In this document: positions 1 to 64,000 of the stretch, in pieces
How positions within the stretch are numbered: position 1 is the first letter of the stretch
Layout of the letters: the number at the start of each line of letters is the position of its first letter
From: Escherichia coli
GTDB taxonomy: Bacteria > Pseudomonadota > Gammaproteobacteria > Enterobacterales > Enterobacteriaceae
DNA: 64,000 bases
NCBI RefSeq assembly: GCF_050920415.1
Contig: NZ_CP169309.1
Strand: one strand, 5' to 3'
Program-made: the position numbers and the translations under genes
The notes under the pieces: model-generated
The model's input: only the letters and a program-made list of their open reading frames with translations
The model's database searches: none
What the model was told of the DNA's origin: nothing

Positions 1-237
1 CAGAGAACCTACTGACAAGTCGATGCCCGACGTCAGGATCACCAGCGTCATCCCGACCGCCATAATGGCATTCACCGAGGTTTGCTGGAGAATATTGAAT
101 AAGTTATTGATGGTGAAAAAGTTCGGGCTTAACGTCGAGACAATCGCGATCAGCACCAGCAGAGCGATAAGCGATTTCTGCTCCATCAGCCACGCTTTCG
201 TGAAATAACGGCGACCAGAGACAGTCTGGGTTGTCAT
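1..237 (-). CDS. rbsC: Ribose ABC transporter permease RbsC, N-terminal part only (gene continues past window start)
   Basis: Reverse-complement of 1..237 translates MTTQTVSGRRYFTKAWLMEQKSLIALLVL..., preceded by a GGAG RBS; lies immediately downstream of rbsA as in the rbsDACBK operon. Not in the ORF track because it is truncated by the window edge. Confidence 0.8.
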   Translation of the reverse strand, partial: MTTQTVSGRRYFTKAWLMEQKSLIALLVLIAIVSTLSPNFFTINNLFNILQQTSVNAIMAVGMTLVILTSGIDLSVGSL

Positions 238-241
238 TTTT

Positions 242-1747
242 TTACTCCTGATTCACGCGATTAAGCTTGCCCACAGCGGCAGCCATTAACACTTCCTGGG
301 TGGCCTGCTCACGAGTAAATTCCCCGCTGAGATGCCCTTCATGCATGACGATGATGCGATCGCTCATGCCTAATACTTCTGGCATCTCCGATGACACCAG
401 AATGATGCTCAAGCCATCGGCTTTGAACTGGTTAATCAGTTGATAGATCTCTTTTTTCGCACCAACATCTACGCCACGGGTAGGTTCATCAAGAATCAAC
501 ACTTTGGGGCGTGTCATCAGTCCACGGGCAATCGCCACTTTTTGCTGATTGCCACCGGAGAGCAAACCAATTGCCTGTTCCATCGACGGCGTTTTCACAT
601 TAAACAGACGAATAAAATCACTCACTGCCTGCTGTTCATCGGCATGCTTCAAACTGCCGCCAGTACGGCTAAAGTAACGCAGCGCAGTCAGCGACATATT
701 CTCTTTGACTGACATACCCAGCACTAAACCGTCACGTTTGCGGTCTTCGGAGATATACACAATGCCGTTTGCCAGGCCATCCTGCGGTGAACGGGTAACG
801 ACTTCATGCCCATCCAGAGTGACGTAACCGCTGGTGCGCGGCAGTGCGCCGTAGAGCACTTTCATCAGTTCAGTACGACCTGCGCCCATCAAACCAGAGA
901 CGCCAAGAATTTCACCTTTGCGTAAGGTAAATGAAACATCATTAACGCCAGGTCCGCAGAGATTATCGACTTTCAGGCGGATATCGCCCGGCGCTTTGTC
1001 CAGGTGTGGATATTGATCTTCCAGCTTGCGGCCCACCATCATCTCAATCAGCGAATCTTCGGTCAGTGATGCCACTTCGCGCTCAGCAATAAATTGCCCG
1101 TCACGAAAAACAGTAACGTCATCGCAAATTTCGAAGATTTCTTTCATGCGGTGGGAGATATAGACAATACCGCGGCCTTGCGATTTCAGCTCGCGGATGA
1201 CGCGGAACAAGGATTCGGTTTCGGTATCGGTCAGTGCATCGGTCGGTTCATCCATAATGATGACTTTCGACTCAAAGCTCAGCACTTTGGCAATTTCAAC
1301 CATTTGCTGGTCACCGATGGAAAGATCGCCCACCAGCTTGTCACTTTTAAAACGCAGGTTAAGTTTAGCCAGCAATTTATCCGCTTCGGCATACATGGTT
1401 TTCCAGTCAATTTTGCCAAAGCGATTAACAAACTCACGACCGAGGAAAATGTTTTCGGCAATGGTTAACTGCGGGATCAGGTTCAGTTCCTGATGGATGA
1501 TTCCAATGCCGGCTTCCTGGGATGATTTCGGTCCGGTAAACGTCGTTTCTTTCCCCAGCCATAAAAGCGTACCGGCATCGCGAGTATAGATACCAGTAAG
1601 CACTTTCATCATGGTGGATTTACCCGCGCCGTTTTCGCCCACCAGCGCCATCACGCGGCCAGGATAGACATTTAACGCTGCGCCCGAGAGGGCTTTTACG
1701 CCCGGGAAGGCTTTATCGATGCCTTTAAGCTGAAGTAATGCTTCCAT
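242..1747 (-). CDS. rbsA: Ribose ABC transporter ATP-binding protein (duplicated ABC ATPase)
   Basis: 501 aa ORF with two Walker A motifs (GENGAGKST, and a second ABC domain) and two LSGG signature motifs; position between rbsD and rbsC. Confidence 0.95.
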
Positions 1748-1754
1748 GACGGCC

Positions 1755-2174
1755 TCAGAACGTCACGCCAGCATAGAGAATGATATTCGCATACGGAGAA
1801 CATTCTCCGCTGCGAATTACCGCCTGACTTTCTGCGGTTTGTTGTTTGAATTGTTCATGCGTGGTGTAACGAATTTCAATGGTATTTCCCTGGTGTTTTT
1901 GCAGCTGCTCAAGGTGAGTGAGCAACGTTTCGTGGAGTTGCGGATTATGTTGTTTGATCTCTTCCGCGATAATGGCAGCCTCGACCTGCATTTCATTTGT
2001 GACGACGCCCAGCACCTGCATAAAAGAAGGTACCCCCTGGGTTAATGCCATATCGATACGCGTTGTACTTTTGGGGATGGGTAAACCAGCATCACACACC
2101 ACCAGCGTATCGGTATGTCCCAGACGGGAGATCACCGAAGAAATATCAGAATTAAGAACGGTGCCTTTTTTCAT
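1755..2174 (-). CDS. rbsD: D-ribose pyranase
   Basis: ORF 1755..2186; the recalled K-12 protein begins MKKGTVLNS, so the likely start is 4 codons inside the tracked ORF. Confidence 0.9.
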
Positions 2175-2340
2175 TTTTTTCTCCATCAGCGAAACGTTTC
2201 GCTGACCCGCAGTTTAATCCTGACTGAGTTGGGAAAACCATCGTGACGTTACGGAAATGTGATCAACATCGAAACGTTTTACATGGTGATTAACCATGAA
2301 AACAAAAACGCCCCCTTATGGAGAAAGGAGGCGTCTGGCG

Positions 2341-4209
2341 TTAAATTTCGACCTGAGTACCCAGTTCGATAACCCTGTTTGGCGGGATTTCAAATTGATC
2401 CGGTGCGCGCAGCGCATTACGTTGCAACAGCAAATACAGCTTGCCGCGCAAACGCAAATACCACGGACGTTTGCCGAGGATCAGTGATTCATGCGACATA
2501 AAGAAGGAGGTTTCCATCATCCGGCAACTTAATCCTTCCAGACCACAGCGGTGGAAAACTTCTTCCACGTTTGGCGTTTCCCGCCATCCATAACTTGCCA
2601 CCACGCGCCAGAAAGTGGGCGACAGTTGTTCAATCTGTACCCGACGGACGTTATGGACATATGGCGCGTCTTCAGTGCGCAGAGTTAACAGAATCACCCG
2701 CTCATGCAACACCTTGTTATGTTTCAGGTTATGCATCAGTGCAAAGGGAATGACGTTGATTGCACGCGACATATACACCGCGGTCCCTGGCACGCGAACG
2801 GGCGGTGATTTCTCCAGCGAAGCAATCATCGCTTCCAGAGAGTTGCCATGTTCATGCATCCGCCGCAGCAAGCGGAAACGCTCGCTCTTCCAGGTCGTCA
2901 TCACGATAAACATTACCGTACCGAGACTCAGTGGCAACCAGCCGCCTGATAGCAGTTTATCGAGGTTAGCGGTGAACAATGGAATATCAACACAAAGGAA
3001 AGCAATCAGGATCAGCGCAACAAAATACTTATTCCAGTGCCAGTTCTGACGTGCCACGGTAGTTGAGAGAATAGACGTCAGTACCATGGTTCCGGTCACC
3101 GCAATCCCGTACGCCGCCGCCAGGTTGCTGGAGTGCTCAAAGCTGACAATCACAATCACGACCGCGACATAGAGCATCCAGTTCACAAACGGAATATAGA
3201 TTTGCCCAGACTCCATTTCGGAGGTGTGAATAATGCGCATCGGCGACAAATATCCCAGACGTACGGCCTGACGCGTCAATGAGAAGACGCCAGAGATAAC
3301 TGCCTGCGAGGCAATTACCGTCGCCAGTGCGGCGATGATCAGCAGCGGGATCAGCGCCCAGTCCGGTGCCAACAGGAAGAACGGGTTCTTAATCGCTTCC
3401 GGGTTCTTTAACAACAGAGCGCCCTGGCCAAAGTAATTAAGAGTTAATGAAGGCAATACGACGGTGAACCACGCCAGGCGAATCGGGAACTTACCAAAGT
3501 GCCCCATATCAGCGTACAGCGCCTCGACACCGGTAATCGACAGCACCACTGCCCCTAACGCAATAAACGAAACCGTTTTATATTCAAGGAAGAAATGCAC
3601 CGCCCACATCGGATTCAGCGCATGCAGCACTTCTGGGTTAGCAATAATGCTACGCAACCCCAGTCCCGCCAGAATCAAAAACCAGGTCAGCATGATAGGC
3701 GCAAACAGCTTACCGACCATAGCAGTGCCATGTTTTTGAATCATAAACAGTAAAGTCAGAACGATGATTGAGAGGGGAACTATCCAGGTATCCAGCTGCG
3801 GGGCGACGATTTCCAGACCTTCAATGGCAGACATCACCGAAATAGCGGGTGTAATGACGACTTCACCATAGAAAAAGCTGCCGCCGATTAATCCCATAAT
3901 CACCAGCATTGATGTGGTTCGCGCCGACGTATTGCGTCCGGCAAGCGACATCAACGTCAGAATGCCCCCTTCCCCGGCGTTATCTGCCCGCATCACGAAG
4001 GTGAGATATTTAATGGAAACCACAAAGATTAGCAGCCAGAAGATCAGCGATAAAAAGCCAAACACGGCATCGCGTTCAACGCCAAAACCAAACTGGCCGG
4101 ACAAACATTCACGAAGTGTATATAACGGGCTGGTACCAATATCGCCGTAGACAACTCCAATCGCCGCGAGGGTAATCGCGGGCAACGATTGCTTATTATC
4201 AGTGCTCAT
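2341..4209 (-). CDS. kup: Low-affinity K+ uptake transporter Kup (TrkD)
   Basis: 622 aa polytopic membrane protein starting [30 protein letters not shown]; position next to rbsD. Confidence 0.95.
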
Positions 4210-4431
4210 AGACTAGTCTTTCGTTGAAATATGAAATGTGTGCTTAGTCCCTTGGCCCACAAAAAAGCGCACAGTATGCACGATTAACGACAAAATCGTA
4301 CTCCTAAATGCGGCCACATTAACCTGGCTCAAAGAAAAATAGACCTCTTTTGAGACTATTTTAGCCACCAGCAAGAAACGTCTATACTCGCAATTTACGC
4401 AGAACTTTTGACGAAAGGACGCCACTTCATT

Positions 4432-5928
4432 ATGGCTCACCCTCATTTATTAGCGGAAAGAATTTCCCGCCTGAGCAGTTCGTTGGAAAAGGGGCTTTAT
4501 GAACGTAGCCACGCCATCCGCTTGTGTTTATTAGCGGCATTAAGTGGTGAAAGTGTGTTCCTCCTTGGCCCGCCAGGCATTGCCAAAAGTTTGATCGCCC
4601 GGCGCTTAAAATTCGCCTTTCAGAATGCCCGTGCGTTTGAATATCTGATGACCCGCTTCTCCACGCCGGAAGAAGTTTTTGGTCCCCTTTCCATTCAGGC
4701 GCTAAAAGATGAAGGGCGCTATGAACGTTTAACCAGCGGTTACCTGCCAGAAGCAGAAATCGTCTTTCTGGATGAGATCTGGAAAGCGGGCCCGGCAATT
4801 CTTAATACCTTGCTCACCGCCATTAACGAGCGCCAGTTCCGCAACGGTGCACACGTAGAAAAAATCCCGATGCGTCTGCTGGTGGCGGCCTCCAACGAGC
4901 TGCCGGAAGCAGACAGCAGTCTGGAAGCGTTATATGACCGCATGCTGATTCGTCTGTGGTTAGATAAAGTGCAGGATAAAGCGAATTTCCGCTCCATGCT
5001 GACCAGTCAACAGGATGAAAATGACAATCCGGTTCCTGCCTCCTTGCAGGTCACTGATGAAGAATATGAACGCTGGCAGAAAGAGATTGGTGAAATTACG
5101 CTGCCCGATCATGTATTTGAGCTGATTTTTATGCTGCGCCAGCAACTGGATAAATTACCGGATGCGCCTTATGTCTCGGATCGTCGCTGGAAAAAAGCGA
5201 TCCGCTTATTGCAGGCCAGCGCCTTTTTTAGCGGTCGCAGTGCTGTTGCCCCGGTAGATCTCATTTTGCTGAAAGATTGCCTGTGGTATGACGCGCAAAG
5301 CCTGAATTTGATACAACAACAAATTGATGTATTGATGACCGGTCATGCCTGGCAACAGCAAGGGATGTTGACCCGCCTGGGCGCGATTGTGCAACGTCAC
5401 CTGCAACTACAGCAGCAACAAAGCGATAAAACAGCCTTAACGGTAATTCGTCTGGGCGGCATTTTCAGCCGTCGTCAGCAGTATCAACTCCCTGTTAACA
5501 TTACTGCTTCCACTCTGACTCTGCTGCTGCAAAAACCGTTAAAACTGCATGATATGGAAGTGGTTCATATCTCCTTTGAGCGTAGCGCGCTGGAACAGTG
5601 GCTGAGCAGAGGTGGTGAAATTCGCGGCAAACTGAACGGTATCGGCTTTGCCCAGAAACTGAATCTGGAAGTTGATAGCGCCCAACATCTTGTCGTACGC
5701 GATGTAAGTTTACAAGGCAGTACGCTGGCACTTCCCGGTTCATCGGCTGAAGGTCTGCCAGGTGAAATAAAACAACAACTGGAAGAGCTTGAAAGCGACT
5801 GGCGCAAGCAACACGCTTTATTCAGCGAACAGCAAAAATGTCTGTTTATCCCTGGCGACTGGTTAGGTCGCATTGAAGCCAGCCTACAGGATGTCGGCAC
5901 CCAGATTCGCCAGGCACAACAATGCTAA
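4432..5928 (+). CDS. ravA: AAA+ MoxR-family ATPase RavA
   Basis: Walker A GPPGIAKS; recalled protein starts [14 protein letters not shown], 8 codons inside tracked ORF 4408..5928; overlaps viaA start as in the ravA-viaA operon. Confidence 0.9.
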
Positions 5929-7373
5929 CGCTGGATACGCTTAATGTGATGCTGGCCGTCAGCGAAGAGGGATTGATCGAAGAGATGATCATCGCGCTGC
6001 TGGCCTCACCGCAGCTGGCAGTCTTCTTTGAAAAATTCCCACGACTGAAGGCGGCAATCACTGATGATGTTCCCCGCTGGCGTGAGGCGCTGCGCAGTCG
6101 GCTGAAAGATGCCCGAGTCCCGCCGGAACTCACCGAAGAGGTGATGTGCTATCAGGAAAGCCAGCTCCTCTCCACGCCGCAGTTTATTGTGCAGCTACCA
6201 CAGATCCTGGACTTACTGCATCGTCTGAATTCCCCATGGGCAGAACAAGCCCGACAGTTGGTTGATGCTAACAGCACGATCACTTCAGCGTTACACACAC
6301 TTTTTCTCCAGCGTTGGCGTTTAAGTCTGATCGTGCAAGCAACGACGTTAAATCAACAGCTATTAGAAGAAGAACGCGAACAACTGTTGAGTGAAGTTCA
6401 GGAACGCATGACGCTGAGCGGGCAACTTGAACCGATTCTCGCAGATAATAATACCGCAGCTGGTCGTCTGTGGGATATGAGCGCCGGTCAGCTTAAACGT
6501 GGCGACTATCAGTTGATTGTGAAATACGGTGAATTTCTTAACGAACAGCCGGAACTGAAACGACTGGCAGACCAACTGGGGCGTTCCCGGGAAGCCAAAT
6601 CGATACCCCGTAACGATGCGCAGATGGAAACCTTCCGTACCATGGTGCGCGAACCGGCGACCGTTCCTGAGCAGGTTGATGGACTGCAACAAAGCGACGA
6701 TATTTTACGCCTTCTACCACCGGAATTGGCGACGCTGGGGATAACGGAACTGGAATATGAGTTTTATCGTCGGCTGGTGGAAAAACAATTGCTCACCTAT
6801 CGCCTTCACGGTGAGTCGTGGCGTGAAAAAGTTATCGAACGCCCGGTAGTTCATAAAGATTACGACGAACAGCCGCGCGGACCGTTTATTGTCTGCGTGG
6901 ATACTTCCGGCTCAATGGGCGGCTTTAATGAACAGTGTGCGAAAGCGTTCTGTCTGGCATTGATGCGCATAGCCCTCGCTGAAAATCGTCGCTGCTTTAT
7001 TATGTTATTTTCCACCGAGATCGTCCGTTATGAGCTTTCAGGCCCACAAGGCATCGAACAAGCAATCCGTTTTTTAAGCCAGCAGTTTCGTGGCGGTACC
7101 GATCTTGCCAGTTGTTTCCGCGCCATTATGGAACGCTTGCAAAGTCGGGAGTGGTTTGACGCCGATGCGGTGGTGATTTCTGATTTTATCGCCCAGCGGT
7201 TGCCTGACGACGTGACGAGCAAAGTGAAAGAGTTGCAGCGGGTACATCAGCATCGCTTTCATGCCGTGGCGATGTCGGCACATGGCAAACCCGGCATCAT
7301 GCGCATTTTCGATCATATCTGGCGCTTTGATACCGGGATGCGAAGCCGCCTGCTCAGACGCTGGCGGCGATAA
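5922..7373 (+). CDS. viaA: VWA-domain protein ViaA (RavA partner)
   Basis: 483 aa ORF overlapping ravA stop by 7 nt; C-terminal von Willebrand A-like region (VCVDTSGSM). Confidence 0.9.
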
Positions 7374-7377
7374 ACAA

Positions 7378-8370
7378 TTACAGCAGAGAAGGGACGCTCT
7401 CGCGAACAGCTGCCGGCCATACACCACACTGAACCTGGCCGATATGTGGCAGTTGCAGCAGCAGCATGGTCAAACGAGACTGCCCGATACCGCCGCCGAT
7501 GGTCTGCGGCATTTCACCGCGCAGCAGCGCCTGATGCCACTCCAGCTGCAGACGATCTTCATCACCGGTCAGCGCCAGCTGATGTTTCAACGTATCGGCA
7601 TCCACGCGGATCCCCATGGAAGAAAGCTCAAACGCATCTTCCAGTACCGGGTTCCATACCAGAATATCGCCGTTCAGACCCGCATGGCCCAGCTCTGACG
7701 GGGTGCTCCAGTCATCATAATCCGGTGCGCGCACGTCGTGACGATGACCATCACTCAACTTGCCGCCAATCCCGACGAGGAATACAGCGCCAAGATCTTT
7801 CGCAATCGCCCGCTCACGTCCTTTGGCATCGAGATCCGGATAACGAGCCAGTAACTCCTGGCTGTGTACGAAGTGGATCTGATCCGGCAGGAACGGTGCC
7901 AGGCCAAACTCTTCGCTAACTGCAGCTTCGGTTGCTTTAATTCCCGCCCAGATCGCCTCTACCGTGCTTTTCAGAGTCGAGAATTGACGCTCGCCGTCGC
8001 CCATTACGCGCTCCCAGTCCCACTGGTCTACATAGATCGAGTGCAGCGGGGAAAGACGGTCTTCATCGGGGCGAAGGGCTTTCATGTGCGTGTATAGCCC
8101 TTCGCCCGCGCTGAAGTCATGTTGCCCTAAGGTCTGACGTTTCCACTTCGCCAGTGAATGAACCACTTCGAACTGGGCATCAGGCAGAGCTTTCACTTTT
8201 ACCTGCACCGCTTTTTCACAGCCCGACAAGTTATCCTGCGTGCCATCCCCCACACGGCTAAGAATCGGCGCCTGGACTTCGATCAGCCCCAGACGTTCTT
8301 CCAGTTGACGAGAAAAGTGAGATTTCACGAAGCTAATTTGACGTTGTTTGGCAATGTAAGCGGTTTTCAT
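7378..8370 (-). CDS. asnA: Aspartate-ammonia ligase (asparagine synthetase A)
   Basis: 330 aa [53 protein letters not shown]; divergent from asnC. Confidence 0.95.
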
Positions 8371-8521
8371 TTTTTATACTCCTGCGTCCTGTTGCTTATG
8401 ATTAAGCAACAAAAACCGACACACATGCAATAATCATTCAATAAAAAGCCTCACACACTTTTGATTCATTAAAAAAGAAGGCTAAAATAGAGTGATTCTT
8501 CAATCTGCATAAGAAAATCCT

Positions 8522-8980
8522 ATGGAAAATTATCTGATCGACAATCTGGACCGCGGCATCCTGGAAGCATTAATGGGTAATGCGCGTACCGCTTACGCCG
8601 AACTGGCGAAACAATTTGGCGTCAGTCCGGGGACGATTCACGTTCGTGTAGAGAAAATGAAGCAGGCGGGGATCATTACCGGGGCACGTATTGATGTCAG
8701 CCCGAAGCAGCTCGGTTATGACGTAGGCTGCTTTATCGGCATTATATTAAAGAGCGCCAAAGACTATCCTTCCGCGCTGGCAAAGCTGGAAAGCCTCGAT
8801 GAAGTCACTGAAGCCTATTACACAACTGGCCACTACAGCATCTTTATCAAAGTGATGTGCCGTTCGATCGATGCTCTCCAGCATGTACTTATCAACAAGA
8901 TCCAAACAATTGATGAAATTCAGTCCACTGAGACACTGATCGTCCTGCAGAACCCGATCATGCGTACCATTAAGCCATGA
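8522..8980 (+). CDS. asnC: Lrp/AsnC-family transcriptional regulator AsnC
   Basis: 152 aa ORF with N-terminal HTH; divergently arranged with asnA. Confidence 0.95.
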   Translation: MENYLIDNLDRGILEALMGNARTAYAELAKQFGVSPGTIHVRVEKMKQAGIITGARIDVSPKQLGYDVGCFIGIILKSAKDYPSALAKLESLDEVTEAYYTTGHYSIFIKVMCRSIDALQHVLINKIQTIDEIQSTETLIVLQNPIMRTIKP

Positions 8981-9069
8981 TCGGCTTTTTTAATCCCATA
9001 CTTTTCCACAGGTAGATCCCAACGCGTTCACAGCGTACAATACGCCACTCTTAATAAAGGTGGCGGTTT

Positions 9070-9513
9070 ATGGCAGATATCACTCTTATCAGCGGCAGCA
9101 CCCTCGGCGGTGCCGAATATGTAGCAGAACACTTGGCTGAAAAGCTGGAAGAGGCGGGTTTTACCACCGAAACGCTGCACGGTCCGCTGTTGGAAGATTT
9201 ATCTGCCTCGGGGATCTGGCTGGTTATCAGCTCAACCCACGGTGCCGGAGATATTCCGGACAACCTTTCTCCTTTCTATGAAGCATTGCAGGAACAGAAG
9301 CCCGATCTTTCTGCGGTCCGCTTTGGCGCTATCGGTATTGGCAGTCGTGAATATGACACCTTTTGTGGGGCTATCGATAAACTCGAGGCAGAACTCAAAA
9401 ATTCCGGTGCAAAACAGACAGGCGAAACACTGAAGATCAACATCCTTGATCACGACATTCCGGAAGATCCGGCAGAAGAATGGCTGGGATCGTGGATTAA
9501 TTTACTCAAATAA
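9070..9513 (+). CDS. mioC: Flavodoxin-like FMN protein MioC
   Basis: 147 aa ORF MADITLISGSTLGGAEYVAEHLAEKLEE; transcribed toward oriC. Confidence 0.9.
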   Translation: MADITLISGSTLGGAEYVAEHLAEKLEEAGFTTETLHGPLLEDLSASGIWLVISSTHGAGDIPDNLSPFYEALQEQKPDLSAVRFGAIGIGSREYDTFCGAIDKLEAELKNSGAKQTGETLKINILDHDIPEDPAEEWLGSWINLLK

Positions 9514-9535
9514 GTATACAGATCGTGCGATCTGT

Positions 9536-9781
9536 TGTGGATAACTCTGTCAGGAAGCTTGGATCAACCGGTAGTTATCCAAAGAACAACGGTTGTTCAG
9601 TTTTTGAGTTGTGTATAACCCCTCATTCTGATCCCAGCTTATACGGTCCAGGATCACCGATCATTCACAGTTAATGATCCTTTCCAGGTTGTTGATCTTA
9701 AACGCCGGATCTTTGTTATCCACAGGGAAGTGCGATCCTAATAAGAGATCACAATAGAACAAATCTCTAAATAAATAGATC
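9536..9781. other. oriC: Chromosomal replication origin oriC (about 246 bp)
   Basis: DnaA box TGTGGATAA at 9536..9544 (R4) and TTATCCACA at 9716..9724 (R1); three AT-rich 13-mers seen as reverse complements (…GATC ACAATAGAACAAATCTCTAAATAAATAGATC); dense GATC sites; located between mioC and mnmG. Confidence 0.92.
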
Positions 9782-9891
9782 TTCTTTTTAATACCCAGGA
9801 TCCCAGGTCTTTCTCAAGCCGACAAAGTTGAGTAGAATCCACGGCCCGGGCTTCAATCCATTTTCATACCGCGTTATGCGAGGCAATCACC

Positions 9892-11781
9892 ATGTTTTAT
9901 CCGGATCCTTTTGACGTCATCATCATTGGCGGGGGTCATGCAGGCACCGAGGCCGCGATGGCCGCGGCGCGTATGGGTCAACAGACTCTGCTTTTGACAC
10001 ACAATATCGACACTCTGGGGCAGATGAGCTGCAACCCGGCGATCGGCGGTATTGGGAAGGGACATCTGGTAAAAGAAGTGGATGCACTCGGCGGCCTGAT
10101 GGCTAAAGCGATCGATCAGGCGGGTATCCAGTTTAGGATACTAAACGCAAGCAAGGGACCGGCAGTTCGCGCTACCCGAGCTCAGGCGGATCGTGTGCTC
10201 TACCGTCAGGCGGTACGTACGGCGCTGGAGAACCAACCGAACCTGATGATCTTCCAGCAGGCGGTTGAAGATCTTATTGTCGAAAACGATCGCGTGGTCG
10301 GTGCTGTTACCCAAATGGGACTGAAGTTCCGTGCCAAAGCCGTCGTGCTCACCGTTGGGACGTTCCTCGACGGTAAAATTCATATCGGTCTGGATAACTA
10401 CAGCGGTGGCCGTGCTGGTGATCCGCCGTCCATTCCGCTTTCTCGCCGTTTGCGTGAACTGCCGCTGCGCGTTGGTCGTCTGAAAACCGGGACACCGCCG
10501 CGTATTGATGCTCGAACCATCGACTTTAGCGTGCTGGCGCAACAGCATGGCGATAACCCAATGCCGGTATTCTCGTTTATGGGCAATGCGTCCCAGCATC
10601 CACAGCAGGTGCCGTGTTATATCACCCATACCAACGAGAAAACCCATGACGTGATCCGCAGTAACCTCGATCGTAGCCCAATGTACGCAGGGGTGATCGA
10701 AGGTGTCGGCCCACGCTACTGCCCGTCGATCGAAGACAAAGTCATGCGCTTCGCCGACAGAAATCAGCATCAGATCTTCCTTGAACCGGAAGGGCTGACC
10801 TCTAACGAAATTTATCCGAACGGTATCTCCACCAGCCTGCCGTTCGATGTGCAGATGCAAATCGTCCGCTCCATGCAGGGGATGGAAAACGCGAAGATCG
10901 TGCGTCCGGGTTATGCCATTGAGTATGACTTCTTCGATCCACGCGACCTGAAACCGACGCTGGAGAGCAAGTTTATCCAGGGGCTGTTCTTTGCTGGTCA
11001 GATTAACGGCACTACCGGTTACGAAGAAGCCGCTGCGCAAGGTTTGCTGGCCGGTCTTAACGCTGCCCGTCTGTCTGCTGACAAAGAAGGTTGGGCTCCG
11101 GCGCGTTCTCAGGCGTATCTCGGCGTACTGGTTGATGACCTGTGCACTTTAGGAACCAAAGAACCGTATCGTATGTTTACCTCGCGTGCAGAATATCGCC
11201 TGATGCTGCGCGAAGATAATGCAGATCTGCGTTTGACTGAAATCGGTCGTGAACTGGGCCTGGTGGATGACGAACGTTGGGCGCGCTTTAACGAGAAGCT
11301 TGAGAACATCGAGCGTGAGCGTCAGCGTCTGAAATCGACATGGGTAACCCCGTCGGCGGAAGCTGCAGCCGAAGTGAATGCTCACCTGACTGCGCCGCTT
11401 TCCCGTGAAGCCAGTGGTGAAGATCTGCTGCGTCGTCCGGAAATGACTTATGAAAAATTAACCATGCTGGCGCCTTTTGCCCCTGCGTTGACAGACGAAC
11501 AGGCGGCGGAACAGGTTGAGATTCAGGTTAAATACGAAGGTTATATTGCGCGCCAACAAGATGAGATCGAAAAGCAGCAGCGTAACGAGAATACCTTGCT
11601 GCCAGCGACGCTGGATTACCGCCAGGTATCCGGTCTTTCTAACGAAGTGATCGCCAAACTTAACGATCACAAACCGGCTTCTATCGGTCAGGCTTCGCGT
11701 ATTTCTGGCGTCACGCCTGCTGCCATCTCCATTCTACTGGTGTGGCTAAAAAAACAGGGTATGCTGCGTCGTAGCGCATAA
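9892..11781 (+). CDS. mnmG: tRNA uridine 5-carboxymethylaminomethyl modification enzyme MnmG (GidA)
   Basis: 629 aa ORF, FAD-binding N-terminus [13 protein letters not shown]; first gene after oriC. Confidence 0.95.
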
Positions 11782-11844
11782 CGCATTAAAAATGCCTGGT
11801 AAGCACCCGCTTACCGGGCTACGCATCAAGAACAGGTAATCACC

Positions 11845-12468
11845 GTGCTCAACAAACTCTCCTCTCTGCTGAAAGACGCAGGAATTTCGCTTACCGATCA
11901 CCAGAAAAACCAGCTAATTGCCTACGTGAATATGCTGCATAAATGGAATAAAGCGTACAACCTGACTTCGGTCCGCGATCCTAATGAGATGCTGGTACGC
12001 CATATTCTCGATAGCATTGTGGTGGCACCGTATCTGCAAGGTGATCGGTTTATCGATGTCGGCACCGGACCAGGACTGCCTGGCATTCCACTCTCTATCG
12101 TGCGTCCTGAAGCCCATTTCACGTTGTTGGATAGCCTTGGTAAACGCGTGCGTTTCCTTCGTCAGGTGCAACATGAGCTTAAACTGGAGAATATTGAGCC
12201 AGTACAGAGCAGGGTAGAAGAGTTTCCTTCTGAGCCGCCATTTGATGGCGTAATTAGCCGCGCCTTTGCCTCTTTGAACGATATGGTGAGCTGGTGCCAC
12301 CATCTTCCTGGTGAGCAAGGTCGTTTCTACGCGCTGAAAGGCCAAATACCGGAAGATGAAATCGCTTTGTTGCCCGAAGAATATCAGGTCGAATCAGTGG
12401 TTAAACTTCACGTTCCGGCCCTGGATGGCGAACGTCATCTGGTGGTGATTAAAGCAAATAAAATTTAA
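11845..12468 (+). CDS. rsmG: 16S rRNA m7G527 methyltransferase RsmG (GidB)
   Basis: 207 aa ORF with SAM-binding motif [10 protein letters not shown]. Confidence 0.95.
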
Positions 12469-13084
12469 TTTTTATCAAAAAAAACATAAAAAAATGACCG
12501 GTTAGACTGTTAACAACAACCAGGTTTTCTACTGATATAACTGGTTACATTTAACGCCACGTTCACTCTTTTGCATCAACGAGCTAACGTGGCTTTTTTG
12601 GGTAAGCAGAAAATAAGTCAGCAGTGAAAATATCAGGCTGCTAAAAATCGGCGCTAAGAACCATAATCATCTGTTAAAACATTATTAAAAATGTCAATGG
12701 GTGGTTTTTGTTGTGTAAATGTCACTTATTAAAAGAGTGTCTGTTTTTGGACTTAAATATCATAAACTTGCAATGGCATCATTTGCCAAGTAAATAAATA
12801 TGCTGTGCGCGAACATGCTCAATATGTGATCTGAAGCACGCTTTATCGCCAGTGTTTACGCGTTATTTACAGTTTTTCATGATCGAACAGCGTTAGCAGA
12901 AAAGTCGCAATTGTATGCACTGGAAAAATATTTAAACATTTATTCACCTTTTGGCTACTTATTGTTTGAAATCACGGGGGCGCACCGTATAATTTGACCG
13001 CTTTTTGATGCTTGACTCTAAGCCTTAAAGAAAGTTTTATACGACACGCGGCATACCTCGAAGGGAGCAGGAGTGAAAAACGTG

Positions 13085-14289
<1,205 letters not shown>

Positions 14290-14317
14290 TTTACCAACAC
14301 TACTACGTTTTAACTGA

Positions 14318-14592
<275 letters not shown>

Positions 14593-14636
14593 TAAAGAGC
14601 AATATCAGAACGTTAACTAAATAGAGGCATTGTGCT

Positions 14637-15107
14637 GTGAATCTTAACGCAACAATCCTCGGCCAGGCCATCGCGTTTGTCCTGTTCGTTCTGTTCTGCA
14701 TGAAGTACGTATGGCCGCCATTAATGGCAGCCATCGAAAAACGTCAAAAAGAAATTGCTGACGGCCTTGCTTCCGCAGAACGAGCACATAAGGACCTTGA
14801 CCTTGCAAAGGCCAGCGCGACCGACCAGCTGAAAAAAGCGAAAGCGGAAGCCCAGGTAATCATCGAGCAGGCGAACAAACGCCGCTCGCAGATTCTGGAC
14901 GAAGCTAAAGCTGAAGCAGAGCAGGAACGTACTAAAATCGTGGCCCAGGCGCAGGCGGAAATTGAAGCCGAGCGTAAACGTGCCCGTGAAGAGCTGCGTA
15001 AGCAAGTTGCTATCCTGGCTGTTGCTGGCGCCGAGAAGATCATCGAACGTTCCGTGGATGAAGCTGCTAACAGCGACATCGTGGATAAACTTGTCGCTGA
15101 ACTGTAA
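14637..15107 (+). CDS. atpF: F0F1 ATP synthase subunit b
   Basis: 156 aa, GTG start, single N-terminal TM helix followed by a long charged helix. Confidence 0.95.
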
Positions 15108-15121
15108 GGAGGGAGGGGCTG

Positions 15122-15655
15122 ATGTCTGAATTTATTACGGTAGCTCGCCCCTACGCCAAAGCAGCTTTTGACTTTGCCGTCGAACACCAAAGTGTAGAAC
15201 GCTGGCAGGACATGCTGGCGTTTGCCGCCGAGGTAACCAAAAACGAACAAATGGCAGAGCTTCTCTCTGGCGCGCTTGCGCCAGAAACGCTCGCCGAGTC
15301 GTTTATCGCAGTTTGTGGTGAGCAACTGGACGAAAACGGTCAGAACCTGATTCGGGTTATGGCTGAAAATGGTCGTCTTAATGCGCTCCCGGATGTTCTG
15401 GAGCAGTTTATTCACCTGCGTGCTGTGAGTGAGGCTACCGCTGAGGTAGACGTCATTTCCGCTGCCGCGTTGAGTGAACAACAGCTCGCGAAAATTTCTG
15501 CTGCGATGGAAAAACGTCTGTCACGCAAAGTTAAGCTGAATTGCAAAATCGATAAGTCTGTAATGGCAGGCGTTATCATCCGAGCGGGTGATATGGTCAT
15601 TGATGGCAGCGTACGCGGTCGTCTTGAGCGCCTTGCAGACGTCTTGCAGTCTTAA
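15122..15655 (+). CDS. atpH: F0F1 ATP synthase subunit delta
   Basis: 177 aa, operon position. Confidence 0.95.
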
Positions 15656-15667
15656 GGGGACTGGAGC

Positions 15668-17209
15668 ATGCAACTGAATTCCACCGAAATCAGCGAACTG
15701 ATCAAGCAGCGCATTGCTCAGTTCAATGTTGTGAGTGAAGCTCACAACGAAGGTACTATTGTTTCTGTAAGTGACGGTGTTATCCGCATCCACGGCCTGG
15801 CCGATTGTATGCAGGGTGAAATGATCTCCCTGCCGGGTAACCGTTACGCTATCGCACTGAACCTCGAGCGTGACTCTGTAGGTGCGGTTGTTATGGGTCC
15901 GTACGCTGACCTTGCCGAAGGCATGAAAGTTAAGTGTACTGGCCGTATCCTGGAAGTTCCGGTTGGCCGTGGCCTGCTGGGCCGTGTGGTTAACACTCTG
16001 GGTGCACCAATCGACGGTAAAGGTCCGCTGGATCACGACGGCTTCTCTGCTGTAGAAGCTATCGCCCCGGGCGTTATCGAACGTCAGTCCGTAGATCAGC
16101 CGGTACAGACCGGTTATAAAGCCGTTGACTCCATGATCCCAATCGGTCGTGGTCAGCGTGAATTGATCATCGGTGACCGTCAGACCGGTAAAACCGCACT
16201 GGCAATCGATGCCATCATTAACCAGCGCGATTCCGGTATCAAATGTATCTATGTCGCTATCGGCCAGAAAGCGTCCACTATTTCTAACGTGGTACGTAAA
16301 CTGGAAGAGCACGGCGCACTGGCTAACACCATCGTTGTGGTAGCAACCGCGTCTGAATCCGCTGCACTGCAATACCTGGCGCCGTATGCCGGTTGCGCAA
16401 TGGGTGAATACTTCCGTGACCGCGGTGAAGATGCGCTGATCATTTACGATGACCTGTCTAAACAGGCTGTTGCTTACCGTCAGATCTCCCTGCTGCTCCG
16501 TCGTCCGCCAGGACGTGAAGCATTCCCGGGCGACGTATTCTACCTCCACTCTCGTCTGCTGGAGCGTGCTGCGCGTGTTAACGCCGAATACGTTGAAGCC
16601 TTCACCAAAGGTGAAGTGAAAGGGAAAACCGGTTCTCTGACCGCGCTGCCGATTATCGAAACTCAGGCGGGTGACGTTTCTGCGTTCGTTCCGACTAACG
16701 TAATCTCCATTACCGATGGTCAGATCTTCCTGGAAACCAACCTGTTCAACGCCGGTATTCGTCCTGCGGTTAACCCGGGTATTTCCGTATCCCGTGTTGG
16801 TGGTGCAGCACAGACCAAGATCATGAAAAAACTGTCCGGTGGTATCCGTACCGCTCTGGCACAGTATCGTGAACTGGCAGCGTTCTCTCAGTTTGCATCC
16901 GACCTTGACGATGCAACACGTAAGCAGCTTGACCACGGTCAGAAAGTGACCGAACTGCTGAAACAGAAACAGTATGCGCCGATGTCCGTAGCGCAACAGT
17001 CTCTGGTTCTGTTCGCAGCAGAACGTGGTTACCTGGCGGATGTTGAACTGTCGAAAATCGGCAGCTTCGAAGCCGCTCTGCTGGCTTACGTCGACCGTGA
17101 TCACGCTCCGTTGATGCAAGAGATCAACCAGACCGGTGGCTACAACGACGAAATCGAAGGCAAGCTGAAAGGCATCCTCGATTCCTTCAAAGCAACCCAA
17201 TCCTGGTAA
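15668..17209 (+). CDS. atpA: F0F1 ATP synthase subunit alpha
   Basis: 513 aa, Walker A GDRQTGKT. Confidence 0.97.
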
Positions 17210-17259
17210 CGTCTGGCGGCTTGCCTTAGGGCAGGCCGCAAGGCATTGAGGAGAAGCTC

Positions 17260-19532
<2,273 letters not shown>

Positions 19533-19552
19533 CGCCTTAATCGGAGGGTGAT

Positions 19553-19972
19553 ATGGCAATGACTTACCACCTGGACGTCGTCAGCGCAGAGCAACAAATG
19601 TTCTCTGGTCTGGTCGAGAAAATCCAGGTAACGGGTAGCGAAGGTGAACTGGGCATTTACCCGGGCCACGCACCGCTGCTCACCGCCATTAAGCCTGGTA
19701 TGATTCGCATCGTGAAACAGCACGGTCACGAAGAGTTTATCTATCTGTCTGGCGGCATTCTTGAAGTGCAGCCTGGCAACGTGACCGTTCTGGCCGACAC
19801 CGCAATTCGCGGCCAGGATCTCGACGAAGCGCGAGCCATGGAAGCGAAACGTAAGGCTGAAGAGCACATTAGCAGCTCTCACGGCGACGTAGATTACGCT
19901 CAGGCGTCTGCGGAACTGGCCAAAGCGATCGCGCAGTTGCGCGTTATCGAGTTGACCAAAAAAGCGATGTAA
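19553..19972 (+). CDS. atpC: F0F1 ATP synthase subunit epsilon
   Basis: 139 aa, last gene of the operon. Confidence 0.95.
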
Positions 19973-19993
19973 CACCGGCTTGAAAAGCTCAAA

Positions 19994-20023
19994 AGCCAGT
20001 CTGGAAACAGACTGGCTTTTTTA
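19994..20023 (+). terminator. Rho-independent terminator of the atp operon
   Basis: Stem AGCCAGTCTG / CAGACTGGCT with GAAA loop followed by a T-tract. Confidence 0.8.
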
Positions 20024-20168
20024 TATGTATTTTGCTGATTGATACAAAAATTATATTATTCATCAAAAAGTTAGCGTCTTGTTAAGTCGTTAATTGTCAC
20101 CTTTTCTCCATAGTGATATCGTCCCTGTTGTTATTATTATTTCTATAATTATATGAGGGATCATATCT

Positions 20169-20867
20169 ATGTCTTTTAAAACGTCTTTTGAAGGTGTCCA
20201 ACCGGTTGTGATGACCGATCGCGCCACCTTTATCCGCCGTGCTTATATGCATCTGGCTGGGGCAGTTGTCGGGTTCATCATTCTCAGCGCGCTGTTTATC
20301 TTTAGTGGGCTTGGCAAAATGATGCTTAGGGTGCTGATGAACAGTGGTCAGTTTGGTTGGCTGGTGGTGCTGGGTGCTTTTATTCTGGTCAGCATGCTGG
20401 CGACTCGTCTGGCAGATAATGTGGAGTCTAATCAGACCCAACTGATTGGACTGGGGATATACGTACTGGCAGAAGCGTTAATTTTTGCACCTTTACTGAC
20501 ACTGGCAGCGTATATTAATCCAGCAATTATTGGCGCGGCGGGCATCACCACAGCACTGCTTGTGGGGGGTCTGACATTCACTGCCTTCACGACCAAAAAA
20601 GATTTCTCTTTCATGCGTTCGTTTTTAACCATGGCGGGCTTTATCGCTTTCGGTGCCATTATCGCGAGCATTTTTATGGGATTCTCACTGGGCGTCTGGT
20701 TCTCGGCGGCAATGGTGCTGTTGTGTGCTGGCTTCGTGCTGTACGACACGTCTAATATTATTCATCATTATCCTACCGATCGTCCGGCAGGCGCGGCGCT
20801 ACATCTCTTCGCCTCTATCGCTACCATGTTCTGGTATGTTCTGCGCATTTTCATGTCCCGCGATTAA
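20169..20867 (+). CDS. BI-1/YccA-family (Bax inhibitor-1-like) inner membrane protein
   Basis: 232 aa with about 7 predicted TM helices and a charged C-terminal tail; preceded by a very AT-rich promoter region; located between atpC and glmU, which I recall as adjacent in K-12. Confidence 0.6.
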   Translation: MSFKTSFEGVQPVVMTDRATFIRRAYMHLAGAVVGFIILSALFIFSGLGKMMLRVLMNSGQFGWLVVLGAFILVSMLATRLADNVESNQTQLIGLGIYVLAEALIFAPLLTLAAYINPAIIGAAGITTALLVGGLTFTAFTTKKDFSFMRSFLTMAGFIAFGAIIASIFMGFSLGVWFSAAMVLLCAGFVLYDTSNIIHHYPTDRPAGAALHLFASIATMFWYVLRIFMSRD

Positions 20868-20880
20868 CCCTGCTTGTATA

Positions 20881-20907
20881 AACCAGCGAAATTATTCGCT
20901 GGTTTTC
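20881..20907 (+). terminator. Rho-independent terminator after the BI-1-family gene
   Basis: ACCAGCGAA-ATT-ATTCGCTGGT hairpin followed by TTTTCCCGTTTATTT. Confidence 0.7.
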
Positions 20908-21142
20908 CCGTTTATTTATTGATCGAAATAAGAGCAAAAACATCCACCTGACGCTTAAATGAAGGTACTGCCTTAATTTTCTGCAGACAAAAGGCGTGAC
21001 GATGGTCGAAAATGGCACTTTCGTCAGCGGGGATAATCCGTTATTGAACAATTTATCCTCTGTCCATTTCACGATGAAAAAAATGTAGTTTTTTCAAGGT
21101 GAAGCGGTTTAAATTCGTTCTCAAATTACAGTCAGGACGCGT

Positions 21143-22513
21143 ATGTTGAATAATGCTATGAGCGTAGTGATCCTTGCCGCAGGTAAAGGCACGCGCATGT
21201 ATTCCGATCTTCCGAAAGTGCTGCATACCCTTGCCGGGAAAGCGATGGTTCAGCATGTCATTGATGCTGCGAATGAATTAGGCGCAGCGGACGTTCACCT
21301 GGTGTACGGTCACGGCGGCGATCTGCTTAAACAGGCGCTGAAAGACGATAACCTGAACTGGGTGCTTCAGGCAGAACAGCTGGGTACGGGCCATGCAATG
21401 CAGCAAGCCGCACCTTTTTTTGCCGATGACGAAGACATTTTAATGCTCTACGGCGACGTGCCGCTGATCTCTGTTGAAACACTCCAGCGCCTGCGTGATG
21501 CGAAACCGCAGGGTGGCATTGGTCTGCTGACGGTTAAACTGGATGATCCGACCGGTTATGGACGTATCACCCGTGAAAACGGCAAAGTTACCGGCATTGT
21601 TGAGCACAAAGATGCCACCGACGAGCAGCGTCAGATTCAGGAGATCAACACCGGCATTCTGATCGCCAACGGCGCAGATATGAAACGCTGGCTGGCTAAA
21701 CTGACCAACAATAACGCGCAGGGCGAATACTACATCACCGATATTATTGCGCTGGCGTATCAGGAAGGACGTGAAATTGTTGCCGTTCATCCGCAACGTT
21801 TAAGCGAAGTAGAAGGCGTGAATAACCGCCTGCAACTCTCGCGTCTGGAGCGTGTTTATCAATCCGAACAAGCTGAAAAACTGCTGTTAGCAGGCGTTAT
21901 GCTGCGCGATCCGGCGCGTTTTGATCTGCGCGGTACGCTTACTCACGGGCGCGATGTTGAAATTGATACTAACGTTATCATCGAGGGCAACGTGACTCTC
22001 GGTAATCGCGTGAAAATCGGCACCGGTTGCGTGATTAAAAACAGCGTGATTGGCGATGATTGCGAAATTAGCCCGTATACCGTTGTGGAAGATGCGAATC
22101 TGGCAGCGGCCTGTACCATTGGCCCGTTTGCCCGTCTGCGTCCTGGTGCTGAGTTGCTGGAAGGCGCACACGTCGGTAACTTCGTTGAGATGAAAAAAGC
22201 GCGTCTGGGTAAAGGCTCGAAAGCCGGTCATCTGACTTACCTGGGGGATGCGGAAATTGGCGATAACGTCAACATCGGCGCAGGAACCATTACCTGCAAC
22301 TACGATGGTGCGAATAAATTTAAAACCATTATTGGCGACGATGTGTTTGTTGGATCCGATACTCAGCTGGTGGCCCCGGTAACGGTAGGCAAAGGCGCAA
22401 CCATTGCTGCGGGTACAACTGTGACGCGTAATGTTGGCGAAAATGCTCTGGCAATCAGCCGTGTGCCGCAGTCGCAAAAAGAAGGCTGGCGTCGTCCGGT
22501 AAAGAAAAAGTAA
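21143..22513 (+). CDS. glmU: Bifunctional GlcNAc-1-P uridyltransferase / GlcN-1-P acetyltransferase
   Basis: 456 aa; N-terminal nucleotidyltransferase motif LAAGKGTRM and C-terminal hexapeptide repeats. Confidence 0.95.
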
Positions 22514-22674
22514 TTCTGGCTGGGTAATCCGGCCATATGGGGTGAGGAGATAACATAATCTCCCGCCCACAAGCAGTAACTATAAAAATAACCCCACTCT
22601 CTACAAAGGCTCGGGGCGCCCGAAAAACGGGCATACAGGTTGACCGACAACGATATAAATCGGAATCAAAAACT

Positions 22675-24504
22675 ATGTGTGGAATTGTTGGCGCGATCGC
22701 GCAACGTGATGTAGCAGAAATCCTTCTTGAAGGTTTACGTCGTCTGGAATACCGCGGATATGACTCTGCCGGTCTGGCGGTTGTAGATGCAGAAGGTCAT
22801 ATGACCCGCCTGCGTCGCCTCGGTAAAGTCCAGATGCTGGCCCAGGCAGCGGAAGAACATCCTCTGCATGGCGGCACCGGGATTGCTCACACTCGCTGGG
22901 CGACGCACGGCGAACCTTCAGAAGTGAATGCGCATCCGCATGTTTCTGAACACATTGTGGTGGTGCATAACGGCATCATCGAAAACCATGAACCGCTGCG
23001 TGAAGCGTTAAAAGCACGTGGCTATACCTTTGTTTCTGAAACCGACACCGAAGTGATTGCACACCTGGTGAACTGGGAACTGAAACAAGGCGGTACTCTG
23101 CGTGAGGCTGTTCTGCGTGCTATTCCGCAACTGCGCGGCGCGTACGGTACGGTAATTATGGACTCCCGTCACCCGGATACCCTGCTGGCGGCTCGTTCTG
23201 GTAGCCCGCTGGTGATTGGCCTGGGCATGGGCGAAAACTTTATTGCTTCTGACCAGTTGGCGCTGTTGCCAGTGACCCGTCGCTTTATCTTCCTTGAAGA
23301 AGGCGATATTGCGGAAATCACTCGCCGTTCGGTAAACATCTTCGATAAAACTGGCGCGGAAGTGAAACGTCAGGATATCGAATCCAATCTGCAATATGAC
23401 GCGGGCGATAAAGGTATTTACCGCCACTACATGCAGAAAGAGATCTACGAACAGCCGAACGCGATCAAAAATACCCTTACCGGGCGCATCAGCCACGGTC
23501 AGGTTGATTTGAGCGAGCTGGGACCGAACGCCGACGAACTGCTGTCGAAGGTTGAGCATATTCAGATCCTCGCCTGTGGTACTTCTTACAACTCCGGTAT
23601 GGTTTCCCGCTACTGGTTTGAAGCGCTGGCAGGTATTCCGTGCGATGTTGAAATCGCCTCTGAATTCCGCTATCGCAAATCAGCCGTGCGTCGTAACAGC
23701 CTGATGATCACTCTGTCGCAGTCCGGTGAAACCGCGGATACCCTGGCGGGTCTGCGTCTGTCAAAAGAATTGGGTTACCTTGGATCGCTGGCAATCTGTA
23801 ACGTTCCTGGCTCTTCGCTGGTACGTGAATCCGATTTGGCGCTGATGACCAATGCGGGTACGGAAATTGGCGTGGCGTCCACCAAAGCATTCACCACTCA
23901 GTTAACCGTGTTGTTGATGCTGGTGGCGAAGCTGTCTCGCCTGAAAGGTCTCGATGCCTCCATTGAGCATGATATCGTGCATGGTCTGCAGGCGTTACCG
24001 AGCCGTATTGAGCAGATGCTGTCTCAGGACAAACGCATTGAAGCTCTGGCAGAAGATTTCTCTGACAAACACCACGCGCTGTTCCTGGGCCGTGGCGATC
24101 AGTACCCAATCGCGCTGGAAGGCGCATTGAAGCTGAAAGAGATCTCTTATATTCATGCGGAAGCCTACGCAGCAGGCGAACTGAAACACGGTCCGCTGGC
24201 GCTGATTGACGCGGATATGCCGGTTATCGTCGTCGCACCGAACAACGAATTGCTGGAAAAACTGAAATCCAACATTGAAGAAGTTCGCGCGCGTGGCGGT
24301 CAGTTGTATGTCTTTGCCGATCAGGATGCTGGTTTTGTGAGCAGTGATAACATGCACATCATCGAGATGCCACATGTAGAAGAGGTGATTGCACCGATCT
24401 TCTACACCGTTCCTCTGCAGTTGCTGGCCTATCACGTTGCTCTGATTAAGGGCACTGACGTTGACCAGCCACGTAATCTGGCAAAATCGGTAACGGTTGA
24501 GTAA
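22675..24504 (+). CDS. glmS: Glutamine--fructose-6-phosphate aminotransferase
   Basis: 609 aa, N-terminal MCGIVGA glutaminase motif and SIS domains; hairpin plus T-tract at about 24521..24552 downstream. Confidence 0.97.
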
Positions 24505-24809
24505 TTTTCATCATTGATATAAAAGGGCTGCCGACGGGCGGCCTTTTTTATAAAGTGTATCAACGATTTATTATTGATGTACAAATTAATATAAATATAT
24601 TCTGAATTATTGGTGATGTCCTATTACGCACTTGATTTTTTACTGTTTTAATAATATTTATATAATAAATTTATATTTAATTTCGCATAATTAATATTAT
24701 TTTTAGATAAAAATACCCCTTTGGTGTACTATGCCTTTGAATCATAAAATCACTTATTAATTTAAGTTATGATTTAGACTGAAGGATATATTATATCAAT
24801 GGAGTTTGT

Positions 24810-25382
24810 ATGAAACGTAATATTATTGGCGGTGCAATTACGCTGGCATCTTTAATGTTAGCCGGAAATGCACTTGCAGAAGATGGCGTTGTTCACTTTG
24901 TCGGTGAAATTGTCGATAGCACATGCGAAGTGACTTCCGATACCGCCGATCAAACAGTACCTCTTGGTAAGGTCAGTAAAAGTGCGTTTTCAGGAGTAGG
25001 CAGCCTGGCGTCACCACAGCAATTTAGTATTAAACTGGAAAATTGCCCAGCAACCTATACTCAGGCAGCCGTCCGTTTCGATGGTACTGAAGCACCTGGC
25101 GGAGACGGTGACCTGAAAGTGGGTACACCGCTGACATCGGGTACACCTGGCGATTTTACCGGTACAGGGCAAGCGATTGCGGCAACCGGCGTCGGTATTC
25201 GTATTTTTAACCGGGCGGATAATTCTCAGGTTAAACTTTATAACGACTCTGCTTATAGCACAATCGACGCTGACGGTAAGGCTGAAATGAAGTTTATTGC
25301 ACGCTATGTTGCTACCAATACGACCGTAACGGCGGGTACAGCAAACGCGGATTCACAATTCACCGTCGAATATAAGAAATAA
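24810..25382 (+). CDS. lpfA: Fimbrial major subunit (long polar fimbria-like)
   Basis: 190 aa with signal peptide and conserved Cys pair; first gene of a chaperone-usher cluster between glmS and pstS, the position I recall for the lpf2-type operon in O157-like strains. Symbol assigned by position, not by sequence search. Confidence 0.55.
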   Translation: MKRNIIGGAITLASLMLAGNALAEDGVVHFVGEIVDSTCEVTSDTADQTVPLGKVSKSAFSGVGSLASPQQFSIKLENCPATYTQAAVRFDGTEAPGGDGDLKVGTPLTSGTPGDFTGTGQAIAATGVGIRIFNRADNSQVKLYNDSAYSTIDADGKAEMKFIARYVATNTTVTAGTANADSQFTVEYKK

Positions 25383-25429
25383 TTAATACAGGGCCTTTTT
25401 ATTCAGTTGGCTTTGGCCAGGGAGTCGTT

Positions 25430-26161
25430 ATGTCCAGAAAAAGTTGTTTAATCAGGCTCTTTAAAACAACAATTTCGTGTAATTTATTGAGGATTATTAT
25501 TCTAAGCATCTTTTTCCTCCAGCCGACATTGACCTGTGCAGGTGTTGTCATTGGCGGTACACGGGTTGTTTATTTGAGTAATAATGCTGATAAATCTATT
25601 TCTGTATTTAGTAAGGAAGAAAAAATTCCTTATCTCATCCAGGCATGGGTGGATCCGTTTAATAAAGATGATAAAACTAAAGCGCCATTTATTGTTATTC
25701 CTCCGGTATCACGGTTAGAACCCGCGCAAGAAAAAATATTACGTATTGTCCATACTAAAGGTTTGTCATTACCAGAGGATCGAGAGTCTGTCTTCTGGCT
25801 AAATATCAAAAATATTCCACCCTCTGCGAGCAGCAAAGAAGCGAACTCGCTGGAAATCGCCGTTAAAACGCGAATTAAGCTGTTCTGGAGACCGGCATCT
25901 ATCCGCATGATTCCCGAAGATGCCGCACCAAAGGTGAAGTGGCATCGGGAAGGCCGAAATCTTATTGCTGAGAACCCTAACCCGATTCATATCAGCGTGA
26001 TGGATGTCATTGTTGATGGCCATGATGTACCTCTTAACATGATCCGCCCTTTCGAGACGCTCACGTTACCGTTGCCTGCTAATTCTTCGGGTAGCCAAAT
26101 GACCTGGCGATTTATTAATGATTACGGCGCGATAAGCGAACCATTAAAGCAAGCGTTGTAA
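25430..26161 (+). CDS. lpfB: Periplasmic fimbrial chaperone (PapD-like)
   Basis: 243 aa with signal peptide; second gene of the cluster. Confidence 0.6.
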   Translation: MSRKSCLIRLFKTTISCNLLRIIILSIFFLQPTLTCAGVVIGGTRVVYLSNNADKSISVFSKEEKIPYLIQAWVDPFNKDDKTKAPFIVIPPVSRLEPAQEKILRIVHTKGLSLPEDRESVFWLNIKNIPPSASSKEANSLEIAVKTRIKLFWRPASIRMIPEDAAPKVKWHREGRNLIAENPNPIHISVMDVIVDGHDVPLNMIRPFETLTLPLPANSSGSQMTWRFINDYGAISEPLKQAL

Positions 26162-27893
26162 GCATTGCATAAGGATAGGCGAATTATGGTTACGACCAGA
26201 ATAGCGGTTGGTCTGACGGCAGGGACATGTCTCGTTTTCTCGCAAAGCCTGATGGCCGAGGTCAGCGTATTTAATCCGGCGCTGCTGGAAATAGACCATC
26301 AATCCGGAGTCGATATTCGCCAGTTTAACAAAGCGAATCACATACCTCCCGGCGCCTACAGTGTTGATATTTTTATCAATGGCAAAATGTTCGAGCGTCA
26401 GGATGTCACTTTTGTTCAGGATAACCCTGATGCCGATCTGCACGCCTGCTTTGTCGCGATTAAAAAAAAGCTGACTTCCTTTGGTGTAAAAGTTGACGCG
26501 CTGAAATCGCTCAATAAGGTGGATGACAATGCCTGTATTGACCCTGCACCACGCATTGAAGGCTCAACCTGGCAACTGGACGGCGATAAGCTGCAACTGA
26601 ATATCACCATTCCCCAGATCTATATGGATGCGATGGCTTACGATTACATAAGCCCCACGCGTTGGGATGAGGGAATTAACGCACTGACTATCAACTACGA
26701 TTTTTCCGGTTCACATACTCTGCGCTCGGATTACAACTCACAGGAGACCGATACCAGTTATCTCAACCTGCGTAACGGACTCAATATTGGGCCGTGGCGA
26801 CTCCGCAATTACAGCACCTTGAACACCACCGATGGTCGTGCGGAATACAACTCTATCAGTACCTGGATACAACGTGATATTGCTGCGTTAAGAAGCCAGA
26901 TTATGATTGGCGATACGTGGACGGCGAGCGATATTTTCGACAGCACGCAAATCCGTGGTGCACGACTTTATACTGATAAAGATATGTTACCCGCCAGCCA
27001 GAATGGCTTTGCGCCTGTGGTTCGTGGGATTGCAAAATCCAACGCCACCGTCATCATTCGACAGAACGGCTACGTAATTTATCAGTCAGCCGTGCCACAA
27101 GGTGCCTTTGAAATCACCGACCTCAATACTGCCAGCTCAGGCGGCGACCTGGACGTGACTATCAAGGAAGAAGATGGTAGTGAACAACGATTCACCCAGC
27201 CTTATGCGTCGCTGGCAATCCTCAAACGTGAAGGTCAGACCGATGTAGATGTTAGCGTGGGGGAGCTGCGCGATGAAGATGGTTTTACTCCTGACGTGCT
27301 TCAGGCACAGATCCTTCATGGCTTGCCCCACGGTTTTACCTTGTATGGTGGCGTACAGGCTGCTGAAAAGTATGGTTCTGTTGCTTTGGGGGTAGGTAAA
27401 GATCTCGGTTCTCTGGGAGCCATCTCTTTAGATGCGACACATGCCAGAGCGAAATTTGCAGATGATGATACGGAAACGGGTCAGTCATATCGTTTTCTGT
27501 ATTCAAAACGTTTTGACGATACAGACACCAGCTTACGCCTGGTTGGCTATCGTTACTCCACCGAAGGCTACTATACCCTCAATGAATGGGCATCCCGGCA
27601 AAATAGTCCAGAAGATTTCTGGCAAACCGGAAACCGTCGCAGCCGTGTGGAAGGAACGTTAACGCAATCGCTGGGCAGAGATTATGGCAACTTATACCTG
27701 ACATTAAGCCGCCAGCAATATTGGCACACAGATGATGTCGAACGATTAATCCAATTTGGTTACAGCAGTAGCTGGAAGCGACTCTCGTGGAACGTCTCGT
27801 GGAGTTATTCCAATACGGCCCGGCAAGGGACGAGTAATAGTTATGCCAGTGATAACACCAGCGAACAAATCTACATGCTCTCTGGATTTGCCC

Positions 27894-28799
27894 CTATATT
27901 TCCAGACATCTGTTATCACTTAACCCATTACAAGCCCGCTGCCGCAGATATTCCCGTGGCGAGCGATAACCCAGCGCACTATGCGGATGCCATTCGTTAT
28001 AATGCTCGAACGCCTCTGCAAGGTTCTTTGCTGCCGTTAACCCGTCTGGTTTGGGCATGATACTGATGTAGTCACGCTTTATCGTTTTCACGAAGCTCTC
28101 TGCTATTCCGTTACTCTCCGGACTCCGCACCGCCGTGTTCTTCGGTTCAAGTCCCAACATCCGGGCGAACTGGCGTGTTTCATTAGCCCGGTAGCATGAA
28201 CCATTATCCGTCAGCCACTCCACTGGAGACGACGGAAGATCGTTGCCGAAGCGGCGTTCCACCGCTCCCAGCATGACGTCCTGTACTGTTTCACTGTTGA
28301 AGCCGCCAGTAGTCACCGCCCAGTGCAGTGCCTCACGATCACAGCAGTCCAGCGCGAACGTGACACGCAGTCTCTCTCCGTTATCACAGCAGAACTCGAA
28401 CCCGTCAGAGCACCATCGCTGATTGCTTTCTTTCACGGCCACTCTGCCTGTATGTGCCCGTTTCGATGGCGGTACAGCAGGTTTTCGCTCAAGCAACAGC
28501 GCATTCTGGCGCATGATCCGGTAAACACGTTTGGCATTGATTGCAGGCATACCATCAAGTTCTGCCTGTCTGCGAAGCAGCGCCCATACCCGACGATAAC
28601 CATACGTGGGCAGCTCTCCGATAACATGGTGTATACGGAGAAGCACATCCGTATCATCAGTGTGACGACTGCGGCGGCCATCCATCCAGTCATCGGTTCG
28701 TCTGAGAATGACGTGCAACTGCGCACGCGACACCCGGAGACAACGGCTGACTAAGCTTACTCCCCATCCCCGGGCAATAAGGGCGCGTGCGCTATCCAC
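27894..28799 (-). CDS. insD: IS2 transposase OrfB (InsD)
   Basis: 301 aa ORF inside IS2, DDE integrase-core fold. Confidence 0.9.
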
Positions 28800-29122
28800 T
28801 TTTTTGCCCGTCCATATTCAACGGCTTCTTTGAGGAGTTCATTTTCCATCGTTTTCTTGCCGAGCAGGCGCTGGAGTTCTTTAATCTGCTTCATGGCGGC
28901 AGCAAGTTCAGAGGCAGGAACAACCTGTTCTCCGGCGGCGACAGCAGTAAGACTTCCTTCCTGGTATTGCTTACGCCAGAGAAATAACTGGCTGGCTGCT
29001 ACACCATGTTGCCGGGCAACGAGGGAGACCGTCATCCCCGGTTCAAAGCTCTGCTGAACAATTGCGATCTTTTCCTGTGTGGTACGCCGTCTGCGTTTCT
29101 CCGGCCCTAAGACATCAATCAT
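28757..29122 (-). CDS. insC: IS2 transposase OrfA (InsC)
   Basis: 121 aa HTH protein starting [13 protein letters not shown]; overlaps insD in the -1 frame. Confidence 0.9.
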
Positions 29123-43375: not shown

Positions 43376-44041
43376 TTAACGCGCTATATCCCAGCCGCGA
43401 GCCTTCCAGAGCGCAGGCAGTTGCGCCAGCTCGGTAAAGGTGGTGACTTTCGGGTGAACGATCGGCTTATTGTGCGGGTCAGCGCAGAAGTAAAACACTT
43501 CCATACCGGCATCTATCCCTGACTGCGCACCGGCGCTGGAGTCATCGACCAGAATGCAGTTTTCAACGTTCACATTCATCGCTTTTGCCGCATGGAACAT
43601 TAATGCCGGATCGGGCTTCCAACGCTGGATATCGTAGCCGCTGAACAGTTTTTCCGGGAAGTAGTGCAGCATATTGAGCTTACCAAGCGAATGCTGCATT
43701 TTGCTCACCGGGCCATTAGAAACCACGCACATCGGCACGTTAACGCTCGCCAGCAATTCGTTCGCTCCCGCGATGACCTCTAGTTCGCTATCAAACAGGC
43801 GGGTGACTTCTGCGCGGTAAACGTGCTCTGCATCGGCCTGGACCATCGTCACGTCCTGCTCTTTACTGATGATATCGATGATTTCATAGAGTTTTACGCC
43901 TTTAAAACGGGTAAAAATCTCTTCCAGGTCTACGTTAATGCCAAATTCCCTGAACATCGTGACATAGGCGCGAGAGCAAATGACCTCGCTATCGACCAGC
44001 GTACCATCGCAGTCGAAAAATACCGCTTCTATCTGGGACAT
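43376..44041 (-). CDS. yieH: HAD-superfamily sugar phosphatase
   Basis: 221 aa, N-terminal DxD motif FFDCDGTLVDSE. Confidence 0.85.
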   Translation of the reverse strand: MSQIEAVFFDCDGTLVDSEVICSRAYVTMFREFGINVDLEEIFTRFKGVKLYEIIDIISKEQDVTMVQADAEHVYRAEVTRLFDSELEVIAGANELLASVNVPMCVVSNGPVSKMQHSLGKLNMLHYFPEKLFSGYDIQRWKPDPALMFHAAKAMNVNVENCILVDDSSAGAQSGIDAGMEVFYFCADPHNKPIVHPKVTTFTELAQLPALWKARGWDIAR

Positions 44042-44208
44042 GTCTTTCCTTTATCATTAGTTTAACGTTTTCGTCATGCAAATTTGCACAACGCAATCGT
44101 TGCCGTATAAGCAAATACAATGAAAAAAAGTTAACTTCAGCCGTCCATATTGTCTCATTTTGGTATACGATAGCGACGGATTTTCCCTCCTTAGTTCGGA
44201 AATAGATA

Positions 44209-45546
44209 ATGAGTCAACAACACACAACCCAGGCTTCTGGTCAGGGGATGCTGGAACGCGTGTTTAAACTGCGCGAACATGGCACGACGGCTCGGACCGA
44301 AGTGATCGCCGGTTTTACCACCTTCCTGACGATGGTTTACATCGTTTTTGTTAACCCGCAAATTCTTGGCGTTGCTGGCATGGACACCAGCGCCGTCTTC
44401 GTCACCACTTGTCTGATTGCTGCATTTGGCAGCATTCTGATGGGACTGTTTGCTAATCTGCCAGTTGCACTGGCACCAGCAATGGGCCTGAACGCATTCT
44501 TCGCTTTTGTGGTTGTACAGGCGATGGGCTTGCCGTGGCAGGTCGGGATGGGCGCAATCTTCTGGGGCGCGATGGGTCTATTGTTACTGACAGTTTTCCG
44601 CATTCGCTACTGGATGATTGCTAATATTCCGGTAAGTCTGCGTGTGGGCATCACCAGCGGTATCGGCCTGTTCATTGGCATGATGGGGCTGAAAAACGCG
44701 GGCGTGATTGTCGCGAATCCCGAAACGCTGGTGAGCATCGGTAACCTGACTTCTCACAGCGTGCTGCTGGGTATCCTCGGCTTCTTCATCATCGCTATTC
44801 TGGCCTCGCGCAATATTCACGCGGCGGTGCTGGTTTCTATTGTGGTGACGACGCTGCTGGGCTGGATGCTGGGTGATGTGCACTACAACGGCATCGTGTC
44901 TGCGCCACCGAGCGTAATGACAGTAGTGGGTCATGTCGATTTAGCCGGTTCGTTTAATCTCGGTTTGGCAGGGGTGATTTTCTCTTTCATGCTGGTCAAC
45001 CTGTTTGACTCCTCCGGTACGCTGATTGGCGTGACCGATAAAGCAGGGCTGGCGGATGAGAAAGGTAAATTCCCGCGCATGAAGCAGGCGCTGTATGTCG
45101 ACAGTATCTCTTCCGTGACAGGTTCGTTTATCGGTACTTCTTCTGTTACAGCGTATATTGAGTCCTCTTCCGGCGTTTCTGTTGGTGGTCGCACCGGTCT
45201 GACGGCAGTTGTTGTCGGCTTGCTGTTCCTGCTGGTTATCTTCCTGTCGCCGCTGGCGGGGATGGTGCCTGGCTACGCTGCAGCTGGTGCGTTGATCTAC
45301 GTTGGTGTGCTGATGACCTCAAGTCTTGCTCGCGTGAATTGGCAGGATCTTACCGAATCCGTTCCAGCGTTTATTACCGCCGTGATGATGCCGTTCAGCT
45401 TCTCGATTACCGAAGGTATCGCACTGGGCTTTATCTCCTACTGCGTGATGAAAATCGGCACCGGACGTCTGCGCGATCTTAGCCCGTGTGTGGTTGTGGT
45501 GGCGCTGCTGTTTATCCTGAAGATTGTGTTTATCGACGCTCACTAA
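44209..45546 (+). CDS. adeP: Adenine permease (NCS2/AzgA family)
   Basis: 445 aa polytopic transporter; position between yieH and chrR. Confidence 0.85.
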   Translation: MSQQHTTQASGQGMLERVFKLREHGTTARTEVIAGFTTFLTMVYIVFVNPQILGVAGMDTSAVFVTTCLIAAFGSILMGLFANLPVALAPAMGLNAFFAFVVVQAMGLPWQVGMGAIFWGAMGLLLLTVFRIRYWMIANIPVSLRVGITSGIGLFIGMMGLKNAGVIVANPETLVSIGNLTSHSVLLGILGFFIIAILASRNIHAAVLVSIVVTTLLGWMLGDVHYNGIVSAPPSVMTVVGHVDLAGSFNLGLAGVIFSFMLVNLFDSSGTLIGVTDKAGLADEKGKFPRMKQALYVDSISSVTGSFIGTSSVTAYIESSSGVSVGGRTGLTAVVVGLLFLLVIFLSPLAGMVPGYAAAGALIYVGVLMTSSLARVNWQDLTESVPAFITAVMMPFSFSITEGIALGFISYCVMKIGTGRLRDLSPCVVVVALLFILKIVFIDAH

Positions 45547-45599
45547 AATCGATAGCGCGTTAAAAACCCGCCATGCATGATTGCTGGCGGGTTTTTTAT

Positions 45600-46166
45600 T
45601 TAGATCTTAACTCGCTGAATAAACTCACCAAATGCGGTTAATTGCCCGGTCAGGTGGTCAAGCGTACCCTGATCAATCACTTCTCCGGTTTGCGGATCAA
45701 CTTTGTTCTGAATCACGCCGCCCATAAATTCAGGCTTGTTCATCACCATTGCATCGAGAAAAACCAGAATCTGGCGCAGATGATACTGACAGCGCGCGCC
45801 GCCAATCACGCCCATTGAGCTGGTCTGAATCAACACCGGTTTACCAGCCAGAGGTTGATCCGGCAGGCGGGAAAGCCAGTCGATGGCATTTTTCAGCCCG
45901 CCCGGTACCGAGTAGTTATATTCCGGCGTGACGATCACCACACCGTCAGCCTGACGGATCTGCTCCGCCATAGCTTCTACCGTTGCGGGAAAACCTTCTT
46001 CCTGCTGTACATCAGCGTCATACAGGGGAATGTCGGCAATGGAAGGTAATGCATTGATTTCCATGCTAGCAGGAGCAATTTTCGGCAGGGTACGTGCAAC
46101 CATGCCATTAAATGAGCCTTTGCGCAGGCTTCCCAGTAACGTAACCACCTTCAATTTTTCAGACAT
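45600..46166 (-). CDS. chrR: NAD(P)H-dependent FMN reductase / chromate reductase
   Basis: 188 aa flavodoxin-like fold; position matches yieF. Confidence 0.8.
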   Translation of the reverse strand: MSEKLKVVTLLGSLRKGSFNGMVARTLPKIAPASMEINALPSIADIPLYDADVQQEEGFPATVEAMAEQIRQADGVVIVTPEYNYSVPGGLKNAIDWLSRLPDQPLAGKPVLIQTSSMGVIGGARCQYHLRQILVFLDAMVMNKPEFMGGVIQNKVDPQTGEVIDQGTLDHLTGQLTAFGEFIQRVKI

Positions 46167-46187
46167 GATGACTCCTGTGGTTGTCTA

Positions 46188-46949
46188 TCAATTTGGCGAA
46201 AAAGACTTCATGGTAGAGAGTTGGGCAAAACGCATCATCCTGCTGGTAGGATTGTTGGCGCGGCTGTGAATATCCGGCAGGCTTTTCCAGCCGCGTTTGC
46301 CATCTAACTCCCAGACACTGAGCTTTTCAATTGTGGGCGTGACCGCCACGGACCACACCAGCACGTCCTCCGCGTCGCATAACGCTTCTACATGATTTAC
46401 ATGAGCACATTTCAGGCGTCCGGCAATGGGCAGCAGCTGCAGATCGCGCGGATCGTCATTCAAAACATCACCGGTTAGTTTTAGCACGCTTCGGCGCAAC
46501 GTGATGAGTTGCGCCCGCGCTTCGTTAGGATCGTTTTGTTTACTGATCCATAGCGATTCATTGCTGGAAAAGGTGTGGTTATCGAGCGCGTGTGGGCTAT
46601 GAAACCCGCGCGTCGCACGCTGCAGTTCCATATCGAGGCCACATTCACCTTCGGTTGTTAGCGCCACGCCAACCATATTCCCGGCATAGGAAATAGAAAA
46701 CGAGGGCAAATTTTTATCACTGAAAACCGGTTTTCCTTTCGGCAGGGTGACGATTTCCGGTAATTCGCCGATGCCATACAGCATGAACATCAGTTCTGCG
46801 AGTAAACCTCTGGACGCCAGGAAACGGCTTTGACGATGAGGGGGAATATTTCGGGCTTCTTGATGACACTGGGAGGAGAGACGAACAGAAATCAGATGTC
46901 CTTCCGTTAAAATCCCTCGGGCAAAGTGAGTCGCCATTTTTCGCTCCAT
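46188..46949 (-). CDS. yieE: Putative 4-phosphopantetheinyl transferase family protein
   Basis: 253 aa ORF; assignment by position between chrR and yidZ. Confidence 0.6.
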   Translation of the reverse strand: MERKMATHFARGILTEGHLISVRLSSQCHQEARNIPPHRQSRFLASRGLLAELMFMLYGIGELPEIVTLPKGKPVFSDKNLPSFSISYAGNMVGVALTTEGECGLDMELQRATRGFHSPHALDNHTFSSNESLWISKQNDPNEARAQLITLRRSVLKLTGDVLNDDPRDLQLLPIAGRLKCAHVNHVEALCDAEDVLVWSVAVTPTIEKLSVWELDGKRGWKSLPDIHSRANNPTSRMMRFAQLSTMKSFSPN

Positions 46950-47093
46950 GCTTAATGGTCCATTATGAATACAAGAGTAATCATTTACTGGAATGATGGA
47001 CAGACTAAAGCAGCTAAAAGTTCGATTCAGACAATCTTATTACAACTATTTTACATTTTATTGTGAAATAGGGTTGCGTTTCATACGATTCGG

Positions 47094-48050
47094 TTATGCC
47101 ATCGACGCGTAAAGATTTTTAATGGTTTCCCGTAACCAGACGATCTTCGGATTATGGCTGTTCCGTTTATGCCACAGTAGGGTAAAAGGGACTTCCAACT
47201 TTTTTTGCTGGCTTTCGTCAAACGGGAGAGGTAGAGCAACTAACGGCAGTTGGTGGAGTTGATTGTAGTACTGACAGTAGCGTGGTGCGGTCGCCAGTAG
47301 CAGATTGTCGGGCTGCGCTGCCATAAACAGTGACTGCTCGAATTCCGGCAAACTCATAGCAATCGTGCGTTCGCGCCCCAGCTCCTGTAACACATTGTCC
47401 AGCGCCCAGGTATCGCTCTGTTCCCAGCAAATGCTGATATGTGGGTAACGTAAAAAGGTATCCAGATCCCACGCTTCATGCAGTGCTGGATGATCTTTGC
47501 GCAACCAGACGCAGGGCACATCACTAAACAGTACTTCATAATCAATGGCTAATGGCAGCGAACTTAGCAGCTCCCGCGAACGGGGATGGCTTTCGCGACC
47601 GGAAAAACCAATATCCACTTCGCCACGGGTAATCGCATCCAGTGAATCATAATCCCAGTTGCGCAATTTGATCGTCGCCTGGGGGTAACGCTGGTAGATC
47701 TGCTTAGTCAGCGTATTGAACATGATCATCATCAGCGGCGATTCCGCCGCCAGTTCAAACTTAAGACCGCGCGGCGTTTGGTGGTGCGGTTTATCCAGCA
47801 GCAGGTTGCTCATTTGCATCCATTCCGCCAGATTTTGCTCCATGCTGACCATTAGCGGTGTGGGCGACAGGCCCAGCGGTGAGTTCATAAAGAGCGGGTC
47901 GTCAAACCACGCTCTTAACTTTGCCAGAGACTTACTCACCGCTGAAGGCGTCACGTTCATCCGCTTAGCCGCTTTGGTCACGCTGCGTTCCTGCATCAGC
48001 AGTTGCAGGCAGAGCAGTAAATTGAGATCAAGCGTGGTGATGGATTTCTT
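47094..48050 (-). CDS. yidZ: LysR-family transcriptional regulator
   Basis: N-terminal HTH (…[23 protein letters not shown]…); recalled start [13 protein letters not shown] lies 4 codons inside tracked ORF 47094..48062 and overlaps the 3-prime end of mdtL. Confidence 0.85.
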
Positions 48051-49203
48051 CATGAGCGGCAACGGGGCGTCCAGGCGCGACGAACATAATCAGCAACAGG
48101 CTCACTATGCTACAGGCAATCAGAATCCCGATCAGCATATTCCATGCGCCGATACCAACCACCGCTGCCAGCCAAATCCACAGTGACGAACCGCAAACTT
48201 GCGCAATACCTAAGGTCGAGCTGGCAACACCCGCGCGTAATGAAAACGGCCCTAACGCCTGACTCATCGCTACGCCAAAACCTACCGAGAAACCGGCGCA
48301 AATCAGCGTGATACCAAACAGAGAAACCGCATGGGAAGGTGAAACGGCAAGAGTGATACCTGCCGCCAGAAATAACACCTGTGAGGTAATCATCAACGTA
48401 CGTGGCTTAAAGATCCCCAGTGCAAATGGCGTGGAGAATGAAACGGTCATGCTGACCCCTGCGGTCAACGCCATTATGGTGGCGTATTCTCCGCGCTCAA
48501 AACCCATGATTTCCATCAGCAATACCGGCGACGTATTCACGAAGGTGAGGATCACCGAAACGCTGAGGGTGGTGATAACAACACGGCTGAGGAAAAACCG
48601 GTTAAGCAGCGACTCGCTATTTTCTCGTGGTTTGTCAGAAGCTGCGGGGGCGGCAGGGCGCGTTTCTTTTAAAATAAACAAAGACAACATCAGTACTGCG
48701 ATGCCCATCGTTGCCATCGTCCAGAACAGACTCTGCCACGGGAATTTAAGCATAATCAGGTGTCCGAGCACTGGCGCTAACACCGGAATGATGCAGGTAA
48801 TACCGTTGAGTAACGACAGCACTTTTGCCCGACGTCGATCGTCCAGTGTGTCACGTAAAATGGCGAACGCCACCACGTAACAACAGCCTGCGCCCAGCCC
48901 CTGTAGAAATCGTCCTGCAAGAAATAACGTGCTGGTTTCAGCCAGTGAACAAAACACCGAGGCAATAATAAATAGCGCCGCGCCGGGTATGGCGACAGGC
49001 TTTCTCCCTGAACGATCGGCCACTTTACCGGCAAATAACATCGCTGCTGCCATACCTGCCAGATAAACGGAGAACGCAATATGCAACTGCGCTTCGCTGG
49101 CATTGAGATCGGCGGCGATGCGCGGTAAACCAACGAGGTACATATCAATCCCTGCGGGATAAAGTAAAACCAGGGCAAAACTACAAATCAAAAAGCGGGA
49201 CAT
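48028..49203 (-). CDS. mdtL: MFS multidrug efflux transporter
   Basis: 391 aa, 12-TM MFS protein. Confidence 0.9.
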
Positions 49204-49335
49204 GGGCTAAAGCGTCCTGATAGTAAGGTGACGCAAAGCATACGTGGTGAAGGAGAATCAGGCGAGTTGCCATTTGGACATAAGTGATTTCCTGACAGGC
49301 AAGAAGCCAGCTATTTCGCTGGCTTCTTAAACGGA

Positions 49336-50583
49336 TTAGCCAAATTTAGGTAACACATTAAAGACGTTACCGAACCAGCATAAAATTACGGTTATACCAA
49401 AGAGAATGACAATCGCCGGAATAAGATTGCCGCCCCAGACCGTGAACATCTGATTGGGAAATTTCTTGCGAGCTTTGATTGCCAGCACCGCGGGGATAAT
49501 GACTGCCCAGATGGTGGCGCATAGTCCGGCACCGCCGATCCCGTAAATAAAGCCGTTTGGGAAGACGAGATATAACAAAGCAGGTGGCAGGAAGGTTAAC
49601 AGCACGGTTTTGAAACGCCCGCCGTGGGAGTTATCAATCTTAAACAGATCCGCCAGATAATCGAACAACCCCAGTGTGACACCAAAGAACGAACTGGCGA
49701 CAGCTAAGTTAGAGAACACCAGCAGGCAAAACTCGATAATGCCGTGCTGTTTGGTGCCGAGGAACGATTTCACCAGCGAATCAACGTTGCCGCCTGAGGA
49801 GATAATCGCCTTAAAGCTTTCTCGCGGAATATTCCCCATCGTGCAATAGAGCCAGAAGAGATAAATCACCAGCGCCAGCAGCGAACCAAAAACCACACTT
49901 TTGATTAGCTTATCTTTGCGTTTGCCATAGCAAATAATCAGGCTGGGAATATTGCCGTGGAAACCAAATGACGCCAGACACACCGGCAAAGCCATAAAGA
50001 TATACGGGAAATAAGACGTTCCCGCAGTGGTGCTGGTGGCATCGCGCAGAATGGAGTAATCGACCTGGAAGAAGAAAGAACCAAACACGATCACAAAGGA
50101 GATAATCTTCAACCCGAGGAACAACGAGGTAATACGGCTGGCGGCTAACGAGCTTATCCACAATACGCTGGCAACGAAAATGGCTGTGCAGATCCCGACA
50201 ATACGTGGATTAGCGTGATAACCCAAATTCATTGATATCGTTTCACTAATGATCGCACCATTAGCAGAGATATAGGCATAAGTGAGGATATAGAGAACGA
50301 AGGCAACGGTAATACCGCTGATAATGTTCCAGGTGTTACCGATTAAATCTTTGGTGATGGTGTTAAAACTGGAGCCGACGGGATAATTTAAATTTGCTTC
50401 TAATAATAATAACCCGGAATGAAGCATTGAAAACCAGGCAATGATAAGGATAAAGGCACCCCAGAAAAACCAGGCACCGGCAAGATCAACAGGTAAAGCA
50501 AACATACCTCCACCGATTACTGTACCTGCTATAACCATAACACCCCAAAATGCAGAGTGCTTTTTTTCAGCTTGATCAGTCAT
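49336..50583 (-). CDS. tnaB: Low-affinity tryptophan permease
   Basis: 415 aa aromatic amino acid permease downstream of tnaA. Confidence 0.92.
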   Translation of the reverse strand: MTDQAEKKHSAFWGVMVIAGTVIGGGMFALPVDLAGAWFFWGAFILIIAWFSMLHSGLLLLEANLNYPVGSSFNTITKDLIGNTWNIISGITVAFVLYILTYAYISANGAIISETISMNLGYHANPRIVGICTAIFVASVLWISSLAASRITSLFLGLKIISFVIVFGSFFFQVDYSILRDATSTTAGTSYFPYIFMALPVCLASFGFHGNIPSLIICYGKRKDKLIKSVVFGSLLALVIYLFWLYCTMGNIPRESFKAIISSGGNVDSLVKSFLGTKQHGIIEFCLLVFSNLAVASSFFGVTLGLFDYLADLFKIDNSHGGRFKTVLLTFLPPALLYLVFPNGFIYGIGGAGLCATIWAVIIPAVLAIKARKKFPNQMFTVWGGNLIPAIVILFGITVILCWFGNVFNVLPKFG

Positions 50584-50674
50584 GATGCCACCTTTAGAGG
50601 AAGGCTATTTTTGTTATTGAAGATGTAGGGAGTTAGAGTGGCTAACATCCTTATAGCCACTCTGAATGTATTAA

Positions 50675-52090
50675 TTAAACTTCTTTCAGTTTTGCGGTGA
50701 AGTGACGCAATACTTTTGGCTCATAGGTAAAGGTTAAACCTTTAATATTCGCCGCGTTCTCTTTCACATGTTTGAAGGCTTCAATAATGAAGTCCATATG
50801 TGTTTGAGTATATGTTGCGCGCGGAATGGTTAAACGCAGCAGTTCAGCCGGGCATGGCAGTTGTTTACCGGTTTTCGGATCGCGGCCTAACAGGAAAGAG
50901 CCAATTTCTACCGCACGGATACCGGCGACTTTATACAGCTCGCAGGCCAGCGCCTGTGCCGGGAACTGATCTGCCGGGATATGCGGCAACAGTTTACCTG
51001 CATCAACGAATGCCGCGTGACCGCCCGCCTGCTGGCAGACAACGCCAATCTCTTCCAGACCATCAACCAGATACTGTACCTGCGCGATACGATAAGCCAG
51101 CCAGTCCAGATTCATGCCGTCATACAGACCTACCGCCAGACGCTCCATCGCACCGCCTTCCAGGCCGCCATATGTCGGGAAGCCTTCCTGTACCACGCAA
51201 AGGGTTCTGCATTCGGTATACACATCAAAGAAGCTGTCGTCTTTCATGCACAGCAAGCCGCCCATCGGCACCATTGCATCTTTCTTGGCGGACATCGCCA
51301 GCATATCGGCATATTTGTAGGTTTCGCGGGTGATCTGCTCGATGGTCCAGTCTTTGTATTCTGCTTCACGCTGCTTGATGAAATAGGCGTTTTCGGCAAA
51401 GCGTGCGGAGTCCATGACCACCGGAATATCGTATTTCTTCGCGATGCTGTACATCGCTTTTAAGTTTGCCAGTGAAACCGGCTGACCACCTGCGGAGTTA
51501 CTGGTGATGGTTGCAACGATATACGGCACGTTATTCGGGCCAACTTCTTCAATACCGCGTTCTAATCCCTCAAGGTCAAAGTTGCCTTTAAAGTCGTAAC
51601 GCACGCCCGTATCGAAGGCTTCTTTGATATAGACGTTACGCACGGTACAGCCGTTGATCTGGCTATGGCCCTGCGTGGTATCAAAGAAATAGTTAGAGAA
51701 CGCCACCATTTTGCTGCGATCCAGGCCCTTTTCCTGCTCGCGTTTTTTAATCAGAACAGGAATATAGATTTGCTCTGCACCACGGCCCTGGTGAGTCGGA
51801 ATAGTGTATTGATAACCAAAGATATTTTTCACTGACTCGGCTAACGCATAGTAGCTGCGGCTGCCGCTGTAAGCTTCATCGCCGCGCATCATCGCGGCCT
51901 GCATACTCTGCGTCACCGCCCCGGTGCCGCTGTCGGTCAGTAAATCGATAAACACATCTTCGCTATCCAGCAGGAACGGGTTCATACCGGATTTAATAAT
52001 TGCCTCTTCACGGTAAGCGCGAGTCGTACGTTTTACTGGCTCAATAACACGAATGCGGAATGGTTCAGGGAGATGTTTAAAGTTTTCCAT
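50675..52090 (-). CDS. tnaA: Tryptophanase
   Basis: Recalled protein starts [18 protein letters not shown], 5 codons inside tracked ORF 50675..52105; PLP-dependent enzyme. Confidence 0.95.
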
Positions 52091-52310
52091 TACATAATCC
52101 TTCATTTATTTTAATTACAGTGATCCCTGTGAATATGATATTTGCAATATCTATTAATTCGCCAGTTATATATGCCAAGACCATCATTTACTAAAACAAG
52201 TAAATAAATGAGAGACAGCCTTTGCAAAAGGCAAAATTAAGATATAGCAAACAAATAGATCACATTGAATCTAATCGGTTTGGCTCTGGTGATGGCTACA
52301 GAAGGGCAAA

Positions 52311-52385
52311 TCAAGGGCGGTGATCGACAATTTTATTGTCGATATTAAACCATTTTGAGGTCACACATATATGTAAGATATTCAT
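52311..52385 (-). CDS. tnaC: tna operon leader peptide TnaC (TnaL), 24 aa
   Basis: Reverse complement reads ATGAATATCTTACATATATGTGTGACCTCAAAATGGTTTAATATCGACAATAAAATTGTCGATCACCGCCCTTGA (MNILHICVTSKWFNIDNKIVDHRP); about 220 bp upstream of tnaA with a spacer for Rho-dependent attenuation. Confidence 0.9.
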   Translation of the reverse strand: MNILHICVTSKWFNIDNKIVDHRP

Positions 52386-52460
52386 AATGCACTTATCCTC
52401 GAAAGACACGCCGCTACATTATTACACTCAGAATTTTTGTCTATTCTGAAATTGTTTAAA

Positions 52461-52476
52461 TGTGAATCGAATCACA
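52461..52476. promoter_or_regulatory. CRP binding site of the tna promoter
   Basis: TGTGAATCGAATCACA, a near-perfect palindromic CRP site about 80 bp upstream of the tnaC start. Confidence 0.75.
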
Positions 52477-53648
52477 ATCGTTCGGAAAGCAATATTAAAT
52501 GCTTTTTTAAAGATTATAAATTACGTAAGAATTTTAATGTTTAAAAAAGGCTTGAGGAATAACAGGAATACTAACAATAAAGCGAAGCCGCGTCTGACAG
52601 TCAGAATGCGGCTTCGATACAGAAGCTGGAAAATCGAGCTAACTCGTTAATCTATCAGCGATACGTTGCCTTGAAAACATGGCTATGGGCACATTCAAGG
52701 ACACAAAAACCATTTTGTTCACAATGGCTGGTGGAACCACGGTTAAAACCATCACTCTATGAGGGCTTAGGGAAGTTCAGCTTTTATTGCAGATGTTCCC
52801 ATAATGGCAATAGCTTTTGTCAATGAATCGAGCCTCCTGAATAACTGAGCGGGCGATTTTATGCAGCGCGCATAGCTCCTTGATATGAGGCGATAAGCAT
52901 AGTTTTTGCGTACTGACTTGCGCTATAGTCCCCACGTTGCGGCAAAACCGCAACCGGAATTGGCGTTCCGAATTATCACGAGTGTCGGTAGCGATGTTTG
53001 CAGTGCTACTGGCGCGGCCTGCGCTCGCCCCTTCAATGGTGGCTCAGGCAGGGGCTTCGAAAGAAGCGCCGGGTCGTGATAACCGGTACGCCAACCCTGT
53101 CTGGGTCACCACCAGTGAGCCAGGCGTCTCCGGTGGTGGCGTTAACCTGCTTATCACGAAGCGGAGCGTTGCGTATGTGTCCTGTCCCTGAATTTCCCAT
53201 TGCACCAGCCTCCGCCGGAGGTATCTATGAAAATCACCGTAGAACAACCCTCAGCCAGAGAACTAGTCGATCGCTCGCGAGTCCTGGTGCATGTGATGCT
53301 CGAGCATCCTGACGATATCGGCCCGAATTATGCGTTGCTTCTCATCCTCGCCGACCAGCTACAACTATTAAGGGATGCTTTTGAAGAGGATGAGGTCAGA
53401 CGGCTTAGAGATGAGAAATTACCTCAGTAATTCTTACTGCGACCACAGCATCAGGGACAGATGTTGTGGTTGATTCCCCCACCTGCTTTTCCCTGGCTGG
53501 CTCCCCCATATTCTCTGAGGTGAATTCCATGAGCACAGCAATGGCGCGGGTTGAAAGGGCATCCCCCATCTTTCGCTGTTAAAGGTGAATAATGTGGGGG
53601 GAGTCGAGTACCTGTCAGTGTATCCCCCACATATTCCGGGTTCCACCA

Positions 53649-54950
53649 TCATTCCCCCGTATCCGGGAGCCGGATCTGTTCTCCATCGAGCACAATCAGT
53701 TGCTCGCGCAGCAGCTTCTCCAGCCAGCGCGAAAATTTCTTCTCGACGTTAATTCCCTTTGCGCGTAGATCGTCGCGCAAGAGCGCGCGGGTACAAGGCT
53801 TATTCTGGCTGATGCGTTGGTTAATACAGCGCCATAACGCCGTATGGTTGCGGGTGATATGAGGAACGTCGGGTGGTATGCCACTACTCAGTAAGTCATC
53901 GTCAGGTTGCCTAGGCTCGTCATTCAGCACCATTGAGGTCACTGGTTCGCCATCGCTATCGGTATAGATAACGACTTCCTCAAGATCGTAGGCGGTGACC
54001 TCCGGCATCTCCGCATCTTTCATCTTTGTACAACTCAGGGTGATAGCGTTGCGACGTCCCTCGCGCCTGACGTTAAACTCGGCATCCAGCGCAGCCTGAA
54101 AAGCACTTGAACCGCGTGCGCCCCGTTCCTGATCCTTACCCGAATGATGAACGATCATCATCGCTGCGCGCGTATGATACCGAATGGCGTCGCAACCCTA
54201 GATAAATGCGCCCATATCCCGCGCGGTGTTTTCATCTGAATTACCAAAACAGCGGGCCAGCGTATCGAGGATGATCAGCCGTACCGGCATTCCGGTCATG
54301 TTCTGAATGTCCTTTGCCGCCAGGATCACCTGCTCGATGCTTCCTGGAGCGGCTGGAAAGATCGGGCAGTCGACGCGAAACAGGTTATCGAGCGCCATCT
54401 CGTCATTAACGCTGAGTTCCCAGGCGCGGATCCGCCGCGATACACCGGTTCCTCCTTCTCCGGCGATAAACAGCACTGCTCCTTGATTGACTCGCCTTCC
54501 ACCCCATGACGTACCGCTTGCAATATGGCACGCCAGCGATACTGCCAGAAAGGATTTAAAACAGCCGCCGGGGCCGTAAATACTGCACAGCGTCCCGGCG
54601 GGAATAAGTCCTTTCACCAGATAATCCTGACTGGTGTTAAACCCTTCCGAGCCCCGGCGCAGCGGAAGGGTGGTGGTGAGAGTACGGTCTGATGCTGTCA
54701 TAGCTTACGACCTGAGATTTGCAGGAAGCTGCTGGTTGAACACAATCCGGGAAATGGATTCACCGTAGTGACGGTAAAATTCATCCCAGTCGCTCAATGT
54801 GGTGTCTGCAGGGAGAACCACACAGCCCTTCACTACCTCGGCAGCGGCGGTTGCATTCAGCAACCCGGTATTTTTCTCCTGACTGCAATCATTATCGCCA
54901 GCCAGGATAAGGTGGCATTCAGGCCACTGCGCCCGGAAAGCGATGGCCAC
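53649..54950 (-). pseudogene. P4 alpha-like primase/helicase remnant (Toprim + RecA-like/AAA_25 ATPase), 5-prime truncated and broken by in-frame stops
   Basis: Three same-frame ORFs: 54705..54950 (Toprim-like HLILAGDND), 54198..54701 (P-loop GPGGCFKS, Walker B LIILD) and 53649..54161 (HHSGK motif); they are separated by a TAA at 54705..54707 and a TAG at 54198..54200, and no N-terminal primase domain is present. Confidence 0.65.

Positions 54951-64000: not shown

Follow-up and report, generated by a model that had tools for sequence, protein, structure and literature searches.

The replication origin of a rare-lineage Escherichia coli: conserved architecture and an uncommon allele in the M 13-mer

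Where does replication start on this chromosome, and how closely does its origin resemble that of K-12? The question is raised by positions 9536 to 9781 of the window, the whole 64,000-nucleotide stretch of Escherichia coli DNA analysed here (contig NZ_CP169309.1). The sequence-only reading had taken this locus for oriC and for expected core biology, and its coordinates proved exact in comparison with K-12, running from the L 13-mer to DnaA box R4. With a probability of about 95%, we regard the locus as the single chromosomal oriC of a rare E. coli lineage, with a K-12-like architecture and a probably tolerated allele in the M 13-mer. The oriC and dnaA control regions are well-known core biology. 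The rare M allele is a small natural experiment on much-studied regulatory DNA and a minor curiosity.

The initiation mechanism in which these elements act is well established. ATP-DnaA binds R1, R2 and R4 and then fills two oppositely oriented low-affinity arrays, while IHF introduces a bend between R1 and R5M. The M and R 13-mers melt, DnaA holds the T-rich strand via TT[A/G]T(T) motifs, and DnaB loading follows. After firing, the GATC sites of oriC and the dnaA promoter are hemimethylated, and SeqA bound to them blocks re-initiation, and DnaA bound to the box in its own promoter autoregulates dnaA.

Elements of the origin

The locus lies on the minus strand. Alignment of its reverse complement showed that it is colinear with positions 3925744-3925989 of K-12 MG1655, with no indels and 241 of 246 bp identical. 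Window position 9781 equals K-12 3925744, where the L 13-mer and the annotated oriC begin, and position 9536 equals K-12 3925989, the final base of DnaA box R4, so that the locus measures 246 bp from one end to the other. The K-12 oriC (NC_000913.3, annotated at 3925744-3925975, with a 245-bp minimal origin extending to R4) thus has the same locus, length and spacing, and it differs from the present one by five substitutions inside oriC and two more just past R4. The elements, in the direction from the 13-mers to R4, are as follows.

Positions 9782 to 9793, minus strand: AT-cluster TATTAAAAAGAA, flanking the L 13-mer just outside minimal oriC, identical to K-12
Positions 9769 to 9781, minus strand: L 13-mer GATCTATTTATTT, identical to K-12 3925744-3925756
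Positions 9753 to 9765, minus strand: M 13-mer variant GATTTGTTCTATT (K-12: GATCTGTTCTATT), with C>T at 9762
Positions 9738 to 9750, minus strand: R 13-mer GATCTCTTATTAG, identical to K-12, including the TTATT ssDUE motif
Positions 9716 to 9724, plus strand: DnaA box R1, TTATCCACA on the plus strand, identical to K-12
Positions 9670 to 9715, minus strand: IHF interval from R1 to R5M, with 9712 G>A and 9703 T>G relative to K-12 and all three GATC sites kept
Positions 9628 to 9669, minus strand: left low-affinity DnaA array (R5M, tau2, I1, I2), 100% identical to K-12
Positions 9610 to 9618, minus strand: DnaA box R2, TTATACACA, identical to K-12
Positions 9584 to 9598, minus strand: Fis consensus match GAACAACCGTTGTTC (GnnYAnnnnnTRnnC)
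Positions 9545 to 9583, minus strand: right low-affinity DnaA array, 100% identical to K-12
Positions 9536 to 9544, minus strand: DnaA box R4, TTATCCACA, the right end of minimal oriC, identical to K-12
Positions 9512 to 9531, minus strand: Rob-binding sequence ATCGCACGATCTGTATACTT, just beyond R4, identical to K-12

Judged from the alignment, every element of the architecture is present and essentially identical to its K-12 counterpart. The three consensus DnaA boxes of an E. coli-type oriC (R1, R2 and R4) are there, as are both low-affinity arrays, R5M-tau2-I1-I2 and C3-C2-I3-C1. With 9-mer registers after Rozgaja et al. 2011, we take R5M to be TGTGAATGA at 9661-9669, tau2 GGTGATCCT at 9650-9658, I1 ACCGTATAA at 9639-9647 and I2 TGGGATCAG at 9628-9636, and the right array to consist of C3 and C2 over the old R3 TTTGGATAA, then I3 and C1 TCCTGACAG. 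As neither interval differs from K-12 at any base, the conclusion on the arrays is independent of the register.

The match at 9584-9598 is presumably the oriC Fis site, and the substitution 9591 A>C falls at the central, unconstrained position of this consensus match, GAACAACnGTTGTTC. The Fis consensus used is GnnYAnnnnnTRnnC (PMC10380432). The IHF site has been located between R1 and R5M (PMC10325909, PMC10380432), and a secondary IHF site, IBS2, has been proposed (PMC10380432). The putative IHF (R1-R5M) and Fis (R2-C3) intervals are both recognizable by sequence, with two and one substitutions, respectively.

The five substitutions relative to K-12 within oriC are 9762 C>T, 9728 G>T, 9712 G>A, 9703 T>G and 9591 A>C. 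The last four are not in a DnaA box or a 13-mer; 9728 G>T sits between the R 13-mer and R1. Adjacent to oriC, the change GT>AC at 9534-9535, just outside R4, lengthens a palindrome at the Rob site, whose sequence is given in PMC4285127. Over window positions 9518-9535 this palindrome now reads ACAGATCG-CA-CGATCTGT, and the same GT>AC change is common to the genomes of EC42405, 2013C-4282 and 2020CK-00188.

The duplex-unwinding side of the origin comprises three tandem AT-rich 13-mers with the consensus GATCTnTTnTTTT. All three are found, with the M 13-mer departing from the consensus at position 4 only and with unchanged spacing to R1. The AT-cluster next to them is described as a supplementary unwinding region (PMC10325909). 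Because of C>T at 9762, minimal oriC has 10 GATC sites, compared with 11 in K-12, the missing one being that of the M 13-mer. This is an allele-level deviation and no ground for excluding the segment from the oriC family. The sequence-only reading had called the DnaA boxes, the unwinding element and the GATC clusters intact: this holds for the DnaA boxes and for the L and R 13-mers, and it has to be amended for the M 13-mer and for the number of GATC sites. As that reading had anticipated, alignment to the reference revealed no substantial divergence of the DnaA boxes or 13-mers from consensus.

The M 13-mer allele

The DUE contains two kinds of single-strand ATP-DnaA sites, AGATCT and TT[A/G]T(T) (PMC12342881, PMC10325909, PMC4285127), and the substitution at 9762 touches both. 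The AGATCT 6-mer of the M 13-mer is lost, and the T-rich strand gains a TTGTT, which raises the number of TT[A/G]T matches in the L-M-R region from three to four. The computed nearest-neighbour duplex stability of the M region decreases by approximately 0.6 kcal/mol.

We searched complete E. coli genomes with a 45-mer centred on the changed base, for which megablast cannot seed unless that base matches. The variant 45-mer was found at 100% match in 3 of 5426 genomes (MFDS1022581, N96 and MB19), and the K-12 version matched 5407 of the 5426. The three assemblies are independent, from Korea, Tibet and Cuba. In an alignment of six oriC haplotypes, MB19 has the T within a haplotype that otherwise resembles K-12. 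The allele is thus present on two different oriC haplotypes, which points to recurrent mutation, most likely with at least two origins. Transfer of the allele to MB19 by recombination from the lineage of the window was considered and is unlikely, MB19 being K-12-like at a lineage-defining site 34 bp away and at three more.

Three further genomes of the same rare lineage, EC42405, 2013C-4282 and 2020CK-00188, share most of the oriC changes that distinguish the lineage from K-12. EC42405 has all four shared changes (9728, 9703, 9591 and 9534-9535), whereas 2013C-4282 has G instead of C at 9591, and 2020CK-00188 retains the K-12 T at 9703. Unlike the window, all three have the canonical GATC in the M 13-mer and a G at the equivalent of 9712. 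As these nearest haplotypes keep both bases, the two extra changes of the window are recent and derived.

We also scanned one genome per bacterial species with AGAGATNTGTTCTATTGTGATC, in which the base of interest is left free and the rest of the M 13-mer must match exactly. The base was C in 43 of 43 genomes of Enterobacteriaceae species from some 20 genera, these 43 being the only genomes matched in a scan that is not exhaustive. These 43 genomes show free variation between the R 13-mer and R1. Metagenome contigs yielded no match to a variant 34-mer and 20 to the canonical one, a small denominator that adds little. Taken together, the rarity in E. coli, the invariance across species and the metagenome counts are consistent with purifying selection on the GATC base of the M 13-mer. 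Such extreme conservation argues against strict neutrality.

What, then, might the allele do? Our analysis favours, as the most likely reading, that it is tolerated, being near-neutral or slightly deleterious, and a near-neutral or mildly deleterious effect fits its rarity. Redundancy of the GATC sites, together with the essential motifs on the R side, would buffer the loss in the M 13-mer. The closest experimental parallel is the work of Jha & Chattoraj 2016, in which ten oriC GATC sites were singly changed to GTTC and only the site overlapping R5 disturbed synchrony (PMC5145175). Single GATC>GTTC mutants of oriC otherwise kept growth rate and synchrony (PMC5145175). Changing a single GATC at tau1 or tau2 had no effect either (PMC5716108). 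In vitro evolution has shown that AT-enriching changes in DUE-M can even speed unwinding (PMC12342881). The engineered mutants resemble the natural allele in that one Dam/SeqA site of the DUE is lost while the rest of oriC is kept (PMC5145175). They differ from it in being laboratory GATC>GTTC changes in K-12, whereas the change here is a natural GATC>GATT that also makes a TTGTT.

The alternative that fares best is that the change in the M 13-mer is not neutral and measurably alters initiation control in this lineage. It could do so through shorter or leakier SeqA sequestration of the DUE, through the loss of AGATCT, or through unwinding that is easier and better held owing to the lower GC content and the new TTGTT. 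In favour of this alternative, the base is invariant not only in the 43 species genomes but also in more than 99.6% of E. coli genomes, and three described functional motifs are changed at once (motifs: PMC12342881, PMC10325909). Furthermore, the allele co-occurs with the second derived change, at 9712, which lies 4 nt from R1 and is absent in EC42405.

The data on the engineered mutants can be read on either side. Mutant #1 of that study, which we infer from the paper's text rather than from its figure to be changed at the M 13-mer site, grew normally and had an asynchrony index of 11.6%, compared with 4.3% for the wild type, and the authors considered it unaffected (PMC5145175). The index was mildly raised in mutants #1 and #2 (PMC5145175), and a small phenotype of the M allele is therefore possible. 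Nevertheless, according to the same authors, synchrony is robust to the loss of any single GATC site except the one overlapping R5 (PMC5145175). Moreover, carriers of the allele come from three unrelated sources, so such strains are viable in nature. We also looked for a compensatory change in the DnaA protein of the nearest genome and found only Q103H, T104A and A109V relative to K-12, all in the flexible domain II linker. The functional domains are devoid of compensatory changes, and the protein sequence gives no sign of compensation on the DnaA side. On balance we consider an altered initiation control unlikely, and we retain the reading of the allele as tolerated.

Somewhat less probable still is the more specific proposal that the GATC>GATT change, as a naturally recurring oriC variant, has a genuine phenotype. 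If it were so, the allele could alter when initiation occurs, how the origin is sequestered or how it unwinds at low temperature, and this would explain both the invariance of the base across Enterobacteriaceae and the occasional persistence of the change. A phenotype would also bear on the in vivo weight of the GATC site and AGATCT motif of the DUE relative to the TT[A/G]T(T) motifs.

A last explanation, that the origin is fully canonical and C>T at 9762 arose by error in sequencing or assembly, might be suggested by a one-base difference in an AT-rich stretch. However, MFDS1022581, N96 and MB19, three complete genomes sequenced independently, have this base as well as the window, and the difference is a substitution rather than an indel in homopolymer length. 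We rejected error as the source of the allele on the strength of these three genomes, and regard this explanation as very improbable.

An origin in its genomic setting

The identification of the locus as oriC rests on its colinearity with K-12, on its neighbours and on a switch in GC skew. The flanking genes are given below; the coordinates of mioC are from the RefSeq annotation of the near-identical record NZ_CP169399.1, with an offset of 1 base.

Positions 9070 to 9513, plus strand: mioC, pointing toward oriC
Positions 9892 to 11781, plus strand: mnmG (gidA), pointing away from oriC, with its ATG at 9892 and a putative promoter-like site at 9811-9838

The locus thus occupies the mioC-mnmG intergenic location of an E. 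coli-type oriC, between the mioC stop at 9513 and the mnmG start at 9892. GC skew is negative to the left of approximately 10 kb and positive to the right, and the minimum of the cumulative skew falls in the bin 8001-12000. This sign change at oriC is a signature, independent of the motifs, of an origin that is actually in use.

The motifs themselves cluster at the locus far beyond chance. The DnaA-box pattern TTATNCACA has seven matches in the 64 kb, compared with 2.7 expected from shuffles, and three of the seven fall in the 246 bp of oriC (Poisson P ~2e-7). The 10 GATC sites of these 246 bp amount to about eight times the density of the window, which averages 5 per kb (P ~7e-7). When the 64 kb are scanned in 250-bp frames, GATC sites are most crowded over oriC and its flank, with 11 in one frame, followed by the dnaA promoter with 10; the frame ranking after these has six.

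The second of these clusters lies at the other end of the window, where the sequence-only reading had correctly placed the dnaA promoter, some 54 kb from oriC. The corresponding distance in K-12 is approximately 42 kb.

Positions 63254 to 63394, minus strand: rpmH, divergent from dnaA, with a putative promoter-like site at 63525-63497
Positions 63650 to 63880, plus strand: dnaA regulatory region, intact, with 10 GATC sites (nine in K-12)
Positions 63783 to 63791, minus strand: consensus DnaA box TTATCCACA of the dnaA promoter, found by pattern match

Positions 63385-64000 align to the rpmH-dnaA intergenic region of K-12 with few substitutions. The last base of the window is position -1 of dnaA, directly before its GTG, and in the near-identical genome dnaA begins at position 1 of the record. 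The GATC sites start at 63652, 63662, 63673, 63750, 63775, 63818, 63842, 63855, 63868 and 63874, the last one extending to 63877. A DnaA box within a dense GATC cluster is what characterizes a SeqA-sequestered dnaA promoter. The K-12 region (3883730-3884335) has the same DnaA box and the same nine GATC sites at the same place upstream of dnaA. The box and GATC cluster in front of dnaA are therefore intact, as had been read from the sequence, with all nine K-12 sites and a tenth. The tenth differs from K-12 by AAG>TCA, 8 nt from the DnaA box. At window positions 63775-63779, the K-12 sequence GGAAAGTCC has become GGATCATCC, which forms the extra GATC. This site is common, being found in 1462 of 5426 genomes (27%), including O157:H7, ATCC 11775 and ATCC 8739. 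We had considered it as a counterpart of the GATC site lost from oriC and dropped the idea because the allele is so common.

A simple sigma-70 scan of the dnaA promoter region did not recover the p1 and p2 promoters, and an Rfam scan of the whole window gave, as expected, no match at oriC or at the dnaA promoter; the matches it gave are in the accessory islands. A solitary consensus DnaA box, TTATCCACA at 50154-50162 on the plus strand, is located in the region homologous to tnaB and is probably a chance occurrence.

The claim that oriC fixes the identity and orientation of the window is borne out by the colinearity with K-12, the mioC/mnmG and rpmH/dnaA neighbours and the GC skew. The locus anchors the species as E. 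coli, the orientation as the reverse complement of K-12 numbering, and the geometry of replication. To the right of 9.8 kb lies the counter-clockwise replichore (in K-12 numbering), mostly co-oriented with the fork, including the highly expressed atp and pst operons.

The notion that positions 9536-9781 are an oriC-like relic, with replication starting elsewhere, for instance from an integrated element, is hardly credible: there are horizontally acquired islands nearby, yet we found no support for it, the essential oriC elements are all intact, the GC skew flips sign at this very place, a single such locus is typical of E. coli (one oriC match per genome in 5424 of 5426 complete genomes), and in the nearby P4-like island the integrase is frameshifted and the RepA-family helicase gene is interrupted by an internal stop.

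Lineage and accessory segments

Shared core genes are 94-98% identical to those of K-12 (glmUS 95.1%, pst 95.9-96.4%, yieH-tnaA 94.3%), and at least 99% identity over 501 bp around oriC was found in only 5 of 5424 complete genomes. These values suggest a divergent, uncommon E. coli lineage. Four segments of the window are not shared with K-12.

Positions 20022 to 20902: 0.88-kb segment with a Bax inhibitor-1/YccA family gene, between atpC and glmU, in 6 of 5426 genomes
Positions 24505 to 31269: lpf-O113 fimbrial operon with IS2, between glmS and pstS, in 1,980 of 5426 genomes, mostly at 80-90% identity
Positions 35940 to 43386: segment of about 31% GC between phoU and yieH, with a homologous block in 1,109 of 5426 genomes, mostly at 80-95% identity
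Positions 52616 to 59538: 6.9-kb P4-like island directly after the mnmE stop codon, present at full length in 1 of 5426 genomes

The sequence-only reading had counted three accessory insertions within 45 kb of the origin. This was approximately right, except that there are four segments, the one at 20022-20902 having been missed, that 35940-43386 is a replacement, and that the last island reaches to about 49.8 kb from oriC.

The first segment, being found in only six genomes, marks the rare lineage; its Bax inhibitor-1/YccA gene between atpC and glmU is also found in at least EC42405 and 2013C-4282. The segment at 35940-43386 has genes for a pentapeptide-repeat protein and for two large proteins resembling type III effectors. 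It replaces bglGFBH-yieLK-cbrBC of K-12, so that it is no pure insertion. The P4-like island harbours a frameshifted tyrosine integrase gene, a retron St85 reverse transcriptase gene with its effector gene, a toprim gene and a RepA-family helicase pseudogene.

The Rfam matches in these accessory segments are listed here.

Positions 20902 to 21059, minus strand: STnc410 sRNA, adjoining the Bax inhibitor segment
Positions 53032 to 53116: C4 antisense RNA of the P4-like island, with its target at 52923-52974
Positions 55042 to 55172: EFASI RNA, in the P4-like island
Positions 57710 to 57834: STnc400, in the P4-like island
Positions 57837 to 57906, minus strand: retron msr RNA, in the P4-like island, with msr/msd RNA

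The nearest complete genome, that of E. coli MFDS1022581 (NZ_CP169399.1), ends in 64 kb almost identical to the window. The sole structural difference is the position of IS2. In the window, a 1331-bp copy at 27883-29213 interrupts the usher gene lpfC-O113, and in NZ_CP169399.1 lpfC is intact and IS2, at 1159-2488 of the segment compared, lies in a type III effector gene. This shift of IS2 indicates that the window comes from a sibling isolate or assembly.

Follow-up and report, generated by a model that had tools for sequence, protein, structure and literature searches.

The gene at 20169–20867, which lies between atpC and glmU and encodes a YccA-like membrane protein, is probably an old resident of this site that was lost in most E. 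coli and has been moved between lineages by homologous recombination. The window, that is, the whole stretch of DNA analysed, comprises 64,000 nucleotides of Escherichia coli contig NZ_CP169309.1 (assembly GCF_050920415.1). The original prediction, made from the letters of the window, had described the gene as a single-gene insertion with its own expression signals. The features of the locus are as follows.

19991–20020, plus strand: intrinsic terminator hairpin of atpC (atp operon), with a U-run behind its 13-bp stem (–21.5 kcal/mol, z = –6.5).
20023–20168, plus strand: AT-rich 5′ region of the BI-1-like gene with promoter-like hexamers and a Shine-Dalgarno sequence.
20094–20122, plus strand: promoter-like hexamers TTGTCA-17-TATCGT with TG, from a consensus scan.
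20113–20140, plus strand: second pair of promoter-like hexamers, from the same type of scan.
20155–20159, plus strand: Shine-Dalgarno sequence GAGGG of the BI-1-like gene, 9 nt before the ATG.
20169–20867, plus strand: coding sequence of the BI-1-like gene, ATG start, 232 aa; inner-membrane protein of the Bax1-I/TMBIM superfamily, YccA-like 'TSN' branch (RefSeq WP_000008757.1).
20828–20930, plus strand: stretch that three gene-less E. coli genomes retain in decayed form, covering the final 13 codons, the in-frame stop codon and the terminator.
20880–20905, no strand assigned: hairpin after the BI-1-like gene, a perfect 11-bp inverted repeat and putative terminator.
20902–21059, minus strand: enterobacterial sRNA STnc410, matched over the full length of Rfam model RF02060 with 186.6 bits (gathering score 50; E = 9e-44).

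The open reading frame starts 196 nt past the atpC stop codon (19972), and the start codon of glmU (21143) follows 275 nt past its end. GC content falls to 0.30–0.35 over 19975–20199, compared to about 0.5 within the coding sequence. Four sigma-70-like hexamers were found, a count not above the chance expectation of 2.3 ± 1.7, and the hexamers alone are therefore no evidence of a promoter. The hairpin at 20880–20905 begins thirteen nt 3′ of the stop codon. Folded on the plus strand, where UUUUCCCGUUUAU comes next, it reaches –15.3 kcal/mol (z = –5.5); the minus-strand version, which abuts the 3′ end of STnc410, is calculated at –16.7 kcal/mol, and on neither strand was a shuffle equally stable. 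We consider this hairpin the likely terminator of the BI-1-like gene. The expression signals that had been claimed for the gene, namely the AT-rich 5′ region and the hairpin, were both found, along with the GAGGG Shine-Dalgarno sequence, and 20169–20867 probably forms a transcription unit of its own, functional and comprising one gene, that encodes a seven-helix inner-membrane protein. E. coli strain MFDS1022581 proved to be 100% identical over the window, and PGAP has annotated the gene there as "Bax inhibitor-1/YccA family protein" (WP_000008757.1).

A survey of 5426 complete E. coli genomes, 5424 of which matched the flanks, revealed the BI-1-like gene in only six, at 99.3–100% identity. 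As stated in the original prediction for K-12, atpC and glmU are adjacent in a K-12-like lab strain, where a 352-bp spacer separates them; we also checked whether the gene might occur in K-12 and most E. coli after all, and nearly all E. coli were found to be without it. Homology to the K-12 type stops at 20022 and resumes at 20902. In place of window positions 20023 to about 20868–20901, K-12-type strains carry a filler of 57–61 nt, so that the indel is of the replacement type and not a clean insertion. According to the alignment, the core of the 20880–20905 hairpin is deleted in these strains. The K-12-type filler contains a collinear 14-nt match to the sequence just past the stop codon of the BI-1-like gene (CCTGCTgaTATAAA). 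Local alignments of the filler to the gene body gave p = 0.1–0.4 against shuffles, and comparison with six other alleles yielded two conflicting weak candidates (p = 0.03–0.05, uncorrected). When end-anchored alignments were chained, the R32 variant of the filler was matched by 6–9 of 1000 shuffles (p = 0.006–0.009), this being one variant out of nine tests, and neither the K-12 nor the MS21 variant reached significance. Since no robust homology to the gene body was obtained, we do not claim that the K-12-type filler descends from the BI-1-like gene.

The indel contains a single ORF. No direct or inverted repeat pairs position 20023 with 20868–20905, the only long inverted repeats being the two terminators, and no target-site duplication, terminal inverted repeat, integrase or transposase was found at the indel. 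The protein matched no PHROG or PADLOC family, no copy of the gene was found on plasmids, and the only two 'phage' records that match both resemble bacterial Salmonella DNA. The statement that no mobility signature is visible was thus borne out at every level inspected (repeats, ORFs, PHROG, PADLOC and plasmids). The missing signature would be explained if the alleles moved by homologous recombination within the atp and glmU flanks, which are nearly identical.

Comparison with related genera revealed the order atpC, BI-1-like gene, glmU, with the same orientation and a length of 232 aa, in E. fergusonii, E. albertii, some Salmonella enterica, two Superficieibacter species and Pseudocitrobacter faecalis. 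The E. fergusonii ortholog (the variant so named by NCBI) was checked in three complete chromosomes and shares 99–100% protein identity with the window protein; 596 blocks of the assembly collection list it. For this species, the gene's frequency was taken from protein-database counts. The corresponding protein identities, each for an ortholog situated between atpC and glmU, are 89% for E. albertii, 81–84% for the two Superficieibacter species, 78% for Salmonella enterica (several chromosomes) and 75% for Pseudocitrobacter faecalis. All of these orthologs, which are labelled either 'Bax inhibitor-1/YccA family protein' or 'permease', agree with the window gene in slot, orientation and length, and no structural difference was apparent. 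Salmonella displays a presence/absence polymorphism at the very same atpC–glmU site. Beyond the Enterobacteriaceae, the closest relatives occur in Chitinimonas, Chromobacteriaceae and Rhodanobacteraceae (57–66% identity), in unrelated contexts and with no adjoining atp genes. Inspection of 80 loci of other phyla yielded no universal partner gene; there were only lineage-local neighbours, each at nine loci at most.

Traces of the gene were also detected within gene-less E. coli. In strains 100416, 14EC033 and CUWW06, a remnant follows straight after the atpC terminator (81.6% identity, E = 1e-17), and its Smith-Waterman score of 37 compares with a maximum of 16 among 1000 shuffles. As this remnant is 17–18% diverged from the E. 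fergusonii-type and E. albertii alleles alike, it must be old. The shared slot in relatives together with the 3′ remnant in gene-less E. coli therefore indicates an old resident that was lost from most E. coli, and in all likelihood the BI-1-like gene is an old syntenic gene and not an insertion. A genuine recent insertion, in which a foreign single-gene cassette would have entered by illegitimate recombination or with an unseen mobile element, might seem the obvious reading of a gene that is missing from 99.9% of E. coli and preceded by an AT-rich 5′ region, and the 57–66% identity to the nearest relatives outside the Enterobacteriaceae would permit an ancient horizontal origin of the whole enterobacterial clade. 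Nevertheless, we regard such a recent event as extremely improbable: the slot is occupied in at least five other enterobacterial taxa with divergence rising with phylogenetic distance, the 11–25% protein divergence among taxa argues against recent imports of one cassette, gene-less E. coli retain a remnant, the indel is a replacement, and the locus offers no target duplication, terminal inverted repeat, integrase, transposase or plasmid copy, with bacterial-looking DNA behind the 'phage' matches. From the proposed single-gene insertion, the extra, rare gene absent from K-12 was thus upheld, while insertion as the direction of the change is contradicted or unproven in view of the occupied slot in relatives, the remnant and the replacement-type indel.

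Divergence estimates showed how the present E. coli copy might have arisen. Relative to the window, dS of the BI-1-like gene amounted to 0.06 for E. fergusonii (glmU, 0.12–0.14), 0.77 for E. albertii (glmU, 0.44) and 1.44 for Superficieibacter (glmU, 1.05), and was saturated for Salmonella. Allele divergence follows species divergence for E. albertii, Superficieibacter and Salmonella, and the E. fergusonii allele is far too close; the dS ratio of the gene to glmU is 1.75 for E. albertii versus 0.45 for E. fergusonii. A dS of only 0.06 implies that the ancestor of the E. coli and E. fergusonii alleles is much younger than the split of the two species, and the excessive closeness indicates later exchange. 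The dN/dS ratio of the gene (0.03–0.08) points to strong purifying selection wherever it is kept. Among themselves, the E. coli carriers exhibit 0–3 coding differences and 0–2 differences in the 146 nt of the 5′ region, whereas they are separated from E. fergusonii at 11–12 coding positions out of 699 and at 12 upstream positions out of 146. The E. coli carriers hence form an allele clade of their own, and none of the sampled E. fergusonii strains is the direct donor.

Two assemblies bearing the label E. albertii supplied direct proof that the atpC–glmU locus is exchanged between species. In both, the atp operon is of the E. albertii type (32–44 differences in 5801 bp from native E. albertii), whereas the gene, its 5′ region, the 3′ flank and glmU are of the E. 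fergusonii type. In the gene itself, 5–7 of 699 coding positions differ from the E. fergusonii type versus 117–118 from native E. albertii. The flanks of the window are less easily read. Between E. coli and E. fergusonii the atp operon is 99.2–99.6% identical (23–47 differences in 5804 bp), and the divergence of glmU and glmS within E. coli equals that between the two species; a local molecular clock is therefore unreliable. The glmU–glmS haplotype of the window is rare, with about 18 genomes at least 98.6% identical and all others at 96.0% or below, and it is equally far from K-12 and from E. fergusonii. In twelve of these roughly 18 genomes the gene is missing, and the common filler stands in its place. 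Recombination breakpoints could not be placed firmly from SNP patterns, as the flanks are too conserved and mosaic.

We propose that the gene was an old occupant of the atpC–glmU slot in the Escherichia/Salmonella/Superficieibacter/Pseudocitrobacter part of the Enterobacteriaceae and that it would have been deleted in the main E. coli lineage, leaving a 3′ remnant in a few strains and the 57–61-nt filler in all others. About 0.1% of E. coli have an intact copy, which would then share its allele lineage with the E. fergusonii gene, and presence and absence alleles would pass between strains and species via homologous recombination on the conserved flanks formed by atp and glmU. That the gene was re-acquired from the E. 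fergusonii lineage is, on balance, slightly more likely than not. The main competitor is unbroken vertical retention, according to which a minority E. coli haplotype kept the gene since the ancestor shared with E. fergusonii, as a long-lived polymorphism with no re-import. It would account for the separate allele of the E. coli carriers and its neutral-looking divergence of 6–8% (5′ region, 12/146; dS, 0.06), for a flanking atp operon just as alike between the two species, and for the occurrence of the carriers in a rare, distinct glmUS haplotype group. However, the dS of 0.06 falls well under the value that vertical descent predicts from E. albertii (ratio to glmU 0.45 as opposed to 1.75), the old remnant, 17–18% diverged, shows that an E. 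coli copy was destroyed long ago, most genomes of the same haplotype (12 of about 18) are without the gene and have the common filler, and replacement between species has been seen directly at this locus in E. albertii. We thus consider unbroken retention unlikely and favour re-introduction from an E. fergusonii-like donor, which we judge about twice as likely, the direction of transfer being unproven.

Taken alone, the case is of little importance and forms an unsurprising instance of gene flow among Escherichia species. It does correct a natural misreading, since rarity and absence from K-12 do not by themselves mark a gene as inserted. The locus would provide a small, clean example of a core-like gene that was lost from a species and yet persists in, or returns to, about 0.1% of it purely by homologous recombination with a sister species.

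For the encoded protein, assignment to the Bax1-I family by HMM succeeded over the full length. The Pfam profile PF01027 matched with 114.2 bits against a cutoff of 34.1 (E = 9e-33), aligning residues 20–228 to profile positions 2–207 of 207. An AlphaFold model (mean pLDDT 89.4, pTM 0.85) displayed seven long membrane helices and an N-terminal helix. A Foldseek search of the PDB with this model returned only BsYetJ chains at E ≤ 1e-3 (TM 0.67–0.79, rmsd 3.2–3.9 Å, 18–20% identity). Sequence searches of the PDB with the protein alone and with a 26-sequence profile gave no match even at E ≤ 10, so that structure prediction and Foldseek were needed to establish the fold link. We are confident, on this basis, that the protein is a seven-helix member of the Bax1-I/TMBIM superfamily. 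A score of 30.1 bits on the YccA equivalog HMM (NCBIfam NF007765), the cutoff of which is 353, in turn excluded identity as a YccA ortholog; the sequence used for comparison, which we take to be E. coli YccA, scored 454 bits on the same HMM. The description as a BI-1/YccA-family seven-helix membrane protein therefore holds for the family and the fold and fails for YccA orthology.

An alignment of 26 close relatives revealed the subfamily signature YDTSNIIHHYPxDRPAGAALHLFAS. Although no ortholog, the protein is related to YccA by BLASTP (35% identity over the C-terminal 95 residues, E = 4e-10), which gave the best match among the paralogs tested, and its C-terminal motif LYDTSNIIHH parallels LFETSNIIHG of YccA. 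For alignment to YetJ we used the B. subtilis sequence, which was verified to be identical to that of PDB 4PGR. Both hhalign and MAFFT placed D193 opposite YetJ D171, S216 opposite D195 and T219 opposite N198. S216 is invariant in the 26 close relatives. Among 73 wider relatives, the position equivalent to D195 holds Ser in 42, Ala in 14, Thr in seven and Asp in five, and hence Ser, Ala or Thr in 63; the D171-equivalent is variable (Q, D, Y, S, E or T) and the TS dipeptide nearly invariant. As the D195 position is occupied by the invariant S216, the di-aspartyl pH sensor is incomplete. The TSNIIH motif and the serine in place of the second aspartate, both of which are common to YccA, place the protein in a YccA-like branch of the superfamily. 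The resemblance to E. coli YccA thus comprises membership in the Bax1-I superfamily, similar size, the (Y/F)(D/E)TSNIIH motif and the serine at the BsYetJ D195 position. In contrast, the N-terminal half and the cytoplasmic tail are unrelated to those of YccA, and the subfamily of the window protein has an invariant YPxDRPAGAALHLFAS block of its own. The subfamily is uncharacterised, whereas the gene itself is already annotated in RefSeq and the superfamily is known; a literature search retrieved no paper naming WP_000008757. Our results flag a widespread, uncharacterised YccA-like subfamily of TMBIM proteins that lacks the canonical pH sensor and is subject to strong purifying selection.

FtsH engagement needs a cytoplasmic N-terminal tail of about 20 residues. 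In the AlphaFold model, residues 1–15 are disordered (pLDDT below 50) and a helix begins at residue 15. FtsH is bound and inhibited by YccA (PMC9379554). By analogy, the window protein could act like YccA, modulating the FtsH/HflKC protease from within the membrane as a partner or slow substrate. We offer this mechanism as a tentative guess at the level of the family, and the stress role suggested in the original prediction is a guess of the same kind. Some cation-leak activity may be possible as well, and a canonical di-aspartyl pH gate would be unlikely.

A canonical pH-gated Ca2+ leak channel of the TMBIM/BI-1 type, working like BsYetJ, was weighed as an alternative function. B. subtilis YetJ (BsYetJ; PDB 4PGR, 4PGW, 6NQ7-9), on whose structure the TMBIM/BI-1 prototype rests, is a Ca2+ leak channel sensitive to pH, and it shares with the window protein the seven-helix fold and the aspartate at D193/D171. 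TMBIM proteins conduct Ca2+, and the di-aspartyl pH sensor defines the mechanism of YetJ, BI-1 and TMBIM5 (PMC9379554). BsYetJ lacks a match at the sequence level even by profile, however, and the sensor differs: D195 is replaced by S216 and N198 by T219, and the partner position is an invariant serine in 26 of 26 close relatives and Ser, Ala or Thr in 63 of the 73 wider ones. Moreover, the D171-equivalent is itself variable among the wider relatives, and the arginine that latches D171 in YetJ is without a conserved counterpart, R80 not being invariant. A BsYetJ-like channel is, accordingly, a quite unlikely function for this protein, and the FtsH-modulator guess is preferred.

A further parallel concerns the mitochondrial TMBIM5, which exchanges Ca2+ for H+ and both binds and inhibits the m-AAA protease AFG3L2, a homologue of FtsH (PMC9379554). 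In TMBIM5, a membrane protein of the TMBIM family provides a link between an FtsH-type protease and ion or proton-motive-force status (PMC9379554), and the window gene directly follows the ATP synthase operon; the parallel is one of analogy only, and TMBIM5, unlike the window protein, retains and needs the di-aspartyl motif (PMC9379554). On this model, the gene might encode a regulator that is associated with the ATP synthase operon and maintained by selection, and that would connect proton-motive-force or ion status to FtsH-dependent membrane-protein quality control in the manner of TMBIM5, with a His212/Ser216 sensor replacing the di-aspartyl one. We rate this idea as speculative and very unlikely. 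If it were true, the loss from E. coli and the occasional re-import from E. fergusonii would reflect niche-specific selection, and an as yet uncharacterised functional class of TMBIM proteins in bacteria would be defined by the invariant DRPAGAALHLFAS block. For functional work of any kind, the natural presence/absence strains of E. coli and E. fergusonii represent handy material.

As a side observation, the sRNA STnc410, which is barely documented in the literature, is a neighbour of the BI-1-like gene in the conserved spacer upstream of glmU. It lies outside the indel and is also present in the gene-less strains.

Comparison with 5426 complete E. coli genomes placed the glmU–glmS segment of the window, which follows the BI-1-like gene encoding a YccA-like membrane protein, in a rare haplotype. 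This segment and the further features considered here are located as follows (window coordinates):

20053–20065 and 20755–20767: two copies of the exact 13-nt direct repeat ATATTATTCATCA
20902–21059, minus strand: STnc410, an enterobacterial sRNA (full-length Rfam match, 186.6 bits, E = 9e-44)
21143–24504: glmU–glmS, rare E. coli haplotype
24810–29791: lpf-O113 long polar fimbria operon (lpfA–D), inserted between glmS and pstS
35045–38878: decayed-looking islet 3′ of phoU

An identity of at least 98.6% to the glmU–glmS segment was found in only about 18 of the 5426 genomes, while the remaining genomes did not exceed 96.0%. Since the haplotype is rare and its dS compared to K-12 (glmS 0.28) equals in size that compared to E. 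fergusonii, sequence divergence suggests that the essential glmUS operon either is deeply dimorphic or lies within a segment imported long ago.

Replacement at the atpC–glmU locus was clear in two assemblies labelled E. albertii (L104 and L105). Both joined an atp operon of the E. albertii type to a BI-1-like gene, 5′ region, 3′ flank and glmU of the E. fergusonii type (locus coordinates 5805–8345), demonstrating an interspecies replacement via homologous recombination. Furthermore, Salmonella chromosomes were compared according to presence (L097, L100, L102) or absence (L098, L099, L101, L103, L008) of the gene. The two groups diverged by about 10% in glmU and about 2.5% across the atp genes, and the spacer common to both differed by about 26%, which is far above the expectation inside one subspecies; they may represent either different subspecies or two deep haplotypes.

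The hairpin 3′ of the BI-1-like gene adjoins the 3′ end of STnc410. In folding it was equally stable on both strands and may therefore serve as a bidirectional terminator. Its core is missing by deletion in K-12-type strains, so that the 3′ end of STnc410 may differ between carriers and non-carriers of the BI-1-like gene. The copies of ATATTATTCATCA lie 702 nt apart, the first in the 5′ region and the second within the BI-1-like coding sequence (NIIHH codons), and could constitute a deletion substrate; a deletion between them did not correspond to the fillers, the short sequences observed in place of the gene region in gene-less strains.

The BI-1-like gene, whole or partial, also occurred in two records of the 'phages' collection, a 515-kb Salmonella Infantis contig (AFYI01000003.1) and the 2.1-kb 'Salmonella phage S.Kent 1-2-1' (OR851318.1), both of which look like bacterial DNA entered as phage. 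Annotation of the Infantis contig divides the gene into two hypothetical proteins, so that it may be disrupted there. Elsewhere in the window, the lpf-O113 operon is lacking in the K-12-like strain and the E. fergusonii loci. In the segment downstream of phoU, which has the appearance of a decayed islet, a frameshifted IS2 transposase adjoins small hypothetical ORFs and a type III effector pseudogene that lacks its N-terminal part.

Follow-up and report, generated by a model that had tools for sequence, protein, structure and literature searches.

The 26-nt overlap of mdtL and yidZ in Escherichia coli and the start codon of yidZ

The genes mdtL and yidZ of Escherichia coli overlap on the same strand. 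The overlap is genuine and ordinary, and it is conserved among enteric genera. We studied it in a stretch of 64,000 nucleotides of the E. coli contig NZ_CP169309.1, referred to here as the window. Judged by sequence conservation, which settles the question, the start codon of yidZ is the ATG at position 48053. The joint explanation that we consider best, with a probability of roughly 90%, comprises the 26-nt overlap, the start at ATG 48053 and, as we infer for the mode of initiation, a translation of yidZ that is independent of a Shine-Dalgarno (SD) sequence. The overlap is already present in the E. coli reference annotation; what is added here is a yidZ gene that lacks an SD sequence and possesses a conserved unstructured start, and that might be a plausible case of re-initiation at a long overlap.

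Results

Geometry of the overlap

The features of the junction are the following:

47094..48053, minus strand: yidZ, encoding a LysR-type transcriptional regulator of 319 aa (extent from the reference annotation and conservation)
48028..49203, minus strand: mdtL, encoding an MFS multidrug efflux transporter of 391 aa
48028..48053, minus strand: same-strand overlap of 26 nt, in which mdtL ends and yidZ begins
48051..48053, minus strand: yidZ start codon ATG (MKKSITT...), invariant across the compared junctions and annotated in K-12 and RefSeq
48028..48030, minus strand: mdtL stop codon TGA, made by the yidZ codons for Leu8 and Asp9 (CTT GAT)
48060..48062, minus strand: in-frame TTG that opens the mechanical yidZ ORF (MPLMKKS...), not the real start
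48024..48083, minus strand: weakly folding stretch of 60 nt centred on the yidZ AUG, without a usable SD sequence

In the program-made ORF list, yidZ appears as an ORF of 322 aa that starts at the TTG (47094..48062, minus strand). The initial annotation had instead placed the start at MKKSITT within the 3' end of mdtL, and the reference annotations, the boundary of conservation at the ATG and the HTH_1 match from residue 10 all agree with this placement. The distance of 23 nt that it gave is right, as the mdtL stop codon begins 23 nt downstream of the first base of the yidZ ATG; the interval 48028-48050, however, drops the ATG and is 3 nt too short.

The minus-strand junction reads ...GCC GCT CAT GAA GAA ATC CAT CAC CAC GCT TGA T.... 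The overlap is thus CAT GAA GAA ATC CAT CAC CAC GCT TGA in the frame of mdtL and ATG AAG AAA TCC ATC ACC ACG CTT GA in that of yidZ, whose ATG is in the +1 frame relative to mdtL. It contains the last eight codons of MdtL and codons 1 to 8 or 9 of YidZ, and it falls in the variable tail of MdtL, past the MFS_1 match that ends at residue 342 of 391. An overlap at this place would come at low cost, as it would affect only a variable cytoplasmic tail of MdtL and those YidZ codons that stand ahead of the HTH domain.

Identity of the two proteins and known annotation

YidZ has been described as a LysR-family regulator of 319 aa with 118 ChIP-exo sites (PMC8464067). The protein encoded in the window is identical to K-12 YidZ in 311 of 319 residues over the full length and matches HTH_1 (PF00126; 51.8 bits, cut-off 26.6; residues 10-66, profile positions 1-57) as well as LysR_substrate (PF03466; 59.9 bits, cut-off 28; residues 112-313). 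MdtL matches MFS_1 (PF07690) with 153.8 bits and shares 389 of 391 residues with its K-12 counterpart.

In K-12 MG1655, mdtL (b3710) is annotated at 3891615..3892790 and yidZ (b3711) at 3892765..3893724, which is the same overlap of 26 nt as in the window, and the gene order tnaB-mdtL-yidZ-yieE is the same as well. The junction itself is identical over a span that reaches from 150 nt ahead of the yidZ ATG to 30 nt past it. The differences from K-12 are only allelic, with approximately 95-96% nucleotide identity around the locus; residue 32 of YidZ, for instance, is Met in the window and Ile in K-12. The PGAP annotation of the near-identical genome NZ_CP169399.1 (strain MFDS1022581) also contains an overlap of exactly 26 nt, with yidZ flanked, as in K-12, by mdtL upstream and yieE downstream. 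Two E. coli genomes that rank among the most divergent by identity have the same overlap. A query of 2.5 kb around the locus had matches in 5,423 of 5,426 complete E. coli genomes.

The identity to K-12 is uneven along the window. It is approximately 97.8% in the rbs-atp part and approximately 95-96% in glmS-pst and tnaC-adeP, drops to approximately 90% within segments of yidZ and adeP, and is just 82% over yieH (43376..52616 for the region around the locus). Most complete E. coli genomes show 90-95% identity in yieE-yidZ-mdtL. This pattern, seen in nucleotide alignments, suggests divergent allele classes or recombination in the region.

Conservation of the overlap

Orthologous loci were collected from one genome per species by a scan with the back-translated YidZ HTH motif KR[MI]NVTPSAVSK. 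The motif lies approximately 90 nt from the junction, which leaves the junction itself unbiased, and the scan samples only reasonably conserved orthologs. It yielded 49 loci with 47 distinct junctions from approximately 11 enterobacterial genera (Escherichia, Citrobacter, Enterobacter, Kluyvera, Leclercia, Lelliottia, Silvania, Huaxiibacter, Yokenella, Salmonella and other Enterobacteriaceae); these are related species, so the counts are not independent.

Wherever the upstream sequence was usable, yidZ contains the end of a long mdtL-like ORF, with an overlap of 32 nt in 41 loci and of 26 nt in the eight others, which belong to Escherichia, Huaxiibacter and one Lelliottia. The two lengths have a simple basis in the codons of YidZ, since the mdtL stop codon is built from invariant leucine codons: CTT GAT (Leu8-Asp9) supplies TGA and CTT AAT (Leu10-Asn11) supplies TAA. 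Escherichia uses the TGA from the Leu8 codon CTT, most other genera the TAA from the Leu10 codon CTT within the LDLN motif of YidZ. Leu10 is encoded by CTT in 40 of 47 junctions, and all seven exceptions already possess the earlier TGA. The unconstrained Leu12-14, by comparison, are encoded by five to six different codons. The apparent "HEE" motif at the C-terminus of MdtL can be explained in the same way, as it is ATGAAGAA read one base earlier; in the two species in which Lys2 of YidZ is encoded by AAA, MdtL has HEK in place of HEE.

The start codon of yidZ

The sequence ATG-AAR-AAR, encoding Met1-Lys2-Lys3, is kept in all 47 distinct junctions. Leu8-Asp9-Leu10-Asn11-Leu12 is equally invariant and residues 8-15 (LDLNLLLC) are nearly so. 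Upstream of the ATG there is no conservation: each of the ten preceding codons encodes four to eight different residues among the 47 junctions, and in-frame stop codons occur there, the nearest at codon -9.

Two other starts have to be weighed against ATG 48053. The gene might begin at the upstream TTG 48062, which would give a protein of 322 aa (MPLMKKS...) and an overlap of 35 nt. This TTG is an in-frame start codon with no stop codon between it and the ATG, and the sole SD-like element, a GGA (-3.0 kcal/mol), ends 7 nt before the TTG and 16 nt before the ATG, so that its spacing is better for the TTG. The pairing of this GGA is, however, no better than the background at random positions of the window (-2.2 +/- 2.4 kcal/mol), and the RBS-spacing analysis that had been proposed as a check is therefore indecisive for yidZ. 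TTG is a weak initiator. Codon -3 is a leucine codon TTG in only six of the 47 junctions, all of them from Escherichia, whereas the other genera have non-start codons for Arg, Gln, Pro or Tyr at this position. The three additional residues are not conserved, and both the K-12 and the PGAP annotation choose the ATG. Taken together, we regard a start at the TTG as very improbable.

The overlap might also be an annotation error, with yidZ beginning only past the mdtL stop codon, for example at Met20 (LLMQERS), and with no overlap at all. Long same-strand overlaps in prokaryotic annotations often go back to mispredicted start sites. More than 80% of overlaps are shorter than 30 bp, and most of them measure 1 or 4 nt (PMC12548453). 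However, the HTH_1 domain opens at residue 10 of YidZ, the codon of which (profile position 1) begins 2 nt past the mdtL stop codon, and a start at Met20, within the first helix, would truncate it. Since HTH_1 begins at residue 10, a start outside mdtL is excluded. Met20 is also the next in-frame ATG after 48053, no in-frame ATG, GTG or TTG being present between the two, and such a late start would leave the invariant MKK and the nearly invariant residues 8-15 outside of the protein. A start at Met20 is thus even more improbable than one at the TTG, to the point of being barely conceivable.

No direct experimental start-site or N-terminal data for YidZ were found in the publications searched, and the TRAINSPOTTER and Salmonella riboproteogenomics supplements list none of yidZ, mdtL, tnaA, ravA, phoU and mnmE.

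Over-extended mechanical ORFs

We transferred the PGAP annotation to the window and, for each annotated start, followed the reading frame upstream. The mechanical ORF is longer than the gene in 12 of 51 intact annotated genes:

rbsD: 12 nt longer, opened by ATG
ravA: 24 nt longer, opened by TTG
phoU: 18 nt longer, opened by TTG
tnaA: 15 nt longer, opened by ATG
mnmE: 45 nt longer, opened by GTG
others: atpI 12 nt, yieE 12 nt, yidZ 9 nt, tnaC 24 nt and three hypothetical genes

The first five had been named in the initial annotation, and in all five the mechanical ORF indeed extends beyond the start given by PGAP and in K-12. The curated K-12 proteins, named beforehand as a check, back the short forms of these five genes (TnaA 471, MnmE 454, RavA 498, PhoU 241 and RbsD 139 aa) and have the short lengths for AtpI (126 aa) and YieE (249 aa) as well. 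Several of the K-12 records are beyond their first version (NP_418164.4, NP_418202.4, NP_418204.2), in line with past revisions. The ribosome binding sites point in the same direction. The annotated starts of the five genes are preceded by SD pairings of -4.3 to -6.9 kcal/mol that end 5-12 nt upstream, while the extended starts have pairings of -2.5 kcal/mol or weaker; in tnaA, the AAGGA sits within the putative extension. Protein chains in the PDB begin at the short forms for TnaA (MENFKH, 2c44), RavA (MAHPH, 6q7l) and MnmE (MSDND, 9hip), and structural homologs of RbsD and PhoU align from the short start, although the starts of PDB chains largely mirror the annotation and are weak as independent evidence.

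The only over-extended ORF in which the SD pairing does not favor the annotated start is atpI (13073..13087). Here, a GTG 12 nt upstream has a pairing of -7.6 kcal/mol that ends at -5, and the annotated ATG one of -6.9 kcal/mol that ends at -11.

The over-extended ORFs are artefacts of the rule that takes the first ATG, GTG or TTG after a stop codon. Because an in-frame start precedes an in-frame stop approximately half of the time in random sequence with three start and three stop codons, the observed rate of over-extension is expected from the rule and carries no biological signal. A track of longest ORFs overstates the 5' ends of approximately one quarter of the genes in the window, and in the case of YidZ it would add three spurious N-terminal residues. 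The initial view that these start sites matter mainly for the accuracy of annotation holds.

Shine-Dalgarno pairing and RNA structure at the yidZ start

Within 20 nt upstream of either candidate start of yidZ, the GGA is the only pairing to the anti-SD sequence. In the other loci the duplex energies range from +1.2 to -4.0 kcal/mol, with the exception of one locus (L036) at -6.5 kcal/mol. Hence yidZ has no functional SD sequence in approximately 11 genera, one locus excepted.

The 60-nt stretch on the yidZ AUG folds weakly, with a mean of -5.8 kcal/mol in 45 loci versus approximately -15 kcal/mol for stretches of this length within +/-400 nt; it ranks second among 81 positions and belongs to the weakest-folding 10% in 41 of the 45 loci, although this low predicted structure may partly reflect a local base composition that is set by the coding sequence. 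In the single sequence of the window, a region of 110 nt around the AUG is also less structured than its shuffled versions (z = +1.38), 186 of 200 of which fold at least as well.

Two further candidates were considered. A hairpin that masks the yidZ start was rejected, and coupling by RNA unfolding is argued against, because the start region is weakly structured. A programmed +1 frameshift that would fuse MdtL to YidZ was judged unlikely from the sequence: there is no SD-like stimulator upstream, and GCU UGA (UCU UAA in other genera) bars the P-site tRNA from re-pairing in the +1 frame. A consensus scan between mdtL and yidZ revealed promoter-like and terminator-like sites at no more than chance frequency.

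Other features of the window

The window corresponds essentially to the final 64 kb of the NZ_CP169399.1 chromosome, from which it differs only in the site of an IS2 element and in a few single bases (blastn). In the window, the IS2 copy (1331 bp, 27883..29213) splits the fimbrial usher gene lpfC-O113 into the ORF fragments 26165..28060 and 29079..30044. NZ_CP169399.1 has an undamaged lpfC, and there IS2 disrupts a gene for a pentapeptide-repeat 'type III effector' that is uninterrupted in the window (36360..38879, 839 aa).

An island of approximately 7 kb between tnaC and mnmE (52386..59537) is absent from K-12. It contains a frameshifted integrase (57998..59217), a retron St85-family effector (56710..57672) and reverse transcriptase (55775..56710), an Rfam msr RNA (57837..57906) adjoining STnc400 (57710..57834, probably the msd part), remnants of a toprim/RepA helicase, a C4 antisense RNA (53032..53116) with its a1b1 target (52923..52974) and an EFASI RNA (55042..55172). 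The island resembles a degraded P4-like element lying at the integration hot spot at the 3' end of mnmE.

Between atpC and glmU (20169..21059), where K-12 has only an intergenic spacer of 352 nt, the window contains a gene of the Bax inhibitor-1/YccA family, which encodes 232 aa and matches Pfam Bax1-I with 114 bits, as well as the sRNA STnc410 (20902..21059, minus strand, 187 bits). At 35954..43375, between phoU and yieH, the cbrBC-yieKL-bglHBFG block of K-12 is replaced by a block with two pentapeptide-repeat genes (EspX-like effector family) and an ORF of 801 aa without a Pfam match (40834..43239). Further same-strand overlaps in the window are those of ravA/viaA (7 nt), pstC/pstA (1 nt) and the retron effector and reverse transcriptase (1 nt).

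Discussion

The yidZ AUG lies in a conserved patch of weak predicted structure, and the codons after it (AAG AAA) are A-rich. With no functional SD sequence, the most likely mechanism is therefore SD-independent initiation at an accessible AUG. There are two routes by which ribosomes might arrive at this start. Ribosomes that end translation at the mdtL stop codon might re-initiate 23-29 nt upstream of it, which would be a translational coupling by scanning, or free 30S subunits might initiate at the yidZ AUG directly.

Whether re-initiation contributes to the translation of yidZ is, on this model, an evenly balanced question. Coupling has been shown at a distance of -38 nt for the coat and lysis genes of phage fr, where the start nearest to the stop codon is used (PMC12548453), and the yidZ ATG is nearer to the mdtL stop codon than the TTG is. 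However, the efficiency of coupling drops faster with growing overlap than with growing spacing, so that re-initiation at -26 or -32 nt may be inefficient (PMC12548453). That yidZ translation strictly depends on ribosomes which move back by 23-29 nt from the mdtL stop codon, with the level of YidZ, a broadly binding regulator, set by the translation of MdtL, appears rather doubtful to us. If it were true, the overlap of 26 or 32 nt would have been kept since the AUG thereby stays within the range of backward scanning.

It is also possible that yidZ starts at ATG 48053 and is translated independently of mdtL, by free 30S subunits on the unstructured A-rich region, with the overlap as a neutral by-product of genome compaction. 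We consider this somewhat more credible than a strict dependence, although still short of even odds. There is no inhibitory structure that ribosomes would have to unfold, and the weakening of coupling at longer overlaps fits this possibility as well. According to PMC7043885, accessible start regions can support initiation in the absence of an SD sequence, and start selection in E. coli stays correct without SD pairing. On the other hand, ribosomes that translate mdtL to its end would cover the yidZ start as they pass over the final 26 nt, there is no SD sequence to draw free subunits, and an overlap of at most 32 nt in 49 species fits a limit on scanning distance. The preferred reading, an SD-independent initiation at ATG 48053 within the overlap, is common to both routes. 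The lack of an SD sequence and the conserved unstructured start make yidZ a good natural model in which to examine SD-independent translation, or translation driven by re-initiation, at an unusually long overlap.

Another long same-strand overlap of two real genes is annotated in the window, that of yidD/rnpA (62878..62914); it concerns a different gene pair and is longer than that of mdtL and yidZ (37 versus 26 nt). With translationally coupled pairs, such as coat-lysis of phage fr (-38 nt) and bacterial pairs at -4 or -1 nt, mdtL/yidZ shares the co-directional arrangement and a downstream start that lies inside the upstream ORF near its stop codon. The downstream gene of such pairs has no SD sequence of its own, which likewise applies to yidZ. 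In contrast, the overlap of 26 or 32 nt is far longer than the usual -4 or -1 nt, and coupling is only putative here. Unlike in pairs that are coupled by RNA unfolding, no inhibitory hairpin is predicted at the start of yidZ.

Follow-up and report, generated by a model that had tools for sequence, protein, structure and literature searches.

The island described here lies in a 64,000-nucleotide stretch of Escherichia coli DNA, all of which was analyzed and which we refer to as the window. It contains int, remnants of a primase gene and a helicase gene, ash, a C4 RNA, and a retron, which now makes it the carrier of a retron St85 defense system. Salmonella houtenae and Citrobacter have intact copies of the element. 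Neither the E. coli island nor the intact copy of S. houtenae had annotated alpA, terS, or capsid genes.

The helicase gene, rep, is a pseudogene on the minus strand (53649..54701) that specifies an RSF1010-RepA-type (RecA-fold) helicase. Its reading frame is interrupted by an in-frame stop at 54198-54200, which is a Gln codon in the intact S. houtenae copy. The rep product was 97% identical to the intact protein of the related locus L003, and its helicase core matched RepA in the PDB (1g8y, E = 2e-8). The primase remnant (54705..55007, minus strand) belongs to a P4-alpha-type Zn-ribbon/Toprim protein; about 100 C-terminal residues are left, and about 230 N-terminal residues have been deleted. 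When the intact L003 primase was compared to residues 1-313 of P4 alpha, the identity was 35% (E = 7e-53).

The last 95 residues of Rep, which correspond to 53652-53936, were modeled with AF2. The model had a helix-helix-helix-strand-strand arrangement and pLDDT values of 86-90 across residues 31-90. Nearly all of the Foldseek matches to this domain were winged-helix proteins, most of them DNA binding (DtxR, LexA, H1, and ORC), and the matches were weak (E ≥ 0.03). They were generic winged-helix matches with no specific relative, and the top matches did not include the origin-binding domain of P4. Based on the model, the last ~70 codons of rep are predicted to encode a winged-helix origin-binding domain.

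The GGGGGA array at the 3' end of rep

As the initial annotation had noted, the primase/helicase remnant has six copies of a short G-rich repeat at its 3' end. The unit is GGGGGA (TCCCCC on the plus strand), and the copies span 53475-53658, five of them oriented like the helicase gene and one inverted. Copy 1 overlaps the rep stop, and copies 2 to 6 are located inside the 219-bp gap that separates rep from a convergent gene. The copies are referred to below as iterons and are numbered from rep, with offsets counted from the end of the stop codon (53649-53651, minus strand).

Iteron 1 (GGGGGA; 53653..53658, minus strand) is located within the final codons of rep (...ACG GGG GAA TGA), at offset -10, and this site was occupied in nearly all relatives with the GGGGGA class of iteron. 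Iteron 2 (atgtGGGGGAtac; 53623..53628, minus strand) is at offset +20 and formed an invariant column block in alignment A3. The sole inverted copy is iteron 3 (TCCCCCCAC as read on the minus strand; 53597..53602, plus strand) at offset +46; the longer inverted sequence, TGGGGGGA, covers 53595-53602 and has six Gs. Iteron 3 is the left arm and iteron 4 (agatGGGGGAtgc; 53562..53567, minus strand, offset +81) is the right arm of the palindrome in the putative origin core, and the spacer between them (53568..53596) has 29 nt that are 66% A+T. Beyond iteron 4 is a gap of 54 bp (53508..53561), which is 50% A+T in the window, followed by iteron 5 (atatGGGGGAgcc; 53502..53507, minus strand, offset +141) and iteron 6 (aggtGGGGGAatc; 53475..53480, minus strand, offset +168).

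Some details of the initial annotation were revised. Exact TCCCCCA sequences were located at plus-strand positions 53475, 53502, 53562, and 53623, but the fifth direct copy, at 53653 and overlapping the 3' end of the helicase region, reads TCCCCCG. The preceding base, which had been given as always A or T, was T, C, A, A, and T. Furthermore, the context had been called AT rich, but the intergenic region is 53% G+C, compared to 47.6% for the 64-kb window. The iteron core is 6 nt long, and the family consensus, AAGTGGGGGA, is 10 nt long. When we looked for the iteron string GTGGGGGA in the literature, no match in connection with iterons was found.

The density of the repeats had been described as far above chance, and the statistics bore this out. 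Six of the 18 GGGGGA/TCCCCC sites in the window were located within 196 bp; the expected number of sites per 200 bp was 0.056, which yielded a Poisson P of 4e-11 (1.3e-8 after multiplication by 320 windows). When 18 sites were placed at random in 5,000 runs, no 200-bp span contained more than 3, and none of 20,000 shuffles of the region's own sequence reached 6 copies. A second GGGGGA cluster was found neither in the window nor in any related locus.

A hairpin with a 13-bp stem (53440..53472; MFE of -23.3 kcal/mol, z = -3.85) is located between the array and a converging 67-amino-acid (aa) ORF. This hairpin delimits the putative origin and probably acts as a transcription barrier or a terminator, one without a clear U-tract; in locus L009, a hairpin of different sequence was found in the equivalent place. 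A promoter/terminator consensus scan identified no terminator in the array region, the hairpin included, and one weak promoter-like site that was at chance level. A scan of the array with Rfam gathering thresholds revealed no RNA family. Neither a complete DnaA box nor an IHF consensus was present in 53400-53700, where only TTATTCAC was found. Several ORFs of 54-72 aa overlap the array region.

Conservation of the array and variation in iteron class

A blastn search with 53400-53700 identified matches in only 2 of 5,426 E. coli genomes; thus, E. coli alone provided no comparative power. The comparative set was instead assembled by scanning 100,044 species genomes with a protein as the anchor. 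The same GGGGGA array was located directly after rep in 35-36 related loci from about 24 enterobacterial genera, and the helicases of these loci were 58-99% identical. Citrobacter, S. houtenae, Klebsiella indica, Photorhabdus, Morganella, Serratia, Pectobacterium, Erwinia, and Yersinia pestis were among the carriers. The initial annotation had named two results that would refute its proposal, absence of the repeats from related islands and a location inside a conserved coding region; neither was the case. A conserved integrase-like gene (291-aa product) upstream of the primase gene was common to elements of the GGGGGA class.

The relatives had 4-9 GGGGGA copies, compared to 6 in the window, and the density of GGGGGA was 18.4 sites per kb in the arrays versus 0.28 per kb elsewhere in the loci. 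The positions of the copies relative to the rep stop were conserved as well. The proximal offsets were -10, (+2), +12 to +20, +46 to +51, and +81 to +85, and the distal set, past the 54-bp gap, was found at +141 to +146, +168 to +173, and (+182). The copy at +46 to +51 was inverted in most GGGGGA-class relatives, and most loci with other iteron classes had an inverted iteron equivalent to it. In a 10-genus alignment, almost all of the invariant columns were within the motifs, and the spacers had diverged. The length of the G-run varied from 5 to 7 among copies that were >96% identical.

The core spacer was mostly 26-28 nt long across 66 loci (28 nt in 33 loci and 26 nt in 21). TATA was present within it in 50 of the 66; the spacer was centered on TATATA in most relatives and on TTTAAC in the window's clade. 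About two-thirds of the GGGGGA-class loci had a gap of 54-55 bp between the two sets of iterons. In the elements from Serratia, Pectobacterium, and Morganella and in most of those from Erwinia, this gap was 70-80% A+T, compared to 50% in the E. coli window.

Loci whose helicases were ≤57% identical had the same layout with other iterons, namely, GTGAGGA, AAGTGCGGCA, GTGCGCA, AAGTGGGGA, and AAAGTGAG. In these sequence comparisons, iteron class tracked the C-terminal domain of Rep and not the helicase core. For example, the pairs L048/L073 and L060/L062 had cores that were 94-96% identical, C-terminal domains that were 54-62% identical, and different iterons. A helix in the C-terminal domain was paired with the iteron: KKF-RWL with GGGGGA, KNFSRWLT with GTGAGGA, RKSFPRWLD with TGCGGC, and KHF-RW with GTGGGGA. 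Two loci, L018 and L019, were exceptions in that the KKFSRWL helix was kept and the GGGGGA array was absent. Physical adjacency and co-inheritance could account for part of the match between C-terminal domain and iteron class.

A putative replication origin and the alternatives

Very probably, the array is where replication of the island's own primase-helicase replicon would begin, and its architecture is PICI/SaPI-like, with the GGGGGA copies as putative iterons. According to this model, Rep would be a hexamer, a helicase of the RepA type whose C terminus forms a winged-helix domain, and it would recognize the iterons via the helix K-K-F-S-R-W-L-x-K-L. Rep would assemble on the head-to-head iterons at 53597-53602 and 53562-53567, which flank the 29-nt A+T-rich core, as well as on the direct copies to either side. 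The core spacer is most likely the melting site. Rep would melt the DNA and then load itself, and synthesis would be primed by the alpha-type primase.

Given the internal stop in rep and the truncation of the primase, the E. coli origin would be an orphan that is unable to fire without a cognate Rep supplied in trans. The array is therefore currently without function in cis in the E. coli window. The island is probably descended from a self-replicating, satellite-like element that has since decayed.

The initial annotation had suggested a vestigial iteron origin of the P4 type. The comparative data strongly support the part of this suggestion that concerns an iteron origin next to a replication gene, but they do not support an ori/crr of the P4 alpha type, since the helicase is RepA-like, the unit is GGGGGA, and there is one cluster. 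In a P4-type ori/crr, the repeats would be iterons bound by the C-terminal domain of an alpha-type primase-helicase, and several features resemble P4. P4 is a satellite-type integrative element whose crr array is located immediately 3' of alpha, just as the array studied here is located 3' of rep; the island primase is homologous to alpha over the residues given above, and the island also has an ash gene and an antisense RNA of the C4/CI type. Moreover, the array contains one AATTCACC and one TATTCACC, the latter a type-1 variant according to the annotation of P4 crr. However, alpha matched the primase and not the helicase, and P4 ori/crr membership was rejected on this ground. The helicase, with its putative DNA-binding tail, showed no similarity to alpha (best E = 0.12) and matched RSF1010 RepA instead. 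In addition, the unit that is repeated and conserved is GGGGGA and not the P4 octamer TGTTCACC (octamers were taken from the annotated P4 genome), and the TTCACC octamers were missing from relatives outside the >96% identical clade. The octamers of P4 are found in two regions 4.5 kb apart (ori and crr) and not in a single cluster. Finally, alpha is a single protein that unites its primase with an SF3 helicase and with an origin-binding domain of another kind, whereas the primase here is separate. We consider a P4-type origin very improbable.

An array that binds proteins for purposes other than replication, although somewhat less improbable than a P4-type ori/crr, also seems unlikely. The repeats might be a partition or centromere-like site, sites for the 291-aa integrase-like protein or for Ash/HTH regulators, or a transcription barrier between convergent operons. 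The location of the array between convergent transcription units, beside a strong hairpin, is consistent with such roles, as is the integrase-like gene shared by GGGGGA-class elements. On the other hand, the same layout followed rep in the cfPICI-type elements L004 and L005, which lack the integrase-like and ash genes; iteron class switched along with the Rep C-terminal domain; and the layout matches that of PICI/SaPI origins whose function has been proven. There is hardly any likelihood that the array arose by chance, is slippage-prone poly-C/G low-complexity sequence with no function, or is part of a small conserved ORF. The variable G-runs and the overlapping ORFs mentioned above would fit such explanations, but the clustering statistics oppose chance, and motifs and offsets were conserved over ~24 genera while the spacers diverged. 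A coding role was rejected because one-base G-run indels between close relatives break the reading frame.

The origin reading provides an annotation for a noncoding feature that automatic pipelines had left blank. It also suggests a simple way to locate such origins: directly after the rep stop codon, one would look for two short repeats in inverted orientation with 26-29 nt between them. The family comparison provides a natural series for the study of how initiator helicases recognize their origins, with at least five iteron classes, changes in one predicted recognition helix that match them, and module swaps.

A broader proposal, which we regard as speculative and rather unlikely, is that a replicon family widespread in enterobacteria, for which we found no description, may be represented by the array and its ~35 homologues. 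Its SF4-like RepA helicase would have a winged-helix origin-binding tail of its own and would load itself where two iterons form a palindrome around a TATATA core. Its recognition code would be simple and naturally swapped, with residues around the conserved F-x-R-W-L helix matching the variable half of an AAGTG-NNNN-A iteron. If this is true, orphan origins would stay fireable in trans by an incoming cognate element, and firing would amplify the adjacent retron St85 locus in situ.

Comparison with known replication systems

Classical iteron plasmids of the RepA/pi/TrfA type differ from the island in that they have 17-22-bp iterons, an initiator that is not a helicase, and DnaA boxes. IncQ plasmids are closer in one respect, since RSF1010 has a RepA-family helicase (the PDB 1g8y match) and a separate primase. 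In IncQ origins, iterons of about 20 bp are bound by a separate initiator, RepC, and RepB is the primase. In contrast, the iterons in the window are 6-10 bp long, the helicase has its own putative DNA-binding tail, and no RepC-type initiator was noticed in passing among the genes examined.

The cfPICI-type islands whose Rep is annotated as "helicase RepA family," L005 (E. coli O145 RM9154) and L004 (Klebsiella pneumoniae pKp_Goe_795-4), are more similar. Their helicase plus C-terminal domain is homologous to that of the window (53-55% identity), and the layout after the stop is direct, direct, inverted, core, direct, gap, and direct copies. However, their iterons are AAAGTGAGG and AAGTGCGGCA versus (A/G)TGGGGGA in the window's class, their Reps have an extra N-terminal domain of ~120 aa, and they encode a capsid and terS but no alpha-type primase.

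In Gram-negative PICIs, the origin is immediately 3' of rep and has two iteron sets around an AT-rich region, and pri-rep-ori from EcCICFT073 supports plasmid replication (PMC6092414). In this proven origin, the iterons directly follow rep. The EcCICFT073 Rep is a different allele, a member of the "DNA primase family" and not of the RSF1010-RepA type, that shares only its N-terminal 125 aa with the L005 Rep; thus, the link to its origin is one of organization only. The Reps of SaPIs are helicases that load themselves and bind iterons of 5-6 nt through a winged-helix domain at the C terminus, and SaPI origins have 6-12 iterons directly downstream of rep, with opposite orientations on the two sides (PMC9371898).

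Compared to the Rep-ori systems of SaPIbov1, SaPI1, and EcCICFT073, the window differs in its helicase, which is RecA-fold, RSF1010-RepA-type (SF4-like), whereas SaPI Rep is AAA+ (SF3/MCM-like). A PICI element carries int, alpA, pri-rep, and genes for packaging or interference (terS, capsid, and ppi) and is induced by a helper phage; the island lacks the packaging, capsid, and alpA genes, and its rep is a pseudogene. Between the two iteron sets, where PICI origins are AT rich, the window gap is 50% A+T, that of relatives is often 70-80%, and the 29-nt core is 66%. Several features are shared. The origin starts right 3' of rep, with the array reaching +173; the iterons are short hexanucleotides (six in the window) that form two sets and include one or more copies of opposite orientation; the initiator is a helicase that ends in a winged-helix domain, as predicted for the window's Rep; and the iterons differ between Rep alleles. 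The kind of origin proposed here is already known, and the array is an expected variant of PICI/SaPI-type origins.

The repeat array and its island

The window belonged to the E. coli chromosome (100% identity to strain MFDS1022581), and the array was part of an integrated island, roughly 7 kb long, flanked by tnaC and mnmE. Exact TCCCCCA copies were found at 53475, 53502, 53562, and 53623. TCCCCCG at 53653 overlapped the final codons of rep (ACG GGG GAA TGA on the minus strand), and the single inverted copy, TGGGGGGA, was located at 53595-53602. Counting both strands, 6 of the 18 GGGGGA core sites in the 64-kb window fell within 196 bp (Poisson P = 4e-11; about 1e-8 when corrected for 320 windows). 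When 18 sites were placed at random, the count in the densest 200-bp span never exceeded 3, and none of 20000 shuffles of the array region reached 6 motifs. Thus, the initial annotation was correct that the repeats were denser than chance, but the AT-rich context that it described was not found, as the array region was 53% G+C versus 47.6% in the window.

The replication genes were on the minus strand. A 'helicase RepA family' gene, rep (53649-54701), had an in-frame stop at 54198-54200 and was preceded by a truncated Toprim primase gene (54705-55007). Directly upstream of the primase was an EFASI RNA (55042-55172, minus strand; Rfam RF02957, 90 bits); a small number of further E. coli genomes that lacked the helicase (hits H3-H8) shared about 630 bp around it (55016-55641). 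A complete retron St85 (55775-57906) was placed between this replication-module remnant and a frameshifted tyrosine integrase gene, also on the minus strand. The retron consisted of a reverse transcriptase gene (55775-56710), an effector gene (56710-57672), and an msr (57837-57906), with an STnc400 match (57710-57834) that is probably the msd region, all on the minus strand. The decayed replicon is now the carrier of a defence system.

On the plus strand, a1b1 targets (52923-52974), a C4 antisense RNA (53032-53116), a degenerate ash gene, and a conserved 67-aa ORF (53227-53430) followed one another. This stretch (52923-53430) was a P1/P7/P4-style antisense immunity module, and its transcription runs toward the origin from the side opposite rep. 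The short plus-strand module converged on the minus-strand genes, and the array filled the 219-bp gap between both 3' ends. A stable 13-bp hairpin (53440-53472; whole fragment -23.3 kcal/mol, z = -3.85) separated the last iteron from the stop codon of the 67-aa ORF, and a Citrobacter locus had a hairpin of other sequence at the same place. The hairpin was not a canonical intrinsic terminator because it had no U-tract.

Between the origin and the ash/C4 module was a slot whose contents varied by host, a pattern suggestive of a hotspot for cargo or defence genes. In S. houtenae BAA-1581 (locus L003, 9355-10677), the cargo was a KAP-family P-loop NTPase. In E. coli RM9088 (L002, 3218-7916), it was a ShET2/EspL2 effector pseudogene, an ATP-binding/AAA pair, and an HNH endonuclease on the far side of the ash module. 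All three GGGGGA-class elements examined carried an integrase-domain protein of about 291-298 aa just upstream of the primase (L023, 410-1288; L038, 382-1278; L003, 6142-7017), besides a full-length integrase at the element end.

Conservation of the probable origin architecture

Only two E. coli genomes carried the array region, so the comparison was anchored on the helicase protein. S. enterica subsp. houtenae ATCC BAA-1581 had an uninterrupted helicase (97% identical), with an intact 327-aa primase before it and the same repeats after it. A wider scan, in which a helicase alignment was run against one genome per species, yielded 80 loci. In 35 to 36 of them, with helicases 58-99% identical, the first 340 bp beyond the rep stop were packed with GGGGGA; these loci represented about 24 genera that included Citrobacter, Kluyvera, Klebsiella indica, Photorhabdus, Morganella, Serratia, Pectobacterium, Erwinia, Pantoea, Dickeya, and Yersinia pestis. 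The array was thus present in related islands, and its density was 18.4 per kb after the rep stop versus 0.28 per kb in the remainder of the same loci.

Relative to the stop codon, the first set of family repeats was located at -10, (+2), +12 to +20, +46 to +51 (inverted), and +81 to +85. A 54-55-bp gap followed, and then a second set at +141 to +146, +168 to +173, and (+182). The window repeats were at -10, 20, 46 (inverted), 81, 141, and 168. In a ten-genus alignment, the motif columns were almost all of the invariant columns, and the spacers had freely diverged. A conserved ORF over the array was ruled out because G-run lengths changed by one base among copies that were >96% identical, which placed the array outside conserved coding sequence. 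Neither outcome that the initial annotation had named as refuting its reading, absence from related islands or a place inside a conserved coding region, was therefore observed. G-runs within single iterons ranged from 5 to 7 among near-identical island copies (window 53596-53601; L002 8655-8700; L003 9060-9210; loci L008 and L033), reflecting either slippage or tolerated variation in Rep recognition.

Loci with helicases at most about 57% identical had different repeats in the same layout. The repeat was GTGAGGA in 19 Xenorhabdus loci; AAGTGCGGCA in Kosakonia, Enterobacter soli, Phytobacter, Rosenbergiella, and a K. pneumoniae plasmid-like element; GTGCGCA in Hafnia; AAGTGGGGA in Kosakonia, Superficieibacter, and Kluyvera; and AAAGTGAG(G) in an E. 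coli O145 cfPICI-type island and an Oceanospirillaceae MAG. The half-site AAGTG was common to all iteron classes, and the other half differed. The origin core in every class paired an inverted iteron with a direct iteron 26-29 nt further on. The core spacer was usually ACTT...TATATA...AAGT, with TATA in 50 of 66 loci and a length of 28 nt in 33 of 66; in the window's clade, it was 29 nt and 66% A+T, with TTTAAC rather than TATATA at its centre.

The Rep tail as a candidate iteron reader

The helicase core matched RSF1010 RepA (PDB 1g8y, E = 2e-8). The last approximately 70 Rep residues were modelled as helix-helix-helix-strand-strand (pLDDT 86-90 at residues 31-90; model mean 75.1), and nearly all Foldseek matches to this tail were winged-helix domains, mostly DNA-binding (DtxR/IdeR, LexA, histone H1, ORC), with E-values of at least 0.03. 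The third tail helix had a nearly invariant motif, K-x-F-x-R-W-L-x-K-L, and its variable positions sorted by iteron class: KKF[S/T/A]RWL with GGGGGA, KNFSRWLT with GTGAGGA, RKSFPRWLD with TGCGGC, and KHFxRW with GTGGGGA. In two helicase pairs (L048/L073 and L060/L062), the cores were 94-96% identical, but the tails were only 54-62% identical and the iterons differed. Iteron class therefore tracked the Rep tail and not the helicase core. Because the tail adjoins the origin, however, a single recombination can move both together, and this adjacency keeps the tail-class match from being conclusive. The case that the predicted tail reads the iterons is thus strong but not conclusive.

Two Sodalis/Enterobacterales loci (L018 and L019, both 4023-4100) kept the KKFSRWL helix and had no GGGGGA array; TTCAAGG(A/C)A occurred just twice, at the stop codon, and the two sequences diverged from each other shortly after that codon. 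These origins appear to have been truncated or replaced. Alternatively, they may have another specificity, set by the altered first two helices.

In the window, a stop codon interrupts rep and about 230 N-terminal residues are missing from the primase, so the array cannot fire in cis and is probably an orphan origin, vestigial as the initial annotation had suggested. All six motifs were intact at the family positions; a cognate Rep might therefore conceivably activate the array in trans.

Comparison with P4 and with PICI and SaPI origins

The initial annotation likened the array to the iterons bound by P4-type alpha proteins (ori/crr). In the annotated P4 genome, crr is directly 3' of alpha, as the window array is 3' of rep, and this part of the claim held. 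The island primase was also homologous to alpha residues 1-313 (35% identity, E = 7e-53). However, the island helicase and tail were unrelated to alpha, the repeated unit was not the P4 TGTTCACC, and a search of the window and the related loci for a second iteron cluster, like P4 ori plus crr, found none. The island also had no sid, delta, or psu, unlike a canonical P4-like satellite. Judged by its sequence, the replicon is a mosaic in which an alpha-type primase is combined with a RepA-type helicase and its predicted winged-helix tail; in Serratia and others, primase and helicase were fused in one 678-aa protein.

Some short matches to P4 were seen. TATTCACC (53585-53592, minus strand), exactly in the core spacer, was the same as a P4 crr variant that carries the annotation 'ori type 1 repeat', and it also nearly matched a DnaA box (TTATTCAC). 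AATTCACC (about 53527-53534, minus strand) lay inside the origin near TATTCACC. Both were conserved only in the >96% identical clade and are therefore probably due to chance. The 11-mer CATTATTCACC was common to the window origin and P4 crr.

In Gram-negative PICIs, the origin directly follows the 3' end of rep and has an AT-rich region between two iteron sets, and the EcCICFT073 pri-rep-ori drives plasmid replication (Fillol-Salom et al., PMC6092414). At the EcCICFT073 locus, rep was directly followed by GTCTACC/GGTAGA iterons of both orientations. Its Rep is another allele that has only an N-terminal 125-aa domain in common with the RepA-type allele. This domain was 62% identical between the EcCICFT073 'DNA primase family' gene (L088, 7242-7616) and the 'helicase RepA family' gene of E. 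coli O145 RM9154 (L005, 5575-5950), two PICI Rep alleles that were otherwise unrelated. A blastn search with the RepA-type allele matched this N-terminal segment in E. coli genes whose annotations are DUF927 and DUF5906, which points to a modular adaptor domain. The island lacked the alpA, terS, and capsid genes of a canonical PICI.

SaPI Reps are self-loading helicases that recognise penta- or hexanucleotide iterons through a C-terminal winged-helix domain; six to twelve such iterons lie immediately downstream of rep, oppositely oriented on the two sides of an AT-rich centre (Qiao et al., PMC9371898). The finding is ordinary in principle, and its modest addition is a family-wide origin architecture and a series that pairs iteron classes with the Rep C-terminal domain. 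The window array matched the SaPI description feature by feature except in helicase superfamily (RecA-fold RepA-type in the window, AAA+ in SaPIs) and in A+T richness, for which the signs were mixed: the 29-nt core spacer was 66% A+T, and the 54-bp gap between the iteron sets, 70-80% A+T in many relatives, was 50% A+T in the window. The array, most likely an iteron origin that is now vestigial, fits the PICI/SaPI Rep-ori class better than it fits P4 ori/crr.

What the first reader, a model, noticed from the sequence alone, without database searches (positions are those of the whole stretch)
53649..54950. Primase/helicase gene reduced to fragments by two in-frame stop codons and loss of its 5-prime end
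Toprim-like, P-loop and HHSGK-containing segments lie in one frame on the minus strand but are separated by an in-frame TAA (54705..54707) and TAG (54198..54200). The first break (TAAGCTATG) could alternatively be a natural gene boundary; the second falls between the Walker B region and the HHSGK motif of a single ATPase domain and is hard to read as anything but a nonsense mutation. No N-terminal primase catalytic domain is present upstream. This supports the view that the element no longer replicates autonomously.
Basis: seen in the sequence. Interest (0 to 1): 0.5.

Follow-up and report, generated by a model that had tools for sequence, protein, structure and literature searches.

The report
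Decayed primase and helicase genes
This is the broken replication module of a small E. coli genomic island: the primase gene lost its front two-thirds in a deletion and the separate helicase gene next to it carries one nonsense mutation, which is ordinary gene decay already flagged in public annotation.

Summary
On the minus strand, a Toprim-like segment, a P-loop segment and an HHSGK segment share one frame, interrupted by TAA (54705-54707) and TAG (54198-54200).

These are two genes, not one.
- **The TAA is a natural stop.** It ends a P4-alpha-type primase gene of 327 codons. All eight intact relatives have a stop there, then 2, 3 or 11 nt, then the ATG of a stand-alone 348-350 aa RepA/AAA_25 helicase.
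- **The TAG is a real nonsense mutation.** It is CAG to TAG at helicase codon 168. That codon is CAG in the six close relatives compared as DNA. The TAG is present in independent assemblies, so it is not a sequencing error.
- **The 5' loss is a 1,571-bp deletion.** It lies between two copies of CAACCGCGC. It removed the upstream Integrase_1 gene and primase codons 1-221 and broke codon 222, taking the zinc ribbon and the EGYA of the EGYATA motif.
- **The island's own integrase is frameshifted.**

The ~6.7 kb island between mnmE and tnaC has therefore lost its replication and integration genes, while its retron cargo is intact. RefSeq already marks the helicase as a pseudogene with an internal stop. 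This is an ordinary finding of low interest.

The parts
53649..54701 (-). Pseudogene of a stand-alone RepA/AAA_25-family replicative helicase (350 codons plus TGA stop), interrupted at codon 168
   Evidence: Pfam AAA_25 at E 7e-42. RSF1010 RepA 1G8Y at E 2.5e-9 and top Foldseek hit 1NLF. Intact 345-368 aa homologues are common. RefSeq marks it 'helicase RepA family protein, internal stop'.
54198..54200 (-). TAG nonsense codon (helicase codon 168, CAG to TAG), between Walker B and the HHSGK motif
   Evidence: The codon is CAG in six close relatives. The residue is Q in 10 of 11 aligned homologues and E in one. The identical TAG context is in three other assemblies.
54705..55022 (-). 3' remnant of the primase gene: codons 223-327 of 327, plus its natural TAA stop at 54705-54707. 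It keeps the DxD region (GDNDCS) of the Toprim fold but lacks the zinc ribbon and EGYA of the EGYATA motif.
   Evidence: The remnant's protein sequence is identical to the RM9088 primase C-terminus. Pfam Toprim_3 at E 2.3e-6. The intact relative aligns to P4 alpha residues 4-307 at E 1e-48. Every relative has a stop codon at this position.
55016..55024 (-). Deletion junction: the single surviving copy of the 9-bp direct repeat CAACCGCGC
   Evidence: RM9088 has the 9-mer at L002 6430-6438 and 8001-8009. The window sequence matches the left flank up to the repeat and the right flank after it. The 9-mer occurs exactly twice, 1570-1580 bp apart, in all six intact close relatives.
55042..55172 (-). 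EFASI RNA motif. It normally sits just upstream of the Integrase_1 gene; here it is fused, 18 nt later, to the primase remnant.
   Evidence: Rfam RF02957 at 90.2 bits. It holds the same position upstream of Integrase_1 in L002, L003, L005 and L006.
53475..53665 (-). Cluster of TGGGGGA-type repeats overlapping and following the helicase stop codon; a candidate iteron origin of the element
   Evidence: Four of the window's eight exact TGGGGGA sites fall within 155 bp, all on the minus strand. The G5A blocks are conserved in relatives of about 77% identity while the spacers diverge. The origin function is inferred, not shown.
57998..59217 (-). The island's P4-type tyrosine integrase, split into 105-aa and 259-aa ORFs by a 1-nt deletion near 58910
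   Evidence: Alignment with the intact 407-aa RM9088 integrase. RefSeq marks it 'frameshifted'.
55775..57906 (-). Intact retron St85-family cargo. Components: msr 57837-57906, STnc400 57710-57834, effector 56710-57672, reverse transcriptase 55775-56710.
   Evidence: Rfam hits, ORFs and RefSeq names.
52923..53430 (+). Convergent C4-type antisense RNA module and small ORF belonging to the same conserved island core. Components: a1b1 targets 52923-52974, C4 RNA 53032-53116, 67-aa ORF 53227-53430.
   Evidence: Rfam hits. The same order is seen in L002, L003 and L006.

Best explanation
The region is the decayed replication module of a ~6.7 kb integrative island inserted between mnmE and tnaC.

**Intact form.** The module is one co-oriented gene string.
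- An EFASI RNA comes first.
- An Integrase_1-domain gene (291 aa) follows.
- Next is a P4-alpha-type primase of 327 aa with a zinc ribbon and an EGYATA/Toprim domain.
- A separate 350-aa RSF1010-RepA-like hexameric helicase follows, with a predicted C-terminal three-helix plus hairpin domain.
- A cluster of TGGGGGA repeats comes last.

**Two lesions in this window.**
1. A 1,571-bp deletion between two pre-existing copies of CAACCGCGC (slippage or microhomology recombination). It removed the Integrase_1 gene and primase codons 1-221 and broke codon 222. The remnant therefore lacks the zinc ribbon and the catalytic glutamate of EGYATA.
2. A C-to-T change made helicase codon 168 (CAG, Gln) into TAG. 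This cuts the RecA-like core after Walker B. It removes the HHSGK motif, the remaining core strands and the C-terminal domain.

**Other points.**
- The TAA at 54705-54707 is the primase gene's natural stop.
- The island's P4-type integrase also carries a 1-nt frameshift.
- The island has therefore most likely lost both self-replication and integrase-mediated excision. It is inherited vertically, and its retron cargo remains intact.

**Shown versus inferred.** The lesions, the ancestral states and the family assignments are shown. Loss of replication, the origin role of the repeats and the slippage mechanism are inferred.
For: **Two genes are the normal state.**
- L003 and L004 have a 324-aa Zn_Ribbon_Prim+Toprim_3 gene followed by a 348-aa AAA_25 gene.
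- L011, L014 and L015 have primases of 327-330 aa followed by a 350-aa helicase. In L013 the 350-aa helicase follows a truncated 222-aa Toprim gene.
- S. houtenae has the same gene pair, and RM9088's primase is an open 327-codon ORF.
- Stand-alone helicases of 345-368 aa are the closest homologues.
- Junctions are TAG+2 nt+ATG in five relatives, TAA+3 nt+ATG in the window and S. houtenae, and TAA+11 nt+ATG in L003/L004.

**The nonsense mutation.**
- Codon 168 is CAG in six close relatives.
- RM9088 carries a different stop, W66*.
- The exact 167-aa fragment is on 98 contigs, and the index lists it in 119 blocks of the collection.
- The TAG and the deletion junction are identical in three independent assemblies.

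**The deletion.**
- Window 55646-55016 matches L002 5808-6438, and window 55024-52936 matches L002 8001-10088.
- The 9-bp repeat sits at both ends of the missing segment.

**Family assignments.**
- The primase aligns with P4 alpha residues 4-307, including EGYATA.
- The helicase matches RSF1010 RepA by sequence and by predicted fold.

**Relaxed constraint in this lineage.** The window lineage has 4 missense changes against 8 synonymous, compared with 1 against 21 in the other lineages (Fisher p = 0.04). Two of the missense changes (S47C in the P-loop, L257M) are at positions invariant in 30 homologues.

**Other.** The integrase frameshift is shown. RefSeq gives the same pseudogene calls.
Against: - Nothing in the data contradicts this reading.
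- No expression or replication data exist for this island, so loss of function is inferred from sequence.
- The primase remnant shows no missense change, and the helicase still has mostly synonymous divergence. The lesions are therefore recent, and residual activity of fragments cannot be formally excluded.
- The relaxed-constraint test is weak (p = 0.04 on small counts).
Confidence: 0.93

Rival explanations
1. A single fused P4-alpha-like primase-helicase gene was broken by two in-frame stop codons.
For: In the window the three pieces share one frame. A minority of more distant homologues do carry Toprim_3 or a zinc ribbon fused to AAA_25 (P0023, P0024, P0068, P0106).
Against: - All eight intact relatives of 77-98% identity have a stop codon at this junction followed by an ATG.
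- In seven of them the helicase is a full 348-350 aa. RM9088 has its own separate stop at codon 66.
- In six of the eight the two ORFs are in different frames.
- P4 alpha's helicase part has no significant similarity to this helicase (E 0.1).
Confidence: 0.02
2. The TAG is a sequencing or assembly error and the helicase is really intact.
For: It is a single-base difference (C to T) from relatives.
Against: - The same TAG context and deletion junction are present in a Logan assembly and two NCBI assemblies besides the complete genome NZ_CP169399.1.
- The exact 167-aa product is recorded on 98 contigs, and the index lists it in 119 blocks of the collection.
Confidence: 0.01
3. The broken state is retained because a fragment has a function. 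One possibility is that the 167-aa Walker A/B fragment, or the surviving repeats, interfere with incoming related elements. Another is that immobilising the island is itself selected.
For: - Inactivation is recurrent in E. coli copies. This lineage has Q168*, RM9088 has W66*, and YZ22PE67 has a split primase.
- The broken island is widespread within one lineage.
- The retron cargo stays intact in the window.
Against: - The pattern is what neutral decay of a fixed, vertically inherited island predicts.
- The lesions differ between lineages and hit different genes.
- The window lineage accumulates missense changes at invariant positions.
- In sublineages L009 and L010 the retron effector is itself truncated.
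- The TAG cuts the RecA core in the middle of a predicted helix, so a stable fold is unlikely.
Confidence: 0.04

Closest known systems
RSF1010 RepA hexameric replicative helicase (PDB 1G8Y, 1NLF, 1OLO; Pfam AAA_25)
   Same: - RecA-type core with the same order of Walker A, Walker B and the HH(S/A)xK motif.
- phmmer E 2.5e-9 over residues 26-197.
- Best Foldseek match for the modelled intact relative.
- Stand-alone helicase gene.
   Different: - Only about 19% identity.
- This family carries an extra C-terminal domain of about 70 aa (three helices plus a hairpin in the model) that RepA lacks.
- It is chromosomal-island-borne, not plasmid-borne.
- The window copy is a pseudogene.
Primase domain of satellite phage P4 alpha protein (residues 1 to about 310; zinc ribbon plus EGYATA/Toprim)
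   Same: - The intact relatives' 324-327 aa primase aligns end to end with P4 alpha residues 4-307 (34% identity, E 1e-48).
- The alignment includes CPxCGGxDRFR...CNxCG and the EGYATA motif.
- P4 alpha is the closest bona fide phage match.
   Different: - In P4 the primase is fused to an unrelated helicase and an origin-binding domain in one 777-aa protein.
- Here the primase is a separate gene followed by a RepA-type helicase.
- The window keeps only the part equivalent to P4 alpha residues from about 221 to 307.
Primase plus replication-helicase modules of phage-inducible chromosomal islands and P4-like satellites (own knowledge; not tested here)
   Same: - Small integrase-bearing island.
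- Co-oriented primase and helicase genes followed by repeats.
- An AlpA gene sits upstream in the more distant relatives L003/L004.
- A C4/CI-type antisense RNA is present.
- Variable anti-phage cargo.
   Different: - No capsid-redirecting or packaging genes (sid, psu, delta, terS) were seen in any locus examined.
- The C4 RNA is convergent with the replication genes rather than upstream of them as in P4.
- Helper dependence is untested.
RefSeq/PGAP annotation of the identical sequence (E. coli MFDS1022581, NZ_CP169399.1)
   Same: It calls 'helicase RepA family protein' a pseudogene with an internal stop at the same coordinates. It also calls a separate 'toprim domain-containing protein' and a frameshifted integrase.
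   Different: - PGAP extends the Toprim CDS to 55106, into the EFASI RNA and past the deletion junction, so its first 28 residues are not primase sequence.
- It does not record the deletion.

Membership tests
RepA/AAA_25 replicative helicase family | Significant match to the AAA_25 profile and to RSF1010 RepA | tested here: met
   Pfam AAA_25 at E 7e-42 over residues 18-192. 1G8Y at E 2.5e-9. Foldseek top hit is 1NLF.
RepA/AAA_25 replicative helicase family | Walker A, Walker B and the HHxxK motif in order | tested here: met
   GPGGCFKS (43-50), RLIILD (141-146) and HHSGK (185-189) align with RepA's motifs. The P-loop Ser47, invariant in 30 homologues, is Cys here.
RepA/AAA_25 replicative helicase family | Uninterrupted reading frame encoding the whole ATPase core (a functional member) | tested here: not met
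   TAG at codon 168 where relatives have CAG. It is a pseudogene of the family.
P4-alpha / TraC-type (EGYATA) primase | N-terminal zinc ribbon (CPxCGG...CNxCG) | tested here: not met
   Present in relatives. Deleted in the window, where homology starts at 55024.
P4-alpha / TraC-type (EGYATA) primase | EGYATA motif carrying the Toprim glutamate | tested here: not met
   Relatives read ITEGYATALAV and P4 alpha reads IAEGYATALTV. The window reads LCPTALAV, so only T-A survives.
P4-alpha / TraC-type (EGYATA) primase | Toprim DxD region | tested here: met
   GDNDCS is retained, and Toprim_3 matches at E 2.3e-6 from model position 10 onward.
P4 alpha bifunctional primase-helicase (single polypeptide) | Primase and helicase in one ORF, with a helicase homologous to that of P4 alpha | tested here: not met
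   All close relatives have two ORFs separated by a stop codon. The helicase compared with P4 alpha gives E 0.1, with only the P-loop matching.
Phage satellite (P4-like or PICI) | Genes for helper exploitation or packaging, and helper-induced excision and replication | not testable with these tools
   No sid, psu, delta or terS-like genes were seen in the loci examined. Induction cannot be tested here.

The most novel reading that the evidence does not exclude
Independent knock-outs of the replication module recur in E. coli copies of this island family: Q168* plus the 1.57-kb deletion here, W66* in RM9088, and a split primase in YZ22PE67. These may reflect selection to immobilise a defence-carrying, satellite-like island while keeping its cargo. 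Alternatively, the surviving TGGGGGA repeats and the P-loop fragment may act as decoys against incoming related elements. Either would differ from plain neutral decay.
Probability: 0.07. Interest if true: 0.35.

Novelty: already known. Interest (0 to 1): 0.12.

Why it matters
It matters little beyond correct annotation.
- It shows that this mnmE-tnaC island is a fixed remnant whose retron is now ordinary chromosomal cargo.
- It corrects the idea of a fused primase-helicase gene.
- It supplies a clean example of a deletion between 9-bp direct repeats, with the undeleted parent structure available in six relatives.
- Intact relatives in Citrobacter, Klebsiella, Enterobacter and Salmonella define the core of a little-described island family. 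That core is EFASI RNA, an Integrase_1 gene, a P4-type primase, a RepA-type helicase, G-rich repeats and a C4 RNA. The family shuttles varied defence cargo and could be worth a separate look.

Tried and rejected
- **Conserved (programmed) TAG.** Rejected: RM9088's 'internal stop' is at a different codon (66), and codon 168 there is CAG.
- **Shared frame as evidence of one gene.** Rejected: the spacer is 2, 3 or 11 nt in relatives. My interim view that the shared frame is unique to the window was also wrong, because S. houtenae has a 3-nt spacer too.
- **AlpA lost in the deletion.** I first assumed this from the more distant L003. The closest relatives have no AlpA between Integrase_1 and the primase, so the deletion removed Integrase_1 and the primase 5' part only.
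- **RM9088 primase reported as fragmentary by PGAP.** It is an intact 327-codon ORF.
- **NCBIfam.** No useful family for either protein.
- **PDB sequence search for the primase.** Nothing found.
- **Literature searches.** Searches for EGYATA and for an mnmE defence hotspot returned nothing relevant. The EGYATA literature is therefore cited from my own knowledge only.
- A first breakpoint script failed for lack of an exact anchor, and a first primase-remnant codon comparison was out of frame. Both were redone.

Full report
**Observation**

Three minus-strand ORFs lie in one frame. They are 54705..54950 (81 aa), 54198..54701 (167 aa) and 53649..54161 (170 aa). They are separated by TAA at 54705-54707 and TAG at 54198-54200.

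With codon 168 restored, the last two ORFs form a 350-aa protein. It matches Pfam AAA_25 at E 7e-42 and RSF1010 RepA at E 2.5e-9. The upstream piece matches Pfam Toprim_3 at E 2.3e-6. The TAG lies between Walker B and HHSGK. The description is accurate.

**Context**

The window is E. coli chromosome and is 100% identical to strain MFDS1022581. The region belongs to a ~6.7 kb island between mnmE and tnaC, flanked by an imperfect 25-nt direct repeat at 52685-52709 and 59405-59429.

Read on the minus strand, the island contains the following:
- a P4-type integrase;
- a retron of the St85 family (msr, STnc400, effector, reverse transcriptase);
- an EFASI RNA at 55042-55172;
- the Toprim remnant;
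- the helicase;
- a G-rich repeat cluster;
- a convergent 67-aa ORF and a C4-type antisense RNA.

RefSeq already annotates the helicase as a pseudogene with an internal stop, the Toprim piece as a separate protein, and the integrase as frameshifted.

**The TAA is a natural gene boundary**

Intact relatives were recovered from several sources.
- Two Logan contigs at about 77% nucleotide identity (L003, L004) carry Integrase_1, AlpA, a 324-aa zinc-ribbon-plus-Toprim primase and a 348-aa AAA_25 helicase.
- Relatives of 96-98% identity at the same mnmE site (L011, L014, L015, S. houtenae L016, and RM9088 apart from its helicase stop) share one layout. A 291-aa Integrase_1 gene overlaps (ATGA) a 327-330 aa primase gene, which is followed by a 350-aa helicase gene. 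L013 has a truncated 222-aa Toprim gene in front of the same 350-aa helicase.
- Every one has a stop codon at the position of the window's TAA, then an ATG.
- The spacer is 2 nt in five relatives, 3 nt in the window and S. houtenae, and 11 nt in L003/L004.

The shared frame is therefore incidental. Stand-alone helicases of 345-368 aa are the closest homologues in a 5.8-billion-protein search. Fused forms appear only among more distant hits.

**The TAG is a nonsense mutation**

Codon 168 is CAG in RM9088, L011, L013, L014, L015 and L016. The residue is Q in 10 of 11 aligned homologues.

RM9088, the only other copy among 5,426 complete E. coli genomes, is also annotated 'internal stop'. Its stop is at codon 66 (TGG to TAG), an independent event.

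The window's TAG is not an error.
- The exact 167-aa product is recorded on 98 contigs, including E. coli M863 and 1.2741.
- The index lists it in 119 blocks of the collection.
- Three independent assemblies carry the identical TAG context and deletion junction at 99.97% identity or better over 12.5 kb.

In an AlphaFold model of an intact relative (mean pLDDT 78.6), residue 168 lies in helix 156-177 in the middle of the RecA-like core. The truncated product would lose the HHSGK strand, four further core strands, and a C-terminal three-helix plus hairpin domain at residues 284-344. The model's best PDB match is RSF1010 RepA.

**The missing 5' end is a repeat-mediated deletion**

Window 55646-55016 aligns with RM9088 (L002) 5808-6438. 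Window 55024-52936 aligns with L002 8001-10088. The two alignments overlap by nine bases, CAACCGCGC. This 9-mer is present in RM9088 at 6430-6438 and at 8001-8009, and once in the window at 55024-55016. It occurs exactly twice, 1570-1580 bp apart, in all six intact close relatives.

The window has therefore lost 1,571 bp. The deletion starts 18 nt after the EFASI RNA and 35 nt before the Integrase_1 start codon. It ends in primase codon 222, inside the EGYATA motif (GAA GGA TAT G|CA ACC GCG). The remnant corresponds to primase residues 223-327.

The intact primase aligns with P4 alpha residues 4-307 (34% identity, E 1e-48), including the zinc ribbon and EGYATA. The Toprim-like piece is thus the tail of the catalytic primase domain itself. 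From my own knowledge, EGYATA is the motif shared by P4 alpha and the plasmid primases TraC and Sog. I could not retrieve that literature here.

The helicase, by contrast, is unrelated to the helicase part of P4 alpha (E 0.1).

**Age and constraint**

The 105 retained primase codons carry no missense change relative to relatives, so the deletion is recent.

In the helicase, changes unique to the window lineage are 8 synonymous, 4 missense and the nonsense codon. The other five lineages together have 21 synonymous, 1 missense and 1 nonsense (Fisher p = 0.04). Two of the window's missense changes, S47C in the P-loop and L257M, are at positions invariant in 30 homologues. This is modest evidence for relaxed constraint after inactivation.

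**Other lesions**

The island's integrase has a 1-nt deletion near 58910, which splits it into 105-aa and 259-aa ORFs. The retron is intact in the window. In two related assemblies (L009, L010) its effector is truncated to 121 aa.

**Interpretation**

The module normally supplies a primase and an initiator-type helicase. These presumably act on the TGGGGGA repeat cluster just downstream. That origin role is inferred.

In this lineage the primase is catalytically dead, the helicase is truncated, the Integrase_1 gene is gone, and the island integrase is frameshifted. The island has most likely lost both replication and excision and is inherited vertically. The headline of a single gene with two in-frame stops does not.

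**Comparison and novelty**

The helicase is a pseudogene member of the RepA/AAA_25 family. The primase remnant is a fragment of a P4-alpha-type primase. The module resembles the replication modules of phage satellites, but no packaging or capsid-redirecting genes were seen, so satellite membership is untested. The pseudogene status is already in RefSeq. This is ordinary decay of a mobile element and of low interest.

Noticed in passing
window 55042-55172 (-); L002 6282-6412; L003 7661-7791; L005 7129-7259; L006 7131-7261: The EFASI RNA motif, whose function is unknown according to Rfam as quoted in PMC12370729, lies immediately upstream of the Integrase_1-domain gene in every related locus examined. 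Its 3' end is about 50 nt before that gene's start codon. It looks like a 5' leader of the Integrase_1-primase-helicase gene string. In the window the deletion starts 18 nt after it.
   Followed up: partly
window 53475-53665 (-): A cluster of TGGGGGA-type repeats overlaps and follows the helicase stop codon. Four exact copies lie within 155 bp, with further near-copies and one inverted copy. The repeat blocks are conserved in relatives of about 77% identity while the spacers diverge. This is a candidate iteron origin that has outlived its initiator genes.
   Followed up: partly
L002 (E. coli RM9088) 8323-9375: The only other copy of this helicase among 5,426 complete E. coli genomes is also a pseudogene, through an independent nonsense mutation (W66*, TGG to TAG). 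PGAP reports its primase as fragments, but it is an intact 327-codon ORF (L002 7337-8320).
   Followed up: yes
window 52685-52709 and 59405-59429: An imperfect 25-nt direct repeat (ATGGGCACAxxxxAGGACACAAAAA, 88% identical) flanks the island just downstream of mnmE and upstream of tnaC. These are candidate attL/attR cores for a P4-type integrase that targets a site beside mnmE rather than a tRNA gene.
   Followed up: partly
window 55647-58013; L002 4055-5807; L005 631-6357; L013 1934-5383; L014 629-5369: The slot between the island integrase and the EFASI RNA holds different cargo in each relative. Here it holds a retron St85. L005 has a reverse transcriptase with a phosphoribosyltransferase-like protein. 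L014 has HamA with a DEAD helicase and a metallo-beta-lactamase-fold protein. L013 has an HTH/Peptidase_M78 protein and an FRG-domain protein. A second variable slot lies beyond the helicase (HNH plus AAA ATPases, an OLD-family nuclease, a KAP NTPase, CdiI with an RNase). The island family behaves as a carrier of defence-type cargo.
   Followed up: partly
window 55775-57906 (-); L009 and L010 3031-3396: The retron (msr, STnc400, 320-aa STM3845-family effector, 311-aa reverse transcriptase) is intact in the window. In two otherwise 99.97-99.99% identical assemblies the effector is truncated to 121 aa by an indel, so decay continues within the lineage.
   Followed up: partly
window 52994-53191 (+) versus 53032-53116 (+): The ORF that some annotations call 'ash family protein' (Pfam Phage_ASH) overlaps the C4-type antisense RNA on the same strand. 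The protein call may be a translation of an RNA gene.
   Followed up: no
window 54705-55106 (-): RefSeq's 133-aa 'toprim domain-containing protein' starts at 55106 with ATT. It runs through part of the EFASI RNA and across the deletion junction, so its first 28 residues are not primase sequence.
   Followed up: partly
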